A DNA stretch of 64,000 nucleotides from positions 320,656-384,655 of the forward strand of contig JAOPTT010000006.1 of NCBI GenBank assembly GCA_051531975.1, written 5' to 3'. Numbering within the stretch: the stretch's first letter is position 1; each line of letters starts with the position of its first letter. Positions 1 to 64,000 of this stretch are shown here, in pieces. This DNA is from Spirochaetaceae bacterium (GTDB lineage Bacteria > Spirochaetota > Spirochaetia > DSM-2461). The position numbers and the translations under genes are program-made. Under the pieces are notes generated by a model. The model was not told where the DNA came from, did no database searches, and saw only the letters and a program-made list of their open reading frames with translations.

Positions 1-867
1 ATAAAAGGTGCTGTTGGAACACAAATTGATCAAATGACACTATTTGATGGTGATTTCAAAAAAGTACAACAATTAGAAGATAAAATAGTAGAACATTTAG
101 GAATAAAAGAATCCATAAATGCTGTAGGGCAGGTATATCCTAGAAGTTTAGATTACACTGTTGTTAGTGCTCTTTATACATTAACTAGTGGCCCAAGTAG
201 TTTTGCAAAAACATTAAGAATAATGGCAGGAAATGAGACTGCGTCAGAAGGTTTTGCAAAAGGACAAGTTGGTTCATCAGCAATGCCTCATAAAATGAAT
301 AGTAGATCTTGTGAAAGAGTTAATGGTTTCCATGTAATATTAAATGGTTATATGAATATGTTAGCTGGTTTATCTGGTGATCAATGGAATGAGGGAGATG
401 TTTCTTGTTCTGTAGTTCGAAGAGTAGCATTACCAGACTCATTTTTTGCAGTAGATGGATTATTTGAAACATTCCTTACAATTTTAAATCAATTTGAATC
501 TTTTCCAGCAGTTATTGAAAAAGAGAATATACACTATTTCCCATTCTTATCAACTACTACAATAATGATGGAAGCTATAAAAAAAGGTGCTGGAAGAGAG
601 TCTGCTCATGAATCAATAAAAGAACATGCAGTTCAAACTGTTAAAGATATAAGAAATGGTGTTGTAATCAAAAATGATCTATTAGAAAGATTAGCTTCTG
701 ATAACAGACTTGGTTTGAACATAACTGAATTAGAAAATATTGTAAAACGTGGAGAAGAACTTGTCGGTGCAGCAAAATCTCAGATTGATATTTTTTCTAA
801 ACAGGTTGATGTTTGGAGTAAAAAATATCCTGAATCAAAAAAATATAATCCTGGTTCTATACTTTAA
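1..867 (+). CDS. purB: Adenylosuccinate lyase, 5'-truncated by the window edge
   Basis: Frame open from base 1 (IKGAVGTQ...); fumarase/ASL signature GSSAMPHKMN. Confidence 0.9.
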   Translation: MKGAVGTQIDQMTLFDGDFKKVQQLEDKIVEHLGIKESINAVGQVYPRSLDYTVVSALYTLTSGPSSFAKTLRIMAGNETASEGFAKGQVGSSAMPHKMNSRSCERVNGFHVILNGYMNMLAGLSGDQWNEGDVSCSVVRRVALPDSFFAVDGLFETFLTILNQFESFPAVIEKENIHYFPFLSTTTIMMEAIKKGAGRESAHESIKEHAVQTVKDIRNGVVIKNDLLERLASDNRLGLNITELENIVKRGEELVGAAKSQIDIFSKQVDVWSKKYPESKKYNPGSIL

Positions 868-871
868 CTAG

Positions 872-903
872 AAAAAGCTCCTTAAATAATAAGGAGCTTT
901 TTT
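872..903. terminator. Bidirectional intrinsic terminator between purB and dcp
   Basis: aaaaagctcctta-aataa-taaggagcttttt hairpin between convergent genes. Confidence 0.9.
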
Positions 904-907
904 ATTT

Positions 908-2935
908 CTAGATTAAACCATCTCTTTTTAATAAAGCAGTTACATCAGGTTCTGAACCTCTAAACTTTTTATATAACTCCATTGGCTCTACAGTATTACC
1001 TTTTGAAAGTATATTTTCTGCAAAAGAACTAGCTGTTTTTAAATCAAATATTCCATTTTCTTTGAATAATTCGAATGCATCAGCATCTAATACTTCAGCC
1101 CATTTGTATGAATAATAACCAGCTGAATAACCTCCTGCAAAAATATGAGAAAATCCAGTAGATGTATTTGATTCGTTATTTGGTAGAAGTCTAGTTTTTT
1201 CAAGTATTGTTTCTTCAAATTCTTCAACATCTTTTATTGTTTTGGGGTCAGTAGAGTGCCACGCCATATCTAGAAAACCTAACGATAATTGTCTATTATT
1301 GTTACTTCCAGCATTAAATGTTTGTGTTTCCTTAAGTTTATTGATCAAATCTAATGGGATAATTTCATCTGTTTTATAATGTTTTGCAAAAATTTCTAAT
1401 GTTTCTGATTCAAGTAACCAATTTTCCATAATTTGAGATGGTAACTCAACAAAATCCCACATAACATTAGGACTTGCTAATGAGCAATATTTAACATCAC
1501 TTAATAAACCATGCAAAGCATGCCCAAATTCATGAAAAACGGTTCTAACTTCATCAAAACTTAGTAGAGAAGGTGTATCAGATGTAGACGGTGTTAAATT
1601 TCCACTTATAAGAATATGTGGTCTTTTAATTTCTCCATCCTGTAGTCCCTGTGTTCTAAATGTATTCATCCAAGCTCCACCCTGTTTAGTCTCTCTAGGA
1701 TATAGATCTATATAAAGTAAACCAATAAAATTTAATTTTGAATCTTCAACCCTATATGTTTTAACTTCAGGATGATAAACTTGAACATCATTAATTTCTG
1801 TAAAAATTAAATTATACATTCGTTTTGCAACGACAAAGATTCCATCTAATACATTTTCTGCTTTAAAATACGGTCTAAGTTCCTCTTGATCAAAATTGAA
1901 TCTTTGTTTTTTAAGTTTCTGGGAGTAATAAGCAAAATCCCAACTTTGCAGTTCTTCAATTCCATCTTTTAATGCAATTTTTTGTAATTCTTCTAATTCC
2001 TTTTTTGCAGCAGGTAGAGATTTTTCTAATATATTATTTAGAAAACTCATTACTATATCAGGACTATTAGCCATCCGTTTTTCTAATGTATAATTAGCAT
2101 GATTTTCATATCCTAATAATTTAGCTCTTTGGTCTTTTAATGAAATAATATCTAATATTGTTTCACGATTATCATAGTTGCCTGATAGATTTTTAATACC
2201 ATAAGCTTTAGATAATTTTTTCCTCAATTCTCTGTTATCTGCATATTGGATCACAGGAATGTAGCTAGGCATTTGTAAAGTAAAAACCCACCCATTATCA
2301 AAACCTTTTTCAGTAGCTTTTGATTTTGCAGCTGATATCGCATTTTTTGGTATACCTTCTATTTTTTTTTCATCAGTTAAATGAATCATAAACTCATTTA
2401 CTGCATCTAAAACATTTTTTGAGAACTTAGGACTTAACAAACTTAATTCTTCATCTATTTGTTGTAACTTAATTTTATCGTTATCTGATAAAAGTGCTCC
2501 ATTTCTTGTAAAGCTTTTATATGTAATATTAAGTAACCTTAACTCTTCTATTGATAAATCTAGAACCGATATTTTATTAAATATTGTTTCTACTTTTGTA
2601 AATAACATACCATCAGTAAAAATATCCCCTGAAAATTTTGCTAATTTAGGTGAAATAATCTCAGATAATTTTTTAAACTCAGACTCCGAATGTAGACTGT
2701 AAAGGTTGAAATATATGCTTGTTACTTTATCAAGAGTACTGGATACCATCTCTAATGCTTCAATTGTATTTGTAAATGTAGGTTCATTATTTTGGTTTTT
2801 TATATTGCTTATATTTATATATGCTTCTTTTAAAGCTATTTCAAAGCTTGGTATAAAGTGTTCAATCTTTATATCATTAAATGGAATAGCTTCATATTTA
2901 TTATCGTATGTTGATATTATTGGGTTGTTTTTCAT
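908..2935 (-). CDS. dcp: M3 family metallopeptidase (peptidyl-dipeptidase Dcp / oligopeptidase A-like)
   Basis: HEFGHALH zinc motif, DFVELPSQIMENW, FSHIFAGGYSAGYYSYKWAEVLDADAF; aaggag SD. Confidence 0.9.
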   Translation of the reverse strand: MKNNPIISTYDNKYEAIPFNDIKIEHFIPSFEIALKEAYINISNIKNQNNEPTFTNTIEALEMVSSTLDKVTSIYFNLYSLHSESEFKKLSEIISPKLAKFSGDIFTDGMLFTKVETIFNKISVLDLSIEELRLLNITYKSFTRNGALLSDNDKIKLQQIDEELSLLSPKFSKNVLDAVNEFMIHLTDEKKIEGIPKNAISAAKSKATEKGFDNGWVFTLQMPSYIPVIQYADNRELRKKLSKAYGIKNLSGNYDNRETILDIISLKDQRAKLLGYENHANYTLEKRMANSPDIVMSFLNNILEKSLPAAKKELEELQKIALKDGIEELQSWDFAYYSQKLKKQRFNFDQEELRPYFKAENVLDGIFVVAKRMYNLIFTEINDVQVYHPEVKTYRVEDSKLNFIGLLYIDLYPRETKQGGAWMNTFRTQGLQDGEIKRPHILISGNLTPSTSDTPSLLSFDEVRTVFHEFGHALHGLLSDVKYCSLASPNVMWDFVELPSQIMENWLLESETLEIFAKHYKTDEIIPLDLINKLKETQTFNAGSNNNRQLSLGFLDMAWHSTDPKTIKDVEEFEETILEKTRLLPNNESNTSTGFSHIFAGGYSAGYYSYKWAEVLDADAFELFKENGIFDLKTASSFAENILSKGNTVEPMELYKKFRGSEPDVTALLKRDGLI

Positions 2936-3038
2936 TAAAATCTCCTTAATATAAATATAGTAAATAATAAAATAATTCTAAATAGCTAAACTTAAAATAA
3001 ATAGTGTCATTTATTTATTTTTATATTAGAATGAAATT

Positions 3039-4400
3039 ATGGAATATAATGAAGAAGTAAAAGAACTGTTAGAATCTTATCATGCTAAAATAGAATCAGA
3101 AGTAATGCCACATTTGTCTGAGGAGTTTACAAAATTATATAGTAACTTCGTAGAACTAATAGGAAAATTAAAAAATAAAGGTCTTCTTAAAGAAGATCCA
3201 TATGCAAAAAACTCAGGTGTCACTGAATTATCACTTCCCGATACAGAACACTTCCCTGACAATGAATCTAGTTGGAAAGTTCCAGAAAGAGTTTCTCAAT
3301 ACGATGCTATATTATCATATATTACACATAACTATGTGTTTAGTATGAATACGTTTAACTTTGTAGAACTTGATAAAATGAAGAAATTTCTTGATTATTA
3401 TGATTGGAAAGATTTAATGAATCCAACAGTTCCTGATTTAAATACACAATCATTAGGAAAAATTGCTATTTCTTTTAGAAGTTCTACTCAAGATAGCCTT
3501 GTAATTAAAACATTTGATCAATGCGCAGATCAAATATCAAAAAGCATTGAATCAATAATGAGTAAATTAAAATTTATACTTCTATATTTAAAAGAGAGTT
3601 ATAAATTATTTATCAGGGTTGATATATTACCAATAGTAATACAAAAACATCCTGATGCTTTAGAATCAAAAATATTAGTATTAGTTTGTACTGAGATTAA
3701 AGAGAATTATTCATACCTAAAACTTATAAAGAAATATATAACTGAAGTAGCCAAAGAGGAGTTCTCTCCAGAAGGTAATGCTCTAAAAGAAAGTGTTATT
3801 AAAAAACTTTCTATAACAAAAAAAACTGAAGTTAAAGAGAAGAAAGAAGTAAAAGTTGATTTAACAAAAGATTTGGTTACCTTGCTTATGGAAATTGGTA
3901 AAATTAGAATACATCTAGCAGCAAGTATAGATAAAATGTTTCAAAATCATAATAATCTTTTACAGAGAGAAGGCTCCTTTATAGGAAAATTATTCAAAAA
4001 GTTATCTAGTATTTTATTTAATGTGATACCTAAAACATTCTATCAATTAAAGATAACAAACAAAAAAGGAACAAGTAAAAACTTAAGTCTACATTTTGAG
4101 CAATTTTATCAAGATATTAAAAAACTAGAATATGAATTAATTGAATTTGCCGAAGAAGATAAAACATTAATGTTTATAAATAAACATCAAAATATAACCC
4201 AAAGGATTGATAAAATTATTATTACAATTAAAAAGGATGTCAATATTTTAGTTTCTTTAGATTCTTATCTTAAAGTTGAGTTGAAAAACAAAAATGCTAA
4301 AGCTAAAGGTATTAAACCTGAATTAACTGTAATTAAAAGTTTAATTAATAATATTGCATCATTGTATAGGGATTATTTAGATAATGTAGATGGGGCTTAA
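3039..4400 (+). CDS. Hypothetical helical cytoplasmic protein (453 aa)
   Basis: Long ORF with genome-typical codon usage and no recognised motif; promoter-like GTGTCA-N17-TAGAAT directly upstream. Confidence 0.75.
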   Translation: MEYNEEVKELLESYHAKIESEVMPHLSEEFTKLYSNFVELIGKLKNKGLLKEDPYAKNSGVTELSLPDTEHFPDNESSWKVPERVSQYDAILSYITHNYVFSMNTFNFVELDKMKKFLDYYDWKDLMNPTVPDLNTQSLGKIAISFRSSTQDSLVIKTFDQCADQISKSIESIMSKLKFILLYLKESYKLFIRVDILPIVIQKHPDALESKILVLVCTEIKENYSYLKLIKKYITEVAKEEFSPEGNALKESVIKKLSITKKTEVKEKKEVKVDLTKDLVTLLMEIGKIRIHLAASIDKMFQNHNNLLQREGSFIGKLFKKLSSILFNVIPKTFYQLKITNKKGTSKNLSLHFEQFYQDIKKLEYELIEFAEEDKTLMFINKHQNITQRIDKIIITIKKDVNILVSLDSYLKVELKNKNAKAKGIKPELTVIKSLINNIASLYRDYLDNVDGA

Positions 4401-4413
4401 TGCACCATCTACA
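4385..4413. terminator. Hairpin between convergent genes
   Basis: tgtagatgg...ccatctaca inverted repeat spanning the stop codon at 4400. Confidence 0.5.
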
Positions 4414-4418
4414 AATAT

Positions 4419-4697
4419 TTAACTAGCTACATCTAGATATTTAACTGATGAACCATCACGTAATAGGCAGATTAGTTCAATCCTACTGTTAATATTTATT
4501 TTTCTAAATATATTATAAATATGTTTTTTTACAGTAGTTTCAGAAATATAAAGTATTTCTCCAATGATTCTATTTTTTAAACCTTTATTGATTAAAAATC
4601 CGATCTCTTTCTCTCTAACTGTTAAACTGTATTTATTTAAGTTAGAGTCTTTTTCTTCTAGGAATGTATTACATTCTAAGTTTAATAAGTCATTCAT
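4419..4697 (-). CDS. Stand-alone LuxR/GerE-type HTH transcriptional regulator
   Basis: LTVREKEI..GLKNRIIGEILYISETTVKKHIYNIFRK; start moved to ATG 4697 behind an agagg SD. Confidence 0.85.
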   Translation of the reverse strand: MNDLLNLECNTFLEEKDSNLNKYSLTVREKEIGFLINKGLKNRIIGEILYISETTVKKHIYNIFRKININSRIELICLLRDGSSVKYLDVAS

Positions 4698-5251
4698 AAT
4701 TATACCTCTATTTATCATTTGCAAATAGAAGATTATAGGACTTTAAGCATTTCAGCTTCTCAGTAAGTCGTAAATTATATAATCTTTAACTCATAAATAT
4801 AATATTATAAATAAAAGTACTTTGTCAAATAGTTTATTTTTTTACATGATTTTTTGTAAAAATTATTTTTTTTGTTATTTTTTGTATATTTTTATCATAT
4901 AATATAAAAACATTGAAATATTGCTAGTGTGAAATGCGTATAAATATACAGGCTTTACTATAATTTATACACAATATACTAATTTAACATATTGTTTATT
5001 CTTTTGTTCTGAATCATTGTACGAATTTCGTTTTACGCAACATTTGTTGTGTTTTTTGGGATTAGAAAAATATATATAAAAATATTATACGTATATCGAC
5101 AATAATAACCATTGTAAATACGAAATATGTTTATTATGTCCAATAGTCTTCGAATTGAGTTTTATTGATAAATTAGTTGCCATAATACACTTTTGAAGGT
5201 TATAATAATAATATGTGAGTAATTAAAGTTGCTCAAAAAAAAGGAGAAAAT

Positions 5252-6829
5252 GTGAAAAAAATAATATTATTTTTCATGACTGTACTAGTTATGTTCAGCT
5301 TTGTTAGTTGTTCAAAGAAGGTAGTTGAAGTTAAAGAACCAACAGTTTTTAAAATTGCTAATGGAGCAGAGCCATCGTCTTTGGATCCATCTTTTATCCA
5401 AGGAACAGTAGAGAATAGAATCTACCAAGCTTTATTTGAAGGTTTAGTTGCATATGACCCAACAACAGCTAGAGCTATTCCTGGTGTTGCTGAGAGTTGG
5501 ACTATCAGTGATGACAAAACAGTTTATACATTTAAATTAAGAAAAAGTGCTTGGACAAATGGAACTGCAATTACTGCACATACATTTGTTGATTCATGGA
5601 CTAGAACTTTAGATCCAAATACTGCTGCACCTTATGCGTGGTTCCCTGGAATGTTCTTAAAAGGAGCTAATGAATTTAACTCTGGTGATGCTGATGCATC
5701 TTCTTTAGGAATTAAAGCTATTGATGATTATACTTTCGAAGTTACTTTAGTAGGACCACTACCATATGCGTTAGATGCTTTTGCACACTACTCATTTGGT
5801 ATTACTCCTAAAGAAGTAATTGCTGAATTCGGTGATTCTTGGACAAATGTTGAAAACATTGTTACAAATGGTCCTTTTACTCTTAAAGAGTGGGCACCAC
5901 AAGATAAATTAGTTGTTGCTAAAAACCCTAAATACTGGGATGCTGCAAGTGTTAAGTTAGATGAAGTTATTTACTTTGCTGTAGATGATATCGATACTAC
6001 TTACAACATGTTCTTAAATGGTGAAGCTGACTGGGTTACAACTGTACCTACAGATTTAATTCCAGAAGCTAAGTTAAGAGATGATGTTACTTTTAGCCCA
6101 GGTTTAATTACATATTACTATGTATTAAATACTACAATTGAGCCAATATCTGATGTTAGAGTTAGACAGGCATTATCAATGGCTATAGATAGAAAAGCAT
6201 TAGTTGAAAGAGTTACTAAAGCTGGACAAATACCTGCAGCTTCAATGGTTCCAGATATGGACGGTTACCCAGCAGTAGGTGGAAACTTCTTAGATATTGA
6301 AAAAGCACAAGCTTTATTAGCTGAAGCTGGTTACCCTAATGGTGAAGGTTTCCCTGAACTTCCTGTATTATATAATACAAGTGAAGGTCATAAAAAAATC
6401 GCTGAGTTTGTTCAATCTCAATGGGAAGAGAACTTAGGAATTACAGTTACTCTAGAAAACCAAGAGTGGAAAACTTACCTTGCTTCAAAAAATGCTCATG
6501 ACTTTAAAGTTGCTAGAGCAGGTTGGGCAGGTGATTATCAAGATCCTAATACTTTCTTAGACATGTTTGTTACTGGTTCTTCAATGAACGATATGCAATA
6601 TGCTAACCCTGAGTATGATGCTTTAATTACAAAAGCAGCTACAATGGAAGCTGGTAAAGGACGATTTGATGCTTTAAGAGAAGCTGAATTGATGTTAGTT
6701 AAAAGAGATCAAGCACTTATTCCATTATACTTCTACATTGTTGTTAACGGAATCGATACTTCTAAATGGGGTGGATGGGCTCCAAATGTATTAGACTTAC
6801 ACCCAGTAAGACAAATTTACAAAAAATAA
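5252..6829 (+). CDS. oppA: Oligopeptide ABC transporter substrate-binding lipoprotein
   Basis: Lipobox FVSC; EPSSLDP, LFEGLV, NGPFTLKEW, GWAGDYQDP; GTG start after aaggag. Confidence 0.92.
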   Translation: MKKIILFFMTVLVMFSFVSCSKKVVEVKEPTVFKIANGAEPSSLDPSFIQGTVENRIYQALFEGLVAYDPTTARAIPGVAESWTISDDKTVYTFKLRKSAWTNGTAITAHTFVDSWTRTLDPNTAAPYAWFPGMFLKGANEFNSGDADASSLGIKAIDDYTFEVTLVGPLPYALDAFAHYSFGITPKEVIAEFGDSWTNVENIVTNGPFTLKEWAPQDKLVVAKNPKYWDAASVKLDEVIYFAVDDIDTTYNMFLNGEADWVTTVPTDLIPEAKLRDDVTFSPGLITYYYVLNTTIEPISDVRVRQALSMAIDRKALVERVTKAGQIPAASMVPDMDGYPAVGGNFLDIEKAQALLAEAGYPNGEGFPELPVLYNTSEGHKKIAEFVQSQWEENLGITVTLENQEWKTYLASKNAHDFKVARAGWAGDYQDPNTFLDMFVTGSSMNDMQYANPEYDALITKAATMEAGKGRFDALREAELMLVKRDQALIPLYFYIVVNGIDTSKWGGWAPNVLDLHPVRQIYKK

Positions 6830-6848
6830 ATATTTTTATACTAAAATA

Positions 6849-6888
6849 AATAAGAGTCACCTATGTTTATTCGTAGGTGACTCTTATT
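6849..6888 (+). terminator. 17-bp stem-loop between oppA and oppB (stabiliser or partial terminator)
   Basis: aataagagtcacctatg-tttatt-cgtaggtgactcttatt. Confidence 0.75.
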
Positions 6889-6956
6889 CAATTAATAATT
6901 GAATATGAAAATTTTCAGCTTAGCTGTTTATATATACAAATTAAAATGAGGTATTT

Positions 6957-7886
6957 ATGCTTAAATTTACAATAAAAAGATTCCTGGGAATGATACCAAC
7001 AATGTTTGCTATTATTACTATTGGGTTCTTTTTAATTCGGGTTGCTCCAGGTGGCCCATTTGATGCGGAGAAAAAACTTCCAGATCAAGTTTTACGAAAC
7101 ATCGAGGCGAAGTATCATCTTGATAAACCTGTTCCAGTACAATTTTTTATGTATTTAGGAAACGTACTACAAGGTGATTTTGGTCCATCTTATAAATATA
7201 CAGATCATGATGTTAACTTTTACATTTTTAATAGTTTACCAAATTCAATGCTGCTAGGAGCTGTGGCTCTTTTTTTTGCATTAGTATTTGGAGTCTTAGT
7301 TGGAATATCATCAGCTTTAAATCAGAATACATGGATCGATTATTCAGGTATGGGTTTTGCCGTCATTGGAATTGCTGTGCCCACATTTGTAGTTGGTCCT
7401 GTTTTAATGTATGTATTAGCTATGAAATTTCAATTGTTGCCTACTTCAGGTTGGATTACATCAGATGCCGGTTTAAAAACAATGATTATGCCAGTTATAA
7501 CATTATCTATACCATATTTTGGAACTATTGCTAGATTATCTAGAGCGAGTGTTCTAGAAGTTTTAAGAAGTTCTTATGTAAGAACTGCATATGCAAAAGG
7601 GTTAAGTAAGCAAGTTGTAATTTTTAGACATGTGCTTAAAGGCGCTATGTTACCTATCGTAAGTTTCTTAGGTCCAGCCTTTGCAGGTATTATAACAGGT
7701 TCAATTGTTGTTGAATCTATATTTAGAGTTCCTGGATTAGGTAAATTCTTTGTTCAATCAGCTTTAAACCGAGATTATACACTTATTATGGGTGTTTTAA
7801 TTGTCTATTCATTTATTCTTATCATTATGAATTTTGTTGTAGATATAATTTATGCTTTTCTAGATCCTAGAATAAGCTACAAGTAA
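6957..7886 (+). CDS. oppB: Oligopeptide ABC permease
   Basis: APGGPFD, GDFGPSY, EAA-like loop RTAYAKGLS. Confidence 0.92.
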   Translation: MLKFTIKRFLGMIPTMFAIITIGFFLIRVAPGGPFDAEKKLPDQVLRNIEAKYHLDKPVPVQFFMYLGNVLQGDFGPSYKYTDHDVNFYIFNSLPNSMLLGAVALFFALVFGVLVGISSALNQNTWIDYSGMGFAVIGIAVPTFVVGPVLMYVLAMKFQLLPTSGWITSDAGLKTMIMPVITLSIPYFGTIARLSRASVLEVLRSSYVRTAYAKGLSKQVVIFRHVLKGAMLPIVSFLGPAFAGIITGSIVVESIFRVPGLGKFFVQSALNRDYTLIMGVLIVYSFILIIMNFVVDIIYAFLDPRISYK

Positions 7887-7907
7887 ATTAGACTTATTGG
7901 AGTAATT

Positions 7908-8987
7908 ATGGGTAACACCGAAAATAAAAATAAAGCTGTTAATGAGTTTAACCAAGAAATGAAAGGTTCTAGTTTATCTCAAGACGCTTTTAAAAGATTA
8001 AAAAAGAATAAAATGGCTATGATAGGTATGTGGATAATTGCATTTTATATTGTAATATCTGCAGCAGCACCAATTTTACCAATATATTCATATAAAAAGC
8101 AGATTTTAGAGCATCAATATCTACCTCCTTCTTTCCGAAAAGCAGGTGAACTTGTTATGGAAAAAGAAGAAACTTATATGTGGCGAGTTGCTGAGAAAAT
8201 GGGTACTAATAAATTATCAGAATCCGATGAAGAAAGATTAGCTGATATAAAAAGTAGAATTGATACTGAAATGGCTACTATTAATGGTAAAGAGGTATTA
8301 GTTCATCATAGAGTATATCTATTAGGTACAGATGACTTAGGTCGTGATATGTTATCTAGAATAATATATGGTGGTCAAATCTCGATAGCAGTTGGTATAA
8401 TAGCAACAGTTATTTCTGTAATTATTGGTATTATATTTGGATCAATTGCTGGTTATGCTGGTGGAAAAACTGATTATATTATGATGCGAATAGTAGATAT
8501 TATGTATGGACTACCATATATGTTTCTTGTAATCATTTTTAAAGCCATTATGGGTAATAGTATTATTAACTTTTTTACCGCACTAGCTATAATATCATGG
8601 TTAACAACTGCAAGGGTTGTCCGAGGGCAAGTAATGTCGTTAAAAAACTCTGTATTTGTTGAAGCTGCAAGATCAATGGGAGCTAGTTCATCTAGAATTA
8701 TAGCCAAACATCTTGTACCAAATTGTTTGGGAATAATCATAGTTTTTGCAACACTTAGAGTTCCTAGTTTTATAATGATGGAGTCATTTTTATCTTTCTT
8801 AGGACTAGGTATGTCTGCTCCATATGCTTCATGGGGTTCTTTGATCAAAGATGGTATTAGTGGAATGACACAATATCCTTGGAGATTGTTTATACCCGCA
8901 GCTACTATGACTCTATTCCTCTTTGCTATGAACTTTTTTGGAGATGGTTTAAGAGATGCATTTGATCCACAAAGTAAGAATAAATAA
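7908..8987 (+). CDS. oppC: Oligopeptide ABC permease
   Basis: LGTDDLGRDMLSRIIYG, FVEAARSMGAS, ESFLSFLGLG, GDGLRDAFDP. Confidence 0.92.
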   Translation: MGNTENKNKAVNEFNQEMKGSSLSQDAFKRLKKNKMAMIGMWIIAFYIVISAAAPILPIYSYKKQILEHQYLPPSFRKAGELVMEKEETYMWRVAEKMGTNKLSESDEERLADIKSRIDTEMATINGKEVLVHHRVYLLGTDDLGRDMLSRIIYGGQISIAVGIIATVISVIIGIIFGSIAGYAGGKTDYIMMRIVDIMYGLPYMFLVIIFKAIMGNSIINFFTALAIISWLTTARVVRGQVMSLKNSVFVEAARSMGASSSRIIAKHLVPNCLGIIIVFATLRVPSFIMMESFLSFLGLGMSAPYASWGSLIKDGISGMTQYPWRLFIPAATMTLFLFAMNFFGDGLRDAFDPQSKNK

Positions 8988-8996
8988 GGAATATTT

Positions 8997-9983
8997 ATGA
9001 GTAATAATGATGTAATTTTAGAGGTTAAAAACCTTCAAACATATTTTAACACTGACGCTGGTGTCGTTAAAGCTGTAGATGGTGTAAATTTTGATCTAAA
9101 CAAAGGTGAAGTATTAGGTATTGTAGGGGAGTCTGGTTCAGGTAAGTCTGTTACAAGCTTATCTATAATGAACTTAATACCGACGCCTCCAGGAAAAATA
9201 GCTGGAGGAGAGATTCTTTTTAATGGTAAAAATCTCTTGGAAATGTCTGATAGGGATTTAAGAGCTGTACGTGGTGATAAAATCTCTATGATTTTTCAAG
9301 ATCCTATGACTTCATTAAATCCATTTTTAAGAATATCTACACAATTAATGGAAACTATTGAACTTCATCAAGGTTTAAACAGATCTGATGCTAAGAAAAA
9401 AGCTATTGAAATGCTTCAACTTGTTGGTATTCCTGATCCATCTAAAAAAGTGGATAATTATCCACATCAATTTTCTGGTGGAATGAGACAAAGAGTTATG
9501 ATAGCCATGGCTCTAAGTTGTAATCCTGAAGTTTTAATTGCCGATGAACCAACAACAGCTTTAGATGTAACAATTCAGGCGCAAATCTTAGACCTTATTA
9601 AGGATTTATCAAAACGTTTAAATACAGCTGTAATTATGATAACTCATGATTTAGGTGTTGTAGCTGGTATGTGTGATAAAGTTTGTGTAATGTATGCTGG
9701 TAAACTTGTTGAAAAGTCCTCTGCAATGGAACTTTTTAATGATCCAAAACACCCTTATACAGAAGGGCTAATTAAGTCTGTACCAAGATTAGATAAAGCG
9801 TCTCATCAGAAGCTTTATTCTATTGAAGGGCAACCACCTAATGTTATTGATCTTCCAGAGTGCTGTCCATTTCATCCAAGATGTGACAAAGTTCTTGATA
9901 AGTGTAGCTCTTGCTATCCTCCAGAAATAGAATTAGGTCCAGATCGATTAGTTCGATGTTGGTTATATGAGGAAGATAAATAA
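8997..9983 (+). CDS. oppD: Oligopeptide ABC ATPase
   Basis: [26 protein letters not shown]-terminal CPFHPRC. Confidence 0.93.
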
Positions 9984-10954
9984 TGAAAAAGATTTTACAA
10001 ATAGAAGGTTTAAAACAACATTTTGATATTAAAGGTTCTAAAAGAGTCGTTAGGGCTGTCGACGGTTTAACTTTTGATTTATACGAGGGTGAAACCTTAG
10101 GTCTTGTTGGTGAGTCTGGTTGTGGTAAATCTACTACTTTGAGAGCAATTAACCAATTATATACTCCTACAGCAGGTATAGTGAACTTTGAGGGAAAAGA
10201 TTTAGCATCCCTAAGTAAAAAAGATCTTATTGCTGCTAGAAAAAATATGCAAATGGTTTTTCAAGATCCATATGATTCATTAAATCCAAGAATGACTGTT
10301 TCTCAAATTATATCTGAACCATTAGAAATATATAATAATCATGGTTTAGTTAAGATGAGTAAAAAAGATATTGCTGATAAGGTTGAAGATCTTATGGAAA
10401 CAGTTGGTTTGTCTAGATTTTTCAAAAATAGATACCCACATGAATTTTCAGGTGGTCAAAAACAGAGAATTGGAATTGCAAGAGCATTAGCATTAAATCC
10501 AAAAGTTTTATTACTTGATGAACCTGTAAGTGCACTAGATGTTTCTATTCAAGCGCAAATATTAAACTTGTTAGTTGAATTACAAGAAAAGATGGGGCTT
10601 TCTTATCTTTTTATCGCCCATGACTTAGCAGTTATTGAGTATATAAGCGATAGAGTTGCAGTAATGTATTTAGGGGTTATGGTTGAAGTTTCACCTTCAG
10701 ATGATATATATAAAAATCCACTACATCCTTATACTAAGGCACTTTTATCAGCAGTACCAATACCTGATCCTGAAATTGAGAAAACTAGGGAACGAATAAT
10801 ATTAGAAGGTGATGTTCCTTCACCTGATGTTGAAAGATTTGGTTGTTATTTTTACGATAGATGTCCAGATAAAATGGAAAAATGTAAATCTAATATTCCT
10901 GAGCTCTTAGATAATGGTGAAAATCATAAAGTAGCTTGTTTCTTATATGAATAA
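9983..10954 (+). CDS. oppF: Oligopeptide ABC ATPase
   Basis: GESGCGKST, FSGGQKQR, DEPVSALD. Confidence 0.93.
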   Translation: MKKILQIEGLKQHFDIKGSKRVVRAVDGLTFDLYEGETLGLVGESGCGKSTTLRAINQLYTPTAGIVNFEGKDLASLSKKDLIAARKNMQMVFQDPYDSLNPRMTVSQIISEPLEIYNNHGLVKMSKKDIADKVEDLMETVGLSRFFKNRYPHEFSGGQKQRIGIARALALNPKVLLLDEPVSALDVSIQAQILNLLVELQEKMGLSYLFIAHDLAVIEYISDRVAVMYLGVMVEVSPSDDIYKNPLHPYTKALLSAVPIPDPEIEKTRERIILEGDVPSPDVERFGCYFYDRCPDKMEKCKSNIPELLDNGENHKVACFLYE

Positions 10955-10957
10955 ATT

Positions 10958-10983
10958 AAAAAGCACACGTAAGTGTGCTTTTT
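10958..10983. terminator. Bidirectional intrinsic terminator
   Basis: aaaaagcacac-gtaa-gtgtgcttttt. Confidence 0.9.
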
Positions 10984-11461
10984 AATTTATAATTCTTTTA
11001 ATTTCATCTTTAATATTATCTAATTTATATTGATCAATTTCATTAACAATTGTGATTACTTTACTATTACCATCACTAAAATATATTTTTAATGAAAATA
11101 ATTTTTTTGAAAATCTTGATCTTTTTTTATTTGTCTCAGTTTGACCCTTAATAAACTCTTTTTTTTCAATTTCTTCAATTTGATCAAAATTATATATGTT
11201 TTTTTTATAAACTAATAAAACACCAGTAGTTATAACAATTTTTTGTACCTCTTTATTTAAAACCCATTTTTCTTTGTATGTTAAAGCACATATTGAAATT
11301 ATTAATAAAACTACAGTCGAAATTGAAACTGAAGTAACTAATATACTACCTATTATCATAATGGAAATAATTAAAAACATTATATAAAAAAACAGTGGTG
11401 GATTTAGAATTAACTTCTCATCTGTACTTTTGGATGATACTCTAATATCGAAATTAAACAA
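10982..11461 (-). CDS. Hypothetical membrane protein (two N-terminal TM helices, basic soluble C-terminal domain)
   Basis: Two hydrophobic stretches; last gene of a three-gene minus-strand unit. Confidence 0.65.
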   Translation of the reverse strand: MFNFDIRVSSKSTDEKLILNPPLFFYIMFLIISIMIIGSILVTSVSISTVVLLIISICALTYKEKWVLNKEVQKIVITTGVLLVYKKNIYNFDQIEEIEKKEFIKGQTETNKKRSRFSKKLFSLKIYFSDGNSKVITIVNEIDQYKLDNIKDEIKRIIN

Positions 11462-11471
11462 TTAATACCCC

Positions 11472-12071
11472 TTATTTTACTTTGAAAACTTTTGTTATTG
11501 GATAAATAATTAGATCATCTTCATTTTCATTATCACCAATATAGCTATAAAGAAAATCATCTACAATTTCTTCAACAACTAAATATAATTCTTCTACTTT
11601 CCCAGCAGATTTTACTTTGACTTGAACTTTAGATTTTTCAATTATCTTATTATTGAAATCTAGACCTGAATCTAATAACTCTACATGATTACTATTTAAT
11701 GTAATTTTACTTTTTATTTCCTCGTCATCGCAAGTAAATAGTAAAACTTCAAATAACCATTCATAAGCCAATGCAACTTTCTCTTCACAAGCTTTATTTT
11801 GAATTAATATTTCATATTCATCAAATATACTGTTTAATTGTAATGAAATAAAATCTTGGATATCATCACTTTCAAAATGTTCTTGGTAGCTTTTATCATT
11901 AGAAAAAATTTCCTCAATTTCTTCAGATATAGCCTCAATATTATCACCAATTATATTGTATGATGAGACAATATCGTTCCCATATTCCTTATTTCCTGTA
12001 TGACCATCTATTAGTTTCTTATATTTTCTAATTGAATCAATTGATATTTCAAGTAAACTTTTAATACTCAT
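11472..12071 (-). CDS. Hypothetical acidic protein
   Basis: 199-aa ORF overlapping the upstream gene, gagg SD. Confidence 0.65.
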   Translation of the reverse strand: MSIKSLLEISIDSIRKYKKLIDGHTGNKEYGNDIVSSYNIIGDNIEAISEEIEEIFSNDKSYQEHFESDDIQDFISLQLNSIFDEYEILIQNKACEEKVALAYEWLFEVLLFTCDDEEIKSKITLNSNHVELLDSGLDFNNKIIEKSKVQVKVKSAGKVEELYLVVEEIVDDFLYSYIGDNENEDDLIIYPITKVFKVK

Positions 12072-12906
12072 TGTTGCACCTCTCTTTTAATATTATTGAA
12101 AAACCAAATAATTCTTTATCTAATGTGGCTTTAACAATTCTATCATCTATAATATCAACATCATTAGGATTAAAGTAGATGTTTTGCCATTTAAAATAAC
12201 TAATAGCTCTATTAAAGTTATTACATTCTAAAATTATGGTGTTTTTATTTGAATTACAAATTTTACATTTATTTGTAGAGGCAAATATATTTGCAAACTC
12301 AATAATTTCTTGATTTGCATCTTTGCATATATATATTTCTGTATAATTAAGACCTACAATTTTTTTTACTACCGAATTTACCCATAATTCGTAATCAATA
12401 ATATTTGGAGGAAGATCAATAATCGAAAATAGATGCTCAATGTTGTTGATTGTAGTCAGTTCAGGATTATCTAATACATTTATTAAATTACTACTGTTTA
12501 ATAAATCATTATCTGAACAAATTACACAATCTAATGAACTTTGTTCACATATTTTTATGTCATTTGGACTATCAATTTTTGGTATAAAATAAAAGCCACT
12601 GTTTTTTAGTTCTACAATCAATTTTTCATCACAACTCTCTAAAATAAAAAATTGGGCTCCACAAGCTGCTGCTGTATAAGCCTCTTCTAAGGAAGTTACA
12701 TTTTCTGCAGCAATAAAAAGATCAGCTTTAAAGGCGATTTCCTTTAATATCAGTTCCCAGTTTTTATTTTTCTTAATATCAATAATACAAAGTGGGGCGT
12801 TACCACTAACTAATTTTTGTACACACTCTAAAACACTATTCAATGGGATGTCTACTAATCTAATCATTAAACCAAAGTCATTACATTTTCTAAAAATTTT
12901 ATTCAT
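12061..12906 (-). CDS. Degenerate KDPG/KHG aldolase (long-form Eda)-like protein
   Basis: VTSLEEAYTAAACGAQFF and C-terminal NNFNRAISYF...ELFGFSIIL resemble long-form Eda; catalytic motifs not recognisable. Confidence 0.55.
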   Translation of the reverse strand: MNKIFRKCNDFGLMIRLVDIPLNSVLECVQKLVSGNAPLCIIDIKKNKNWELILKEIAFKADLFIAAENVTSLEEAYTAAACGAQFFILESCDEKLIVELKNSGFYFIPKIDSPNDIKICEQSSLDCVICSDNDLLNSSNLINVLDNPELTTINNIEHLFSIIDLPPNIIDYELWVNSVVKKIVGLNYTEIYICKDANQEIIEFANIFASTNKCKICNSNKNTIILECNNFNRAISYFKWQNIYFNPNDVDIIDDRIVKATLDKELFGFSIILKERCNNEY

Positions 12907-13003
12907 ATGTCATTCTAGAATAAAAAATATAAAAAGAAAACTATTTACAAATGTGAAATACACGATATACTGTTCTTATACATAGAAACAGTGAGGAGTA
13001 ATA

Positions 13004-14218
13004 ATGTCTAAAAGTAGTTTAGGAGATATGCCAAATAAAGATGGTTATTTTGGAGAGTATGGTGGTTCATTTATACCACCTCAACTAGAGTCAGTTTTAA
13101 AAGAGATCACTGTTGAGTATCAAAAAATACGAACAGATGAAAGTTTTATAAAAGAACTTAAAAAATTATATAAACATTTTGTTGGAAGACCTTCACCAAT
13201 CTTTCATGCAGAAAGATTAAGTGCTAAAATTGGTGGAGCTGATATATACTTAAAACGTGAAGATCTAAACCATACAGGTGCTCATAAAATAAACCACTGT
13301 TTAGGTGAAGCTCTACTTGCTAAAAAAATGGGAAAGAAGAAGTTAATTGCAGAAACCGGTGCAGGACAACATGGTGTTGCATTAGCTACTGCTGCAGCAT
13401 TAACTGGTTTAGAGTGTGATATATATATGGGTGAAGTTGATATAAAAAAGGAACACCCTAATGTTGTAAGAATGAAAATACTTGGTGCCACTGTTGTTCC
13501 TGTTACTCATGGTAGAAAAACATTAAAAGAAGCTGTAGATAGTGCTTTTGAAGCATATCTTGGAGATCCAATTACTCAGTTCTATGCAATTGGTTCAGTT
13601 GTTGGACCTCATCCTTTTCCAATGATGGTAAGAGATTTTCAACAAATTGTAGGGGAAGAAGCAAAAGTTCAATTTAAAGAGATGACTGGTAAACAACCGG
13701 ATAACCTAGTTGCTTGTATTGGTGGTGGATCAAATGCTATTGGTCTATTCACACCATTTTTAGAAGATAACGATATAAACATATATGGTGTAGAGCCAGC
13801 TGGAAGAAGTTTTGATGATGGAGAACACGCAGCAACTTTAACTTTAGGAAAACCAGGGATTATTCATGGTTTTAAATGTTATCTTTTACAGGATGAAAAA
13901 GGTGACCCAGCTAAGGTTTATTCTGTTGCAAGTGGATTAGATTATCCTGGAGTTGGTCCTCAACATTCTTATTTAAAGGATTTAGGAAGAGTTAAATATA
14001 CATATATTAATGATGTTGAATCGATTGATGCATTTTTTGAATTATCTAGAACTGAAGGTATTATTCCAGCTATAGAATCGGCACATGCTATTGCTTATGC
14101 TATAAAGCTTGCCGCAGAAGAGGGTAAGGGGAAAACAATACTTATTAATCTATCTGGTCGTGGTGATAAAGATATTGACTTTGTTGTCGAAAATTACGGT
14201 GATAAATATATTAAATAA
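13004..14218 (+). CDS. trpB: Tryptophan synthase beta chain (stand-alone)
   Basis: [49 protein letters not shown]. Confidence 0.95.
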
Positions 14219-14220
14219 AA

Positions 14221-14254
14221 AAAAAGCTAGAAGTAATTCAACTTCTAGCTTTTT
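14221..14254. terminator. Bidirectional intrinsic terminator
   Basis: aaaaagctagaagt-aattca-acttctagcttttt. Confidence 0.9.
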
Positions 14255-14269
14255 ATAAAACAATAACGT

Positions 14270-15553
14270 TTAAATACAAGTTCCATTAGGAATTATTGCA
14301 TTTTTAACAATAATAATAATTCCATCTTTTATATAGTAGTATTCATGATCTTGATCCGGTCGTTCTAAAGAGTCATCAATCCCAATTCTACATCCACTAC
14401 CAATTCTAGCATTTTTATCAATAATTGCTTTTTTAATAACAGTTCCAGAACCTATTCCAATATTAGGTATATCATTTTTCTGATTATGACTTTTTTCCTC
14501 AATAGTTTCATAGCAGTCAGCACCCATACAATAAACACCTTCTAGGCTAGCACCTGTTTCAATAAGTGTTCTATTACCAATAATAGAATTACTTATATAA
14601 GCATTACTAATAATACTTCCAGCAGTAGATAGAGAGTTAGAAATAGTACAAGAGTTAAGTTTAGATGGTGCTAAATCTCTACGCCTAGAATATATTTGGT
14701 ACTCTTCATCATAAAGATTAAATTTAGGATATGGACTAGCTAAGTTAATATTTGCGTCATAAAAAGACTTAATTGTACCAATATCTTCCCAATAACCATA
14801 ATAGATATATGAATGAACTTTTAACTCTTTTATAGATTTAGGTATTACCTCTTTACCAAAATCAGTAAAATCATTATCTAAAGCTTTATTCATAGCATCT
14901 GCATTAAAAATATAAATTCCCATAGATGCAATATAGTGTTTATCTTCATTCATTGCTTCTTTTGACAGTAAAACTTCAGGAGCTTTTAATTCATCAATAT
15001 TATCATCAAATCCAGGCTTCTCATTAAAATCTTTAATTTCACCACTATCATCAAGAACTAAAATACCTAAATCACTTGCATCAAATCTATTAACAGGTGT
15101 TGATGCAATTGAAATTTCAGCACCACTTTTTATATGTTCATCAAGAAAAGTTTTAAGATCCATTCTATAAAGTTGATCTCCAGATAAAACCATATAATAT
15201 TTAGCATTTTGAGTTTTGAAGTGAATCAAATTTTTCCTAACAGCATCAGCTGTTCCATTATACCAGTCTGAGTTTGAGAATGTTTGTTCAGCAGCTAATA
15301 TTTCAACAAAACCATTTGTAAAGGTATCAAATTGATAAGTTTGATTTAGATGAATATGTAAAGATGCTGAGTTAAATTGTGTTAATATATATATTTTTTT
15401 AAAATTTGAATTAATACAATTTGATATTGGAATATCAACCAGTCTATACTTTCCACCAAATGGTACAGCAGGTTTACTTCGTTCTTTAGTTAAAGGATAT
15501 AATCTTGTTCCCTTACCGCCTCCTAATATTATACTTACTACATCTTTTGACAT
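14270..15553 (-). CDS. glgC: Glucose-1-phosphate adenylyltransferase
   Basis: GGGKGTRLYPLTKERSKPAVPFGGKYRL, GTADAVR, DFGKEVIP, YWEDIGT. Confidence 0.95.
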   Translation of the reverse strand: MSKDVVSIILGGGKGTRLYPLTKERSKPAVPFGGKYRLVDIPISNCINSNFKKIYILTQFNSASLHIHLNQTYQFDTFTNGFVEILAAEQTFSNSDWYNGTADAVRKNLIHFKTQNAKYYMVLSGDQLYRMDLKTFLDEHIKSGAEISIASTPVNRFDASDLGILVLDDSGEIKDFNEKPGFDDNIDELKAPEVLLSKEAMNEDKHYIASMGIYIFNADAMNKALDNDFTDFGKEVIPKSIKELKVHSYIYYGYWEDIGTIKSFYDANINLASPYPKFNLYDEEYQIYSRRRDLAPSKLNSCTISNSLSTAGSIISNAYISNSIIGNRTLIETGASLEGVYCMGADCYETIEEKSHNQKNDIPNIGIGSGTVIKKAIIDKNARIGSGCRIGIDDSLERPDQDHEYYYIKDGIIIIVKNAIIPNGTCI

Positions 15554-15587
15554 TATATCTCCTTTATTACTTATGCTTTATTATTTA

Positions 15588-15615
15588 ATTATAGACTATT
15601 AAATTTAATAGTCAA
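15588..15615 (-). promoter_or_regulatory. Sigma70 promoter of glgC overlapped by a perfect 20-bp palindrome
   Basis: TTGACT-N16-TATAAT on the minus strand; gactattaaatttaatagtc at 15594-15613. Confidence 0.65.
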
Positions 15616-15620
15616 AGTTT

Positions 15621-17186
15621 TTATTCTTCTCTAGGCATGTTGTAATAGTACTCATAACTATCTACTAAAGCTTGCCAAGAAGCTTCAATTATATTTTCAG
15701 AAACACCAACTGTTTCCCAATTTTTATCACCATCAGTAGACGAGATAAATACTCTAACCTTTGCGTCTGTTGCATTCTCTGGGTTAAGTACACGAACTTT
15801 ATAGTCACTTAATGACATACCACTTAAAAAAGGATGAAAATTAGTAAGAGCATCACGTACTGCAGTATCCAAAGTACCAACTGGACCTACACCTACACCA
15901 GCCCCCATATACTCTTTGCCACTTGATTTTAGGAAAATTCTACCAACAGTCTTGGAATCTACTCCCCATGTTTTATATGTTTCTAAATGATAATTATTAA
16001 GTTCAAATAGAGATTTATACTGATCCATAGCTTTTAACATTAATAATTCAAATGAAGCCTCAGCTGATTCATATTCAAATCCTTCACCTTCTTTTTGCTT
16101 TAATGTATTGAATAATTCAATTACTTGAGGAGAATTTTTTGAGAAGTTACCAAATTTATTCATTTTTTCAATAATTGTAGATTTACCAGCTAACTCAGAT
16201 AATAAGATCTGTCTTACATTACCAACCGTTTCTCCAGATATATGCTCCATAAGGTGTGGAGCTTTTAGTATTACATCAGCATGCTGTCCAGCTTTATGTC
16301 CAAATGCTGCAGTTCCAACATAAGGTTGATTTTTTTCAGGTATTATATTTGCTTTATCAGCAATATACCTAGATAAGTGAGTTAATTTACTCATATTAGG
16401 TGACATTGTTAGGTCATAATCCATTTTAATTGATAAGTTAGGTATTATTGAACACAAATTTGCATTTCCACATCTTTCTCCCCATCCATTCATTGTTCCT
16501 TGAACATGAGTCGCTCCAGATTCTACGGAAATAATTGAATTAGCAACTGCACAATCAAGATCATTATGATAATGAACACCAATATTTGCTAATTGAGATA
16601 AAGGTAAACTTTCAATTATCTCTTTTACTTCTCCAGGAAGAGTTCCACCATTAGTATCACATAACACTAAGTTACTAGCACCTACAGAAGTTGCTAATTT
16701 TAGTAGTTTTAAAGAATATTCAGGATTTGACTTATACCCGTCAAAAAAATGCTCTAAATCAAATATTACTTCTCGACCTTCATTTACTAATAAAGTAATT
16801 GAGTCTTCAACCATTGCTAAATTCTCGTCCAAAGTAGTTCTTATTACATCTGTAATATGTTTGTTCCATGCCTTCCCAACTATAACAACACCAGGCGATT
16901 CAGCATTTAAAAGTGATAATATATTCGCGTCATCTTTAGCTTTTTTACCTGGTTTTCGTGTAGAACCAAATGAAACAATTTTTGCGTTCTTAAAATTTTC
17001 TTTTGATGTTATGTTAAAAAAGTCTGCTTCTCTTTTACTCGCAAGTGGAAATCCACCTTCTATATAATCTATACCCGCATCGTCTAAAGCGTGGGCAATC
17101 TCTATTTTATCATTAAGAGTGAAATTGATTCCTACTCCTTGGGTTCCATCTCTTAATGTAGTGTCTAAAATTGATATTTTCTTCAT
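15621..17186 (-). CDS. cimA: Citramalate synthase (LeuA family)
   Basis: DTTLRDGTQG, HYHND, GWGERCGNANL, DYKVRVL, TVGVSENIIEASWQAL. Confidence 0.88.
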   Translation of the reverse strand: MKKISILDTTLRDGTQGVGINFTLNDKIEIAHALDDAGIDYIEGGFPLASKREADFFNITSKENFKNAKIVSFGSTRKPGKKAKDDANILSLLNAESPGVVIVGKAWNKHITDVIRTTLDENLAMVEDSITLLVNEGREVIFDLEHFFDGYKSNPEYSLKLLKLATSVGASNLVLCDTNGGTLPGEVKEIIESLPLSQLANIGVHYHNDLDCAVANSIISVESGATHVQGTMNGWGERCGNANLCSIIPNLSIKMDYDLTMSPNMSKLTHLSRYIADKANIIPEKNQPYVGTAAFGHKAGQHADVILKAPHLMEHISGETVGNVRQILLSELAGKSTIIEKMNKFGNFSKNSPQVIELFNTLKQKEGEGFEYESAEASFELLMLKAMDQYKSLFELNNYHLETYKTWGVDSKTVGRIFLKSSGKEYMGAGVGVGPVGTLDTAVRDALTNFHPFLSGMSLSDYKVRVLNPENATDAKVRVFISSTDGDKNWETVGVSENIIEASWQALVDSYEYYYNMPREE

Positions 17187-17412
17187 AATATTTACTCCTA
17201 AATAATACAGAATATAATAATATATATAAAATAAAATTAAAAGATATTAATTTGTCCATAAATTTGTTCAAAAAATCGATATTTTTACTTCAACCACCTT
17301 TATTTAAGATTACAAATAATATAATATGCTTGTTAGTCGTTGGTTATCGTCATCTAAAATATCACTCGTTGGTATTACGGTATACTGGCAAATAAATTAC
17401 AGAGGTAAGTAA

Positions 17413-17724
17413 ATGTACGCTTTAGTAGAAATTAAAGGTAAACAGTATAAGGCTGAAACAGGCTCTTTATTAAAAGTCGACAGTCTTAAAAGTGAAGTAG
17501 GTACCGAATTTGAATTCGATACAGTATTAATGATTGGTGGTGATAATAGTAAAATTGGAACTCCATATGTTGCAGGTGCTAAGGTTAAAGCTGTTGTAGA
17601 GCACAATATTAAAGATAAGAAAATTCGAGTTTTTAAATACAACAGAAGAAAGTCTTACAGACGAACACAGGGGCATAGACAACAATATTCCCTAATTAGA
17701 GTTTCTGATATATTAGGAGCATAG
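17413..17724 (+). CDS. rplU: 50S ribosomal protein L21
   Basis: MYALVEIKGKQYK...GHRQQYS. Confidence 0.97.
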   Translation: MYALVEIKGKQYKAETGSLLKVDSLKSEVGTEFEFDTVLMIGGDNSKIGTPYVAGAKVKAVVEHNIKDKKIRVFKYNRRKSYRRTQGHRQQYSLIRVSDILGA

Positions 17725-17727
17725 TTA

Positions 17728-18087
17728 TTGATTAATATTATTTGCAATACCAATAATTCTTTAATTGTTTTTTTAGAAGTGAACGGGCATGCGAGTAATA
17801 ATATTAATAACAATGTTATTTGTGCTGCAGTATCTTGTTTAACAAGAACTGTTTGTGAAATAACTACACGGCTTAAGGGAGTTACTTCAGATTGTAGTGC
17901 TCCTAATCCGGGAAATGTTATGTTAAGTATACATAATGTGGAGATAACAGTTCAGGAGATGTTTTCTGGAGTTACCGATTTTTTGCTTATTGGCTTAATT
18001 GGTATCAAAAGGGATTATCCTGAATCAATAAAACTGAAAATTAATAATAAGGAATGGTACGATGGCTCACAAAAAAGGTGGTGGTAG
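17728..18087 (+). CDS. prp: Ribosomal-processing cysteine protease Prp (YsxB/DUF464) family
   Basis: Located between rplU and rpmA; GHA...VICAAVS His/Cys motifs; TTG start. Confidence 0.8.
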
Positions 18088-18316
18088 TTCTAAAAACGGT
18101 CGAGATTCTCAATCTAAACGACTTGGTATAAAAAAATTCGGCGGCGAAACTGTAAAAGCTGGTGAAATTATTTTAAGACAACGAGGAACTAGGATTTATC
18201 CTGGTGAAAATGTTGGTCTAGGTAGAGATTATACTCTTTTTGCTAAAGAAGCAGGAAAAGTTGTTTTTGGAACTAAGAAAAACAAAAAAAATGTCTCTAT
18301 AGCTTTAGAGGCTTAA
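18062..18316 (+). CDS. rpmA: 50S ribosomal protein L27
   Basis: [16 protein letters not shown]. Confidence 0.97.
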
Positions 18317-18327
18317 GGAAACTATAA

Positions 18328-19314
18328 TTGCGTGGCTTTATAGACGAAACTCGGATTGAAGTTTTTTCAGGAAACGGAGGTCCGGGTGCAGTATCTTTTA
18401 GACGTGAAAAATACGTCGAAAAAGGTGGTCCCGATGGGGGCGATGGTGGAAAAGGTGGAAGTGTAACCTTCCAAGTTCGTAGGAACTTAAAAACCTTTTC
18501 TCACTTAAATTCCAGACACACATTTAAAGCAAAAAATGGTGGACAAGGAAGTGGTAAAAAATGTCATGGAGCAAATGGTGCAGATGTATTATTACAGGTG
18601 CCTCCAGGTACAATTGTTCGTGACTATAAATCAAAAGAAATCATAATCGACTTTTCTGATATTGAGGAAAAAGAGTTTGTTTTATTAGAAGGTGGTAGAG
18701 GGGGTCAAGGTAATTGGCACTTTAGAACTGCTCGTAGACAACTTCCTAGATTTGCTCAGCCAGGAGAAGAAGGGGATTATCAAGAATTACTTTTAGAATT
18801 AAATATGATAGCAGATTTAGGATTTGTTGGATTTCCAAATGCTGGAAAATCAAGTTTACTAAAAATGTTAACTAATGCTGATCCAAAAGTTGCTTCTTAT
18901 GCTTTTACAACTAAAATTCCAAACTTAGGTGTATTAAGAATACATGATAAGGATGTTATATTAGCTGATATACCAGGTATTATTGAAGGTGCCCACAGTG
19001 GAACAGGTTTAGGAATACGTTTTTTAAAACATATTGCAAGAACTGCAGCTTTAGTATTTATGGTAGATTTAAGTGATCCTGATTATCTGGGACATTATGA
19101 GAAGCTTTTATTTGAAGTTGGAGAATTTCAAGCAGATTTGTTAGATAAACCAAGACTTTTACTTGCTACTAAAATTGATGTAGAAGGAACAGAAGAAAAT
19201 TTACAAGAGCTTTGTAAAAAATACCCTGATCTTGATATTACTGCAATTTCTGTGTTTGCAAGAACTGGAATTGAAGATATCACTGTGAAATTCTTTGAAT
19301 TAGCCCACAAATGA
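18328..19314 (+). CDS. obg: GTPase Obg/CgtA (short form)
   Basis: FRREKY..GGPDGGDGGKGG, GFPNAGKSS, DIPGIIEGA; TTG start. Confidence 0.95.
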   Translation: MRGFIDETRIEVFSGNGGPGAVSFRREKYVEKGGPDGGDGGKGGSVTFQVRRNLKTFSHLNSRHTFKAKNGGQGSGKKCHGANGADVLLQVPPGTIVRDYKSKEIIIDFSDIEEKEFVLLEGGRGGQGNWHFRTARRQLPRFAQPGEEGDYQELLLELNMIADLGFVGFPNAGKSSLLKMLTNADPKVASYAFTTKIPNLGVLRIHDKDVILADIPGIIEGAHSGTGLGIRFLKHIARTAALVFMVDLSDPDYLGHYEKLLFEVGEFQADLLDKPRLLLATKIDVEGTEENLQELCKKYPDLDITAISVFARTGIEDITVKFFELAHK

Positions 19315-19877
19315 GATTAGCAATATTAGGTGGAACTTTTAATCCACCTCATTTGGGGCATCTTTTTTTTGCCAATGAAGTCAGAGAACTTCTAAAATAT
19401 GATAAAATTATTTTTGTACCTTCTGCTATTTCAGCACATAAAATTAATGATAAAAGTATTAAAGATTCTCATAGATTAAATATGATTAAATTAGCTGTTG
19501 AAGATTTTTCTTGGGCAAGTGTATCTGATTGTGATATTATCCGGGGTGGAATTACTAGAACTGTTGATACTATTCATGATATTTCATTAATCTTCAACTT
19601 AAAACACAAACCTGGATTTATAATTGGAGCTGATCTTGTTAAAGGATTTTCAAATTGGAGAGATCCTGAGATAATAGCAGATAAATCTGATTTAATTGTT
19701 GGAAAAAGAGATTCAGAAGACGTTTCATTGAAATATAAACATTTCACTGTAAATAATAAAATATTTCCATTATCTTCAACAGAGATAAGAAATAGAGTAT
19801 TGGAAGGTAAAAGTATAAACTTTTTACTACCAGAGAAAGTGATTAAATATATTGAAAAAAATGAATTATATAAATAA
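19311..19877 (+). CDS. nadD: Nicotinate-nucleotide adenylyltransferase
   Basis: GGTFNPPHLGH, IIGAD, SSTEIR. Confidence 0.93.
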   Translation: MRLAILGGTFNPPHLGHLFFANEVRELLKYDKIIFVPSAISAHKINDKSIKDSHRLNMIKLAVEDFSWASVSDCDIIRGGITRTVDTIHDISLIFNLKHKPGFIIGADLVKGFSNWRDPEIIADKSDLIVGKRDSEDVSLKYKHFTVNNKIFPLSSTEIRNRVLEGKSINFLLPEKVIKYIEKNELYK

Positions 19878-20448
19878 TTTATCTTTAATTGATAATTATC
19901 TTCAGAATAATTTAAGTCAGAAGAGATACAATCATTCAACTGAAGTTGCAAAAATGTCAAAAGAGATTTCAATGTTATTTAATATAGATTCTAAAAAATC
20001 TTTTTTTGCCGGTTTATGTCACGATATTGCTAGGGAATTTAAAATTTCATTTTTAAAAGAGGAAATATTAAAACATTCAGGATTTTCAAAAGATTTTTAT
20101 TTATTACCCCAATTATTTCATGGTCCCGTTGGAGCTTCTTTTTTAACACAAAAATTTGATATAGTGGACCCAGAAATTTTAGAGGCAGTTTGTTACCACT
20201 CTATTGGTCATTCTGGTATAGGGTATATTGCAAAAGTTGTTTTTGTAGCAGATTATATATCAAGAGATAGAACTCATATTGATAATAATTTTAGAAATTA
20301 TATTTTAAATCTTGATTTAGATAATATGATTATTAAGGTTGTTGATAAGAGTAAAGAGTATTTACTTATAAAAGGAAAAACTATTTTAACTGAAACTGAA
20401 ACTATGTATAATCATATTATGAGGTGGCCGAGTGAAAAAGAAACATGA
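19852..20448 (+). CDS. yqeK: HD-domain Ap4A hydrolase YqeK
   Basis: RYNHS, HDIAR, HGPVGA, FVADYI; follows nadD. Confidence 0.85.
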   Translation: MKKMNYINNLSLIDNYLQNNLSQKRYNHSTEVAKMSKEISMLFNIDSKKSFFAGLCHDIAREFKISFLKEEILKHSGFSKDFYLLPQLFHGPVGASFLTQKFDIVDPEILEAVCYHSIGHSGIGYIAKVVFVADYISRDRTHIDNNFRNYILNLDLDNMIIKVVDKSKEYLLIKGKTILTETETMYNHIMRWPSEKET

Positions 20449-21613
20449 ATTTGATAAAAGCCTTCTTATATTATTTGCTATTATATTAATTACAACTATA
20501 ACTGCTCTTTTTTTGTATTTAAATGTACGAGTCGATCGTATATCACAAATAATTAAGGATCATGGTGTTTTAAAAGTACTAATAACAGTGGTTGAAGATG
20601 AAAAACCATTGATAACTCAAGTTCTATTGATAAATACAGATACAAATAAAGGTGCATTAATAGATATACCAGGAAATACGGGATCAATCATAGAGTCTCA
20701 ACAAAGATTTTCAAGAGTTGATTCAATATATAGTGATCAAGGAATAGATGCTTATAGGAGTAAAATTGGTAATATATTATCAATAGATATACCTTTTCAT
20801 ATAAATCTTGATGTAGCTGATTTTTCTCAAACTATTGACTTCCTTGATGGATTAGATCTCTTTGTTTCAAAATCTATAGAGACAATATCTGATAGTTTTT
20901 ATATTCCTTCAGGAAGTGTTGTTTTAGAAGGTGATAAGGTTTTACAATATCTTAACCTAAATATAGAAGGTGAACATAAAACTGCTAAAGTTAGTAGAAG
21001 GCATAAGATAATTCAAAGTTATTTAGCTCAATTAAAGATTTATTCAGATAAAATAACTAAAGAAAATATTTTACTTGAAATGTCATCTAGATTAACTACA
21101 AATCTAGATCTAGCAGCATTAGAAAAACTTTTTGATTTATTTGGTATTTTAGAAGTTGATAGACTAGTTTTTCAAGGAGTTTTGGGAGAAAATAAAATTG
21201 TAAGTGATGATGAGTTAATTTTTCCTTACAATAAAGAGAATTTAATTAAAGTTATAGTTAAACGAATATTAATTAATTTAAGTAATCCTGAAGTAATTAG
21301 TGATGAAAAATTAAATTTTAATATTCAAGTATTAAATGGTACTAGTATACCAGGTTTAGCCTCAAGAGCTTCAATATATTTGAGTAGCTTTGGTTATACA
21401 ATGTCCGATCCTGGAAATGCATCAAAAGGTTCAGACGAATATGAATATACAAGTATACTAATTAGAAAAGGCAACAAAGAAGCTGCCGAAAGCATTGGAG
21501 AGTTAATTAATTGTGATGATATTTATTCCAATATTGAAGAAGGGATAGATGATACAATTGATTTTACAATAATATTAGGAAAGGATTTTGATGGAAAACG
21601 TTGTAAAGATTAA
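20432..21613 (+). CDS. LCP (LytR-CpsA-Psr) family protein with LytR C-terminal domain
   Basis: N-terminal TM; IDIP..T, DFLDGLDL; C-terminal VLNGTSIPGLA...IILGKDF. Confidence 0.8.
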   Translation: MKKKHEFDKSLLILFAIILITTITALFLYLNVRVDRISQIIKDHGVLKVLITVVEDEKPLITQVLLINTDTNKGALIDIPGNTGSIIESQQRFSRVDSIYSDQGIDAYRSKIGNILSIDIPFHINLDVADFSQTIDFLDGLDLFVSKSIETISDSFYIPSGSVVLEGDKVLQYLNLNIEGEHKTAKVSRRHKIIQSYLAQLKIYSDKITKENILLEMSSRLTTNLDLAALEKLFDLFGILEVDRLVFQGVLGENKIVSDDELIFPYNKENLIKVIVKRILINLSNPEVISDEKLNFNIQVLNGTSIPGLASRASIYLSSFGYTMSDPGNASKGSDEYEYTSILIRKGNKEAAESIGELINCDDIYSNIEEGIDDTIDFTIILGKDFDGKRCKD

Positions 21614-21959
21614 AAATGATGTACTCTTATTAGCAGAAGAGATAGATGGATTAAAAGGGTTAGATACACTTGCTATAGATTTAGGAAACGATTGTAGTTG
21701 GACAGGTTACTTTATAATTAGTACTTGTAGTAGTAGTGCACACCTTAGAGGTGTAGTTGATCAAATAAGACAAAAAGTTCATACACTTAATTATAATATT
21801 AAACAAAATAGAAAAAATCCTGGTAACCAAGGTTGGGTTTTGCTAGATTGTGGTGATTTTGTAATTCACTTGATGACAGAAGAATCTAGATTATTTTATA
21901 ACTTAGAGGATAGATGGGATAGAGCAGAAAAAATTTATTCATCATCAATACTATCATAG
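21588..21959 (+). CDS. rsfS: Ribosome silencing factor
   Basis: WVLLDCGDFVIHLMTEESRLFYNLE. Confidence 0.92.
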   Translation: MMENVVKIKNDVLLLAEEIDGLKGLDTLAIDLGNDCSWTGYFIISTCSSSAHLRGVVDQIRQKVHTLNYNIKQNRKNPGNQGWVLLDCGDFVIHLMTEESRLFYNLEDRWDRAEKIYSSSILS

Positions 21960-22216
21960 TCATCAGCTTCTGATTGATCGACATATTTATAGTTGTCTAC
22001 ATTCCCTGAATCATCTGATTCAGGGATATCACTCTCTAAATCATCATCAAAGTCTTCATATTCATCTACAATAGTTTCATCTAAACCGATACCATCATCT
22101 AATAAATTGAAGGTATCATCTACTTCTTCATAATGATCATCTTCTGTATTACTGTCTAATACAATAATAGAAGAAAAAAAGATCTCTTTTTGACTAATTG
22201 AAAAACCTGCAAACAT
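21935..22216 (-). CDS. Small highly acidic protein (93 aa)
   Basis: ATG at 22216 behind a gtgagg SD; D/E-rich. Confidence 0.6.
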   Translation of the reverse strand: MFAGFSISQKEIFFSSIIVLDSNTEDDHYEEVDDTFNLLDDGIGLDETIVDEYEDFDDDLESDIPESDDSGNVDNYKYVDQSEADDYDSIDDE

Positions 22217-22290
22217 AGTAATCCTCACTAAAGAAAAGCTATATTGAATATATTTATAATGTATGTGTATTGTCAATATGAATATGGCAA

Positions 22291-22767
22291 TTAACTAATA
22301 TTTATTCCAATAAATACTTTGAATTGACCAAAATGATCTTTTATATAAAAAGTTTCTGTTGTGTCAAAATCTGAAATGCTCGCAAATATAGAACTACCTA
22401 CAATTATAGAAGGTGGGGTAATATTGCAATCCAAGTCAATCTCAGAGAGATGAATTGTTGTTCTACCACATATTTGATTAACAATTTCACTAAAAGTTGA
22501 TTTGTGAAAGTCGCCAAAATCATTTTCTATATCTTCCATACCTACATATTCAGCAAGAATCTTTACAAAATTATTTGCACTATTTAAATCAGATTCTAAC
22601 ATTAGATACCCACTAACATCACCAGTTAAGCCAATTGTTACCAAGACGGAATAATCTACTTCAGTACTAATGAGATCAACTGTTGCCTCATGGAAACCTG
22701 TTTCATTCATTATTTCATGTATAGATGTACTAAAACATTTGATTGCATTTTCAGAAATTTTACTCAT
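22291..22767 (-). CDS. cheX: Chemotaxis phosphatase CheX family
   Basis: IGLTGDVSG, SEIVNQICG (E-x-x-N), ITPPSII. Confidence 0.85.
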   Translation of the reverse strand: MSKISENAIKCFSTSIHEIMNETGFHEATVDLISTEVDYSVLVTIGLTGDVSGYLMLESDLNSANNFVKILAEYVGMEDIENDFGDFHKSTFSEIVNQICGRTTIHLSEIDLDCNITPPSIIVGSSIFASISDFDTTETFYIKDHFGQFKVFIGINIS

Positions 22768-22773
22768 ATATGA

Positions 22774-22802
22774 ATTATAGGAAGTATATATTTAGTTGTC
22801 AA
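22774..22802 (-). promoter_or_regulatory. Consensus sigma70 promoter of cheX, apparently leaderless
   Basis: TTGACA-N17-TATAAT-N6-ATG. Confidence 0.8.
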
Positions 22803-23165
22803 ATGTATAATAATATATTTATAAGTGTTACGGATTATTTAATTTATAATATTATATAGTAATATCAAAAATATAGTTCATTACATTTAATTGTTATATT
22901 ATTTAATAATGTATAATGTAGTATCACATTAAAATTACCTTTAAACACTAGAATTGAGGTTCTGGAGACTACGGTTAAATATTTTTGTATTATATTGTTA
23001 TTAAACTTTTGTCATAGTTTAAAGCTTTAATTTGGATTTTTAATTAACGCTATGATATTTTCAATAAACTTTATCTATTACAAAACCTATTAAAGTTAAA
23101 GTATGAATGATTATTTATTAAATTAGTTTATATACATATTATTATCTAAGAAATATAATAATAAT

Positions 23166-24056
23166 ATGAATATAGAATATAGAATAAAATCACCTTGTAA
23201 AATCAATTTACATTTAGAAGTACATAATAAGAGGGATGATGGGTTTCATAATCTAACATCTATTTTTCAATTAATTTCTTTAGAAGATGAAATTTGTGTC
23301 AAAAAAAACAGTAATAATGAAGTGAATATTTTTGGTGATTTTGACTGTAAAAAAGAAGATAATTTAATATATAAAGCTGTAATACTTTTTTTTGAAACAG
23401 GCAATATCTCTGGTGGATTAGATTTTTATGTTAAGAAGAATGTACCTAGTGGAGGTGGTATTGGAGGTGGTAGTAGCAATTGTGCTGCAACACTGAAACT
23501 ATTAGATTATATATTTCCCGGAAAAGTTACTACGAAACAGTTGTCTACAATTGCGTTAAGTTTAGGCAGTGATGTTCCATTCTTTTTGGGTTCAGGATCT
23601 GCATTAGTTAGAGGTAGAGGTGAGATCATTAAATCTATTGATACTATATCAGATTATTCATTAATAATAATAAATCCATCAATACATATTTCTACTTCTA
23701 AAGCTTTTAAATTATTGTCTCAATCTTGTAAATTAGAGGATGAAAATAGAGATAATACTGATAAAATATTAAGTTTATATAATTCCGGATATAAATATTT
23801 CTCTGAATTTAAAAATAGTTTTGAAATAGCGTTGCAATCAGATTATACTTTCGTAAATGATATAAAGAATTCTTTGTTAAGTTGTGGAGCTGTTCATGCA
23901 GGACTTTCTGGAAGCGGTAGCACTATGTTTGGTGTTTTTAAAGATATCGAAGGTGCTAGAAAAGCAAAGGATTTATTCGCTGGGTATAAAACATATAAGT
24001 TTTATATAGTTAAACCATTAGTAGATTATCCTAAAGTTAAGGAATTCATCTTCTAG
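23166..24056 (+). CDS. ispE: 4-diphosphocytidyl-2-C-methyl-D-erythritol kinase
   Basis: PCKINLHL, PSGGGIGGGSSN, GSDVPFF, LSGSGST. Confidence 0.93.
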   Translation: MNIEYRIKSPCKINLHLEVHNKRDDGFHNLTSIFQLISLEDEICVKKNSNNEVNIFGDFDCKKEDNLIYKAVILFFETGNISGGLDFYVKKNVPSGGGIGGGSSNCAATLKLLDYIFPGKVTTKQLSTIALSLGSDVPFFLGSGSALVRGRGEIIKSIDTISDYSLIIINPSIHISTSKAFKLLSQSCKLEDENRDNTDKILSLYNSGYKYFSEFKNSFEIALQSDYTFVNDIKNSLLSCGAVHAGLSGSGSTMFGVFKDIEGARKAKDLFAGYKTYKFYIVKPLVDYPKVKEFIF

Positions 24057-24080
24057 TAGGTATGCTACAGGAGGAACACC

Positions 24081-24359
24081 GTGGAGATTACAGATATCCG
24101 AATTAGAAAAGTTGATGCAGAAGGTAAATTGAAAGCATATGTAACAGTGACCTTCGATGAATCGTTTGTTGTCCATAACGTAAAGGTTATCGAGGGTGAA
24201 AATGGTGTTTTTATTGCTATGCCAAGTAGAAAGACACGAAAGGGTGAATTTAAAGATGTTGCGCATCCAATTAATACAGAATTTAGAAATAAGATGCAGC
24301 AACAAATCTTAGAATCTTATCATAATCCCGAACTCTATGGGGAGCATGAAGAGTATTAA
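24081..24359 (+). CDS. spoVG: SpoVG nucleic-acid-binding protein
   Basis: [39 protein letters not shown]. Confidence 0.95.
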
Positions 24360-24379
24360 GTTTTTTTGCATGAAAAGTA

Positions 24380-24409
24380 TTGACGGTGCACCTTAAAAAT
24401 GATTATTAT
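24380..24409 (+). promoter_or_regulatory. Probable sigma70 promoter of rplY
   Basis: TTGACG-N18-TATTAT. Confidence 0.55.
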
Positions 24410-24519
24410 TCAATTCGTAAAACTGTTGACCATCGTTGAACTTTAGTAGCATATTATTTTTTATGCATTCATTATGTTGGATCAAAATGGTTAATATTTA
24501 TTAAAATAAGGAGATAGAT

Positions 24520-25119
24520 ATGGAAAAAAGAACCTTATCTGTTGTTAAGAGAACAAGTATTGGTAAACATGCACTTAAAGCTGTTAGAAAAGATGGTTTA
24601 ATACCAGCTGTAATGTATGGTCATTCTGAAAATGTATTATTTTCTGTAGATGCTCGAGAATTTGGTAATAAATTTAAAGTTATTTCTGAAAATACAATTA
24701 TAGACCTTAAAGATGGTAAAAAAGCTTATCAAGTTTTAATTAAAGACTTTCAGGAAAATGTATTAAAAGGTGAAATTATTCACATTGACTTCTATGAAGT
24801 TGAAAAAGGTAAAACACTACATACTGCAGTTCCTATACATGCTGAAGGTACAGCTGAAGGTGTTCGTCTTGGTGGAAGTTTAAATATTGTAATTCATGAA
24901 TTACAAGTTGAATGTCTTCCAAAAGATATACCTGAATTATTCACTGTTAATATTGATGCACTTCAAATTGGTGATTCACTACATGTAAGTGACATTGCTA
25001 AAGTTAAAGGTGTTAAAATACTTTCTAGTCCTGATCAAGTTATTGTAAATGTTGCAAAAGCCGTTGGTGCTCTTGAAACAGAAGAAGAAGTTGAAGAAGA
25101 AACTCCTATAGAAGAGTAA
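24520..25119 (+). CDS. rplY: 50S ribosomal protein L25/Ctc
   Basis: GLIPAVMYG, IIHIDFY, GVRLGG, LPKDIPE, IGDSLHVSD. Confidence 0.95.
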   Translation: MEKRTLSVVKRTSIGKHALKAVRKDGLIPAVMYGHSENVLFSVDAREFGNKFKVISENTIIDLKDGKKAYQVLIKDFQENVLKGEIIHIDFYEVEKGKTLHTAVPIHAEGTAEGVRLGGSLNIVIHELQVECLPKDIPELFTVNIDALQIGDSLHVSDIAKVKGVKILSSPDQVIVNVAKAVGALETEEEVEEETPIEE

Positions 25120-25691
25120 TGTTGACTTTCTTAATAATTGGTCTCGGTAATCCTGGATTTAAATATTCAGGAACTAGGCATAATGCTGGCTTTGATGTTG
25201 TTAATAAAATGGCATCAAAGTTTAGTGTTAATTTCAAAAAACCATTATTTAAAAATTACTACATAGCTAAAATTCGTCATGAAAACAATCTTTTTATTTT
25301 AATAAAACCAAATACTTTTATGAATAGATCTGGAGAAGTTATACCTGGTTTGTTGTATAAATATAAACTAACCCATAATAATCTTATTGTTGTAGTTGAT
25401 AATCTTGATATAAATAAAGGTTATCTTAAATTTAAATTAAAAGGTTCTGATGGGGGACATAATGGCTTAAAGTCAATTTATGATTATATTGGTACAAATG
25501 AGTATAAAAGACTCTTTGTTGGTATAGGCAGACCTACCGATGGTGAGTCTATAATTGAATACGTTCTTTCAAAGATGGAAGACAGTGCTATCTTTGATGC
25601 TATTGATAGGTCAGTTCAAGGTTTATTGAAATTACCCACAGATAGAATTGATCAGATAATGAATTATCTAAACAGAAGAAAACTTGATTAA
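25119..25691 (+). CDS. pth: Peptidyl-tRNA hydrolase
   Basis: GLGNPG..Y..TRHNAGF, KPNTFMNRSG, GGHNGLKS. Confidence 0.95.
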   Translation: MLTFLIIGLGNPGFKYSGTRHNAGFDVVNKMASKFSVNFKKPLFKNYYIAKIRHENNLFILIKPNTFMNRSGEVIPGLLYKYKLTHNNLIVVVDNLDINKGYLKFKLKGSDGGHNGLKSIYDYIGTNEYKRLFVGIGRPTDGESIIEYVLSKMEDSAIFDAIDRSVQGLLKLPTDRIDQIMNYLNRRKLD

Positions 25692-26964
25692 TAATATAAT
25701 AAATTATTTAGAAAATAACTCAATTAATAACAAGAAAATAATTGTTGCAGTTTCTGGTGGACCAGATTCAATTTGCTTACTTTATTTATTATTTAATGTA
25801 AAAGAAAAGTTCAACATAAATATTGAAGCTGCTTATGTTAGTCATGGTATTAGGTCAAATGAAGAAAACTTAGAAGACTATAAACTTATACAAAAACACT
25901 GTGATTTATTAAATATTAAACTTCATATTCAAAATATACCATATGGTGAAATACAACAAACTGCTAAATCACTTAAAAAAAGCATTGAAGTAGTAGCGAG
26001 AGATATACGTTACAGTTTTTTCAAAACATTAACTAAGCATAACGATTTAATAGCGGTTGGTCATAATAGAGATGATCAGATAGAAACACAACTGATGAGA
26101 ATATTTCAAGGTAGTTCTATCGATGGCTTGTTGGGAATTAAACATAGCAGAGACAATATTATTAGACCTTTAATAAATGTAGATAAATCAAAAATTTTAC
26201 AATATTTAGATGAAAATAAAATTGCGTATTTAATTGATAAATCTAATTTAGAATTAGACTATTTAAGAAATAAGATTCGAATCTCTTTAATACCACAAAT
26301 AAAAGAAATTTTCCCAGGGTATAAAAAAGGATTAGAAAATTTTTCATTAGAATTAAAAAGATATAAAGATGTTGTTGATGATATTTACACACCTTTAGTA
26401 TGGTTTAAGAAGAATTCTTGTTTTGAAACTAACTTTAGTCAATTTGAAAAATTACCATTTATTAAAAGAAAAGATGAAGTATATAAAATTTTTAATATAA
26501 GTTACCTAGGAGAGTATAAGTCATTAAGACTTCCTAAAAGGTTTCTATTATCGTTAAATAAAAGTTCTTTTAAAGATAATGAAATAATCTTAGAAGGGCA
26601 TGGCATTCGTTTATTTCGTGCATCCGATAAATTAATTTGGACTACTAATTTAAGAAATAAGTTTTTTTTTAATATGATAATCTCTGAAATTAAAAATTAT
26701 AGAAATAGTTTATTAGATATAAATATTTCCTATGAGAATATTGGATTATTCATTCCCAATATAACACTACCATTTACTATTCGAAATATAAAAGAAGGTT
26801 ATCCTGAGATTAATATAATTAAAAAGTTTGGAGTAATGTTACATAATTATAATAAAATTATCATTGTAGAGAAAGAGAATCATGTTTATGCTATCATATA
26901 TAATGGTGCTCTGATTTATTGTAAAGAAACTGGGGATTCAGGGCTATATATAAATTTAAACTGA
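25684..26964 (+). CDS. tilS: tRNA(Ile)-lysidine synthase
   Basis: AVSGGPDS, ARDIRY, GHNRDDQIET, IIRPL, RNKIR. Confidence 0.92.
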   Translation: MINNIINYLENNSINNKKIIVAVSGGPDSICLLYLLFNVKEKFNINIEAAYVSHGIRSNEENLEDYKLIQKHCDLLNIKLHIQNIPYGEIQQTAKSLKKSIEVVARDIRYSFFKTLTKHNDLIAVGHNRDDQIETQLMRIFQGSSIDGLLGIKHSRDNIIRPLINVDKSKILQYLDENKIAYLIDKSNLELDYLRNKIRISLIPQIKEIFPGYKKGLENFSLELKRYKDVVDDIYTPLVWFKKNSCFETNFSQFEKLPFIKRKDEVYKIFNISYLGEYKSLRLPKRFLLSLNKSSFKDNEIILEGHGIRLFRASDKLIWTTNLRNKFFFNMIISEIKNYRNSLLDINISYENIGLFIPNITLPFTIRNIKEGYPEINIIKKFGVMLHNYNKIIIVEKENHVYAIIYNGALIYCKETGDSGLYINLN

Positions 26965-26971
26965 GGTATAT

Positions 26972-28351
26972 ATGCAAAAATACTCTATAATTTTAATTTA
27001 TTTATTAACAATAACATTTAACTTATCATCCATAGAATCTGGAGATAATAAAATTGCTAAAGATCTCTTCAAAGTCTATGGTTCGAATATTGATTTAGAT
27101 CAGATCGATAAAGTTTTAGAATTTGATAATAACTTTACTCCTGCCTTGATTAAAAAGGCTTTATTGTTAGACGAAAATAACTATAATTTATTAGAAGTTA
27201 AAAAAATATTAGAATCAACAGATTTAACAAATTTTAGCAGTAAACTACATTATATATCTATTTTATATAGGATTAAAAAATATAAAGAAGTACTGCAATT
27301 TACTAAAAATATAAATATCAATAATTTAAACGATTCAAATACTTTATATTATATTGCTGATAGTTATTTTAGAGTTTTAGATTCAGATAAAACATTAGAG
27401 ATTATAGATAAGTCTTTGCATATTTTCCCAGATGATCAGAGATTTTATGAACTTTTATACTTAATTCAAAAAGATATAACAATATTGACAAAAATCTTAT
27501 ATGGAAATAATCCCTTACAGTCATTTTTACGGATATTAAGTAGAATAGATGATGTTTTTCATTATCAAGTGGTTAATAATTTAATTAAAAAAGAGTTAAA
27601 AATGTTAACCTCAGATATTTTATTAACTTACATTGGTAATTACGAAGTTGTTGAGACAATAATGAAGTCTTATAATTGGATTATTCCAAATGGAACATAC
27701 AGATTTGATAATGACGCAGATACTTTTATAGAAACCATTATCACATTTAGTAATGGAAATGTAATATATAAAAGTACGGATACAAATAGAGACAATATAT
27801 ATGATTACAAATGTTTATATAGTGATGGATTACCCCAAAATATAACCTTTGGCGAAAATAATTTAACTTATTCTAATTATCCATTTGTAGATAAGATAAC
27901 AATGGGTGAACAAAATAGGACAGTTTTTTATTTTTATGAGAATTTTAATAGATTAGAGCTTGGTAGCTCAATATCTAATCAAACAATACAAATTTTTAAT
28001 TTACTATTATCAACTGGAAAAATAGTAAAAATTGAAAGTTATAATAATGATGAGTTAAGTTCTTTAACGCTATATCGAAATACAAATACTGCAATGAAAT
28101 TTACAAAACCAAGTGATTATGGTTTTGATAACTGTGTGTTATTAGTAGATGATATTCCTGTAGCTGGGCTTAAAGATCTCGATTCAGATGGTATTTATGA
28201 CTTAAGTGAAAAATATCTAGAAGGTGAATTGATTAGTGTCGGTTATAGTAAAAATGGAGATAATACAAAAATTTCATATATAGAAAGTTTCATAGATTCA
28301 AAAGAGACGTATTCCAATGAATCATTTGATTTTAATTGGTGGAAGAAGTGA
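26972..28351 (+). CDS. Exported hypothetical protein, TPR-like N-terminus and DxDxDG-type loops
   Basis: Signal peptide; DNDADTF, DTNRDNIYD, DLDSDGIYD. Confidence 0.65.
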   Translation: MQKYSIILIYLLTITFNLSSIESGDNKIAKDLFKVYGSNIDLDQIDKVLEFDNNFTPALIKKALLLDENNYNLLEVKKILESTDLTNFSSKLHYISILYRIKKYKEVLQFTKNININNLNDSNTLYYIADSYFRVLDSDKTLEIIDKSLHIFPDDQRFYELLYLIQKDITILTKILYGNNPLQSFLRILSRIDDVFHYQVVNNLIKKELKMLTSDILLTYIGNYEVVETIMKSYNWIIPNGTYRFDNDADTFIETIITFSNGNVIYKSTDTNRDNIYDYKCLYSDGLPQNITFGENNLTYSNYPFVDKITMGEQNRTVFYFYENFNRLELGSSISNQTIQIFNLLLSTGKIVKIESYNNDELSSLTLYRNTNTAMKFTKPSDYGFDNCVLLVDDIPVAGLKDLDSDGIYDLSEKYLEGELISVGYSKNGDNTKISYIESFIDSKETYSNESFDFNWWKK

Positions 28352-30078
28352 AAAATATTATAATTATTATGTTTATATTAAATATATTAAGTTGCGTAAC
28401 TCAACAAGAAAGAAAAGATACTACATTAGAAGAAGTAATCGTAGCAGAGATAAATAGTAATTTCGAAAATAAGGAATATTTTAAAGTATTTCAACTAATG
28501 ACCTATTATAAATCCAGGGATATGGATAAACAATATTTTATTGATTCAGATAAAAAATTAAAACAAATATTGCCTGAGTTACTAGACGATTATCATAGTG
28601 AACAAAATTGGGATAACTTTTTTTTAACATATAAAAATCTAATTTCCCTAAATTTTGAATTAAATAATTATAACATTAATAATATCTTATATGACTATTT
28701 GGTTAAATATACTCCAAATAAGCTTTATAAATCTGGAGTTCTTCTCGCTGAAGAAAAATTAAATTATTCATTATTGAAAGATCATCAATTAATAACTTTA
28801 AAAGACTTGTATATTGAAATATCCCCTGAAGATGACTTCTTAAAACTTAAAGATGAGTTCACTAATAGAAATTTGGAGTGGAAATCAAGTTTACAAAAAG
28901 ACAATTATTTAGACGGTGTAATAACTATATTTGTAAATAAAGGAGTCACTTTTAATGATGGTGTTGGAAGTAGGGATATCGTCGTTGGTAGTGGTTTTTT
29001 TATTGATAAAAAAGGTTATGCTATTACTAACTATCATGTAATTGAATCTTTAGTTGATCCTGAATATGAAGGTAGTAATCATCTTTATGTTAAGTTAAAT
29101 GGTCTAGTGGAGAAAATTCCTGCTAAAGTAATCGGATGGGATCCAATTCTAGATCTTGCACTAATTAAGGTTTCATCTATTCCCAAATACTCATATTCAT
29201 TTTCAAATATAAAAGAACAAAACGTTGGTGAAAAAGTTCTAGCGGTTGGTTCTCCTGGTGGTTTAGGAAGTACAGTTACTTCAGGTATCGTATCAGCTAC
29301 AGATAGAACTTTATTAGAAATAGGTTCCGTGATTCAAATTGATAGTCCTATAAATCCAGGTAATAGCGGAGGACCACTTATTGATTCTGATAATAGAGTT
29401 ACTAATATTGTATTTGCAGGTATAGAAGATTTTGAAGGTGTAAATTTTGCTATACCAGTAAAATATTTAAAAGAAAATTTGAAAGAATTATATATTGGTG
29501 GAAAAGTTAAACATGTCTGGTTAGGGGCAGGAGCAATTAAAAGGAAAAAGAAACTAGAAATTGTTTATATAAAACCAGAAAGTCCAGCGTTCTTTTTGGG
29601 ATTAGAAAAAGGTGATATATTAGAAAATATTAATGGTATAAAATTCTCAACAATAATTGAAGTTCAAGATTATCTTATGAAGTTTAGTCCATATGAAATT
29701 ATAGATTTAAAATATAGTAGAGATGGTGAGCTATTCGAAAAGCAAATTTGTTTAGAAGAAAGACCTGATGTAATCATGAATAGCATTATTGATGGTGACG
29801 CATCTGATCACCTTTATACTCCACTTTTTGGTATGGATATTAAATACACTGGGAAAATATTATGGAATAAAGAATACCTTATTCAAGATGTAATACCTGG
29901 GTCTATTGCAGATGAATTAGATCTGTCGATTGGTGATATTATACAGATTAATGATTGGGAATATAATGAAGAATATCAAGTTGTAATAATCAAAATAGTT
30001 TTACAAACTAAAAGTGAAGGGTTTTGGAAAAAATCTATTCAAATTTCAGCCCCAATTAGTGTAAATTTCTTTATATAA
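28336..30078 (+). CDS. HtrA/DegP-like S1C serine protease lipoprotein with PDZ domains (start may be GTG 28348)
   Basis: Lipobox ILSC; GSGFF, TNYHV, DLALIK, NPGNSGGPL; SPA..GL..GD and PGSIADELDL PDZ motifs. Confidence 0.88.
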   Translation: MVEEVKNIIIIMFILNILSCVTQQERKDTTLEEVIVAEINSNFENKEYFKVFQLMTYYKSRDMDKQYFIDSDKKLKQILPELLDDYHSEQNWDNFFLTYKNLISLNFELNNYNINNILYDYLVKYTPNKLYKSGVLLAEEKLNYSLLKDHQLITLKDLYIEISPEDDFLKLKDEFTNRNLEWKSSLQKDNYLDGVITIFVNKGVTFNDGVGSRDIVVGSGFFIDKKGYAITNYHVIESLVDPEYEGSNHLYVKLNGLVEKIPAKVIGWDPILDLALIKVSSIPKYSYSFSNIKEQNVGEKVLAVGSPGGLGSTVTSGIVSATDRTLLEIGSVIQIDSPINPGNSGGPLIDSDNRVTNIVFAGIEDFEGVNFAIPVKYLKENLKELYIGGKVKHVWLGAGAIKRKKKLEIVYIKPESPAFFLGLEKGDILENINGIKFSTIIEVQDYLMKFSPYEIIDLKYSRDGELFEKQICLEERPDVIMNSIIDGDASDHLYTPLFGMDIKYTGKILWNKEYLIQDVIPGSIADELDLSIGDIIQINDWEYNEEYQVVIIKIVLQTKSEGFWKKSIQISAPISVNFFI

Positions 30079-30123
30079 AGAGTTCATAGATTTATTGATG
30101 AAAAGTACCCCTTACTATATAGT

Positions 30124-31938
30124 ATGAGTATGAAAGACGAACAAGACTTAATAAGAAATTTCTGTATCATTGCACACATTGATCACGGAAAATCAACATT
30201 AGCTGATAGATTTATAGAAAAATCTCAAATTATCTCTTCAAGAGAATTTCAGAGTCAGTTATTAGATTCAATGGATATTGAAAGAGAACGTGGAATAACA
30301 ATAAAATCTCAAGCTGTTACTATTCCGTTTAAAAGTAAAGATGGAAATACATATAAACTTAATCTGGTAGATACACCAGGGCATGTAGATTTCTCATATG
30401 AAGTTTCTAGAGCAATTTCATCCTGTGAAGGAGCACTATTATTAGTAGATGCCACTCAGGGTGTAGAAGCACAAACTTTATCTAATATGTATATGGCTGT
30501 GGAACAAGATTTAGAGATTCTACCAGTTGTTAACAAAATGGATCTACCAAGTGCTGATATCGACCGTATTCAAGAGCAAATAGACCATGATCTAGGATTA
30601 GATCCTGATCTAATTTTTCCAGTGTCTGCAAAGATGGGTACAGGTGTTGAAGAACTACTTGAAGGTATTATTGAATGGATACCACATCCTAAAGGAAATA
30701 TTGATGCCCCATTTAAGGCTAATATTTTTGATTCTCATTATGACACATATAAAGGTGTAATAATGCACGTTAGGGTATTTGATGGTGAACTAAAACTTGG
30801 GGAAGATATTCAACTGTTTTCTACTGGTAAAGTTCATAAAGTTGAAGAATTAGGTTATTTTAGAATTGTTCGAGATGCTCAAAAATCTTTGAAGGCTGGT
30901 GAAGTTGGATATATTATTTCTGGTATAAAAGATATTAGTGAAGTTAAAGTAGGTGATACTGTTACAACTTCCGCTAACCCATGCTTAGTCCCTCTAGAAG
31001 GGTTTAGGGATACTAAACCTGTAGTCTTTTCATCTATTTATCCTGTGGATGCAGATCAGTACGAAGACTTACACGCTGCTATAGATAAACTTAGACTAAA
31101 CGATGCTTCTCTGGTATATGAGAAAGATTCATCTGCAGCATTAGGTCTTGGTTTTAGATGTGGTTTTTTAGGATTGTTACATTTAGAAGTAATACAAGAA
31201 CGACTTGAAAGAGAGTTTGGACTTAATATTGTATTAACTTCACCATCTGTTAGATATAGAATAACACCAAAATCAGGGGATACATATTTCTTAGATAATC
31301 CTACAGAATTTCCTGATCCAGGAGTAATTGAAAAAGCAGAAGAACCATATATAAAAGCCATAATAATTACACCTGCAGATTATCTAGGTAATATAATGAA
31401 CTTATGTACCCTAAAACGAGGTGTTCAAACAGAAATGGAATACCTTGATGAAAAAAGAGTTGAAATTAAATATGATATGCCTTTAGCAGAAATATTGTTT
31501 GATTTTTATGATAGGTTAAAATCTGTTTCAAGAGGATATGCTTCATTTGATTACGAAGAAGATGATTTCCAAGAGACTGACCTAGTTAAGTTAGATATAT
31601 TATTAAATGGTGATGTTGTTGATGCACTTTCACAACTTGTATTTAAAGGTAGTGCGTATGATAAAGCAAGAAATGTATGTAAGCGGTTAAAAGGTGAAAT
31701 TAGTAGACATCAATTTAAAATTCCTATTCAAGGTGCTATAGGTAGTAGTATTATTGCCCGGGAAACCATCCCAGCCTTGAGAAAAGATGTTACATCAAAA
31801 TGTTATGGTGGAGACATCTCTAGAAAGAAGAAATTATTAGAGAAACAAAAAGAGGGTAAGAAGCGTATGAAGATGGTTGGACGAGTAGAATTACCTCAAA
31901 ATGCCTTTTTATCTGTACTAAGAACTGATGAAGAGTAG
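30124..31938 (+). CDS. lepA: Elongation factor 4 (true start may be ATG 30130)
   Basis: RNFCIIAHIDHGKSTLADR, ERERGITIK, CYGGDISRKKKLLEKQKEGKKRMK. Confidence 0.97.
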   Translation: MSMKDEQDLIRNFCIIAHIDHGKSTLADRFIEKSQIISSREFQSQLLDSMDIERERGITIKSQAVTIPFKSKDGNTYKLNLVDTPGHVDFSYEVSRAISSCEGALLLVDATQGVEAQTLSNMYMAVEQDLEILPVVNKMDLPSADIDRIQEQIDHDLGLDPDLIFPVSAKMGTGVEELLEGIIEWIPHPKGNIDAPFKANIFDSHYDTYKGVIMHVRVFDGELKLGEDIQLFSTGKVHKVEELGYFRIVRDAQKSLKAGEVGYIISGIKDISEVKVGDTVTTSANPCLVPLEGFRDTKPVVFSSIYPVDADQYEDLHAAIDKLRLNDASLVYEKDSSAALGLGFRCGFLGLLHLEVIQERLEREFGLNIVLTSPSVRYRITPKSGDTYFLDNPTEFPDPGVIEKAEEPYIKAIIITPADYLGNIMNLCTLKRGVQTEMEYLDEKRVEIKYDMPLAEILFDFYDRLKSVSRGYASFDYEEDDFQETDLVKLDILLNGDVVDALSQLVFKGSAYDKARNVCKRLKGEISRHQFKIPIQGAIGSSIIARETIPALRKDVTSKCYGGDISRKKKLLEKQKEGKKRMKMVGRVELPQNAFLSVLRTDEE

Positions 31939-32014
31939 ATAAAAAATTTTCTTATTGATTAATATATATATAAAGTATATATTAAGTTATATTATTTATT
32001 AAGGAACGAACATA

Positions 32015-32203
32015 ATGGAAACAGGAACAGTAAAATGGTTTAACTCTACTAAAGGTTATGGTTTTATTACTCAGTCAAATGGAACTGATTTATTTGTACA
32101 CACTAGTGGAATTAACGGTTATATTGATGAAGGTGATACTGTAGAATTTGAGATTGGTGAAGGTCAGAAAGGACCATGCGCAATCAATGTAAAAAAAGTT
32201 TAA
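32015..32203 (+). CDS. cspA: Cold-shock domain protein
   Basis: [26 protein letters not shown]. Confidence 0.92.
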
Positions 32204-32237
32204 TTTAGATTATACAGTTTTTTATATTTTACGTATT

Positions 32238-32266
32238 AAGGAAGATCTTATGATCTTCCTTTTTTT
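32238..32266 (+). terminator. Intrinsic terminator of the csp gene
   Basis: aaggaagatc-ttat-gatcttcctt followed by a T-run. Confidence 0.9.
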
Positions 32267-32273
32267 ATTTATA

Positions 32274-32416
32274 ACCTTCCCGACAAAAGGAGGGAAGGTA
32301 CCATCCGACCACAGGAGGAAATGTCCCCTTATAGACAAAAGGAGGAAATGTTCCTTCTATAGACAAAAGGAGGAAATGTTCCTTCTATAGACAAAAGGAG
32401 GAAATGTTCCTTCTAT
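32274..32416. repeat. Tandem repeat: three exact 28-bp copies plus two degenerate copies
   Basis: agacaaaaggaggaaatgttccttctat at 32333-32360, 32361-32388 and 32389-32416; degenerate units gacaaaaggagggaaggt and gaccacaggaggaaatgt upstream. Confidence 0.95.
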
Positions 32417-32691
32417 TTACGTTTACTTTTTAATATGGCAATTTTATTAAAAGTTTCTCTTATATTCACATCATCAATTTTATTTCTATCTGTGAGATCT
32501 TGAAGATCATCTATATATTTATCTTCTAAATTATACATATCGACTTCTAGTTGACCCGACTCTAAATGTTTTGTTAAACCATCTTGGTCATTTTGGTAAT
32601 CCAATAATGAAAAGGCTAAATTATTACAAAGATACCATCTGACATCATTTGATTCTATTGAGTATTCTTCCATAAGTTGTTTTATATTCAT
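32413..32691 (-). CDS. Hypothetical protein (92 aa)
   Basis: Start reassigned to ATG 32691, 6 nt after TATAAT. Confidence 0.7.
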   Translation of the reverse strand: MNIKQLMEEYSIESNDVRWYLCNNLAFSLLDYQNDQDGLTKHLESGQLEVDMYNLEDKYIDDLQDLTDRNKIDDVNIRETFNKIAILKSKRK

Positions 32692-32760
32692 GGTTGTATT
32701 ATACACATATTTTTTTTAATTTCTATTGCTATAAACAATGCATCAGGTTAAAGTTTAATC

Positions 32761-33321
32761 ATGAATATTATTAACAATTATAAAGATTTATATACTAATA
32801 AACAATCACTGCTTATATTTGATTTAGAGACAACTGGTTTAAGTCCTATAAACGATAGGATCATAGAAATTGGTGCAATAAGAGTTGAGAATAATAAAGT
32901 TACTCAAAGTTTATCTATTTTAGTTAATCCCGGTATTCCAGTTCCTTATTATTCTACAAAAGTTAATGGTATAACTGATGATATGTTAGATGGTGCTATT
33001 ACTGATACTGAAGGTGTAGAAAAGTTTTTAGAGATGACAAAAAATTGTTATATTGTTGCTCATAATGTATCATTTGATGTTGGTTTTATTAATTCCTATC
33101 TTATTAGAATGGGGAAAAAAGAGCTAACTAATAAACTCGTAGATACTGTGAGACTCGCTAGAAAAGCATTTCCTGGAAGAAAAAAATATTCTCTTGGGAT
33201 AATTGCAAATGATCTAGGTATAAAAGTCTTAGATGCACATAGAGCTGAGGATGATACTAGGGTTTGTTACGAGTTATATAAAAAATCAATGGATCAACTT
33301 ATACATACGGAGAATAATTAA
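32761..33321 (+). CDS. DEDDh 3'-5' exonuclease (DnaQ/PolC-exonuclease-like)
   Basis: FDLETTG, VAHNVSFD, HRAEDD. Confidence 0.9.
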   Translation: MNIINNYKDLYTNKQSLLIFDLETTGLSPINDRIIEIGAIRVENNKVTQSLSILVNPGIPVPYYSTKVNGITDDMLDGAITDTEGVEKFLEMTKNCYIVAHNVSFDVGFINSYLIRMGKKELTNKLVDTVRLARKAFPGRKKYSLGIIANDLGIKVLDAHRAEDDTRVCYELYKKSMDQLIHTENN

Positions 33322-33764
33322 TGGCAATAACAATATATACTGATGGTGGCTGTACTGGTAATCCTGGTCCTGGTGGCTGGGGAAGTGTAATCATAATTGA
33401 TGGTAAAGAAATAGAGCTTTCTGGTGGAGCTTCAGAAACTACAAATAATAAAATGGAGCTTACAGCTGTCATAAAAGCATTAGAATATATTGGTAAAGAG
33501 TTTTCATTTAAAGAAGAATTAAGTATCTATACTGATTCTCAGTATGTGAAAAATGGAATTACTAGCTGGATAATTAATTGGGAAAAAAATGGATGGAAAA
33601 CTGCAGCTAAAAAACCTGTTAAAAATAAAGAGTTTTGGATTGAACTCAGAACTTTAACTAAGCTTGCGAATATAAAATGGTTTTGGGTAAAAGGTCACTC
33701 AGGTGATAAGTATAATGAGCTATGTGATGAATTAGTTGCAATAGAAAGAGCAAAATATAATTAA
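33321..33764 (+). CDS. rnhA: Ribonuclease HI
   Basis: YTDGGCTGNPGPGGWG, TTNNKMEL, TDSQYV, WVKGHSG. Confidence 0.96.
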   Translation: MAITIYTDGGCTGNPGPGGWGSVIIIDGKEIELSGGASETTNNKMELTAVIKALEYIGKEFSFKEELSIYTDSQYVKNGITSWIINWEKNGWKTAAKKPVKNKEFWIELRTLTKLANIKWFWVKGHSGDKYNELCDELVAIERAKYN

Positions 33765-33814
33765 TTTATAAAATTAAAATAAATATACTATAATTATTAC
33801 GATGAGGTTAAAGA

Positions 33815-35152
33815 ATGGCAAATAAATATATTTCTTTAAAAGCACTAGATTCTCTGGATACAGAAGTTCTAAATATAATTGTTTCTGAACCCTGTAGGAT
33901 TCTCTGTAAAAATTTTGATACAGAGCAGCATGAAGCACAATCTCTTAATCTTATGCATAAAAAGAAACCTTTTTTTTGGAGAAATAAAGAATCAAAATGG
34001 AATTATTATATACTTGAATCAGATCTAGATAAATATCTAACAGGTCAGGATTTAGATGATGCTAAAGAAGCTTTTCAAGGCTTTAATGATGACTATTATG
34101 AAATGGTTAAAATGTCTGATGAGAAGCGTATAGAATCGTTACAAACAAATAAGTCTAAATTAAAAGAATTAGAACTTCTTAGAGAAAAAGATAATGAGGT
34201 TTTGGGTGAAGCATTAGTTCATGGAACAACTGATACACTGATGTTAAATAAAGCCATTTTTGATGATTTAATGCATTTAACCCCAGAAAAGGCAAAAATA
34301 AAATCTAAACTTGCTGTTGATGAAACTTCTGAAATCGTAAAAATTGCTTCAAATCTATTATCTGATTATGCTGGAGATTTTTCAATATTTTCTAAAATTA
34401 TTGAAGAATCAAATGGAAGTACTGTTAAACATATGACCAGAGTTTTTGTAATGACACTATCTTTTTTTAAATATTATAACAATATAATAAATTCTGGATA
34501 TGCTTCTAAAATAAGAGCTTCTTTTAAAGAAAAATATCGGCCCAAGTATGAAACTCTTTTACCTAATGTAAATTATAATTTAGTAACATTAGAGAAAGTT
34601 TTTAAAGGTGGAATGCGTGCTATACCTGAGTTAGAAACAAATGCCATTGGTGTAGGTTTTTTACTTCATGATATTGGTAAACAAGTTGACCTAGAATATT
34701 TTGAAGGTTCCGAAGGATATGTTAAGGAGAGGATTCAAGCTCATGTTTCAAATGGTTTTAATGAACTTTTAAAACGAACTGTTTATCCTCCAGTTGTTTC
34801 CGCTGTTGCAGGATTTCATCATGAATATTATGGTCATAAATCTGGATATGGGCCATTAAGAGATTTTATATCAAAAAGGTTTCCTAACGGTATCGAGCCT
34901 GAGCATTGTATCTCATATTCACTTCATGAAGTTTATAATGGTGAAGCCATGTGTTTTTTTCCAGCAAAAATGTTAGAACTTGTTGATGTCTACGATGCAC
35001 TAACAGATCCTGGAAGAAAATATCGTGATCCATGTAAACCACCTGAAGCTATTAAATTTATACGAGAACATTTTTTAAAAGATGAAATCAAACTAGATCC
35101 AATCTTATTTGATATTTTTGAACTTTATTTAAAAGATGCTGGTGAAGTATAA
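33815..35152 (+). CDS. HD-GYP-like metal-dependent phosphohydrolase
   Basis: LLHDIGK, HHEYY..SGYGP, VDVYDALTDPGRKYR. Confidence 0.8.
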   Translation: MANKYISLKALDSLDTEVLNIIVSEPCRILCKNFDTEQHEAQSLNLMHKKKPFFWRNKESKWNYYILESDLDKYLTGQDLDDAKEAFQGFNDDYYEMVKMSDEKRIESLQTNKSKLKELELLREKDNEVLGEALVHGTTDTLMLNKAIFDDLMHLTPEKAKIKSKLAVDETSEIVKIASNLLSDYAGDFSIFSKIIEESNGSTVKHMTRVFVMTLSFFKYYNNIINSGYASKIRASFKEKYRPKYETLLPNVNYNLVTLEKVFKGGMRAIPELETNAIGVGFLLHDIGKQVDLEYFEGSEGYVKERIQAHVSNGFNELLKRTVYPPVVSAVAGFHHEYYGHKSGYGPLRDFISKRFPNGIEPEHCISYSLHEVYNGEAMCFFPAKMLELVDVYDALTDPGRKYRDPCKPPEAIKFIREHFLKDEIKLDPILFDIFELYLKDAGEV

Positions 35153-35602
35153 TTGCGAATTTGGATTGATGCTGATTCTTGTCCCATAAAAATACGTGAC
35201 ATTATTTCTAAAGCTGCAATGAGATTAGGTGTAGAAGCCATATATGTTGCAAATAGAGAAATACCTGTAATGGAACATGATTTTATTAAAAAAGTTATAA
35301 CTCCTCAGATTGATCAAAGTGCTGACATATATATTGTTGATAATATAGATAAAAACGATATTGTTATTACAAGGGATATTCCATTAGCTAACGATCTAGT
35401 TGATAGTGGTTTAGTTGTTTTAAATGATCGTGGAGTAATTTACACCATTGAAAATATAAAAGAGAGATTGTCTGTCCGTGATTTTATGCAAGAAGCTAGA
35501 GAGCTTGGAATTGGGTTTGAGAAAACAACACGTTTTGGTCCAAAGGATATCCAAAACTTTGCAAATGCTTTTGATAAAGTTCTTAGAAATAAACTTAAAT
35601 AA
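35153..35602 (+). CDS. yaiI: YaiI/YqxD (UPF0178) family protein
   Basis: IWIDADSCP, VITRDIPLA, LSVRDFM. Confidence 0.9.
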   Translation: MRIWIDADSCPIKIRDIISKAAMRLGVEAIYVANREIPVMEHDFIKKVITPQIDQSADIYIVDNIDKNDIVITRDIPLANDLVDSGLVVLNDRGVIYTIENIKERLSVRDFMQEARELGIGFEKTTRFGPKDIQNFANAFDKVLRNKLK

Positions 35603-35690
35603 TTTTTTTCAACTTTTAACTGCTTCCGATAATATATATTCTGTCTACTTGGGATTTGCTCTAAATATGATAGAACGAGTTTAAAGCAAA

Positions 35691-37049
35691 TTATAACTCT
35701 TCTATTGCAGATAAAGCATGTTTTTTTACATTCTTATTTTTATCTGTATCATATAGAGCTTGTATTTGCTCTTTATGTTCTGAATAGTTATTAAGTCGAA
35801 TACCCTGTATTGCATATATTTTATAAATATAATTTTCATGATCTAACATTTTTTTATATAAATCAGTAGCATATTTATATTCACGTTTAGAAAGAAACTT
35901 TAATGTCGCATCTAAAATTGGCTTTCTTTTTTCTTTATTTTTTTCATTATAAAATTCTTCAATAGTTGGAAAAATCCAATCAACATTATGCTCAATCAAT
36001 TTATCTATAGCTATTACTTTTTCTATATCTTTATAGGATTTCTCTGTATATACTTCTTTTAAAAATTCACGACACTCATTACTATTAATATCGCCAATTG
36101 TAATAAAAGCTTGTTTCTTAATTTTTTGCTCAGGATCATTTAATGCTTTATATTTTAATATATGAAAAGCTTTTACTACTTTTCTTTCAGCTAATGATTT
36201 GCAAGCAGCAAATCTAATTTGCCAATTATTATCTTTAAGTGATGTTATTAATATATCATCCATTTCTGGACCAGCAAATTTACCTAATGCCTCTAATGCA
36301 CTTTTTCTCAGTAAGTAATTTTTTTGATCACCTAGACATCTTTTTAAAACTGGAATAGCTTCTGGGTCAGCTATTTCTCCTAAACTAAAACAGACTGCAT
36401 TCCTCACAGTTGTTTCTTCGTCTGTATCATCTGCTATTGGAATTAATTGTTCTAAAGCTTTAGAAGACTTTATTTTACCTAATGTTTTAATAACTTCTAA
36501 ATAAATATTATCATCAGTGCCATCATCGTCTAACATTTCTAAAAGCTTATCTTCTAATTTAATTAATTTATTTTCACCAATTAATTTAAGAGCTGCAACT
36601 AATATAGTACTACTCTCATTCTCTAAAATATCTGGAACACGTTTTATAGCTTCTTTTGATTTTATTTTACTTAAATATTTAATAGCTGTAGATGCATATA
36701 AATTGTCATATTCATCTTCATATTCGATTGCATCGTAAATTTTGATTGTATCAGATTCACCGTTTGGAATATCCATCAGTATGAAGTACTCTAATATTGA
36801 TACTTTTATAGACTCATCAAATGCATTTTCTAACACCTCTGTTAATTCATCATCATAACCTGATATTTCATCTTTAGTTAAAGTTGCAATTAATTCTTTA
36901 ACTTCAGAATCAATTCCATACTTTAGAGTATCACTTCTCTCATTATCAATAGATTTAATTTTTTCTTTATCATTAGTTTTATCATCAACGGTTGCTGAAA
37001 ATATATTCATTCCAATTAAACATAAAATTAAGAGAAGTAACTTTCTCAT
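35691..37049 (-). CDS. Exported HEAT-repeat protein
   Basis: Signal peptide; repeated VR.A...LG.I.D..AIP.L units. Confidence 0.85.
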   Translation of the reverse strand: MRKLLLLILCLIGMNIFSATVDDKTNDKEKIKSIDNERSDTLKYGIDSEVKELIATLTKDEISGYDDELTEVLENAFDESIKVSILEYFILMDIPNGESDTIKIYDAIEYEDEYDNLYASTAIKYLSKIKSKEAIKRVPDILENESSTILVAALKLIGENKLIKLEDKLLEMLDDDGTDDNIYLEVIKTLGKIKSSKALEQLIPIADDTDEETTVRNAVCFSLGEIADPEAIPVLKRCLGDQKNYLLRKSALEALGKFAGPEMDDILITSLKDNNWQIRFAACKSLAERKVVKAFHILKYKALNDPEQKIKKQAFITIGDINSNECREFLKEVYTEKSYKDIEKVIAIDKLIEHNVDWIFPTIEEFYNEKNKEKRKPILDATLKFLSKREYKYATDLYKKMLDHENYIYKIYAIQGIRLNNYSEHKEQIQALYDTDKNKNVKKHALSAIEEL

Positions 37050-39260
<2,211 letters not shown>

Positions 39261-39264
<4 letters not shown>

Positions 39265-40526
39265 TTTTTAAACCTTATAGGTATAATAATAGCTGTAATA
39301 GCTAATACAAAAATATTTGGTATAGCAATGATTAATAGAGTGTATTCTATCGCTTTATAGGCATAAATTTTTGTACCCATTAATAGTGACCAGTAGACTA
39401 TAGTGATAAATAAACCAATACCAAATCCCATCATACGACCACTTCTTTTTGTGGTTAAACCTAGTGGGAATGCTAATAATAAAAAACTAAAACATGACAT
39501 TGGAATTAGTATTTTTTGATATAACGCAATTTGCCAACTTAATAATTCTCTTGTTTTTGATCTAGGATTTGTTTTTCTATTATAATCCTTAATTAACCTG
39601 TTTAATTTATTTAAATTATTCTGAGATATATTATTAGATATTTGTGTATAATATTCTTGTTTTATCTGGTGGTAAATTATAATTGCATCATTTTTATCAA
39701 TATTTTGCTTTGATAAAAGATCTGTTTTTATTCTATATATACCTTTAAGAATATCTATGCTACGCATTTCATCAGGTGTTATAGAATTATTTGTTGTTTG
39801 TAAGTCATCAAACAGTATATTGTATTTCATTGTATCACTTGTAAAAAATTCAAAATCATCTTTATTTGAATCATCAGCTGATAATGAGAAAACATTTTTA
39901 AGAGACAGTGTTAATAATCCTGTTTGCAACTCACCATCAAAAATATTTGCTTTTTCAGACATAATTATACGATTTAAACCATCTTCATTTCGATCTATAA
40001 TTACAATATCTTCAATTCCTGTATCAGGATTAACATCTCCATTTATAATGACTCGATCTTTATATATTTTTGTGGAAAATGGTTTTAATATTAAATCAGG
40101 ATTACGTTGTATTAATTCTCTTCGTAATTTTTTTGATTTTGAATTTCCAAGAGGTTGTAAATAGTCATTTATTACAAAAGATGTTAAAGATAAAAATATG
40201 CCAATAATTATAATAGGAATATATATTTGAAAATATGACATTCCTGAAGATAAACATGCTAGAATTTCATTATCAAATGAAAGCTTACCGATTGCCATTA
40301 AAGCTCCTACTAAAACACCAAATGGAAAAGAGAGAGCAATTACTATTGGAAGTGAATACCATACAATTTTTAAAACATCTATAAATGGCATTTCTTTTAG
40401 CATTTTAGCCATTATAAATAGAATTTGATTTACAAAAAACACAAAGAAAAAGAATAGGAAACTTATTAAAAATGAGAATAATATCTCTTTTATTAAATAT
40501 CTACTAATTATAGAGTTTTTAATCAT
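39261..40526 (-). CDS. lptF: LptF/LptG family permease
   Basis: KLSFDNEILACLSSG, FPLG...RSG, IPN. Confidence 0.82.
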
Positions 40527-41560
40527 TTTAAGTTATTAGTCTCCTGTATAATTAACCCTTTTTTTATATTACCTGTTATTAAATAATTTTCAAATGAAGC
40601 TGTTGAAGTTACATTGTTTGTTATTAATATAGATTCTATTGTTTCAAAATATATTTTGTTATTCACTTCGATATTAACTCCAAAACCTATAAATGAAACG
40701 ACTGAAATATTTTTATCTAAGAATATAAATGATACACCTTCTTTAGGGTAAAGTCTATCAATTGAGTTGTTTTCTATATGCCATTTTATTAATCCTTGAG
40801 TTGCTGTGCCAATCCATAATTGGTTATTTTTGAATGCTAATTTGACTATGTTTTTATTAAAAAGTTGTAGGGGATAAGAAATTCTAGATGTTATTTTTTT
40901 ATTGTTAATTTGGTATTCATATAAACCATTATCCATAGAACCAATATAGAGTAGATCATCTTTTATTAATAGTGATGAAATATAATTAATATTAGGTGGT
41001 AGAGCATTAAAAATATCGCGATTTATATTATATTCCCATAAACCATAACCTAAAGTAGATATGATGATTTTACTGTTTTTTATTACCATATCTGAAGTTC
41101 TTTCAATATCTGGTGGTAATTGTATAATTTTAATAAAATCATCAGATTTTCTTATTTTAATAACTCTATTTGTTTGTAAAACAAAAATATCTGTTTTAGT
41201 AGTAAGTATTTTTTTAATTGAAAAATCTATAATAGTATAATTATCTTCTAAAAAACTAGTTGTTTCCCCTGTGTACATATTGTAACGAAGAAGGGCTCCA
41301 CCTAACTTGCCTATCCATAAATCACTTTTATCTAATGTTATAGTTGAAATTGAACCTTGTGTAACATTTATTATATTATTATCAGTAATTAATTCTATAT
41401 TTTTATTATCAACTTTAGAATCTATTACAACTTCAATCTTATTGTTTATTGGAATCTCAATATAGTATGGGAGTATTGATGTATTATTATTTACAGTTGT
41501 ACATGATAATACAACTGATGTAAGAAGTAGATAACTAAATGCCCGTCGAACCAAATCCAC
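40523..41560 (-). CDS. Beta-propeller lipoprotein
   Basis: Lipobox VLSC; repeated LWIG/LYIG..GL blades. Confidence 0.7.
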   Translation of the reverse strand: MDLVRRAFSYLLLTSVVLSCTTVNNNTSILPYYIEIPINNKIEVVIDSKVDNKNIELITDNNIINVTQGSISTITLDKSDLWIGKLGGALLRYNMYTGETTSFLEDNYTIIDFSIKKILTTKTDIFVLQTNRVIKIRKSDDFIKIIQLPPDIERTSDMVIKNSKIIISTLGYGLWEYNINRDIFNALPPNINYISSLLIKDDLLYIGSMDNGLYEYQINNKKITSRISYPLQLFNKNIVKLAFKNNQLWIGTATQGLIKWHIENNSIDRLYPKEGVSFIFLDKNISVVSFIGFGVNIEVNNKIYFETIESILITNNVTSTASFENYLITGNIKKGLIIQETNNLK

Positions 41561-41963
41561 CTTGGCCTCTATCTGTAACTTTTAATTTTAATTCTTTAAC
41601 AAAATTTCCTCTAATGACTGGAGCAATAATTATCTGTGCAATTCTATCACCATCTTTAATAATAAAATCTTCATCATTTAGATTTATTAAAATAATTCTA
41701 ATCTCACCACGATAATCTGAATCAATTGTACCTGGACTATTTAATACTGTTATACCATATTTTGCAGCTAAACCTGATCGTGGTCTAACTTGTGCTTCAT
41801 ACCCATCAGGAATTTCTAAATATACACCTGTAGGAACAACTACGCGCTGTAATGGTTTTATAATTATATCTTTTTCAATCTCAGCCTTAATGTCAGCACC
41901 TGCAGCATGTTTGGTCTGATATGAAGGTGCATTATGTGTGTATTTAATATCAATCTCTTCCAT
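41535..41963 (-). CDS. dut: dUTPase
   Basis: AAGADI, RPRSGLA, GTIDSDYRGE, RGQGGFGSTG. Confidence 0.96.
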   Translation of the reverse strand: MEEIDIKYTHNAPSYQTKHAAGADIKAEIEKDIIIKPLQRVVVPTGVYLEIPDGYEAQVRPRSGLAAKYGITVLNSPGTIDSDYRGEIRIILINLNDEDFIIKDGDRIAQIIIAPVIRGNFVKELKLKVTDRGQGGFGSTGI

Positions 41964-41978
41964 TTTTTATTCCTACCT

Positions 41979-42005
41979 AAAAAAAAGGCAGCTTTTCAGC
42001 TGCCT
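41979..42005 (-). terminator. Intrinsic terminator after pnp
   Basis: aggcagct-gaaa-agctgcct followed by a T-run on the minus strand. Confidence 0.88.
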
Positions 42006-42012
42006 ATAATAT

Positions 42013-44151
42013 TTATCTTCTTGGTCTATCACCATTTGGTCTTGGTGGTCGACTTGGAGTTCTTTGCGGTTTCCAATCAGGATTATCAGCATCAACAATA
42101 CTTAAGTTTAATCGACCCATTCGGTCAACCTCAATAAGTCTTACTTTAACTTCTTGTCCTTCTTTTAATGCATCAGAAACTTTTTGTACTCTATCTTTTG
42201 CAATTTTAGAGATGTGACAAAGACCTTCTTTACCAGGCAATATTTCGATAAAAGCACCAAAATCTGTTAATCTTGTTACTTTACCAGTATAAATATTTCC
42301 TGCTTCAGGATCTTCAATCATTCCTCTAATATCAGCTTCACATGCTTCTGCTTGGGCAGATGTAGCAGCGAAGATTGATAATAATCCACTTTCTTCAATA
42401 TTTACTTTAGCAGTATACTTTTCAGAAAGACCTTTAATGTTTTTTCCACCAGGTCCAATTATCATACCAATTTTATCAGTTGGTACTTTGAAGCTTATAG
42501 TTTTTGGAACATTTTCAGGAATATTATCAGTTGGTTCTGATATTACAGTGTTCATTCTTTCTAATATATGTTTTCGACCGGCATTTGCTTGATTTAAAGC
42601 AACTGTCATAATCTCTTTACTTATTCCAGAAATTTTAATATCCATTTGGAAAGCTGTAATACCTTTTTCAGTACCTGCAACTTTAAAGTCCATATCACCC
42701 ATGTGATCTTCTTCACCTAGGATATCGGAAAGAACGACAAAGTCATCACCTTCTTTAATAAGACCCATTGCTATACCAGCTACTGGACTCTTAATTGGAA
42801 CTCCTGCAGCTAACATACATAATGAACCACTACATATTGTAGCTTGAGAAGATGAACCATTAGATTCTAAAATCTCAGATACAATTCTAATAGTATATGG
42901 ATAATCTGCTTTTGTAGGTAATACAGGATGTAATGCTCTAAAAGCTAAGTGACCGTGTCCAATTTCTCTTCTACCAGTCATTAGTCTTCCAACTTCACCT
43001 ACTGAATATGGAGGGAAGTTATAATGAAGCATGAATCTTTCTCTATTATCACCATCAATGTTATCTAATATTTGCTCATCTAATGCTGAACCAAGTGTTA
43101 CAACACCTAAAGATTGAGTTTCTCCTCTAGTAAATAGAGCAGAACCGTGAGCTTTAGCTAAAACACCAATTTCAGAAGTAATTGATCTAATTGTATCAGG
43201 CGCTCTTCCATCACATCTTAGTTTCTTATCAATTACTGATTTTCTTAGAATAGTTTTTTCAATGTTGTTAAAAAGCTTACTAAAAAGTGATTTTGTTTCA
43301 TCTGTAATATTATCAGCAAATTTCTCTGCAGCTGCAACTTTTACTTCTTTTAAAGCTGCTAATCGCTCAAACTTACCTTTTACAAAACAAGCTTCTTCGA
43401 TTAAAGGATATAGATGTTTTTCAATTTCATCTGCATTTTCTAACACTAAATCAGACTCGTAGAAACCTAATTTCTCTTTTCCACATGCATCTTGGAACTC
43501 TTGCATAAATACTAAGAATCCTTTTAAGAATTCTTCAGCTTTATCAATAGCTCCTAACATTTGGTCTTCAGAAACTTCGTCTCCACCACCTTCTACCATA
43601 CAGATACCGTCATTAGTTGAACCAACAACGATATCTAATACAGAATCAGCAATCTGTTGAAATGTAGGATTGATAACATATTCTTCACCAAGTAAAGCAA
43701 CTCTAACAGCAGCTACTGGACCATTAAAAGGGATATCAGAAATCATAACTGCTGCAAAAGCACCAATCATACCTAAAATATCTGGAGGATTAATTTTATC
43801 AGTTGATACTACCATTGGTACTACCTGAAGTTCTCTACTAAAAGCTTTATAAAATAGAGGTCTCATTGGTCTATCAATAAGTCTAGATACTAAGATCTCT
43901 TTATCTTTAGGTCTAGCTTCTCTTTTTAAGAATCCACCAGGTATTTTACCAGCAGCATAGTATCTTTCATTATACTCTACTGTTATAGGAACAAAGTCTA
44001 ATCCCAATTTTGGTTCTGAAGAACAACATGCTGTGGCTAATACTTCACTTCCACCCATACGAACGATAACTGCACCGTTCGCTTGTTTTGCCATTCTTCC
44101 AGTTTCAAGAATAAGCTCTTGCCCATTAATTTCAAATTTTGCTGTGTACAT
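42013..44151 (-). CDS. pnp: Polyribonucleotide nucleotidyltransferase
   Basis: RLIDRPMRPLF, RREIGHG, GDMDFKVAGT, KH and S1 domains. Confidence 0.97.
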   Translation of the reverse strand: MYTAKFEINGQELILETGRMAKQANGAVIVRMGGSEVLATACCSSEPKLGLDFVPITVEYNERYYAAGKIPGGFLKREARPKDKEILVSRLIDRPMRPLFYKAFSRELQVVPMVVSTDKINPPDILGMIGAFAAVMISDIPFNGPVAAVRVALLGEEYVINPTFQQIADSVLDIVVGSTNDGICMVEGGGDEVSEDQMLGAIDKAEEFLKGFLVFMQEFQDACGKEKLGFYESDLVLENADEIEKHLYPLIEEACFVKGKFERLAALKEVKVAAAEKFADNITDETKSLFSKLFNNIEKTILRKSVIDKKLRCDGRAPDTIRSITSEIGVLAKAHGSALFTRGETQSLGVVTLGSALDEQILDNIDGDNRERFMLHYNFPPYSVGEVGRLMTGRREIGHGHLAFRALHPVLPTKADYPYTIRIVSEILESNGSSSQATICSGSLCMLAAGVPIKSPVAGIAMGLIKEGDDFVVLSDILGEEDHMGDMDFKVAGTEKGITAFQMDIKISGISKEIMTVALNQANAGRKHILERMNTVISEPTDNIPENVPKTISFKVPTDKIGMIIGPGGKNIKGLSEKYTAKVNIEESGLLSIFAATSAQAEACEADIRGMIEDPEAGNIYTGKVTRLTDFGAFIEILPGKEGLCHISKIAKDRVQKVSDALKEGQEVKVRLIEVDRMGRLNLSIVDADNPDWKPQRTPSRPPRPNGDRPRR

Positions 44152-44168
44152 TTTCAGTCCTTATATTT

Positions 44169-44435
44169 TTATCTTCTTAGACCTAGTTTCGCTATTAATT
44201 CTCTGTACGCTTCTAGGTTTGTTCTTTTTAAGTATTTTTGTAATCTTTTTCTTTGTCCAATCATTTTTAATAAACCAGTTCTTGAATGGTGGTCTTTTTT
44301 GTGATCTGCGAAGTGATTTTGTAAATCCTTAATTCTTGCTGTTAATAAAGCTATTTGAACCTCAGTTGATCCTGTGTTCTTAGCTTCTCCACCGTACTCA
44401 GCGATGATCTGTTGTTTTTGGTCTTTTGTAAGCAT
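44169..44435 (-). CDS. rpsO: 30S ribosomal protein S15
   Basis: [23 protein letters not shown]. Confidence 0.97.
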
Positions 44436-44656
44436 TTTATGCTCCCTTTAAAATTATATTCTGACACTCTTTTATATAAACCGGATAGAGCAAAGTAACA
44501 CCTTCCAATAACCAGTAAGAAAAGAATGTAATTTTTATATTAATCCACTCTATTTTAATTGTATTTAGTTAAAAGTCAATATGTCTGATTATAGATATGC
44601 AAAGGTATTAACAGAGTAACTATAATAGGATATATTATTTTGACAAAGGAGCTTAT

Positions 44657-45334
44657 ATGCAACAATACAAGAAAGATTTTATTCATTTTATGATTGAAGC
44701 CGGTGTACTTATTTTTGGTGATTTTACTACAAAAAGTGGAAGAAAAACACCCTTTTTTATAAATGCTGGAAATTATAAAACCGGTGAACATCTAGAAAAA
44801 CTTGGTGATTATTATGCACAAGCAATTAATGAAAATTTCCCTGAAAATTTTAATATTTTATATGGACCTGCATATAAAGGTATTCCTTTAGCTGTAACAA
44901 CTGCTATTTCATTAAATAGAACTCAAAATAGAAATGTTTCTTTTTGCTCTAATAGAAAGGAAGTTAAAGATCATGGTGATACAGGGATCTTATTAGGCAG
45001 TAAAATAAAAGATGGTGATAAACTACTTATTATTGAGGATGTAACAACTGCAGGTACTTCAATCTATGAAAATATGCCAATTATTAAGGCTCAAGGTAAT
45101 GTTGATGTTATTGGATTAATAATCTCTGTAGATAGAATGGAAAAAGGTCTAGGTGAACAATCTGCATTTGTAGAACTTAAAGATAAATTTGGTTTTAAAC
45201 CTTGTGCTATTGTTACAATGGAAGAAGTAACTAACTACCTATATAACAGAGAAATTGATGGAAAAATAATAATTGACGATGTAATGAAGTCTCGTATTGC
45301 TGAATATTATAAACTTTATGGTGCAACAAAATAA
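44657..45334 (+). CDS. pyrE: Orotate phosphoribosyltransferase
   Basis: GDFTTKSGR, GPAYKGIP, NRKEVKDHG, IIEDVTTAGTS. Confidence 0.95.
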   Translation: MQQYKKDFIHFMIEAGVLIFGDFTTKSGRKTPFFINAGNYKTGEHLEKLGDYYAQAINENFPENFNILYGPAYKGIPLAVTTAISLNRTQNRNVSFCSNRKEVKDHGDTGILLGSKIKDGDKLLIIEDVTTAGTSIYENMPIIKAQGNVDVIGLIISVDRMEKGLGEQSAFVELKDKFGFKPCAIVTMEEVTNYLYNREIDGKIIIDDVMKSRIAEYYKLYGATK

Positions 45335-45340
45335 GAATCA

Positions 45341-45372
45341 TAATAGTGACGGAAATATATTCGTCACTATTA
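45341..45372. terminator. Hairpin between convergent pyrE and pdxT
   Basis: taatagtgacgga-aatata-ttcgtcactatta. Confidence 0.8.
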
Positions 45373-45389
45373 ATTCGGTTTAATAACTT

Positions 45390-45944
45390 TTATGTAGAAA
45401 TAATGTGGTTCTTGAGTTTTTTATCTCTAAAATACTTATAGAAATCTATATTTTCAGTGAGTTCTGGGTGAAATGTTGTTACTAATATTCTATTATATTC
45501 AGCAGCAACAACTTCTCCATCATACATAGACAATATATCAACTTTCTTATCTACTTCTTTTATTTTAGGTGCTCTAATAAACTTAACTCTACATATTTTA
45601 TTTTGAAATTTTATATCAGTTATAAAGCTATTAGAATGGCTTCCATAACCGTTTCTTTGAACTTTAATATCTATTAGTTTTAAATGATTAGCTAATAAAA
45701 TTAAACCTGCACATGTACCCCATATAAACAATCCTTTATGATATTGATTAATAATAGCTCTATCTAAACCTTTAATTTTTAATATTTTAGCTAATGTGGT
45801 GCTTTCGCCTCCAGGAATTATAAGTCTAGAGATACCTTCTAGGTCTTGGGGGTCATTTACTAATCTGACTATATCACCCTGGGTTTCTATAACTGTAGAG
45901 TGTTCAAGGACTGAACCCTGAAGTGCCAAAACACCAATAATCAT
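45390..45944 (-). CDS. pdxT: PLP synthase glutaminase subunit
   Basis: GVLALQG, PGGESTT, GTCAG, FIRAP, FHPEL. Confidence 0.95.
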   Translation of the reverse strand: MIIGVLALQGSVLEHSTVIETQGDIVRLVNDPQDLEGISRLIIPGGESTTLAKILKIKGLDRAIINQYHKGLFIWGTCAGLILLANHLKLIDIKVQRNGYGSHSNSFITDIKFQNKICRVKFIRAPKIKEVDKKVDILSMYDGEVVAAEYNRILVTTFHPELTENIDFYKYFRDKKLKNHIIST

Positions 45945-46816
45945 TACCAGCCCCTTTTGGCAAATGTTGTTTTTACTTCAGAAGCCACAGTTGAATCCAT
46001 ACAATTACCTAGATCTTCAGAAACTTTTGCTAATAATTTAGGGTCATTAAAATATGCAACAGCTTCAACAATAGCTTTAGCTCTTTTTGCTGGATTATCA
46101 GATTTAAAAATACCTGAACCTACAAATACTCCATCGCAGCCTAGTTGCATCATTAGTGCTGCATCAGCAGGAGTTGCAATTCCACCAGCTGCAAAATTAA
46201 CAACAGGTAGTGTCCCCTTTTCTTTTATGCTTTTTACAAGTTCAAATGGTGCTTTAAAATCCCTTGCCAAGGTCATTAACTGCTCATTCGTAGAAGATAT
46301 TACCTTTTGAATATCAGAGGTCATCTGTCTCATATGCCTAACAGCCTCTACTACATCCCCGGTACCTGCTTCACCTTTTGTTCTAATCATTGAAGCACCT
46401 TCTCCAATTCTTCTTAATGCCTCACCAAGATCTCTTGCTCCACAAACAAAAGGAATTTTAAAATCAGTTTTATTTATATGATATTCTTCATCTGCGTAAG
46501 TTAAGACTTCACTTTCATCAACAAAATCTATTTCAATTGCTTCTAATATTTGTGCTTCAACAAAATGACCAATACGTACTTTAGCCATAACAGGAATTGT
46601 AACTGCATTTTGAATATCCCTAATCATTTTTGGATCAGACATTCTAGAAACGCCACCTTCTTTTCTAATGTCAGAAGGCACTCTCTCTAACGCCATTACA
46701 GCTACAGCCCCGGCTTCTTGGGCAATTATTGCTTGTTCAGGATTGATCACGTCCATAATCACACCACCTTTAAGCATTTTTGCAAGATCTTTATTTATTT
46801 CTACTCTTTCATTCAT
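45944..46816 (-). CDS. pdxS: PLP synthase lyase subunit
   Basis: [43 protein letters not shown]. Confidence 0.97.
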
Positions 46817-46950
46817 ATTTTCTCCTTCAATTTACAACTCGACAATAAGTTGTGTCTTGGTAATAGGTCAATATTTACCAGTACAATAGTTTATATATTG
46901 CAGATTGTTACCAATTAAAGCATAATTGTATCGTAACAATTGGAGAGATT

Positions 46951-48333
46951 ATGAATAGCACAGATTTTTTTATAGATAAAACAAATGGCCCTCTTTATAT
47001 ACAATTATATGAAAACATCAGATCTAAAATATTAAAAAAGGATCTTTTAGATGGTGAAAAATTACCTACTATAAGGTCCTTGGCAATGGAACTTAAAGTA
47101 AATAATATTACTATTATTAATGCATACAAAAAACTTGAAGAAAATAATTTAGTAGAAAAAAAAGTAGGTAGTGGTTGTTTCGTAAAAAAAAGATCCCTGA
47201 GTTTCTCTACAAATATTATGGATCTTACTGGAACTGATTCTAATATTGATAATTTCCCATTACAAGACTTAAAAGATTCCATCAATTATGTTTTAAATAA
47301 TGATGGATTAGATGTTTTTAAATATGAGGATTCAAGAGGGAATTTTGAACTTAAACTTTGTCTAACTGAATATTTTAAGAAATATAATATTGATACAACA
47401 CCAGAACTTATTCAGATTGTTTCAGGGGGGCAGCAGGCTCTTGATATCATATCAAAATCTCTCATTGTATATGGAGAGACTGTTTTTACTGAAACCCCAA
47501 CATATAAAGGGGCAATTGATAGTTTTAAAAGCCGTGAAGCAAGAATTATAGATATTAATCTTGATGAAGATGGTATAAATATAAATGAGTTGGAAGCTAA
47601 ACTACAAATACGAAAACCATCATTAATTTATATCATGCCATTTAATCAGAAACCTACTGGGATAACCTATTCCCTAAAGAAGAAAAAAAAGTTAATAGAA
47701 CTAGCACACAGATACAATTTTTATATTATAGAAGATGATATGGGCAGTGAAATAGAGTTTAATAGAGAAGATTCATCAACTCTAAAGAGTCTAGATATAT
47801 ACGATCGAGTAATATACATAAAAAGTTTTACTCCTTTATTTATGCCTGGATTAAGGCTTGGTTGTTTAGTTGCCCCCAAAACTATTTACAATAAACTATT
47901 AAATTCTAAATTATCTACAGATATTTCTACTTCTGGACTTTTACAAAGAGCTTTCACGCATTATTTAACTAACTTTGATTGGCAAGATTATTACAATAAT
48001 CTCTCAAATGAATTGATGAAAAAGATAGATTTTGTAACAAACATTTTAAATCATGAGTTCTTAGATCTACTTGATTTTAATAATAATTCTATATCCACTA
48101 GTTTCTGGTTTAAATTAAAACTTGGAGATGGGGAAAAATTAGCTGAAATTTGTAACACTAATAACTTAAGGATAATTCCTGGTGCATATATGGGTGTCGA
48201 TTATACAAATTATTTTCGGATAAATTTAAATAGTATCCCCTACAAAAATATAAAAAAGGCTATGAATGTTTTAAAAAAATCTATAACTGATTTATATTTA
48301 ATAAAAAGAGAATCAAAAAATGACTTTTATTAG
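46951..48333 (+). CDS. pdxR: MocR/PdxR-type GntR regulator with aminotransferase-like domain
   Basis: LYIQL..KLPTIRSLA..AY..L wHTH; GGQQALD, IIEDD, PGLRLG; divergent from pdxST. Confidence 0.85.
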   Translation: MNSTDFFIDKTNGPLYIQLYENIRSKILKKDLLDGEKLPTIRSLAMELKVNNITIINAYKKLEENNLVEKKVGSGCFVKKRSLSFSTNIMDLTGTDSNIDNFPLQDLKDSINYVLNNDGLDVFKYEDSRGNFELKLCLTEYFKKYNIDTTPELIQIVSGGQQALDIISKSLIVYGETVFTETPTYKGAIDSFKSREARIIDINLDEDGININELEAKLQIRKPSLIYIMPFNQKPTGITYSLKKKKKLIELAHRYNFYIIEDDMGSEIEFNREDSSTLKSLDIYDRVIYIKSFTPLFMPGLRLGCLVAPKTIYNKLLNSKLSTDISTSGLLQRAFTHYLTNFDWQDYYNNLSNELMKKIDFVTNILNHEFLDLLDFNNNSISTSFWFKLKLGDGEKLAEICNTNNLRIIPGAYMGVDYTNYFRINLNSIPYKNIKKAMNVLKKSITDLYLIKRESKNDFY

Positions 48334-48391
48334 TAATTATTTGATAAAAATGTGTCAAATCTATATTTAATAATAATAATTACTAATAAAA
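48325..48391. promoter_or_regulatory. 17-bp perfect inverted repeat upstream of cydA
   Basis: ttttattagtaattatt (48325-48341) and aataattactaataaaa (48375-48391). Confidence 0.5.
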
Positions 48392-48455
48392 AATCAAAAA
48401 TATATTGTTAAAGATTAATATAAACATATATAATTGATTAAGAGGTTTAAAAAAT

Positions 48456-49610
48456 ATGGTAGAAATATTAAGTAGAATACAGTTTGCGTTTGCTATTGGT
48501 TTTCATTTTTTGTTTGTTCCACTGAGCATTGGTTTAATTTTTTTAGTTTGTATATATGAATTTTATCATTTAAAAACAAAAAATATTAAATACAAACATC
48601 TTTCTGAATTTTATGGAGATATGTTTGTAATTAATTATGCTTTTGGAATTGTTACAGGCTTTACTATGAGTTTGCAGTTTGGTACTAATTGGTCTGCATA
48701 TTCGATGTATATGGGAGATGTATTTGGTGCTCCATTGGTTATTGAAGCAATTATTGCATTCTTTTTAGAATCAACATTTACAGGTTTATGGATATTTAAA
48801 AAGAATAAAATGTCTGGAAGGCTTAGATTTATAACTGTTTTACTAATTTTTATAGGTACTAACTTCTCAGCATTATGGATTATAACAGCAAATGGTTTTA
48901 TGCAAAATCCGGTGGGTTATAAGATCGCCATTGATGGAAGTAGAATTTTAGTTGATAACTTCCGAGAGATAATATTTAATCCTTATGCTTGGTATATGTT
49001 AATACATAATAACTTATCTGCTATTTTACTTGGTGCTTATTTTGTCTTAGGTATTGGAGCATACAAGTATCTAAAATTAGATAAAGAAAGTGATGAAGCT
49101 AAAACTTTTGAAATGGGATTTAGGCCAGCGAATAAAATTTTAGTAGTTTCTGCTATTTTAATGCCTATAGTTGGTTATTCTTATTTTAACTATATAGTAC
49201 CAATTCAGCCTTTAAAAATTGATGCTGTAAGTGGTGGAAATCCTTTTGTTACAATTGCATTCGCTTTAATGGTTGGTTTAGGTACATTGTTTATTTTATA
49301 TTCAATTTATACTTTGGTTTTCTTTAAAAAGTATATGAAATCGCCAACTATGCAAAAGTTCTATTTATGGACATTTTTTCTCCCATACATTGCAATACTT
49401 TCTGGATGGGTAGTAGCGGAAGTTGGAAGACAACCATATGTTGTTTATGGTCTTATGTTAACTAAAGATGCTGTAAGTACGGTTCCAGTTATGCAGGTAT
49501 GGTTTTCTTTAATAACTATATTTGTTATGTATTTTATTTTAGCAGTGGGATGCATTTATCTACTTATTAAAAGAGTTAAAGCTCCTTTAATTAAAGAGGA
49601 GACAGTATGA
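48456..49610 (+). CDS. cydA: Cytochrome bd subunit I, Q-loop-deleted variant
   Basis: SRIQFA..FHFLFVPL, QFGTNWS, IEAIIAFFLES, ANGFMQNP, LIH, LMVGLG, GWVVAEVGRQP; only 384 aa. Confidence 0.93.
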   Translation: MVEILSRIQFAFAIGFHFLFVPLSIGLIFLVCIYEFYHLKTKNIKYKHLSEFYGDMFVINYAFGIVTGFTMSLQFGTNWSAYSMYMGDVFGAPLVIEAIIAFFLESTFTGLWIFKKNKMSGRLRFITVLLIFIGTNFSALWIITANGFMQNPVGYKIAIDGSRILVDNFREIIFNPYAWYMLIHNNLSAILLGAYFVLGIGAYKYLKLDKESDEAKTFEMGFRPANKILVVSAILMPIVGYSYFNYIVPIQPLKIDAVSGGNPFVTIAFALMVGLGTLFILYSIYTLVFFKKYMKSPTMQKFYLWTFFLPYIAILSGWVVAEVGRQPYVVYGLMLTKDAVSTVPVMQVWFSLITIFVMYFILAVGCIYLLIKRVKAPLIKEETV

Positions 49611-50614
49611 GTCACGAATTATTAGCAAATCTTTGGTATTATTTATTAGTATTAGTTTGGAGTATTTACATTAGTCAGGAACTTTTTGTAACTGGTGTTA
49701 GTATGTTAAGTATTAATTATAAAGTTGAAGATAAATCTTTCAAATTGATTAATGAATGTGTTGGAACTTTCTGGGATGGAATTCAAGTTTGGTTAATTGT
49801 TGCTATTGGTGGCTTGTTTGCAACCTTCCCTACAGCATATGGTTTAACTCTACAAGCTCTCTATATCCCATTTTATCTACTCTTAGTCGCTATTATATTT
49901 AGAGGAACATCCATTGAACTTATTTATAAATCTGATGATCCATTATGGCGGAAAGCTCTAAGTAAAATTTGGGTTATATCAAGTTTTCTTCTAATTTTTA
50001 TAGAAGGTGTTTATCTGGTTAACTTATTTATAGGTTTACCAATAAAAAACCAGCTAATGACAGAGAATTTTCTCACTATTTTTTCTAGAGCCACGTTATT
50101 AGGTGGACTTTTATTTACATTAACAGCTCTTTCTATGGGTTATACGTGGATAAAGTTAACCCTAGGAAAGGATTTTAAAACACCATCTAAAAAATCAATT
50201 TTATGGATAAGTGGTGCTATGGTTTTTGTTTGTACATTATTGTTTTTATCTTTAACAAATGAACATATAGTATTTGAATCAGGTCTATTTGCTGAATTAC
50301 CAGTTTTATGGATATTACCAATATCAGCAATGTTATTATTTTTGTTACAGTTTATTTTTCATTTATTTGAAAAATATGTTGTTGTATTTATTACAACTAT
50401 TCTAGGAATATCATTAGTACTTTTTACAGGTTTTAGTGCTTCTTTCCCATATATTTTACCATCAAATATTGATCCATCTGAAGGTATTAAAATAATAGAT
50501 GCCGCTGCTTCTGTTCATGCATTAGAAATTATTACAATTGTAGCTGCTATTTTCTTACCAGTTGTTATTGGTTATCAGACATGGAAGTATGTAAAATTTG
50601 GGAGAAAATTTTAG
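49607..50614 (+). CDS. cydB: Cytochrome bd subunit II
   Basis: FWDGIQVWLI..GGLFATFP..Y, IFRG..IE, FPYILPS, PVVIGYQTW. Confidence 0.9.
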   Translation: MSHELLANLWYYLLVLVWSIYISQELFVTGVSMLSINYKVEDKSFKLINECVGTFWDGIQVWLIVAIGGLFATFPTAYGLTLQALYIPFYLLLVAIIFRGTSIELIYKSDDPLWRKALSKIWVISSFLLIFIEGVYLVNLFIGLPIKNQLMTENFLTIFSRATLLGGLLFTLTALSMGYTWIKLTLGKDFKTPSKKSILWISGAMVFVCTLLFLSLTNEHIVFESGLFAELPVLWILPISAMLLFLLQFIFHLFEKYVVVFITTILGISLVLFTGFSASFPYILPSNIDPSEGIKIIDAAASVHALEIITIVAAIFLPVVIGYQTWKYVKFGRKF

Positions 50615-51760
50615 ATGAAAGTTATTACAAATAAATTACCTTTAAAACATATTTATGGTGATCTTGATAGTATGGTTTTAGATTTTGTTCGTATTCTTTA
50701 TGTATTAGCAGGTTTATCAATTATATTTAATTCAATTTACGATGTTGCTTTTGGTATTAAAGCAGTATTAATTATATTAGTAAGTATAATTGTATCTAGA
50801 GAGACAGAGATTTTCTTTTTAACTCAAAAATCTGATGTACCTAGAGCTGAAGCTAAAGAAGCAATTAAAATTACAAAACCTGAAGTTACAGGGATAATCT
50901 TTGCACTTCTACTACCTGTAGGTACACCAATATTTGTTGTTATTGTTGGTGCATTCATAAGTATTTTTGTTGGTAAGATGATTTTTGGTGGATATTCATT
51001 TAATGTATTTAACCCAGCGATTATTGGTAGACTTTTTGTAGGTATTGCATGGCCAGCTCTAGTAACTATTAATTTTCCTAATATTATGGATAACTACTTA
51101 TTAGGCCTAATTTTTAATAAGGATTATTCTATAGAATTATTATCTCCACTTATGATGTTACAAGAAAATGGAATAGTTTCATTATTAAATATGAATACTA
51201 TTAGCTCATTATTATTCAAACCAAATTTTGGTATGATGTTTTCTTTACCTAGTATAGTTTATCTTTTATTGATAGTTCACTTTACCGTTGGTAAGAAAAT
51301 TGATATGAAACCAATTTTATTTTCAATTTTGGCTTCTGTTATAGTTCTCGGAGTAATATCTATTGGTTTTAATCTAGGCATATATTATGTTTTATTTCAC
51401 TTTTTAACTGGTGGGTTTTTATTTGTAACTCTTTTTATGATGACGGATCCATTTACTAAACCATTTAATAGTATTGGAGTATTGTATTATTCAGTAATTT
51501 TTGTTTTTACTTTTACTTTAATAAGGTTTTTGGGAAAAGGCGCTGATGGTGTATTAAATGCTCTGTTATTTTCTAATCTTTTTGTTCCTTTATTAAATAA
51601 AAAAACTAAAGGGTTTGTATTTGGTTTAAATAAAAAAAGTATATTAGCAGTTGTAATTATGCTTCTAGTTCTTTTGGGTACTGGATTATTCATTAATTCA
51701 ATTCTAGGTTATAGAATTGAAGTTGGAGAAGTTATGGTGAATGCATATGTTAAAAGTTAG
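50615..51760 (+). CDS. rnfD: RnfD-like membrane subunit lacking the canonical flavinylation motif
   Basis: VTGIIFALLLP, KMIFGG..NVFNPAIIGR, FMMTDPFT, DGV..ALLFSNLFVPL. Confidence 0.85.
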   Translation: MKVITNKLPLKHIYGDLDSMVLDFVRILYVLAGLSIIFNSIYDVAFGIKAVLIILVSIIVSRETEIFFLTQKSDVPRAEAKEAIKITKPEVTGIIFALLLPVGTPIFVVIVGAFISIFVGKMIFGGYSFNVFNPAIIGRLFVGIAWPALVTINFPNIMDNYLLGLIFNKDYSIELLSPLMMLQENGIVSLLNMNTISSLLFKPNFGMMFSLPSIVYLLLIVHFTVGKKIDMKPILFSILASVIVLGVISIGFNLGIYYVLFHFLTGGFLFVTLFMMTDPFTKPFNSIGVLYYSVIFVFTFTLIRFLGKGADGVLNALLFSNLFVPLLNKKTKGFVFGLNKKSILAVVIMLLVLLGTGLFINSILGYRIEVGEVMVNAYVKS

Positions 51761-52286
51761 TTTAAAATATGGTGGGATTTTATTTATAACTGCAGTGATT
51801 TGTGCTTTTTGTGTTTCAGCAGTTTTTGTTATAGTTGAACCAATTATTATTGAAAGAACTATGGATAAAGTTAGAGAAAATTTAAATTATATTTTTTCTG
51901 GAACTAGTTTTGAATATAAAGATGTTTCTGGTGAATTTAATGCTTTAGATATTAAAAATGCAGATGCACTTTATAATGTTTCTTTAGAGAATGGAACTAC
52001 TAATTATGTTTATGAAATGAGTCCTGAGGGGCGAAATGATGAGATCCTGTTTTTAATTGCTTATGATAAAGATGGTAATGTTGTAAAAATACAATATGTT
52101 CAGATGCGTGAAACTAGAGGACGTGGAGATAAGATAACTAAAGATAACTATTTAGATAAAATATATAATCAAAATGCGTCTGATATGGATGTTGATATGA
52201 TAACAGGTGCTACATATTCTTCAGGTGCCATGAAACAAAGTATTGAAGATAGTTCAAACCACTTAATTAGTGAGGTTTTAAAATGA
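51741..52286 (+). CDS. rnfG: RnfG-like membrane-anchored FMN-binding protein
   Basis: N-terminal TM; ETRGRG; flavinylation motif DMITGATYSS. Confidence 0.87.
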   Translation: MHMLKVSLKYGGILFITAVICAFCVSAVFVIVEPIIIERTMDKVRENLNYIFSGTSFEYKDVSGEFNALDIKNADALYNVSLENGTTNYVYEMSPEGRNDEILFLIAYDKDGNVVKIQYVQMRETRGRGDKITKDNYLDKIYNQNASDMDVDMITGATYSSGAMKQSIEDSSNHLISEVLK

Positions 52287-52993
52287 AAAATTACGGTAAA
52301 GATTTATATCGTGGAATAGTGAAAGAGAACCCTACTTTTGTTCTATTTTTAGGAATGTGTCCTACTCTTGCATTAACAAATAACTTAACTAATGCAGTTG
52401 GAATGGGTTTGAGTGTTGTGGTTGTTTTAGCTATTACAAATACGATGATATCTCTTATTAGAAAAATAATTCCGGATGATATTCGTATCCCAGTTTATAT
52501 CACAGTCATTGCATCTGTAGTAACTATCTTAGGTATGTTAATGGAGGCTTATTTACCAGCTTTATTTGAGAGTCTAGGAATCTACTTACCTCTTATTGTT
52601 GTTAACTGTATCATTTTAGGTAGAGCTGAAGCATTTGCATCTCAAAATCCTGTTATGGATTCATTTATAGATGGAATATCAAGTGGATTAGGTTTTTTAC
52701 TTGGTCTCTCAACGTTAGCTTTTTTTAGAGAACTAATTGGTTCCGGTGCTGTTGAACTTCTTAAATTTAGATTAATAGATGCAAATCATGCACCAGTTAT
52801 CTTTATAGAATCATCAGGTGCTTTCTTAATGTTTGGTTTAATAGCGTGGATGATTAATACTATTAAAATAAATAAAGAAAAAGAAGCAAAAAGGGTTAAA
52901 GCTGAGTTCATAAAGCAAAAGATGGCAGAAGCAAAACTGAAAAAAGAACAATTTGAAAATGATAAATTGAAAAAGGCAGATGAAAATGAATAG
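52283..52993 (+). CDS. rnfE: RnfE subunit
   Basis: ENPTFVLFLGMCPTLA, IRIPVYI, PLIVVNCIILGRAEAFA. Confidence 0.93.
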   Translation: MKNYGKDLYRGIVKENPTFVLFLGMCPTLALTNNLTNAVGMGLSVVVVLAITNTMISLIRKIIPDDIRIPVYITVIASVVTILGMLMEAYLPALFESLGIYLPLIVVNCIILGRAEAFASQNPVMDSFIDGISSGLGFLLGLSTLAFFRELIGSGAVELLKFRLIDANHAPVIFIESSGAFLMFGLIAWMINTIKINKEKEAKRVKAEFIKQKMAEAKLKKEQFENDKLKKADENE

Positions 52994-53591
52994 TGTAGTA
53001 CAATTAGTAACAATAGCATTTAGTGCTTTTTTAATTCAAAACATAATACTTACTCAGTTTTTAGGTCTATGTTCATTTTTTGGAGTTGGAAATAAGGAAG
53101 AGTCTGCTTTAGGAATGGGACTTGCTGTTACATTTGTAATAACACTTTCTTCTATTGCAACTTATGCTCTGTATATATTTGTTTTAGTACCGTTTAAACT
53201 CGAATTTCTTTCAACAATATCCTTTATCTTAGTTGTAAGTGGTCTTGTTCAATTTGTAGAAATGGTCATAAAAAAATATGTTCCTGGTCTATATAAAAGT
53301 TTGGGAGTATACCTTCCTTTAATCACAACAAATTGTGCAGTTCTTGGTGTTGCACTGTTAAATATAGATAAAATAAATCCTGATGCGACTATGGGAATGA
53401 ATTTTCTGATGATGTTGTTATTTAGTTTTTTTACAGCATCTGGCTATGCTTTTGTAATCTACCTGTTTTCATTAATAAGAGAACAAATTGCTAAGACTCC
53501 AATTCATCCTGGGCTTAAAGGTGTACCTATTGCTTTAATTACTGCATTTGTAATGGCTATGGGGTTTAATGGCTTTGTAGGAATGTTTTAA
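52980..53591 (+). CDS. rnfA: RnfA subunit
   Basis: QFLGLC, GMGLAVTFV, LVQFVEM, LGVYLPLITTNCAVLG, KGVPIAL. Confidence 0.93.
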   Translation: MKMNSVVQLVTIAFSAFLIQNIILTQFLGLCSFFGVGNKEESALGMGLAVTFVITLSSIATYALYIFVLVPFKLEFLSTISFILVVSGLVQFVEMVIKKYVPGLYKSLGVYLPLITTNCAVLGVALLNIDKINPDATMGMNFLMMLLFSFFTASGYAFVIYLFSLIREQIAKTPIHPGLKGVPIALITAFVMAMGFNGFVGMF

Positions 53592-53773
53592 TGAGAATTA
53601 TAGTTGCTGCCTTAGTTGTATTAGCTCTTATTAGTTTTTATCTAATTATGTGGAAACTAAATAAGAAACAAAAGTTACCGGATGGAATTGAAGAGTCATT
53701 AAAGACATGCGATTCATGTGGTGAAAATGGGTGTGGACTACATCCTAATCAGAGAGGTAAAAATAATGAATAG
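53591..53773 (+). CDS. Small membrane-anchored Cys-rich protein
   Basis: TM helix plus CDSCGENGC; overlaps both rnfA and rnfB. Confidence 0.75.
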   Translation: MRIIVAALVVLALISFYLIMWKLNKKQKLPDGIEESLKTCDSCGENGCGLHPNQRGKNNE

Positions 53774-54068
53774 CATAATTATAAATGCAGTAGTGGTAAT
53801 TGGAGTTGTAGGTTTAATAATAGGCCTACTACTTGGAGTTGCGTCAATAATATTTGCAGTTAAAGTAGATGAACGTGTTAAAGCTGTTTACGATTTACTA
53901 CCCCATTTTAACTGTGGTTCTTGTGGATTTCCTGGATGTGCAGGAATGGCTCAAGGATTAGTAAATTCAGAGGTTCCAATTAGTAATTGTAAACCTTCTA
54001 AACCAGATGGTAAGCAGAAGATCAAAGAAGTATTAGATTCGTATGGTATAGAAAATAGATTATCATAA
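53766..54068 (+). CDS. rnfB: Minimal RnfB (TM anchor plus one Fe-S domain)
   Basis: ATG 53766 after gagagg; FAVKVDERV..LPHFNCGSCGFPGC...C; no ferredoxin repeats. Confidence 0.85.
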   Translation: MNSIIINAVVVIGVVGLIIGLLLGVASIIFAVKVDERVKAVYDLLPHFNCGSCGFPGCAGMAQGLVNSEVPISNCKPSKPDGKQKIKEVLDSYGIENRLS

Positions 54069-54086
54069 AATTAGTATATTATTAGT

Positions 54087-54117
54087 AACAGCACTTAATT
54101 ATTTAAGTGCTGTTTTT
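54087..54117 (+). terminator. Intrinsic terminator closing the cyd-rnf operon
   Basis: aacagcacttaa-ttat-ttaagtgctgtt followed by ttt. Confidence 0.88.
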
Positions 54118-54249
54118 ATTTATAATCAAAATTCGTAGTATTAAATAATTCATTTTTTATAGATTTTAATTTATATATAAAAATTTATCTTTTAATTCTT
54201 TATTTTTATATCGATATATATTATACTATTAGCATTAGGGAGCAAAAGT

Positions 54250-54405
54250 ATGAAAAATATTAAAAAAAGATTTAATGACTATTTAGAAAGACTAATTGTA
54301 ATCAACGAAAGAGAATTTGGACATGGAAGTTTGTCTTTATTAACTTTTAATAAAATTAATAAAAGATCAGGTAAGCTTAATTCTTTTTATAAACATCTAT
54401 TTTAA
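54250..54405 (+). CDS. Small protein (51 aa) below the ORF-track cutoff
   Basis: gggag SD; MKNIKKRFNDYLERLIVINEREFGHGSLSLLTFNKINKRSGKLNSFYKHLF. Confidence 0.45.
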   Translation: MKNIKKRFNDYLERLIVINEREFGHGSLSLLTFNKINKRSGKLNSFYKHLF

Positions 54406-55195
54406 AGTCACATTCAATATTCCACTCTTTCTGACTAATAAGGGTCTCAAAATTATTTTTTGATATTTTCCAACCAAATGGGGTCATATCTAAAAGATTT
54501 TGAACCATTTGGCCATCTCTTATATTCATTGTGTAGTGGAGGCTTTCTGAGTTTAATAATTTCAATGTTTTTGACTCGTCATTCTTTGTTGAAAGATTTA
54601 GAACCTCTTTGTAAATAATTTCTCTTAATTGGTATAAGTGTCTATTTCCAGGTGTTACCGTTATTAGATATCCATCTTTCTTAATAACTCTGTTTAGTTC
54701 TGTATCTGAAGATGGAGCGTAGATTCTATATAACAGATCTATACTATTATCTGCGACAGGCATTTCAAAAGCACTAGCAACACAGAAATTAACATCTTTA
54801 TATCTCTTAGAGCCATAACGGACAGCAACTTTGGATATATCTAAGGCTGAAATTATATAAGAGTTTGGTAATTGGTCTGCTAAAATTCCTGTATAATAAC
54901 CTTCACCACAACCTAAATCAAAAATATTAGGATTTTGTCTGTCTTTTAAAAGATCTATTATTAAATCTGTAATCTTTTCTACTAGAGGTTTGTAGTTATT
55001 TGATTCAAGGAATGATCTTCTTGCAAGTGTCATTTTACTATTATCACCAGGATCTTTTGTTTTTTTTGAGTTTATAGGCATAAGATTTACATAACCCTCT
55101 TTTGCCTTATCAAAACAATGTCTATTTATGCAAAGATAAGATCTGTCTACTATCTCTAATTTTTTTTTACAATTAGGGCATATAAATAGACTCAC
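54377..55195 (-). CDS. rlmA: 23S rRNA m1G745 methyltransferase
   Basis: CPNC...C..HCFD.AKEGYVNL, PGD...M..ARR.FL, DLGCGEGYY. Confidence 0.92.
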   Translation of the reverse strand: MSLFICPNCKKKLEIVDRSYLCINRHCFDKAKEGYVNLMPINSKKTKDPGDNSKMTLARRSFLESNNYKPLVEKITDLIIDLLKDRQNPNIFDLGCGEGYYTGILADQLPNSYIISALDISKVAVRYGSKRYKDVNFCVASAFEMPVADNSIDLLYRIYAPSSDTELNRVIKKDGYLITVTPGNRHLYQLREIIYKEVLNLSTKNDESKTLKLLNSESLHYTMNIRDGQMVQNLLDMTPFGWKISKNNFETLISQKEWNIECDFKIDVYKKN

Positions 55196-56205
55196 TCTGA
55201 TATACCGTATAGTGTTATTTTATTCTCTTTTCCTCTAAGTTCCTGATCATTATACTCTTCTACTTTGATATTTTGAGGGATAGATATACTTTTATATAAC
55301 TCTTCAGATATTAGAAAAGACTCGTTTAGTTTTCCACATTGACTTTCTATTCTTGCAGTTGTATTTAAAACATCACCCATGTAAGAGATCTCTTTTTTTA
55401 AGTTACCTATTTCTCCTGTAACAACAATACCACCGTGTATACCGGCTTTAAACTCAGGGAATATTCCATATTTTTTTAGATAATAATTTTTTCTTTTTCC
55501 TACTGACTTTTTTATTTGAAAGAAACAACTTAAACAACTGGCATTTTTTATCCCTTTGTTAAAGTTCCAGCAGATAATTGCCTCATCACCAACATATTTA
55601 TATATTTCACCCTTTGAATACAGAACCGGAGCCGATAGGTCAAAAAAGAAATCATTTATAAATGACATGAATTTTAGGTGACCAAGTTTTTCTGCAATAG
55701 TTGTTGATGATTTAACATCTATGAACATGAATATTTTCTTTTCTTCTCTTGGGGTTCTATATCTACCAAATATGATTTTCATTAATACTCCTTTACCAAG
55801 AAGTGAGTTAATCATGATTAAAGATATGAAAAGAAACGTTAATAATATAGAAAATCTAAAACCTCTAAAAAATGCTGATTCATTTATAATATCAGAGAAT
55901 GACATTCCATTAACAATAGAGTTTGTAGTTAATACAACTATAAAAATTGATGAGTAAGATATAACTTTAATGAACAGTAGAGGAAGAAATTTTAGCTTGG
56001 AAGTTGAGTTGTCCAGTATTGTCACTTCAAGAATATTAATTGAAGATCCTATAACAAGCCCAGTCAATCCTCCAGATACTAAAGTTAATAAACTCAAGTT
56101 TTCAAAAAAATTATAAATGGTGAAGGATAAACCTCCAATAAAAGATGATATTCCTACAATTATAATCATTTTTATTCTATGTTTTGTAATTTCATTTATT
56201 ACCAT
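55192..56205 (-). CDS. Membrane-bound class III adenylate/guanylate cyclase
   Basis: About four TM helices; FMFIDVKSST, YKYVGDE, GDVLNTTARIE, LRGK. Confidence 0.9.
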   Translation of the reverse strand: MVINEITKHRIKMIIIVGISSFIGGLSFTIYNFFENLSLLTLVSGGLTGLVIGSSINILEVTILDNSTSKLKFLPLLFIKVISYSSIFIVVLTTNSIVNGMSFSDIINESAFFRGFRFSILLTFLFISLIMINSLLGKGVLMKIIFGRYRTPREEKKIFMFIDVKSSTTIAEKLGHLKFMSFINDFFFDLSAPVLYSKGEIYKYVGDEAIICWNFNKGIKNASCLSCFFQIKKSVGKRKNYYLKKYGIFPEFKAGIHGGIVVTGEIGNLKKEISYMGDVLNTTARIESQCGKLNESFLISEELYKSISIPQNIKVEEYNDQELRGKENKITLYGISE

Positions 56206-57697
56206 TGTAGTCCTTTAAAAAATATGAATGATTTGCATTAAATATAGGAGGTGTCCTATTCAGGATCTCTTTAATATAAATATTTGATTTAAATTCTTTT
56301 TTAAAAAAGTTTCTAACATCTTTTCTATTCCAACCTTTTGGGTGGTTAAAACCGGAATATAAACTTAAGTCCGCATCTGAAAACTTATATGTCTCTTGCT
56401 CTCTAGCTATATCGCTATCTATTGGAAGATTAAAAATAGCCATATTTAAGTATGTTACATATTTATGATACTTAATAATAAAGTTCATAGTTTTTTTTGC
56501 AGATAAATAATCTTCTGTTGGAGTTCCAAATAGCAGATAGATAAATGTCTCTATACCGGCCTCTTTAAGGTTTTCTAGAATTATTATTACATCTTCAAGG
56601 TGAATACCTTTATTCATGTTATCAAGAACGTTTTGATCCCCAGACTCTAATCCAAGTTTTAACATGTAACAGCCCTTTGTTTTTAATAGCTTACAGAAGT
56701 TTTTATCTTTTAAATGAGAGTAAAACTTAGTAAAACCGTACCAGGGTATTTTATTCTCTGATTGTGAAATTGCATTCAGTACAGATGGATTAATTTCGTT
56801 ATCAAGAAAATGAAATAGGGCTGGATTATATCTACGTGTTAGGTAATCCATTTCCTCTAAAACATGTGGTGTCTTTTTAGATATAAACGGGTTATCCTCT
56901 GCTTTTTCAGGGCAGAACGTACATTTTTTCCAACTGCAACCTAATGAGCCGCTAATAGGTATGATCTTCCCAGGGCTGAAATAACTATAATCATCTGTAA
57001 AATCATAATCAGGCTTCAATGATTGTAGTTTATTTTTATCTGGGATCACATTAAGATACTCTAATAGTTGAATCTCTCCAGGACCTATCATTATTTTATC
57101 AATAATACCGGAAAATGGATCAAGCCAGTGGGGAGATTTTGCCCATGAAGTTATTAAACCACCACCTAAAACTATTTTGATATTTGAGTAGTTATCTTTT
57201 AAATATCCGATTAGTGCAAATGTAGATACTGCCTGATTCAGATATTGAAGTGATATACCAATTGTATCTGTTGGGTTTGTTTCTAAAATCTGTGGGATTC
57301 TTTTTGTATAATAATCATAAAAAGGATTTTTTTTATATTCTCTTGCTGCTTTTATCAGGTCATTGCTTTTTAAGGCATCAAAGTCTCTGCTAATATAATT
57401 GGCTAGAGTTATAGATGTATTGCTATTCAGGGTATCGTTTAAACCTTTAGTTAATTCGTTAATAACTTTTATATAAGTATCAAAGTTTTTATAACCATCT
57501 TTTGACTGAATTAAGTCTCTGTTATGTTCTTTTTTAGGGTGTTTTTCGAAATACCTATTTAAAAGAAATTCCTGACCTTCGTAGTTCATGTCTACGATTT
57601 TATATGGGATATTGTGTGCTTTTAAAGCACCACCTAAAATAGGTAAGCCACCTGGGGGTTCACATGCTTTAGCCACCGGTGGGAATATTAATAACAT
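56192..57697 (-). CDS. B12-binding-domain radical SAM protein
   Basis: LIFPP N-terminus, IVLGGG, CSWKKCTFC, GLESG, YLLFGTPTE. Confidence 0.85.
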   Translation of the reverse strand: MLLIFPPVAKACEPPGGLPILGGALKAHNIPYKIVDMNYEGQEFLLNRYFEKHPKKEHNRDLIQSKDGYKNFDTYIKVINELTKGLNDTLNSNTSITLANYISRDFDALKSNDLIKAAREYKKNPFYDYYTKRIPQILETNPTDTIGISLQYLNQAVSTFALIGYLKDNYSNIKIVLGGGLITSWAKSPHWLDPFSGIIDKIMIGPGEIQLLEYLNVIPDKNKLQSLKPDYDFTDDYSYFSPGKIIPISGSLGCSWKKCTFCPEKAEDNPFISKKTPHVLEEMDYLTRRYNPALFHFLDNEINPSVLNAISQSENKIPWYGFTKFYSHLKDKNFCKLLKTKGCYMLKLGLESGDQNVLDNMNKGIHLEDVIIILENLKEAGIETFIYLLFGTPTEDYLSAKKTMNFIIKYHKYVTYLNMAIFNLPIDSDIAREQETYKFSDADLSLYSGFNHPKGWNRKDVRNFFKKEFKSNIYIKEILNRTPPIFNANHSYFLKDYNGNK

Positions 57698-57719
57698 GAC
57701 TTCAATATATCGTATGGGT

Positions 57720-57751
57720 AAAAAAAAAGCTACCGGGATTAACCGATAGCT
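57720..57751 (-). terminator. Intrinsic terminator after ilvC
   Basis: agctatcgg-ttaatc-ccggtagct followed by a T-run on the minus strand. Confidence 0.85.
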
Positions 57752-57776
57752 CTGTTATTATTCTTAATTAAATCTA

Positions 57777-59243
57777 TTAAAGAATTGCCTTCATAGCAGT
57801 CATGTAACCTCTTAGTTTATCACCTACAATTTCTACAGGATGATTTCTAATAGATTTGTTAACTTCAATTAATTTAACATTATCAACACCAGTATCTGTA
57901 GTTGTTAAACCTTTACCACAAACGTCAGTATTAATTTTAGACATAAAATCTTTTAATAATGGCTCACAAGCATTTGCAAATAGGTAACAACCATACTCAG
58001 CAGTATCAGAAATAACGACATTCATTTCGTATAATTTCTTTCTAGCAATTGTATTAGCTATTAGCGGAGTTTCGTGTAGTGATTCATAATATGCAGACTC
58101 TGCTATAATTCCAGAGTTCGTCATAGCTTCAAATGCTAATTCAACACCAGCTTTAACCATAGCAACCATAAGAATACCGTTATCGTAGTATTCTTGTTCA
58201 CTAATTTCGATATCTCCACAAGTAGACTTTTCAAATGCTGTCTCACCAGTTGCTTTTCTCCAACCCAGTAAGTTTTTATCATCATTTGCCCAGTCTTCCA
58301 TCATTGTTTTTGAGAACTCACCACCGATAATATCATCCATGTGTTTATTGTATAGATCTCTCATAATATCTTTTAACTCTACTGATAAGTCATAAGCTTT
58401 AATTTTTGCAGGATTAGAAAGTCTATCCATCATGTTAGTTATACCACCATGTTTTAAACCTTCTGTAATTGTTTCCCAACCGTATTGAATAAACTTTGAA
58501 ACATATCCTTGGTCCATTCCGTCAGCTATCATTTTGTTGTAACAAAGAATAGAACCAACTTGTAACATACCACATAAAATAGTTTGCTCACCCATTAAGT
58601 CAGATTTAACCTCGGCAACAAATGATGATTCTAAACAACCAGCTCTGTCCCCTCCAGTTCCGGAAGCATATGCTTTTGCAATATCCCACCCCTCACCTTT
58701 TGGATCATTTTCTCTGTGTACTGCAATTAATGTTGGAACACCAAAACCACGTTTATACTCTTCACGAACCTCAGTTCCTGGAGATTTAGGTGCAACCATA
58801 ATAACTGTTATATCTTTTCTTATTTGCATTCCCTCTTCAACAACGTTAAAACCGTGTGAATATGCTAATGCTGAATCTTTTTTCATGTGTGGCATAACAG
58901 CAGTAACTACTTTAGAGTGCTGTTTATCTGGAGTAAGGTTAATTACTAAATCAGCTGTTGGTAACATTTCTTCATAAGTTCCAACTTTAAATCCATTTTC
59001 TGAAGCATTTAAAAAGGATTGTCTTTTTTCTGATATAGCTGCTGCTCTTAGTGTATATGAAACATCTAAACCACTATCTCTAAGGTTTAAACCCTGATTT
59101 AGGCCCTGAGCACCACACCCAACAATTACAATTTTTTTACCTTTTAGCTTTTCAACACCGTTGAATTCTGATCTATCCATGAAACGACACTTTCCTAGTT
59201 CGTTTAACTGTAATCTTAATGGTAATGTATTAAAATAATTCAT
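57777..59243 (-). CDS. ilvC: Ketol-acid reductoisomerase, long (class II) form
   Basis: [39 protein letters not shown]; 488 aa. Confidence 0.96.
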
Positions 59244-59404
59244 AATATAATCTCCTAATAAATAATATAATATTATACTTTACAAAGTGACTCAAGAAGA
59301 AATTGCTGTTTGGATGGTGTTATATTTGAAAGACATAGTTCCATTTATCGCAATAACATATTATGATTATCCCTAAAATTGGAATATTTAAAATAGAGGT
59401 ATAG

Positions 59405-60256
59405 ATGAAAATAGCTGTTCTGGCTGATATTCATGGAAACTTACAAGCGTTAGAAGTTGTATTAACCCATGCAAAAGAACATAAAGTAGACAAATATATT
59501 ATTGCTGGAGATATGATTACAGACTGCCCATCAAACAATACTGTTTTAAAAAAAATGATGATGTTGGACGCATATATTATTAAAGGTAATAGAGAAGATT
59601 ATATATTAAATGAAATAAATTCAGACAAAAATGAATGGATTGGACTGAAACAGATGGAGTCGGTTTTATGGGCTAAAAATCAATTAAAAAAAATTCATTT
59701 AGATTGGATTAAATCTTTACCTGATAATTTAAGTATTTCATTTAAAAATATGGATTCTATTTTACTTGTACACGGCTCTCCTGATAATCAGTTTGAACTT
59801 CTATATCCACATAATTTGGAAAGATTAACTGAGATTGCAAATAATATTCAAGAGCAAGTATTGATTTGTGGGCACTCACACACCCCATGGGAAAGTCGAA
59901 TCAATAATAAACTAATTTTAAATCCTGGTTCTGTTGGTGTAGCATTTAATAAAAATGTAGCTGCTGATTATGGAATAATAGAATGGGATGAAAACAGATG
60001 GAATGTAGAACACTATTCTATACCATACGATATAAAGAGCCTAGAAAATGACTTTTTATCTAATAATACTAACCACTTTATATGGAGTAGACTAATAATT
60101 CAAAGTATAAAAGATGGAAAAAATAGAAATATTGAATTCATAAAATTGGTCCAAGAAATTATGGATAATCAAGGTCTTAAACAAGGTAAATATTTTCCAA
60201 ATGACATTTGGGAAGAAGCTATAAACAAATGGGAGGACATATATCCCCCCACTTAA
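59405..60256 (+). CDS. Metallophosphoesterase (YfcE/calcineurin-like)
   Basis: ADIHGN, AGD, GNRE, HGSP, GHSH, NPGSVG. Confidence 0.9.
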   Translation: MKIAVLADIHGNLQALEVVLTHAKEHKVDKYIIAGDMITDCPSNNTVLKKMMMLDAYIIKGNREDYILNEINSDKNEWIGLKQMESVLWAKNQLKKIHLDWIKSLPDNLSISFKNMDSILLVHGSPDNQFELLYPHNLERLTEIANNIQEQVLICGHSHTPWESRINNKLILNPGSVGVAFNKNVAADYGIIEWDENRWNVEHYSIPYDIKSLENDFLSNNTNHFIWSRLIIQSIKDGKNRNIEFIKLVQEIMDNQGLKQGKYFPNDIWEEAINKWEDIYPPT

Positions 60257-60257
60257 G

Positions 60258-61706
60258 TTATTTAACTGCTACTTGTGCTTGATCAAATTTAACTAATACT
60301 TCTTCTGAAGGTTTTTTAGTTAGAAGACTAACAATTATAATTATTATAAAAGAAATTATAAAACCTGGCAGAAGTTCATAGAAGTATTCACCATCTATTT
60401 TAATGAAGTTTTTAACAATAAAAATAATGGCTGCTCCAGATATTATACCTGCAAATGCACCCCATTTTGTTGTTCTCCTCCAACATACAGAGAGTATTAT
60501 TAGTGGACCAAATGCAGCTCCAAAACCACCCCATGCATACCCAACCATTGATAGGATAGAACCTGAGTCTTTTAATGCAATTAGAAATGCCAATAAAGCA
60601 AACCCTACTACACCAAAACGACTAATCCAACTTTTTCTTTTTTCATCAAGTTTCGCTATTGCTGGAATATCTTCTGTTAAACTAGAGGTCAGAACTAATA
60701 ATTGGGAATCAGCTGTAGACATTACTGCTGCTAAAACTGCTGCAAGAACAAAACCAGAGAATACTGGATGAAATAGAGCTGTAGTTAATGCTAAAAATAT
60801 TCTTTCTGAATTCTCAGAAACACCATCTAATGGGGTTATACCGTTATATCCAATACCTATAATACCAATGATTGTTGATAAAATAAGACAGATAACCATC
60901 CAGCTAATACCAATTCTTCTAGCTTTTGGAACTGATTTAACATCTTTAATACCTATAAATCTAGACAGTATATGTGGTTGACCAAAATATCCAAAACCCC
61001 ATGCCATTAAAGAAGCACCAGTTATAAAAGTTGTTGTAAATTTAAAAGCAGAAGCATTTGAAGCTAATATCATATCTGTACTTCCACTTATTGCGACATA
61101 ACCTAATATTGCTGTAAATACTAAAGCAGTTAACATTAAAAGACCTTGAATTAAGTCTGTCCAACAAACTGCCATATAACCACCTAAAAATGTATATGAA
61201 ACAACAACTAAAGTTGTAATTATTAAAGCTGTATTTTCTGACGCTTTAAAAGTATATGAAAATAGTAATGTACCACCTTTTAATCCAGATGCTACATAAA
61301 GTGTAAAAAAAGCTAAAATAACAATAGTTGAAATTATTTTTAACAGACCTGATCTGTCTTCAAAACGATTTGATATATATGTTGGTAGAGTAATTGCATC
61401 TAGTTTTTCAGTTAAGAATCTTAGTCTACCAGCTACAATTAACCAGTTAAGATATGCTCCAATAACAAGTCCAAGGGATATCCATATACCTTCAACTAAA
61501 CCGCTTGCATAAACTGCTCCAGGAAGACCTAATAATAGCCAACTAGACATATCTGATGCTCCGGCACTAATTGCTGTAACAGCTGGCCCTAAAGTTCTAC
61601 CACCTATAATAAAATCATTGTTGTTTTTGGTTTTTTTTAAGGATACATACCCAATTAGTAGCATAAATGCTAGGTATAATCCAAACTCCACATAGTATAA
61701 TATCAT
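60258..61706 (-). CDS. putP: Sodium/proline symporter
   Basis: AISAGASDMSSWLLLGLPG, GYFGQPHIL, AAVMSTADSQLL, YAWGGFGAAFGP. Confidence 0.93.
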   Translation of the reverse strand: MILYYVEFGLYLAFMLLIGYVSLKKTKNNNDFIIGGRTLGPAVTAISAGASDMSSWLLLGLPGAVYASGLVEGIWISLGLVIGAYLNWLIVAGRLRFLTEKLDAITLPTYISNRFEDRSGLLKIISTIVILAFFTLYVASGLKGGTLLFSYTFKASENTALIITTLVVVSYTFLGGYMAVCWTDLIQGLLMLTALVFTAILGYVAISGSTDMILASNASAFKFTTTFITGASLMAWGFGYFGQPHILSRFIGIKDVKSVPKARRIGISWMVICLILSTIIGIIGIGYNGITPLDGVSENSERIFLALTTALFHPVFSGFVLAAVLAAVMSTADSQLLVLTSSLTEDIPAIAKLDEKRKSWISRFGVVGFALLAFLIALKDSGSILSMVGYAWGGFGAAFGPLIILSVCWRRTTKWGAFAGIISGAAIIFIVKNFIKIDGEYFYELLPGFIISFIIIIIVSLLTKKPSEEVLVKFDQAQVAVK

Positions 61707-61746
61707 ATTTACTCTCCTAAAAAATTAGATAATAAATTATATATTT

Positions 61747-61764
61747 TTGTGAAAAATTACACAA
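61747..61764. promoter_or_regulatory. Rex/CRP-like operator upstream of putP
   Basis: TTGTGAA-aaat-TACACAA, one mismatch to TTGTGAA-N4-TTCACAA. Confidence 0.4.
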
Positions 61765-62022
61765 CTATGTATAAACTTTTTATTATTTGTGTGTTTTTAT
61801 GAAAATATTATATTATTTTGTATAATATTAAAATCTTACATGAAAGTAACGTTTATTTGTAAAATAGAGCAAATTTTAATAGAAAACACATATATGTAGT
61901 TATAAAAATCGATAATAGCAAATTAAACAACATAAAAGTAGCTATATTAATCATAAGTGTTATTTGACTCGTTGGTTCAAATGGGGTAATATCTTTTTGT
62001 ATATTTATACAAGGAGTAAATT

Positions 62023-62814
62023 ATGAAAAAAAATATTTTGGTAGCGCTATTTTGTCTTGCTGCAATAGTGTCTGTACAGGCAAAAGGTACAAATGAAGTA
62101 GAAGTTTCATCACTTAATTTGATGAAAGCAGACACATTAACTATTGGTGTCGAAATTGGTTACCCACCTTTCGAAGATTTTGCAAAAGATGGTGTTACAC
62201 CTATGGGTTACGATATTGACTTCGCTAAAGCACTTGGTGAAAAATTAGGAAAAGAGATAGTATTTATCAATACAGCATGGGACGGTATCTTTCAAGGTAT
62301 TGGTGTTAATTATGATGTAGCAATTTCTGCAATTACTATTACAGAAGAGAGAAAAGATACAATGGATTTTTCTAGTCCTTATATCGATAATTATCAAGCA
62401 ATTGTTCTTAGAGCTGATTCTGATATAACAATTGATAGTTTTTTAGATCTTGAAGGTTTTGCAATGGCAGTTCAAAAAGAGACTACTTCGGATATTCTTA
62501 TTTCTGATTACCTTTCTACAGGTTCATTAACTGGTACACTTGCACAAAATGAAAAAGTTATTACTTGTTTTACACAACTTGAAAACAAAGAGATTGATGT
62601 TGCAATTGTTGACTCAACTGTTGCTACTGCTCAGGTTGGTAAATATCCAGATAAATTCAAAATAGCATTTCTTGATACTAATGAAGCGGAACAATTTGGT
62701 GTTGCAATAAAAAAAGGAAACACTGAATTACAAACTGCTATCGATACAGCTATTGCTGAGTTAAAAGCAGAAGGTTTCTTTACTGAGATCATTGAATACT
62801 GGTTTGGTTCGTAA
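62023..62814 (+). CDS. Polar amino acid ABC substrate-binding protein
   Basis: Signal peptide; YPPFE, GYDID, WDGIF, ITITEERK, FSSPY. Confidence 0.92.
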   Translation: MKKNILVALFCLAAIVSVQAKGTNEVEVSSLNLMKADTLTIGVEIGYPPFEDFAKDGVTPMGYDIDFAKALGEKLGKEIVFINTAWDGIFQGIGVNYDVAISAITITEERKDTMDFSSPYIDNYQAIVLRADSDITIDSFLDLEGFAMAVQKETTSDILISDYLSTGSLTGTLAQNEKVITCFTQLENKEIDVAIVDSTVATAQVGKYPDKFKIAFLDTNEAEQFGVAIKKGNTELQTAIDTAIAELKAEGFFTEIIEYWFGS

Positions 62815-62822
62815 GATTAACC

Positions 62823-63866
62823 ATGAAAGATTTCCTAAAAAAACTAATTAACATTAGAGAATGGGAACAATCTGCAAAAACAACTGCCAAAGTTATTATG
62901 GCAGTTGCTTTTGTTTTATTTGTTCTTTCAATTATAAATGTATCCCAGTCAGATATGACACAAAGTGCTTCTGAGCATATAATAGAAACTATCGAAAAAG
63001 AAAAAGATAGTTCAAGAAAACGGGTATCTATAACATATAATGATTTTAAATTTATAAGTTATATGTCTTTTTCTTCATCTGGAGCTAAACCTTTTAATGA
63101 AGCATATGTAGGCTTTGCAGGTAAAATTTTTGAAGCTAATAATGGTTTTGGTAAGTTTACTGGTCAGATGGTTAACTACACCTATCGAATGCTTGGAATT
63201 AAACAAAACCTTTTACACGGTGTAAAACTAACACTGTTATTAACTACACTATCTATTCTTATAGGTTTTGTATTTAGTATATTTCTTGCTTTAGGTAAGA
63301 TTTCAACCAACAAAATAGTTAGTGCTATTAGTAAGGCATATATATTTTTCTTCCGTGGAACACCACTACTAATACAATTATTTGTTATTTACTTTTCAAT
63401 ACCAAGTATATTTGGCTTTTCATGGAGAGGTCTATTTGATGTTACTGATCCTGAAGCTGTATATAAAGGAGCTTTTTTAGCTGCTTTAATAGCATTTACA
63501 CTAAATGCAGCAGCTTATTGTGCAGAGATCGTTCGAGGAGCTATACAGTCTATAGATAAAGGACAACATGAGGCTTCAAAAACTCTTGGTCTTGGTTATG
63601 TACAAACAATGACCCACATCATTCTACCCCAAGCAACCCGTAGAATGATACCACCACTTTGTAATGAGTTTATTATGATGATTAAGGATGTTTCTCTTGT
63701 TTTTGCAATTTCTTTAATGGATATAACTACTATTTCTAAAACAATTATGACTAGTGAAGGAAGTTATTTGGTATTCCTGCCTGCCCTTATTATTTATTTA
63801 ATTGTAACCGGAATATTTACTTGGTTATTTGGTATGTTAGAAGAGAGGTTATCAGTCTATGAATAA
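62823..63866 (+). CDS. Polar amino acid ABC permease with N-terminal extension
   Basis: FRGTPLLIQL, AAYCAEIVRGAIQSIDKGQHEA, ILPQA. Confidence 0.92.
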   Translation: MKDFLKKLINIREWEQSAKTTAKVIMAVAFVLFVLSIINVSQSDMTQSASEHIIETIEKEKDSSRKRVSITYNDFKFISYMSFSSSGAKPFNEAYVGFAGKIFEANNGFGKFTGQMVNYTYRMLGIKQNLLHGVKLTLLLTTLSILIGFVFSIFLALGKISTNKIVSAISKAYIFFFRGTPLLIQLFVIYFSIPSIFGFSWRGLFDVTDPEAVYKGAFLAALIAFTLNAAAYCAEIVRGAIQSIDKGQHEASKTLGLGYVQTMTHIILPQATRRMIPPLCNEFIMMIKDVSLVFAISLMDITTISKTIMTSEGSYLVFLPALIIYLIVTGIFTWLFGMLEERLSVYE

Positions 63867-64000
63867 AGATAATAAGAAAAACAAATATGAGTATCTAATA
63901 AGAACAGAGAAGTTATGTAAATCTTTTGGTCCACTAGAGGTTTTAAAAGATGTAGACCTTTCTGTTAAAAAGGGAGAAGTAATATGTATTATTGGTCCCT
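63859..64000 (+). CDS. Polar amino acid ABC ATPase (GlnQ-like), 3'-truncated by the window edge
   Basis: MNKDNK...LCKSFGPLEVLKDVDLSVKKGEVICIIGP, the start of Walker A. Confidence 0.88.
   Translation, partial: MNKDNKKNKYEYLIRTEKLCKSFGPLEVLKDVDLSVKKGEVICIIGP

Follow-up and report, generated by a model that had tools for sequence, protein, structure and literature searches.

The described system closest to one half of our operon is the Rnf complex (RnfCDGEAB; 7zc6, 8ahx, and 9eri), an ion-translocating ferredoxin:NAD+ oxidoreductase whose D, G, E, A, and B subunits have homologs here in the same order, with the RnfA/E cysteine ligands and the RnfG flavinylation site kept, and with a model of our RnfD' that superposes on the RnfD chains. 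Unlike the Rnf complex, the operon has no RnfC and is headed by cydAB, its RnfD' lacks the flavinylation motif and has extra terminal helices, its RnfB' has a single cluster domain, and four of the five subunits miss their NCBIfam cut-offs. For the other half, the best sequence and fold matches are the cytochrome bd-I and bd-II quinol oxidases (Escherichia coli CydAB and AppCB; 6rko, 7ose, and 7oy2), with which it shares all heme-ligand and proton-channel residues and a genuine CydB partner. It differs from them in a Q-loop that has shrunk from about 130 to about 10 residues, in the loss of Glu257, and in belonging to a genome with neither CydDC nor a recognisable quinone pathway detected.

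The concept of a bd enzyme working without quinol has a precedent: Murali et al. (bioRxiv 10.1101/2021.01.16.426971) describe OR-C and OR-N enzymes whose subunit I has no quinol-binding site; the word Rnf does not occur in that preprint. The CxxCH heme c motifs of OR-C are not present here. OR-N subunits are described as having 10–14 helices and often CydA-like partners, whereas CydA' has the ordinary nine-helix fold and a true CydB; it is set apart from OR-N by description, and among solved structures the E. coli enzymes stand closest to it. Partial NQR/RNF-like systems, described by Meheust et al. (2021, eLife, PMC8238504) together with multi-FMN RnfG-type proteins, consist of half of the core and are proposed to carry electrons in one direction only, out of the cytosol and onto an extracytosolic FMN domain. 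What defines those clusters is a fusion of NqrB/RnfD with an NqrF-like NAD-binding domain; our locus instead keeps the other half (B, A/E, and G), with a bd oxidase as the proposed acceptor, and the term cytochrome bd does not appear in that paper. The operon subunits are also homologous to NqrB, C, D, and E of Na+-NQR (NqrABCDEF), but neither NqrF nor NqrA is encoded in the window, that is, the whole 64,000-nt stretch that we analysed. Within the set of papers searched, no description of a bd-Rnf system was found.

The original prediction had placed the cyd and rnf genes on one strand with every junction overlapping or abutting, and the ORF coordinates agree (Table 1): eight genes occupy 48456–54068, and Pfam and NCBIfam profiles confirm the identities of the cyd and rnf products. 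The longest ORF for rnfB' begins at a GTG at 53718. A terminator had been noted at 54087, and the hairpin found there is the only terminator-like site within 48200–54300. The promoter-like site upstream is weak evidence, because the scan found no more sites overall than in shuffled sequence. As had been claimed, neither rnfC nor cydDC lies in the window.

Table 1. Features of the cyd-rnf locus, in window coordinates.
Feature	Coordinates	Strand	Description
promoter-like site	48405..48434	+	upstream of cydA'; TTGTTA-18-TATAAT; 10/12 matches
cydA'	48456..49610	+	cytochrome bd subunit I, 384 aa; PF01654, 368 bits
cydB'	49607..50614	+	cytochrome bd subunit II, 335 aa; 4-nt overlap with cydA'
rnfD'	50615..51760	+	divergent RnfD/NqrB-family membrane subunit, 381 aa; abuts cydB'
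rnfG'	51741..52286	+	membrane-anchored FMN-binding subunit, 181 aa; 20-nt overlap with rnfD'
rnfE'	52283..52993	+	236 aa; 4-nt overlap with rnfG'
rnfA'	52980..53591	+	203 aa; 14-nt overlap with rnfE'
60-aa Cys protein	53591..53773	+	1-nt overlap with rnfA'; no known family
rnfB'	53766..54068	+	about 100 aa; ATG start at 53766 most likely; 8-nt overlap with the 60-aa gene
intrinsic-terminator-like hairpin	54087..54114	+	12-bp stem, 4-nt loop, then T run; TTTATTTATA

The PF01654 match of CydA' is split in two, with profile positions ~250–310 absent, and its alignment with E. coli CydA covers residues 7–258 before resuming at 388–497. Nearly the whole Q-loop is gone, the loop between TM6 and TM7 measuring 8–20 residues across the CydA' family versus about 70 or more in relatives. 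Invariant in 24/24 family members are H17, E97, E105, H184, K254, M272, E322, and R325, and the equivalents of E. coli His19, Glu99, Glu107, His186, Met393, Glu445, and Arg448 are retained in all of them; in the alignment, no heme or proton-channel residue is missing from CydA'. K254 corresponds to Lys252, and both it and a QPxK motif are invariant in all 24, so a residual site for quinol or another small molecule may persist. The claim that CydA has no quinol site therefore holds for the Q-loop and Glu257 but not for this lysine, and the site is gutted, not completely erased. The predicted structure (pLDDT 88.7) has a TM-score of 0.92 to 7oy2_C, and the closest named CydA' is that of Thiospirochaeta perfilievii. 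CydB' matches PF02322 at 187 bits and TIGR00203 at 151.9 bits, above the cut-off of 117.3.

On the Rnf side, RnfD' scores 149 bits with PF03116 and 126.6 bits with TIGR01946, under the cut-off of 207. It carries an extra C-terminal helix, and its predicted structure (pLDDT 85.4) is best matched by 9eri_D, 8ahx_D, and 7zc6_D. The flavinylation motif, given as [S/T]GA[S/T] in PMC8238504, was sought in the form [ST][GSA][AS][TS] and is absent along the entire RnfD' in 12/12 standard-type members, as the original prediction had it for this protein; the canonical RnfD of the same genome has one (LDGVTGATPLG). RnfG' (PF04205, 47.8 bits) retains such a motif, DMITGATYS, and its aligned acceptor site is Ser/Thr in all 10 family members, eight of which have the full D-x-x-x-G-A-[ST]. 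Both Fe-S ligand cysteines are present in RnfE' (C26 and C109; PF02508 at 210 bits, TIGR01948 at 230 bits, over cut-off) and in RnfA' (C31 and C119; PF02508 at 168 bits, TIGR01943 at 213 bits, under the cut-off of 229), and all four are conserved across every standard-type locus. The electron input arm is thus only partly kept: A', E', and G' fit the proposal, but RnfB' retains a single cluster domain. It consists of an N-terminal membrane helix and a single 4Fe-4S domain (PF04060, 45.7 bits), lacks the ferredoxin-like poly-cluster domains, and covers only profile positions 4–89 of 190 in TIGR01944 (67.2 bits vs a cut-off of 68.7); family members measure 92–110 aa in 8/8 cases and share NCGxCGxPGC...CKP, and the canonical RnfB of the same genome has 277 aa. 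The 60-aa protein matches no Pfam or NCBIfam family; it has a single transmembrane helix and ends in a C-x2-C-x4-C tail. It is restricted to a spirochaete subclade, with orthologs in locus L126 and in the congeneric genome G021 (55% identity, dN/dS 0.09). Its language-model neighbors are clusters of "FeoB-associated Cys-rich membrane protein" (0.92–0.93), which one should treat as a lead only.

The arrangement recurs beyond this genome. A metagenome set of 80 loci comprised 13 with a complete short CydA', 38 with a complete long CydA, and 29 set aside because cydA was cut or incompletely aligned. Among the short forms, 10 of 13 were testable, with at least 900 nt after cydB, and rnfD' directly follows cydB in every one, seven loci having the order D'G'E'A'B' and three a variant order. 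An rnf gene follows cydB in 0/29 testable long-form loci and in 0/69 testable loci of the genome control with ordinary CydA, and no rnf ORF occurs in the flanks of any of 80 control genome loci. Even among the set-aside loci, rnfD' is visible in three (L151, L162, and L170). The link between Q-loop loss and adjoining rnf genes, which the original prediction had put forward for checking, is conserved, and the 14 true short forms make up one clade (SH-aLRT 93 in a quick-search tree). In G021 all eight genes occur in the same order, with dN/dS of 0.03–0.15, values that are rough because dS is saturated (1.5–3.7). All eight genes are under purifying, not relaxed, selection.

Four variant loci (L132, L140, L141, and L151) have nqrB-C-D-E plus NqrF, an NADH-oxidising module, in place of RnfB'; these nqrB-C-D-E-F-like genes lie directly after cydA'B'-D'E'A', and no NqrA was seen in the variant loci. 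Their E' and A' have lost all four cysteines, their NqrB-like subunit lacks the acceptor Thr, and their D' has one to four FMN-binding domains fused on, with D..xGAT motifs. This composition leaves CydA'B', D'E'A', and outer-face FMN domains as the conserved core, and it fits, independently, with periplasmic FMN domains as the putative point of electron entry to CydA'.

The source genome is 98.5% complete. RnfC is missing from the operon as claimed but not from the organism: a complete canonical rnfCDGEAB, with the only rnfC above the family cut-off, lies on another contig. There is a single cydA and one ApbE, the latter 18 kb downstream of the operon. Family profiles found no CydDC in the genome (best CydD score 276 bits vs 435) and no recognisable quinone pathway: the scores for MenA, MenD, and MenG fall short of the respective cut-offs, and there are no matches to MenB or MqnA. 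MenA is also absent from G021.

We consider it most likely that the products of the eight genes form a single membrane machine that reduces oxygen independently of quinone, and we put at roughly 60% the path from a donor through RnfB', the RnfA'/E' Fe-S center, and RnfG'-FMN to heme b558 and O2 without quinone. Electrons would enter from a reduced carrier in the cytoplasm, probably ferredoxin or flavodoxin, at the one 4Fe-4S cluster that the truncated RnfB' retains. They would cross the membrane by the Cys-ligated Fe-S center of RnfA'/RnfE' and, at the outer face, reach the FMN bound covalently by RnfG'. Instead of returning to the cytoplasm by RnfD-FMN and RnfC (for the standard path and the shuttling of RnfG, see PMC12174285), they would pass from RnfG'-FMN onto heme b558 in CydA', the outer face of which the Q-loop deletion would expose; this direct step within one complex is what we infer. 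Hemes b595 and d would then reduce O2, the presumed acceptor, to water with protons from the retained cytoplasmic channel. Flavin-less RnfD' would be the scaffold holding the Rnf half against CydA'B' in a putative physical association, and perhaps an ion path; any Na+/H+ coupling would be similarly conjectural. Every computational prediction that was checked came out favorably, and the original interpretation is partly supported. Several observations count against the quinone-independent reading: the RnfG' motif is degraded in 2/10 members (ADAS in L130, ASVS in L170); HemB is present among the heme supply genes, with HemE under its cut-off and ferrochelatase not found in the genome; and, as weak evidence, there is no natural CydB'-Rnf subunit fusion among proteins of 588–2000 aa. 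A distant MenA-like prenyltransferase in genome G000 (105 bits vs cut-offs of at least 239; TIGR00751 58.6 vs 102) could also use scavenged naphthoquinone precursors.

That prenyltransferase suits a two-enzyme chain, in which the RnfC-less module would be a donor:quinone reductase, with RnfD' in the quinone-binding role of NqrB, and CydA'B' a quinol oxidase with a minimal site around the retained lysine, the quinone between them being either scavenged or the product of an unrecognised pathway. The invariant K254 and QPxK (24/24) favor it, NqrB, the RnfD homolog, binds quinone in Na+-NQR (PMC12174285), and papers on Izemoplasma take it that the bd oxidase there draws on a quinone pool (PMC8397711). 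We nevertheless think it unlikely, given the menaquinone gene scores in so complete a genome and the lack of MenA in G021, and given that the Glu257 equivalent and almost the entire Q-loop are missing. RnfD' has no covalent FMN, the usual feeder of the riboflavin/quinone side, the NqrB-like subunit of the variant loci likewise lacks its acceptor Thr, and the constant pairing of Q-loop loss with rnf linkage is left unexplained.

Improbable to much the same degree is that the quinone-independent assembly serves a purpose other than O2 respiration, whether as a heme outlet detoxifying peroxide, NO, or similar oxidants or as a pure O2 scavenger without energy conservation. The hosts resemble anaerobes or aerotolerant fermenters, the description of T. 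perfilievii, the nearest named source of CydA', bears the title "oxygen-tolerant, sulfide-oxidizing..." (as listed in the references of PMC7380536), and if electrons and protons were both cytoplasmic the bd part would achieve no net charge separation; yet every O2-site and proton-channel residue is invariant, as expected of a working O2 reductase. We give very little credence to a regulatory or incidental linkage, with RnfD'G'E'A'B' borrowing RnfC from elsewhere as a second ferredoxin:NAD+ oxidoreductase and CydA'B' acting independently. A canonical rnfC does exist in the genome, and "two Rnf complexes" are counted in Izimaplasma genomes, the count standing there with no further comment (PMC6256511). 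Still, the canonical operon supplies its own D, G, E, A, and B, RnfD' lacks the FMN for passage towards RnfC (12/12), RnfB' lacks the ferredoxin-like domains (8/8), the variant E'/A' have no Fe-S ligands whatever, and linkage follows the Q-loop-less CydA' (10/10 vs 0/29 and 0/69). On the quinone-independent reading, anaerobes without quinone probably use this operon to route cytoplasmic electrons straight to oxygen.

Primed names denote the operon-encoded proteins (CydA', CydB', RnfD', RnfG', RnfE', RnfA', and RnfB'), and canonical Rnf refers to the separate rnfCDGEAB operon of the same genome. The original prediction placed a cytochrome bd oxidase, five rnf-type genes, and a small Cys protein in one uninterrupted series of eight genes, and this arrangement is confirmed by the positions of the ORFs and by their Pfam and NCBIfam identities (see the table). 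The GC content of the operon region is 27–32%, similar to that of the remainder of the window, so that composition gives no hint of a recent horizontal transfer into this genome.

Features of the window, followed by the locations of related genes on other contigs of this genome or on metagenome contigs
Feature	Location	Strand	Description
pdxS-pdxT	45944-46816, 45390-45944	-	Divergent from the regulator gene
PdxR-type MocR regulator	46951-48333	+	Directly upstream of cydA'
Promoter-like site	48405-48434		Candidate
Operon	48456-54068	+	Eight ORFs, each overlapping or abutting the next
cydA'	48456-	+	Cytochrome bd subunit I, 384 aa, PF01654 368 bits
cydB'		+	Cytochrome bd subunit II, 335 aa, TIGR00203 151.9 bits (cut-off 117.3 exceeded)
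rnfD'		+	RnfD/NqrB family, 381 aa, TIGR01946 126.6 bits (under cut-off 207)
rnfG'		+	RnfG-like, FMN-binding, 181 aa
rnfE'		+	236 aa, NCBIfam cut-off exceeded
rnfA'		+	203 aa (Pfam, NCBIfam)
60-aa protein		+	Single membrane helix, Cys tail, no family match
rnfB'	53766 (ATG)-54068	+	About 100 aa, PF04060 (N-terminal 4Fe-4S domain) as sole match
Terminator-like hairpin	54087-54114		Sole one within 48200-54300
Cyclase-domain and radical SAM proteins	55192-57697	-	Membrane-anchored adenylate/guanylate cyclase-domain protein, 337 aa, adjoining a B12-binding radical SAM protein, 501 aa
MenA-like prenyltransferase	G000:C1:111872-112786 (L123:1450-2364)		UbiA family, lone and distant
Membrane protein resembling the ferric-reductase/MsrQ type	L129:6814-7446		Example of the gene upstream of cydA'
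Nqr-type variant operon	L140:2284-10895		Example with an NqrF-like gene
Sister pair of short-CydA' clade	L160:7617-9891, L169:116-2384		CydA of 416-417 aa

The 60-aa Cys protein has no assigned family, DUF4083 (0.033) being its one Pfam match up to an E value of 0.05, with nothing in NCBIfam. Its atlas neighbors are named "FeoB-associated Cys-rich" (score 0.92–0.93), which is a lead only; neither this identity nor a role as an NqrM-type maturation factor is supported by a family profile in Pfam or NCBIfam. The PdxR-type regulator next to cydA' probably controls the pdx genes rather than the oxidase operon. Beyond the operon, the radical SAM protein adjoining the cyclase-domain protein is weakly similar to PhpK-type methyltransferases.

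CydA' is a member of the bd subunit I family (368.3 bits against PF01654, cut-off 26.2), with the CydA fold and an adjacent CydB partner above its own family cut-off. Predicted by AlphaFold with the family alignment as input, its structure has a pLDDT of 88.7 and query-normalized TM-scores of 0.85–0.92 against ten solved CydA chains, the best being that of E. coli bd-II. Counting along the printed E. coli alignment and a 24-member family alignment, residues H17, E97, E105, H184, M272, E322, and R325 correspond to E. coli His19, Glu99, Glu107, His186, Met393, Glu445, and Arg448, and all seven equivalents are invariant in the family alignment (24/24). Apart from Arg448, these are the heme-ligand and proton-channel residues of the E. 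coli enzyme, His186, Met393, and Glu445 acting as heme ligands. What differs is the region of the Q-loop: in alignments with E. coli CydA and AppC, CydA' covers residues 7–258 and then nothing until 388, and in the whole-genome scan PF01654 positions of about 250–310 are unmatched. In the model, TM6 and TM7 are joined by no more than a ten-residue helix, and the loop connecting these helices measures 8–20 residues throughout the CydA' clade; in related ordinary CydA proteins, QPxKxAAxE..WET precedes a further 70 or so residues.

The original prediction that the quinol site has been lost holds for the truncated Q-loop and for the equivalent of Glu257, a position that is replaced and unconserved in the clade, but not for the equivalent of Lys252, since the start of the loop is retained as an invariant QPxK with K254 in that place. 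CydA' therefore does not possess the Q-loop site with both Lys252 and Glu257 by which quinol-oxidizing (qOR) enzymes are recognized; the accessible text of Murali et al. (bioRxiv 10.1101/2021.01.16.426971) names the roles of these two residues and of Glu99, Glu107, and His19. The O2-reducing machinery and heme b558 are intact and the quinol-binding lid is gone, because the residues are invariant, the fold is confidently modeled, and the loop is reduced to 8–20 residues. A search for CydB' fusion proteins of 588–2000 aa found none, which is weak evidence.

The Rnf half of the operon has likewise kept some parts and lost others. Canonical RnfD of this genome carries the flavinylation motif LDGVTGATPLG, whereas no [ST][GSA][AS][TS] motif exists anywhere in RnfD' or in the 12/12 standard-type relatives (as distinct from the Nqr-type variants) examined, which bears out the predicted loss; the family-specific segment xDNYLLxLIF stands where the motif would be. 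The RnfD' model (pLDDT 85.4) retains the RnfD/NqrB fold, with 9eri_D, 8ahx_D, and 7zc6_D as the best structural matches and an extra C-terminal helix at 340–369.

The input arm from RnfB through RnfA/E to RnfG, which had been predicted to be kept, is so only in part. RnfG' has the motif DMITGATYS expected of a covalent FMN site, and its relatives have the acceptor Ser/Thr in 10/10 cases and the full motif in 8/10, with L130 and L170 deviating. The four Cys residues for the intramembrane Fe-S centre, C26 and C109 of RnfE' and C31 and C119 of RnfA', are present in the window and kept in every complete standard-type E'/A' as well as in the canonical paralogues (A' of L093, truncated ahead of its second Cys site, falls outside this count). 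RnfB', on the other hand, is cut to one 4Fe-4S domain and is not the multi-cluster ferredoxin-like protein of Rnf complexes: it measures 92–110 aa with four conserved Cys in 8/8 members, against 277 aa for canonical RnfB of this genome. The predicted absence of RnfC is similarly limited in extent. Neither the operon nor the rest of the window contains rnfC, but the sole above-cut-off rnfC of the genome lies on another contig (C18), within the complete separate rnfCDGEAB operon.

Relatives of CydA' are many (380–436 aa, 50–84% identity), the few named matches being from Thiospirochaeta perfilievii, Candidatus Izimaplasma HR1, and a Mycoplasmatales MAG. Scanning contigs with a sub-alignment of a CydA'-specific stretch yielded 80 metagenome loci, which were annotated by comparing their stop-to-stop ORFs, using BLAST, with the window proteins and the canonical Rnf proteins. 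Thirteen loci encode a complete short CydA' (410 aa or less), and in all 10 of those with at least 900 nt after cydB the next gene is rnfD' (10/10); seven of these have the full D'G'E'A'B' set and three a variant order. L153, with a complete short CydA' but only 761 nt of downstream sequence, has rnfD' too. By comparison, 29 of the 38 loci with a complete long CydA have at least 900 nt after cydB, and rnfD' directly follows in 0/29. Another 29 loci with a cut or incompletely aligned CydA were set aside, rnfD' being present in L151, L162, and L170. Among the matches listed, 80 genome loci with ordinary CydA served as a control, with rnf after cydB in 0/69 testable cases and no rnf ORFs in the flanks of any. 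The co-occurrence of Q-loop loss with rnf was thus upheld, at 10/10 short against 0/29 long in metagenomes and 0/69 in these genome controls.

Among 66 CydA rows in a quick maximum-likelihood tree, the 14 true short CydA' proteins, that of the window included, form one clade with an SH-aLRT of 93 (two further "short" rows are fragments). Its sister is a pair with a CydA of 416–417 aa, a half-length loop, and no rnf, followed by a group of 454–465 aa, also without rnf. The sister pair (L160 and L169) lies on high-GC contigs with no rnf nearby and has no equivalent of Glu257, and its CydA may represent another non-quinol bd oxidase. Within the Izemoplasma-like subclade, the gene immediately preceding cydA', in the same orientation, encodes a membrane protein of about 210 aa in nine loci (L127, L128, L129, L131, L134, L137, L143, L154, and L157). 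This protein resembles the ferric-reductase/MsrQ type (PF01794, cut-off 28, with 34.9 bits in L129 and 22.6 bits in L137) and has no homologue in the window's genome.

Four loci (L132, L140, L141, and L151) show the variant order, in which cydA'B' is followed by an RnfD' fused to FMN-binding domains, E', A', and nqrB-C-D-E-like genes; in L140, which was scanned for NqrF, there follows an NqrF-like gene with Fer2, FAD_binding_6, and NAD_binding_1 domains. None of the four has RnfB', and no NqrA was seen. Their RnfD' has one to four fused FMN-binding domains, each with a D..xGAT motif, and the acceptor Thr is missing from the NqrB-like subunit as well. All four Cys are lost from E'/A' of the variants, whereas the downstream NqrD/E-like pair retains them. 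Because these loci swap RnfB' for nqr genes, the cytoplasmic input module is interchangeable, and the variant looks like an NADH-fed form of the same machine. The constant partners of the Q-loop-less oxidase are D'E'A' and the outer-face FMN domains, as expected if D'E'A' were the docking scaffold and periplasmic FMN the donor to heme b558. Many other RnfD homologues (P0206–P0340, 450–990 aa) have the canonical flavinylation motif and C-terminal FMN-binding repeats, four in P0206, and resemble the multi-flavinylated systems described in the accessible text of Meheust et al.

A congeneric genome (G021) has the eight genes in identical order, and dN/dS between the two genomes is 0.03–0.15 (with dS saturated), so the eight genes are kept by selection; together with the invariance of the key residues, these values lead us to reject relaxed selection or gene decay. 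The operon is widespread but patchy, since about 25 clusters of motif-less RnfD' occur among the best 150 matches (50%-identity representatives), yet few sampled genomes match. An RnfD' orthologue is found in only 2/38 genomes of the window's order, namely the two congeneric genomes, all other matches having 34% identity or less. When the RnfD' profile was run on 401 genomes sampled from the phylum, a score of about 500 bits was reached by the window's genome alone; the second-best match, at 184 bits, is ordinary RnfD or NqrB. The same profile gave 0/401 at E <= 1e-40 in sampled genomes from the class of a Bacillales MAG, a sample that probably includes few or no Izemoplasma-like genomes. This patchiness suggests an older transfer.

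The window's cydA' is the sole cydA of its genome. MenA, MenD, and MenG matches are all under their cut-offs, and MenB and MqnA have no match in this genome, which is 98.5% complete. One lone UbiA-family prenyltransferase is distantly MenA-like, under every MenA cut-off, and was not found in G021; no other menaquinone genes are detectable in the window's genome. The absence of cydDC, predicted for the window, extends genome-wide in the case of CydD, for which no match reaches the cut-off. HemB is present, HemE falls under its cut-off, and a search for ferrochelatase found nothing; the oxidase may receive its heme b and heme d by uptake or through a siroheme-type route. A single ApbE flavin transferase is encoded 18 kb downstream of the operon.

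The accessible text of Murali et al. (bioRxiv 10.1101/2021.01.16.426971) describes bd families without a quinol site and with alternative donors, OR-C and OR-N. OR-C has a heme c CxxCH motif in subunit I, which is absent from the CydA' sequence; OR-N is recognized by its grouping in a phylogeny and by 10–14 helices. The fold and closest solved relatives of CydA' are of the ordinary CydA type. "Rnf" does not occur in the text of that paper. The Rnf complex shares the RnfG FMN motif and the four RnfA/E Cys with the operon, but has RnfC, RnfD-FMN, and a multi-cluster RnfB, all three of which the operon lacks. Meheust et al. 2021 (PMC8238504), in its accessible text, treats the [S/T]GA[S/T]-like motif as a covalent FMN site, including in RnfD, and describes partial NQR/RNF-like systems with one-way electron flow and multi-flavinylated RnfG. 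In those systems, NqrB/RnfD is fused to an NqrF-type NAD-binding domain (PF00175), whereas RnfD' matches PF03116 alone and has no such fusion. "Cytochrome bd" does not occur in that paper or in a 2025 RNF/NQR review (PMC12174285). In the accessible text of two further papers, a bd oxidase and "two Rnf complexes" are merely set side by side for Izimaplasma (PMC6256511), and a quinone pool is assumed for the bd oxidase of Izemoplasma (PMC8397711). A full-text literature search, with most subscription papers outside its coverage, returned no description of a bd–Rnf linkage.

The operon is real, conserved, and selected, and it unites a quinol-loop-less bd oxidase with an Rnf half-module, that is, it is built from two known machines. 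In the established Rnf path, as given in the accessible text of the review (PMC12174285), electrons pass from RnfB to the RnfA/E Fe-S centre, to RnfG-FMN as a moving shuttle, to RnfD-FMN and riboflavin, and to RnfC. Because RnfD' is without FMN and there is no RnfC, the return half of this path is disabled; alongside this loss, the heme b558 site of CydA' is uncovered. The most economical path would then run from RnfB' through RnfA'/E' and RnfG'-FMN to b558, b595/d, and O2. Anatomy, residue conservation, linkage, and selection are observed here; that the proteins touch one another, that FMN passes electrons to the heme, and which molecules act as donor to RnfB' and as acceptor, we infer. Judged from sequence, we consider it probable, at roughly 0.6, that the operon encodes a quinone-independent donor:O2 oxidoreductase. 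If its electrons and protons alike come from the cytoplasm, the bd part would not by itself generate a membrane potential. Distinctly more speculative, and in our estimation rather unlikely, is a whole respiratory chain in one complex, in which ferredoxin (NADH in the NqrF variant) would be oxidized in the cytoplasm, Na+ or H+ would be pumped during outward flow through the Rnf/Nqr wire of Fe-S centres and FMN, and the Q-loop-less bd, docked on RnfD', would reduce O2 without quinone. Were this single-complex reading true, the machine would found a new class of terminal oxidase supercomplex, one that conserves energy, and marine spirochaetes, Izemoplasma-like bacteria, and similar "strict" fermenters could respire traces of O2.

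Although cytochrome bd is regarded as a quinol oxidase, it also occurs in quinone-less fermenters, including some spirochaetes and Izemoplasma-like bacteria. A Q-loop-less bd with a one-way Rnf half-module offers a concrete, testable answer to how such fermenters feed their oxidase; it would give the bd superfamily a new mode of electron input and the Rnf/Nqr core a new output. The RnfB'-input and NqrF-input architectures offer a natural experiment on the rewiring of that core, and the operon points to a possible oxygen-tolerance or micro-aerobic energy route in organisms now classed as strict anaerobes.
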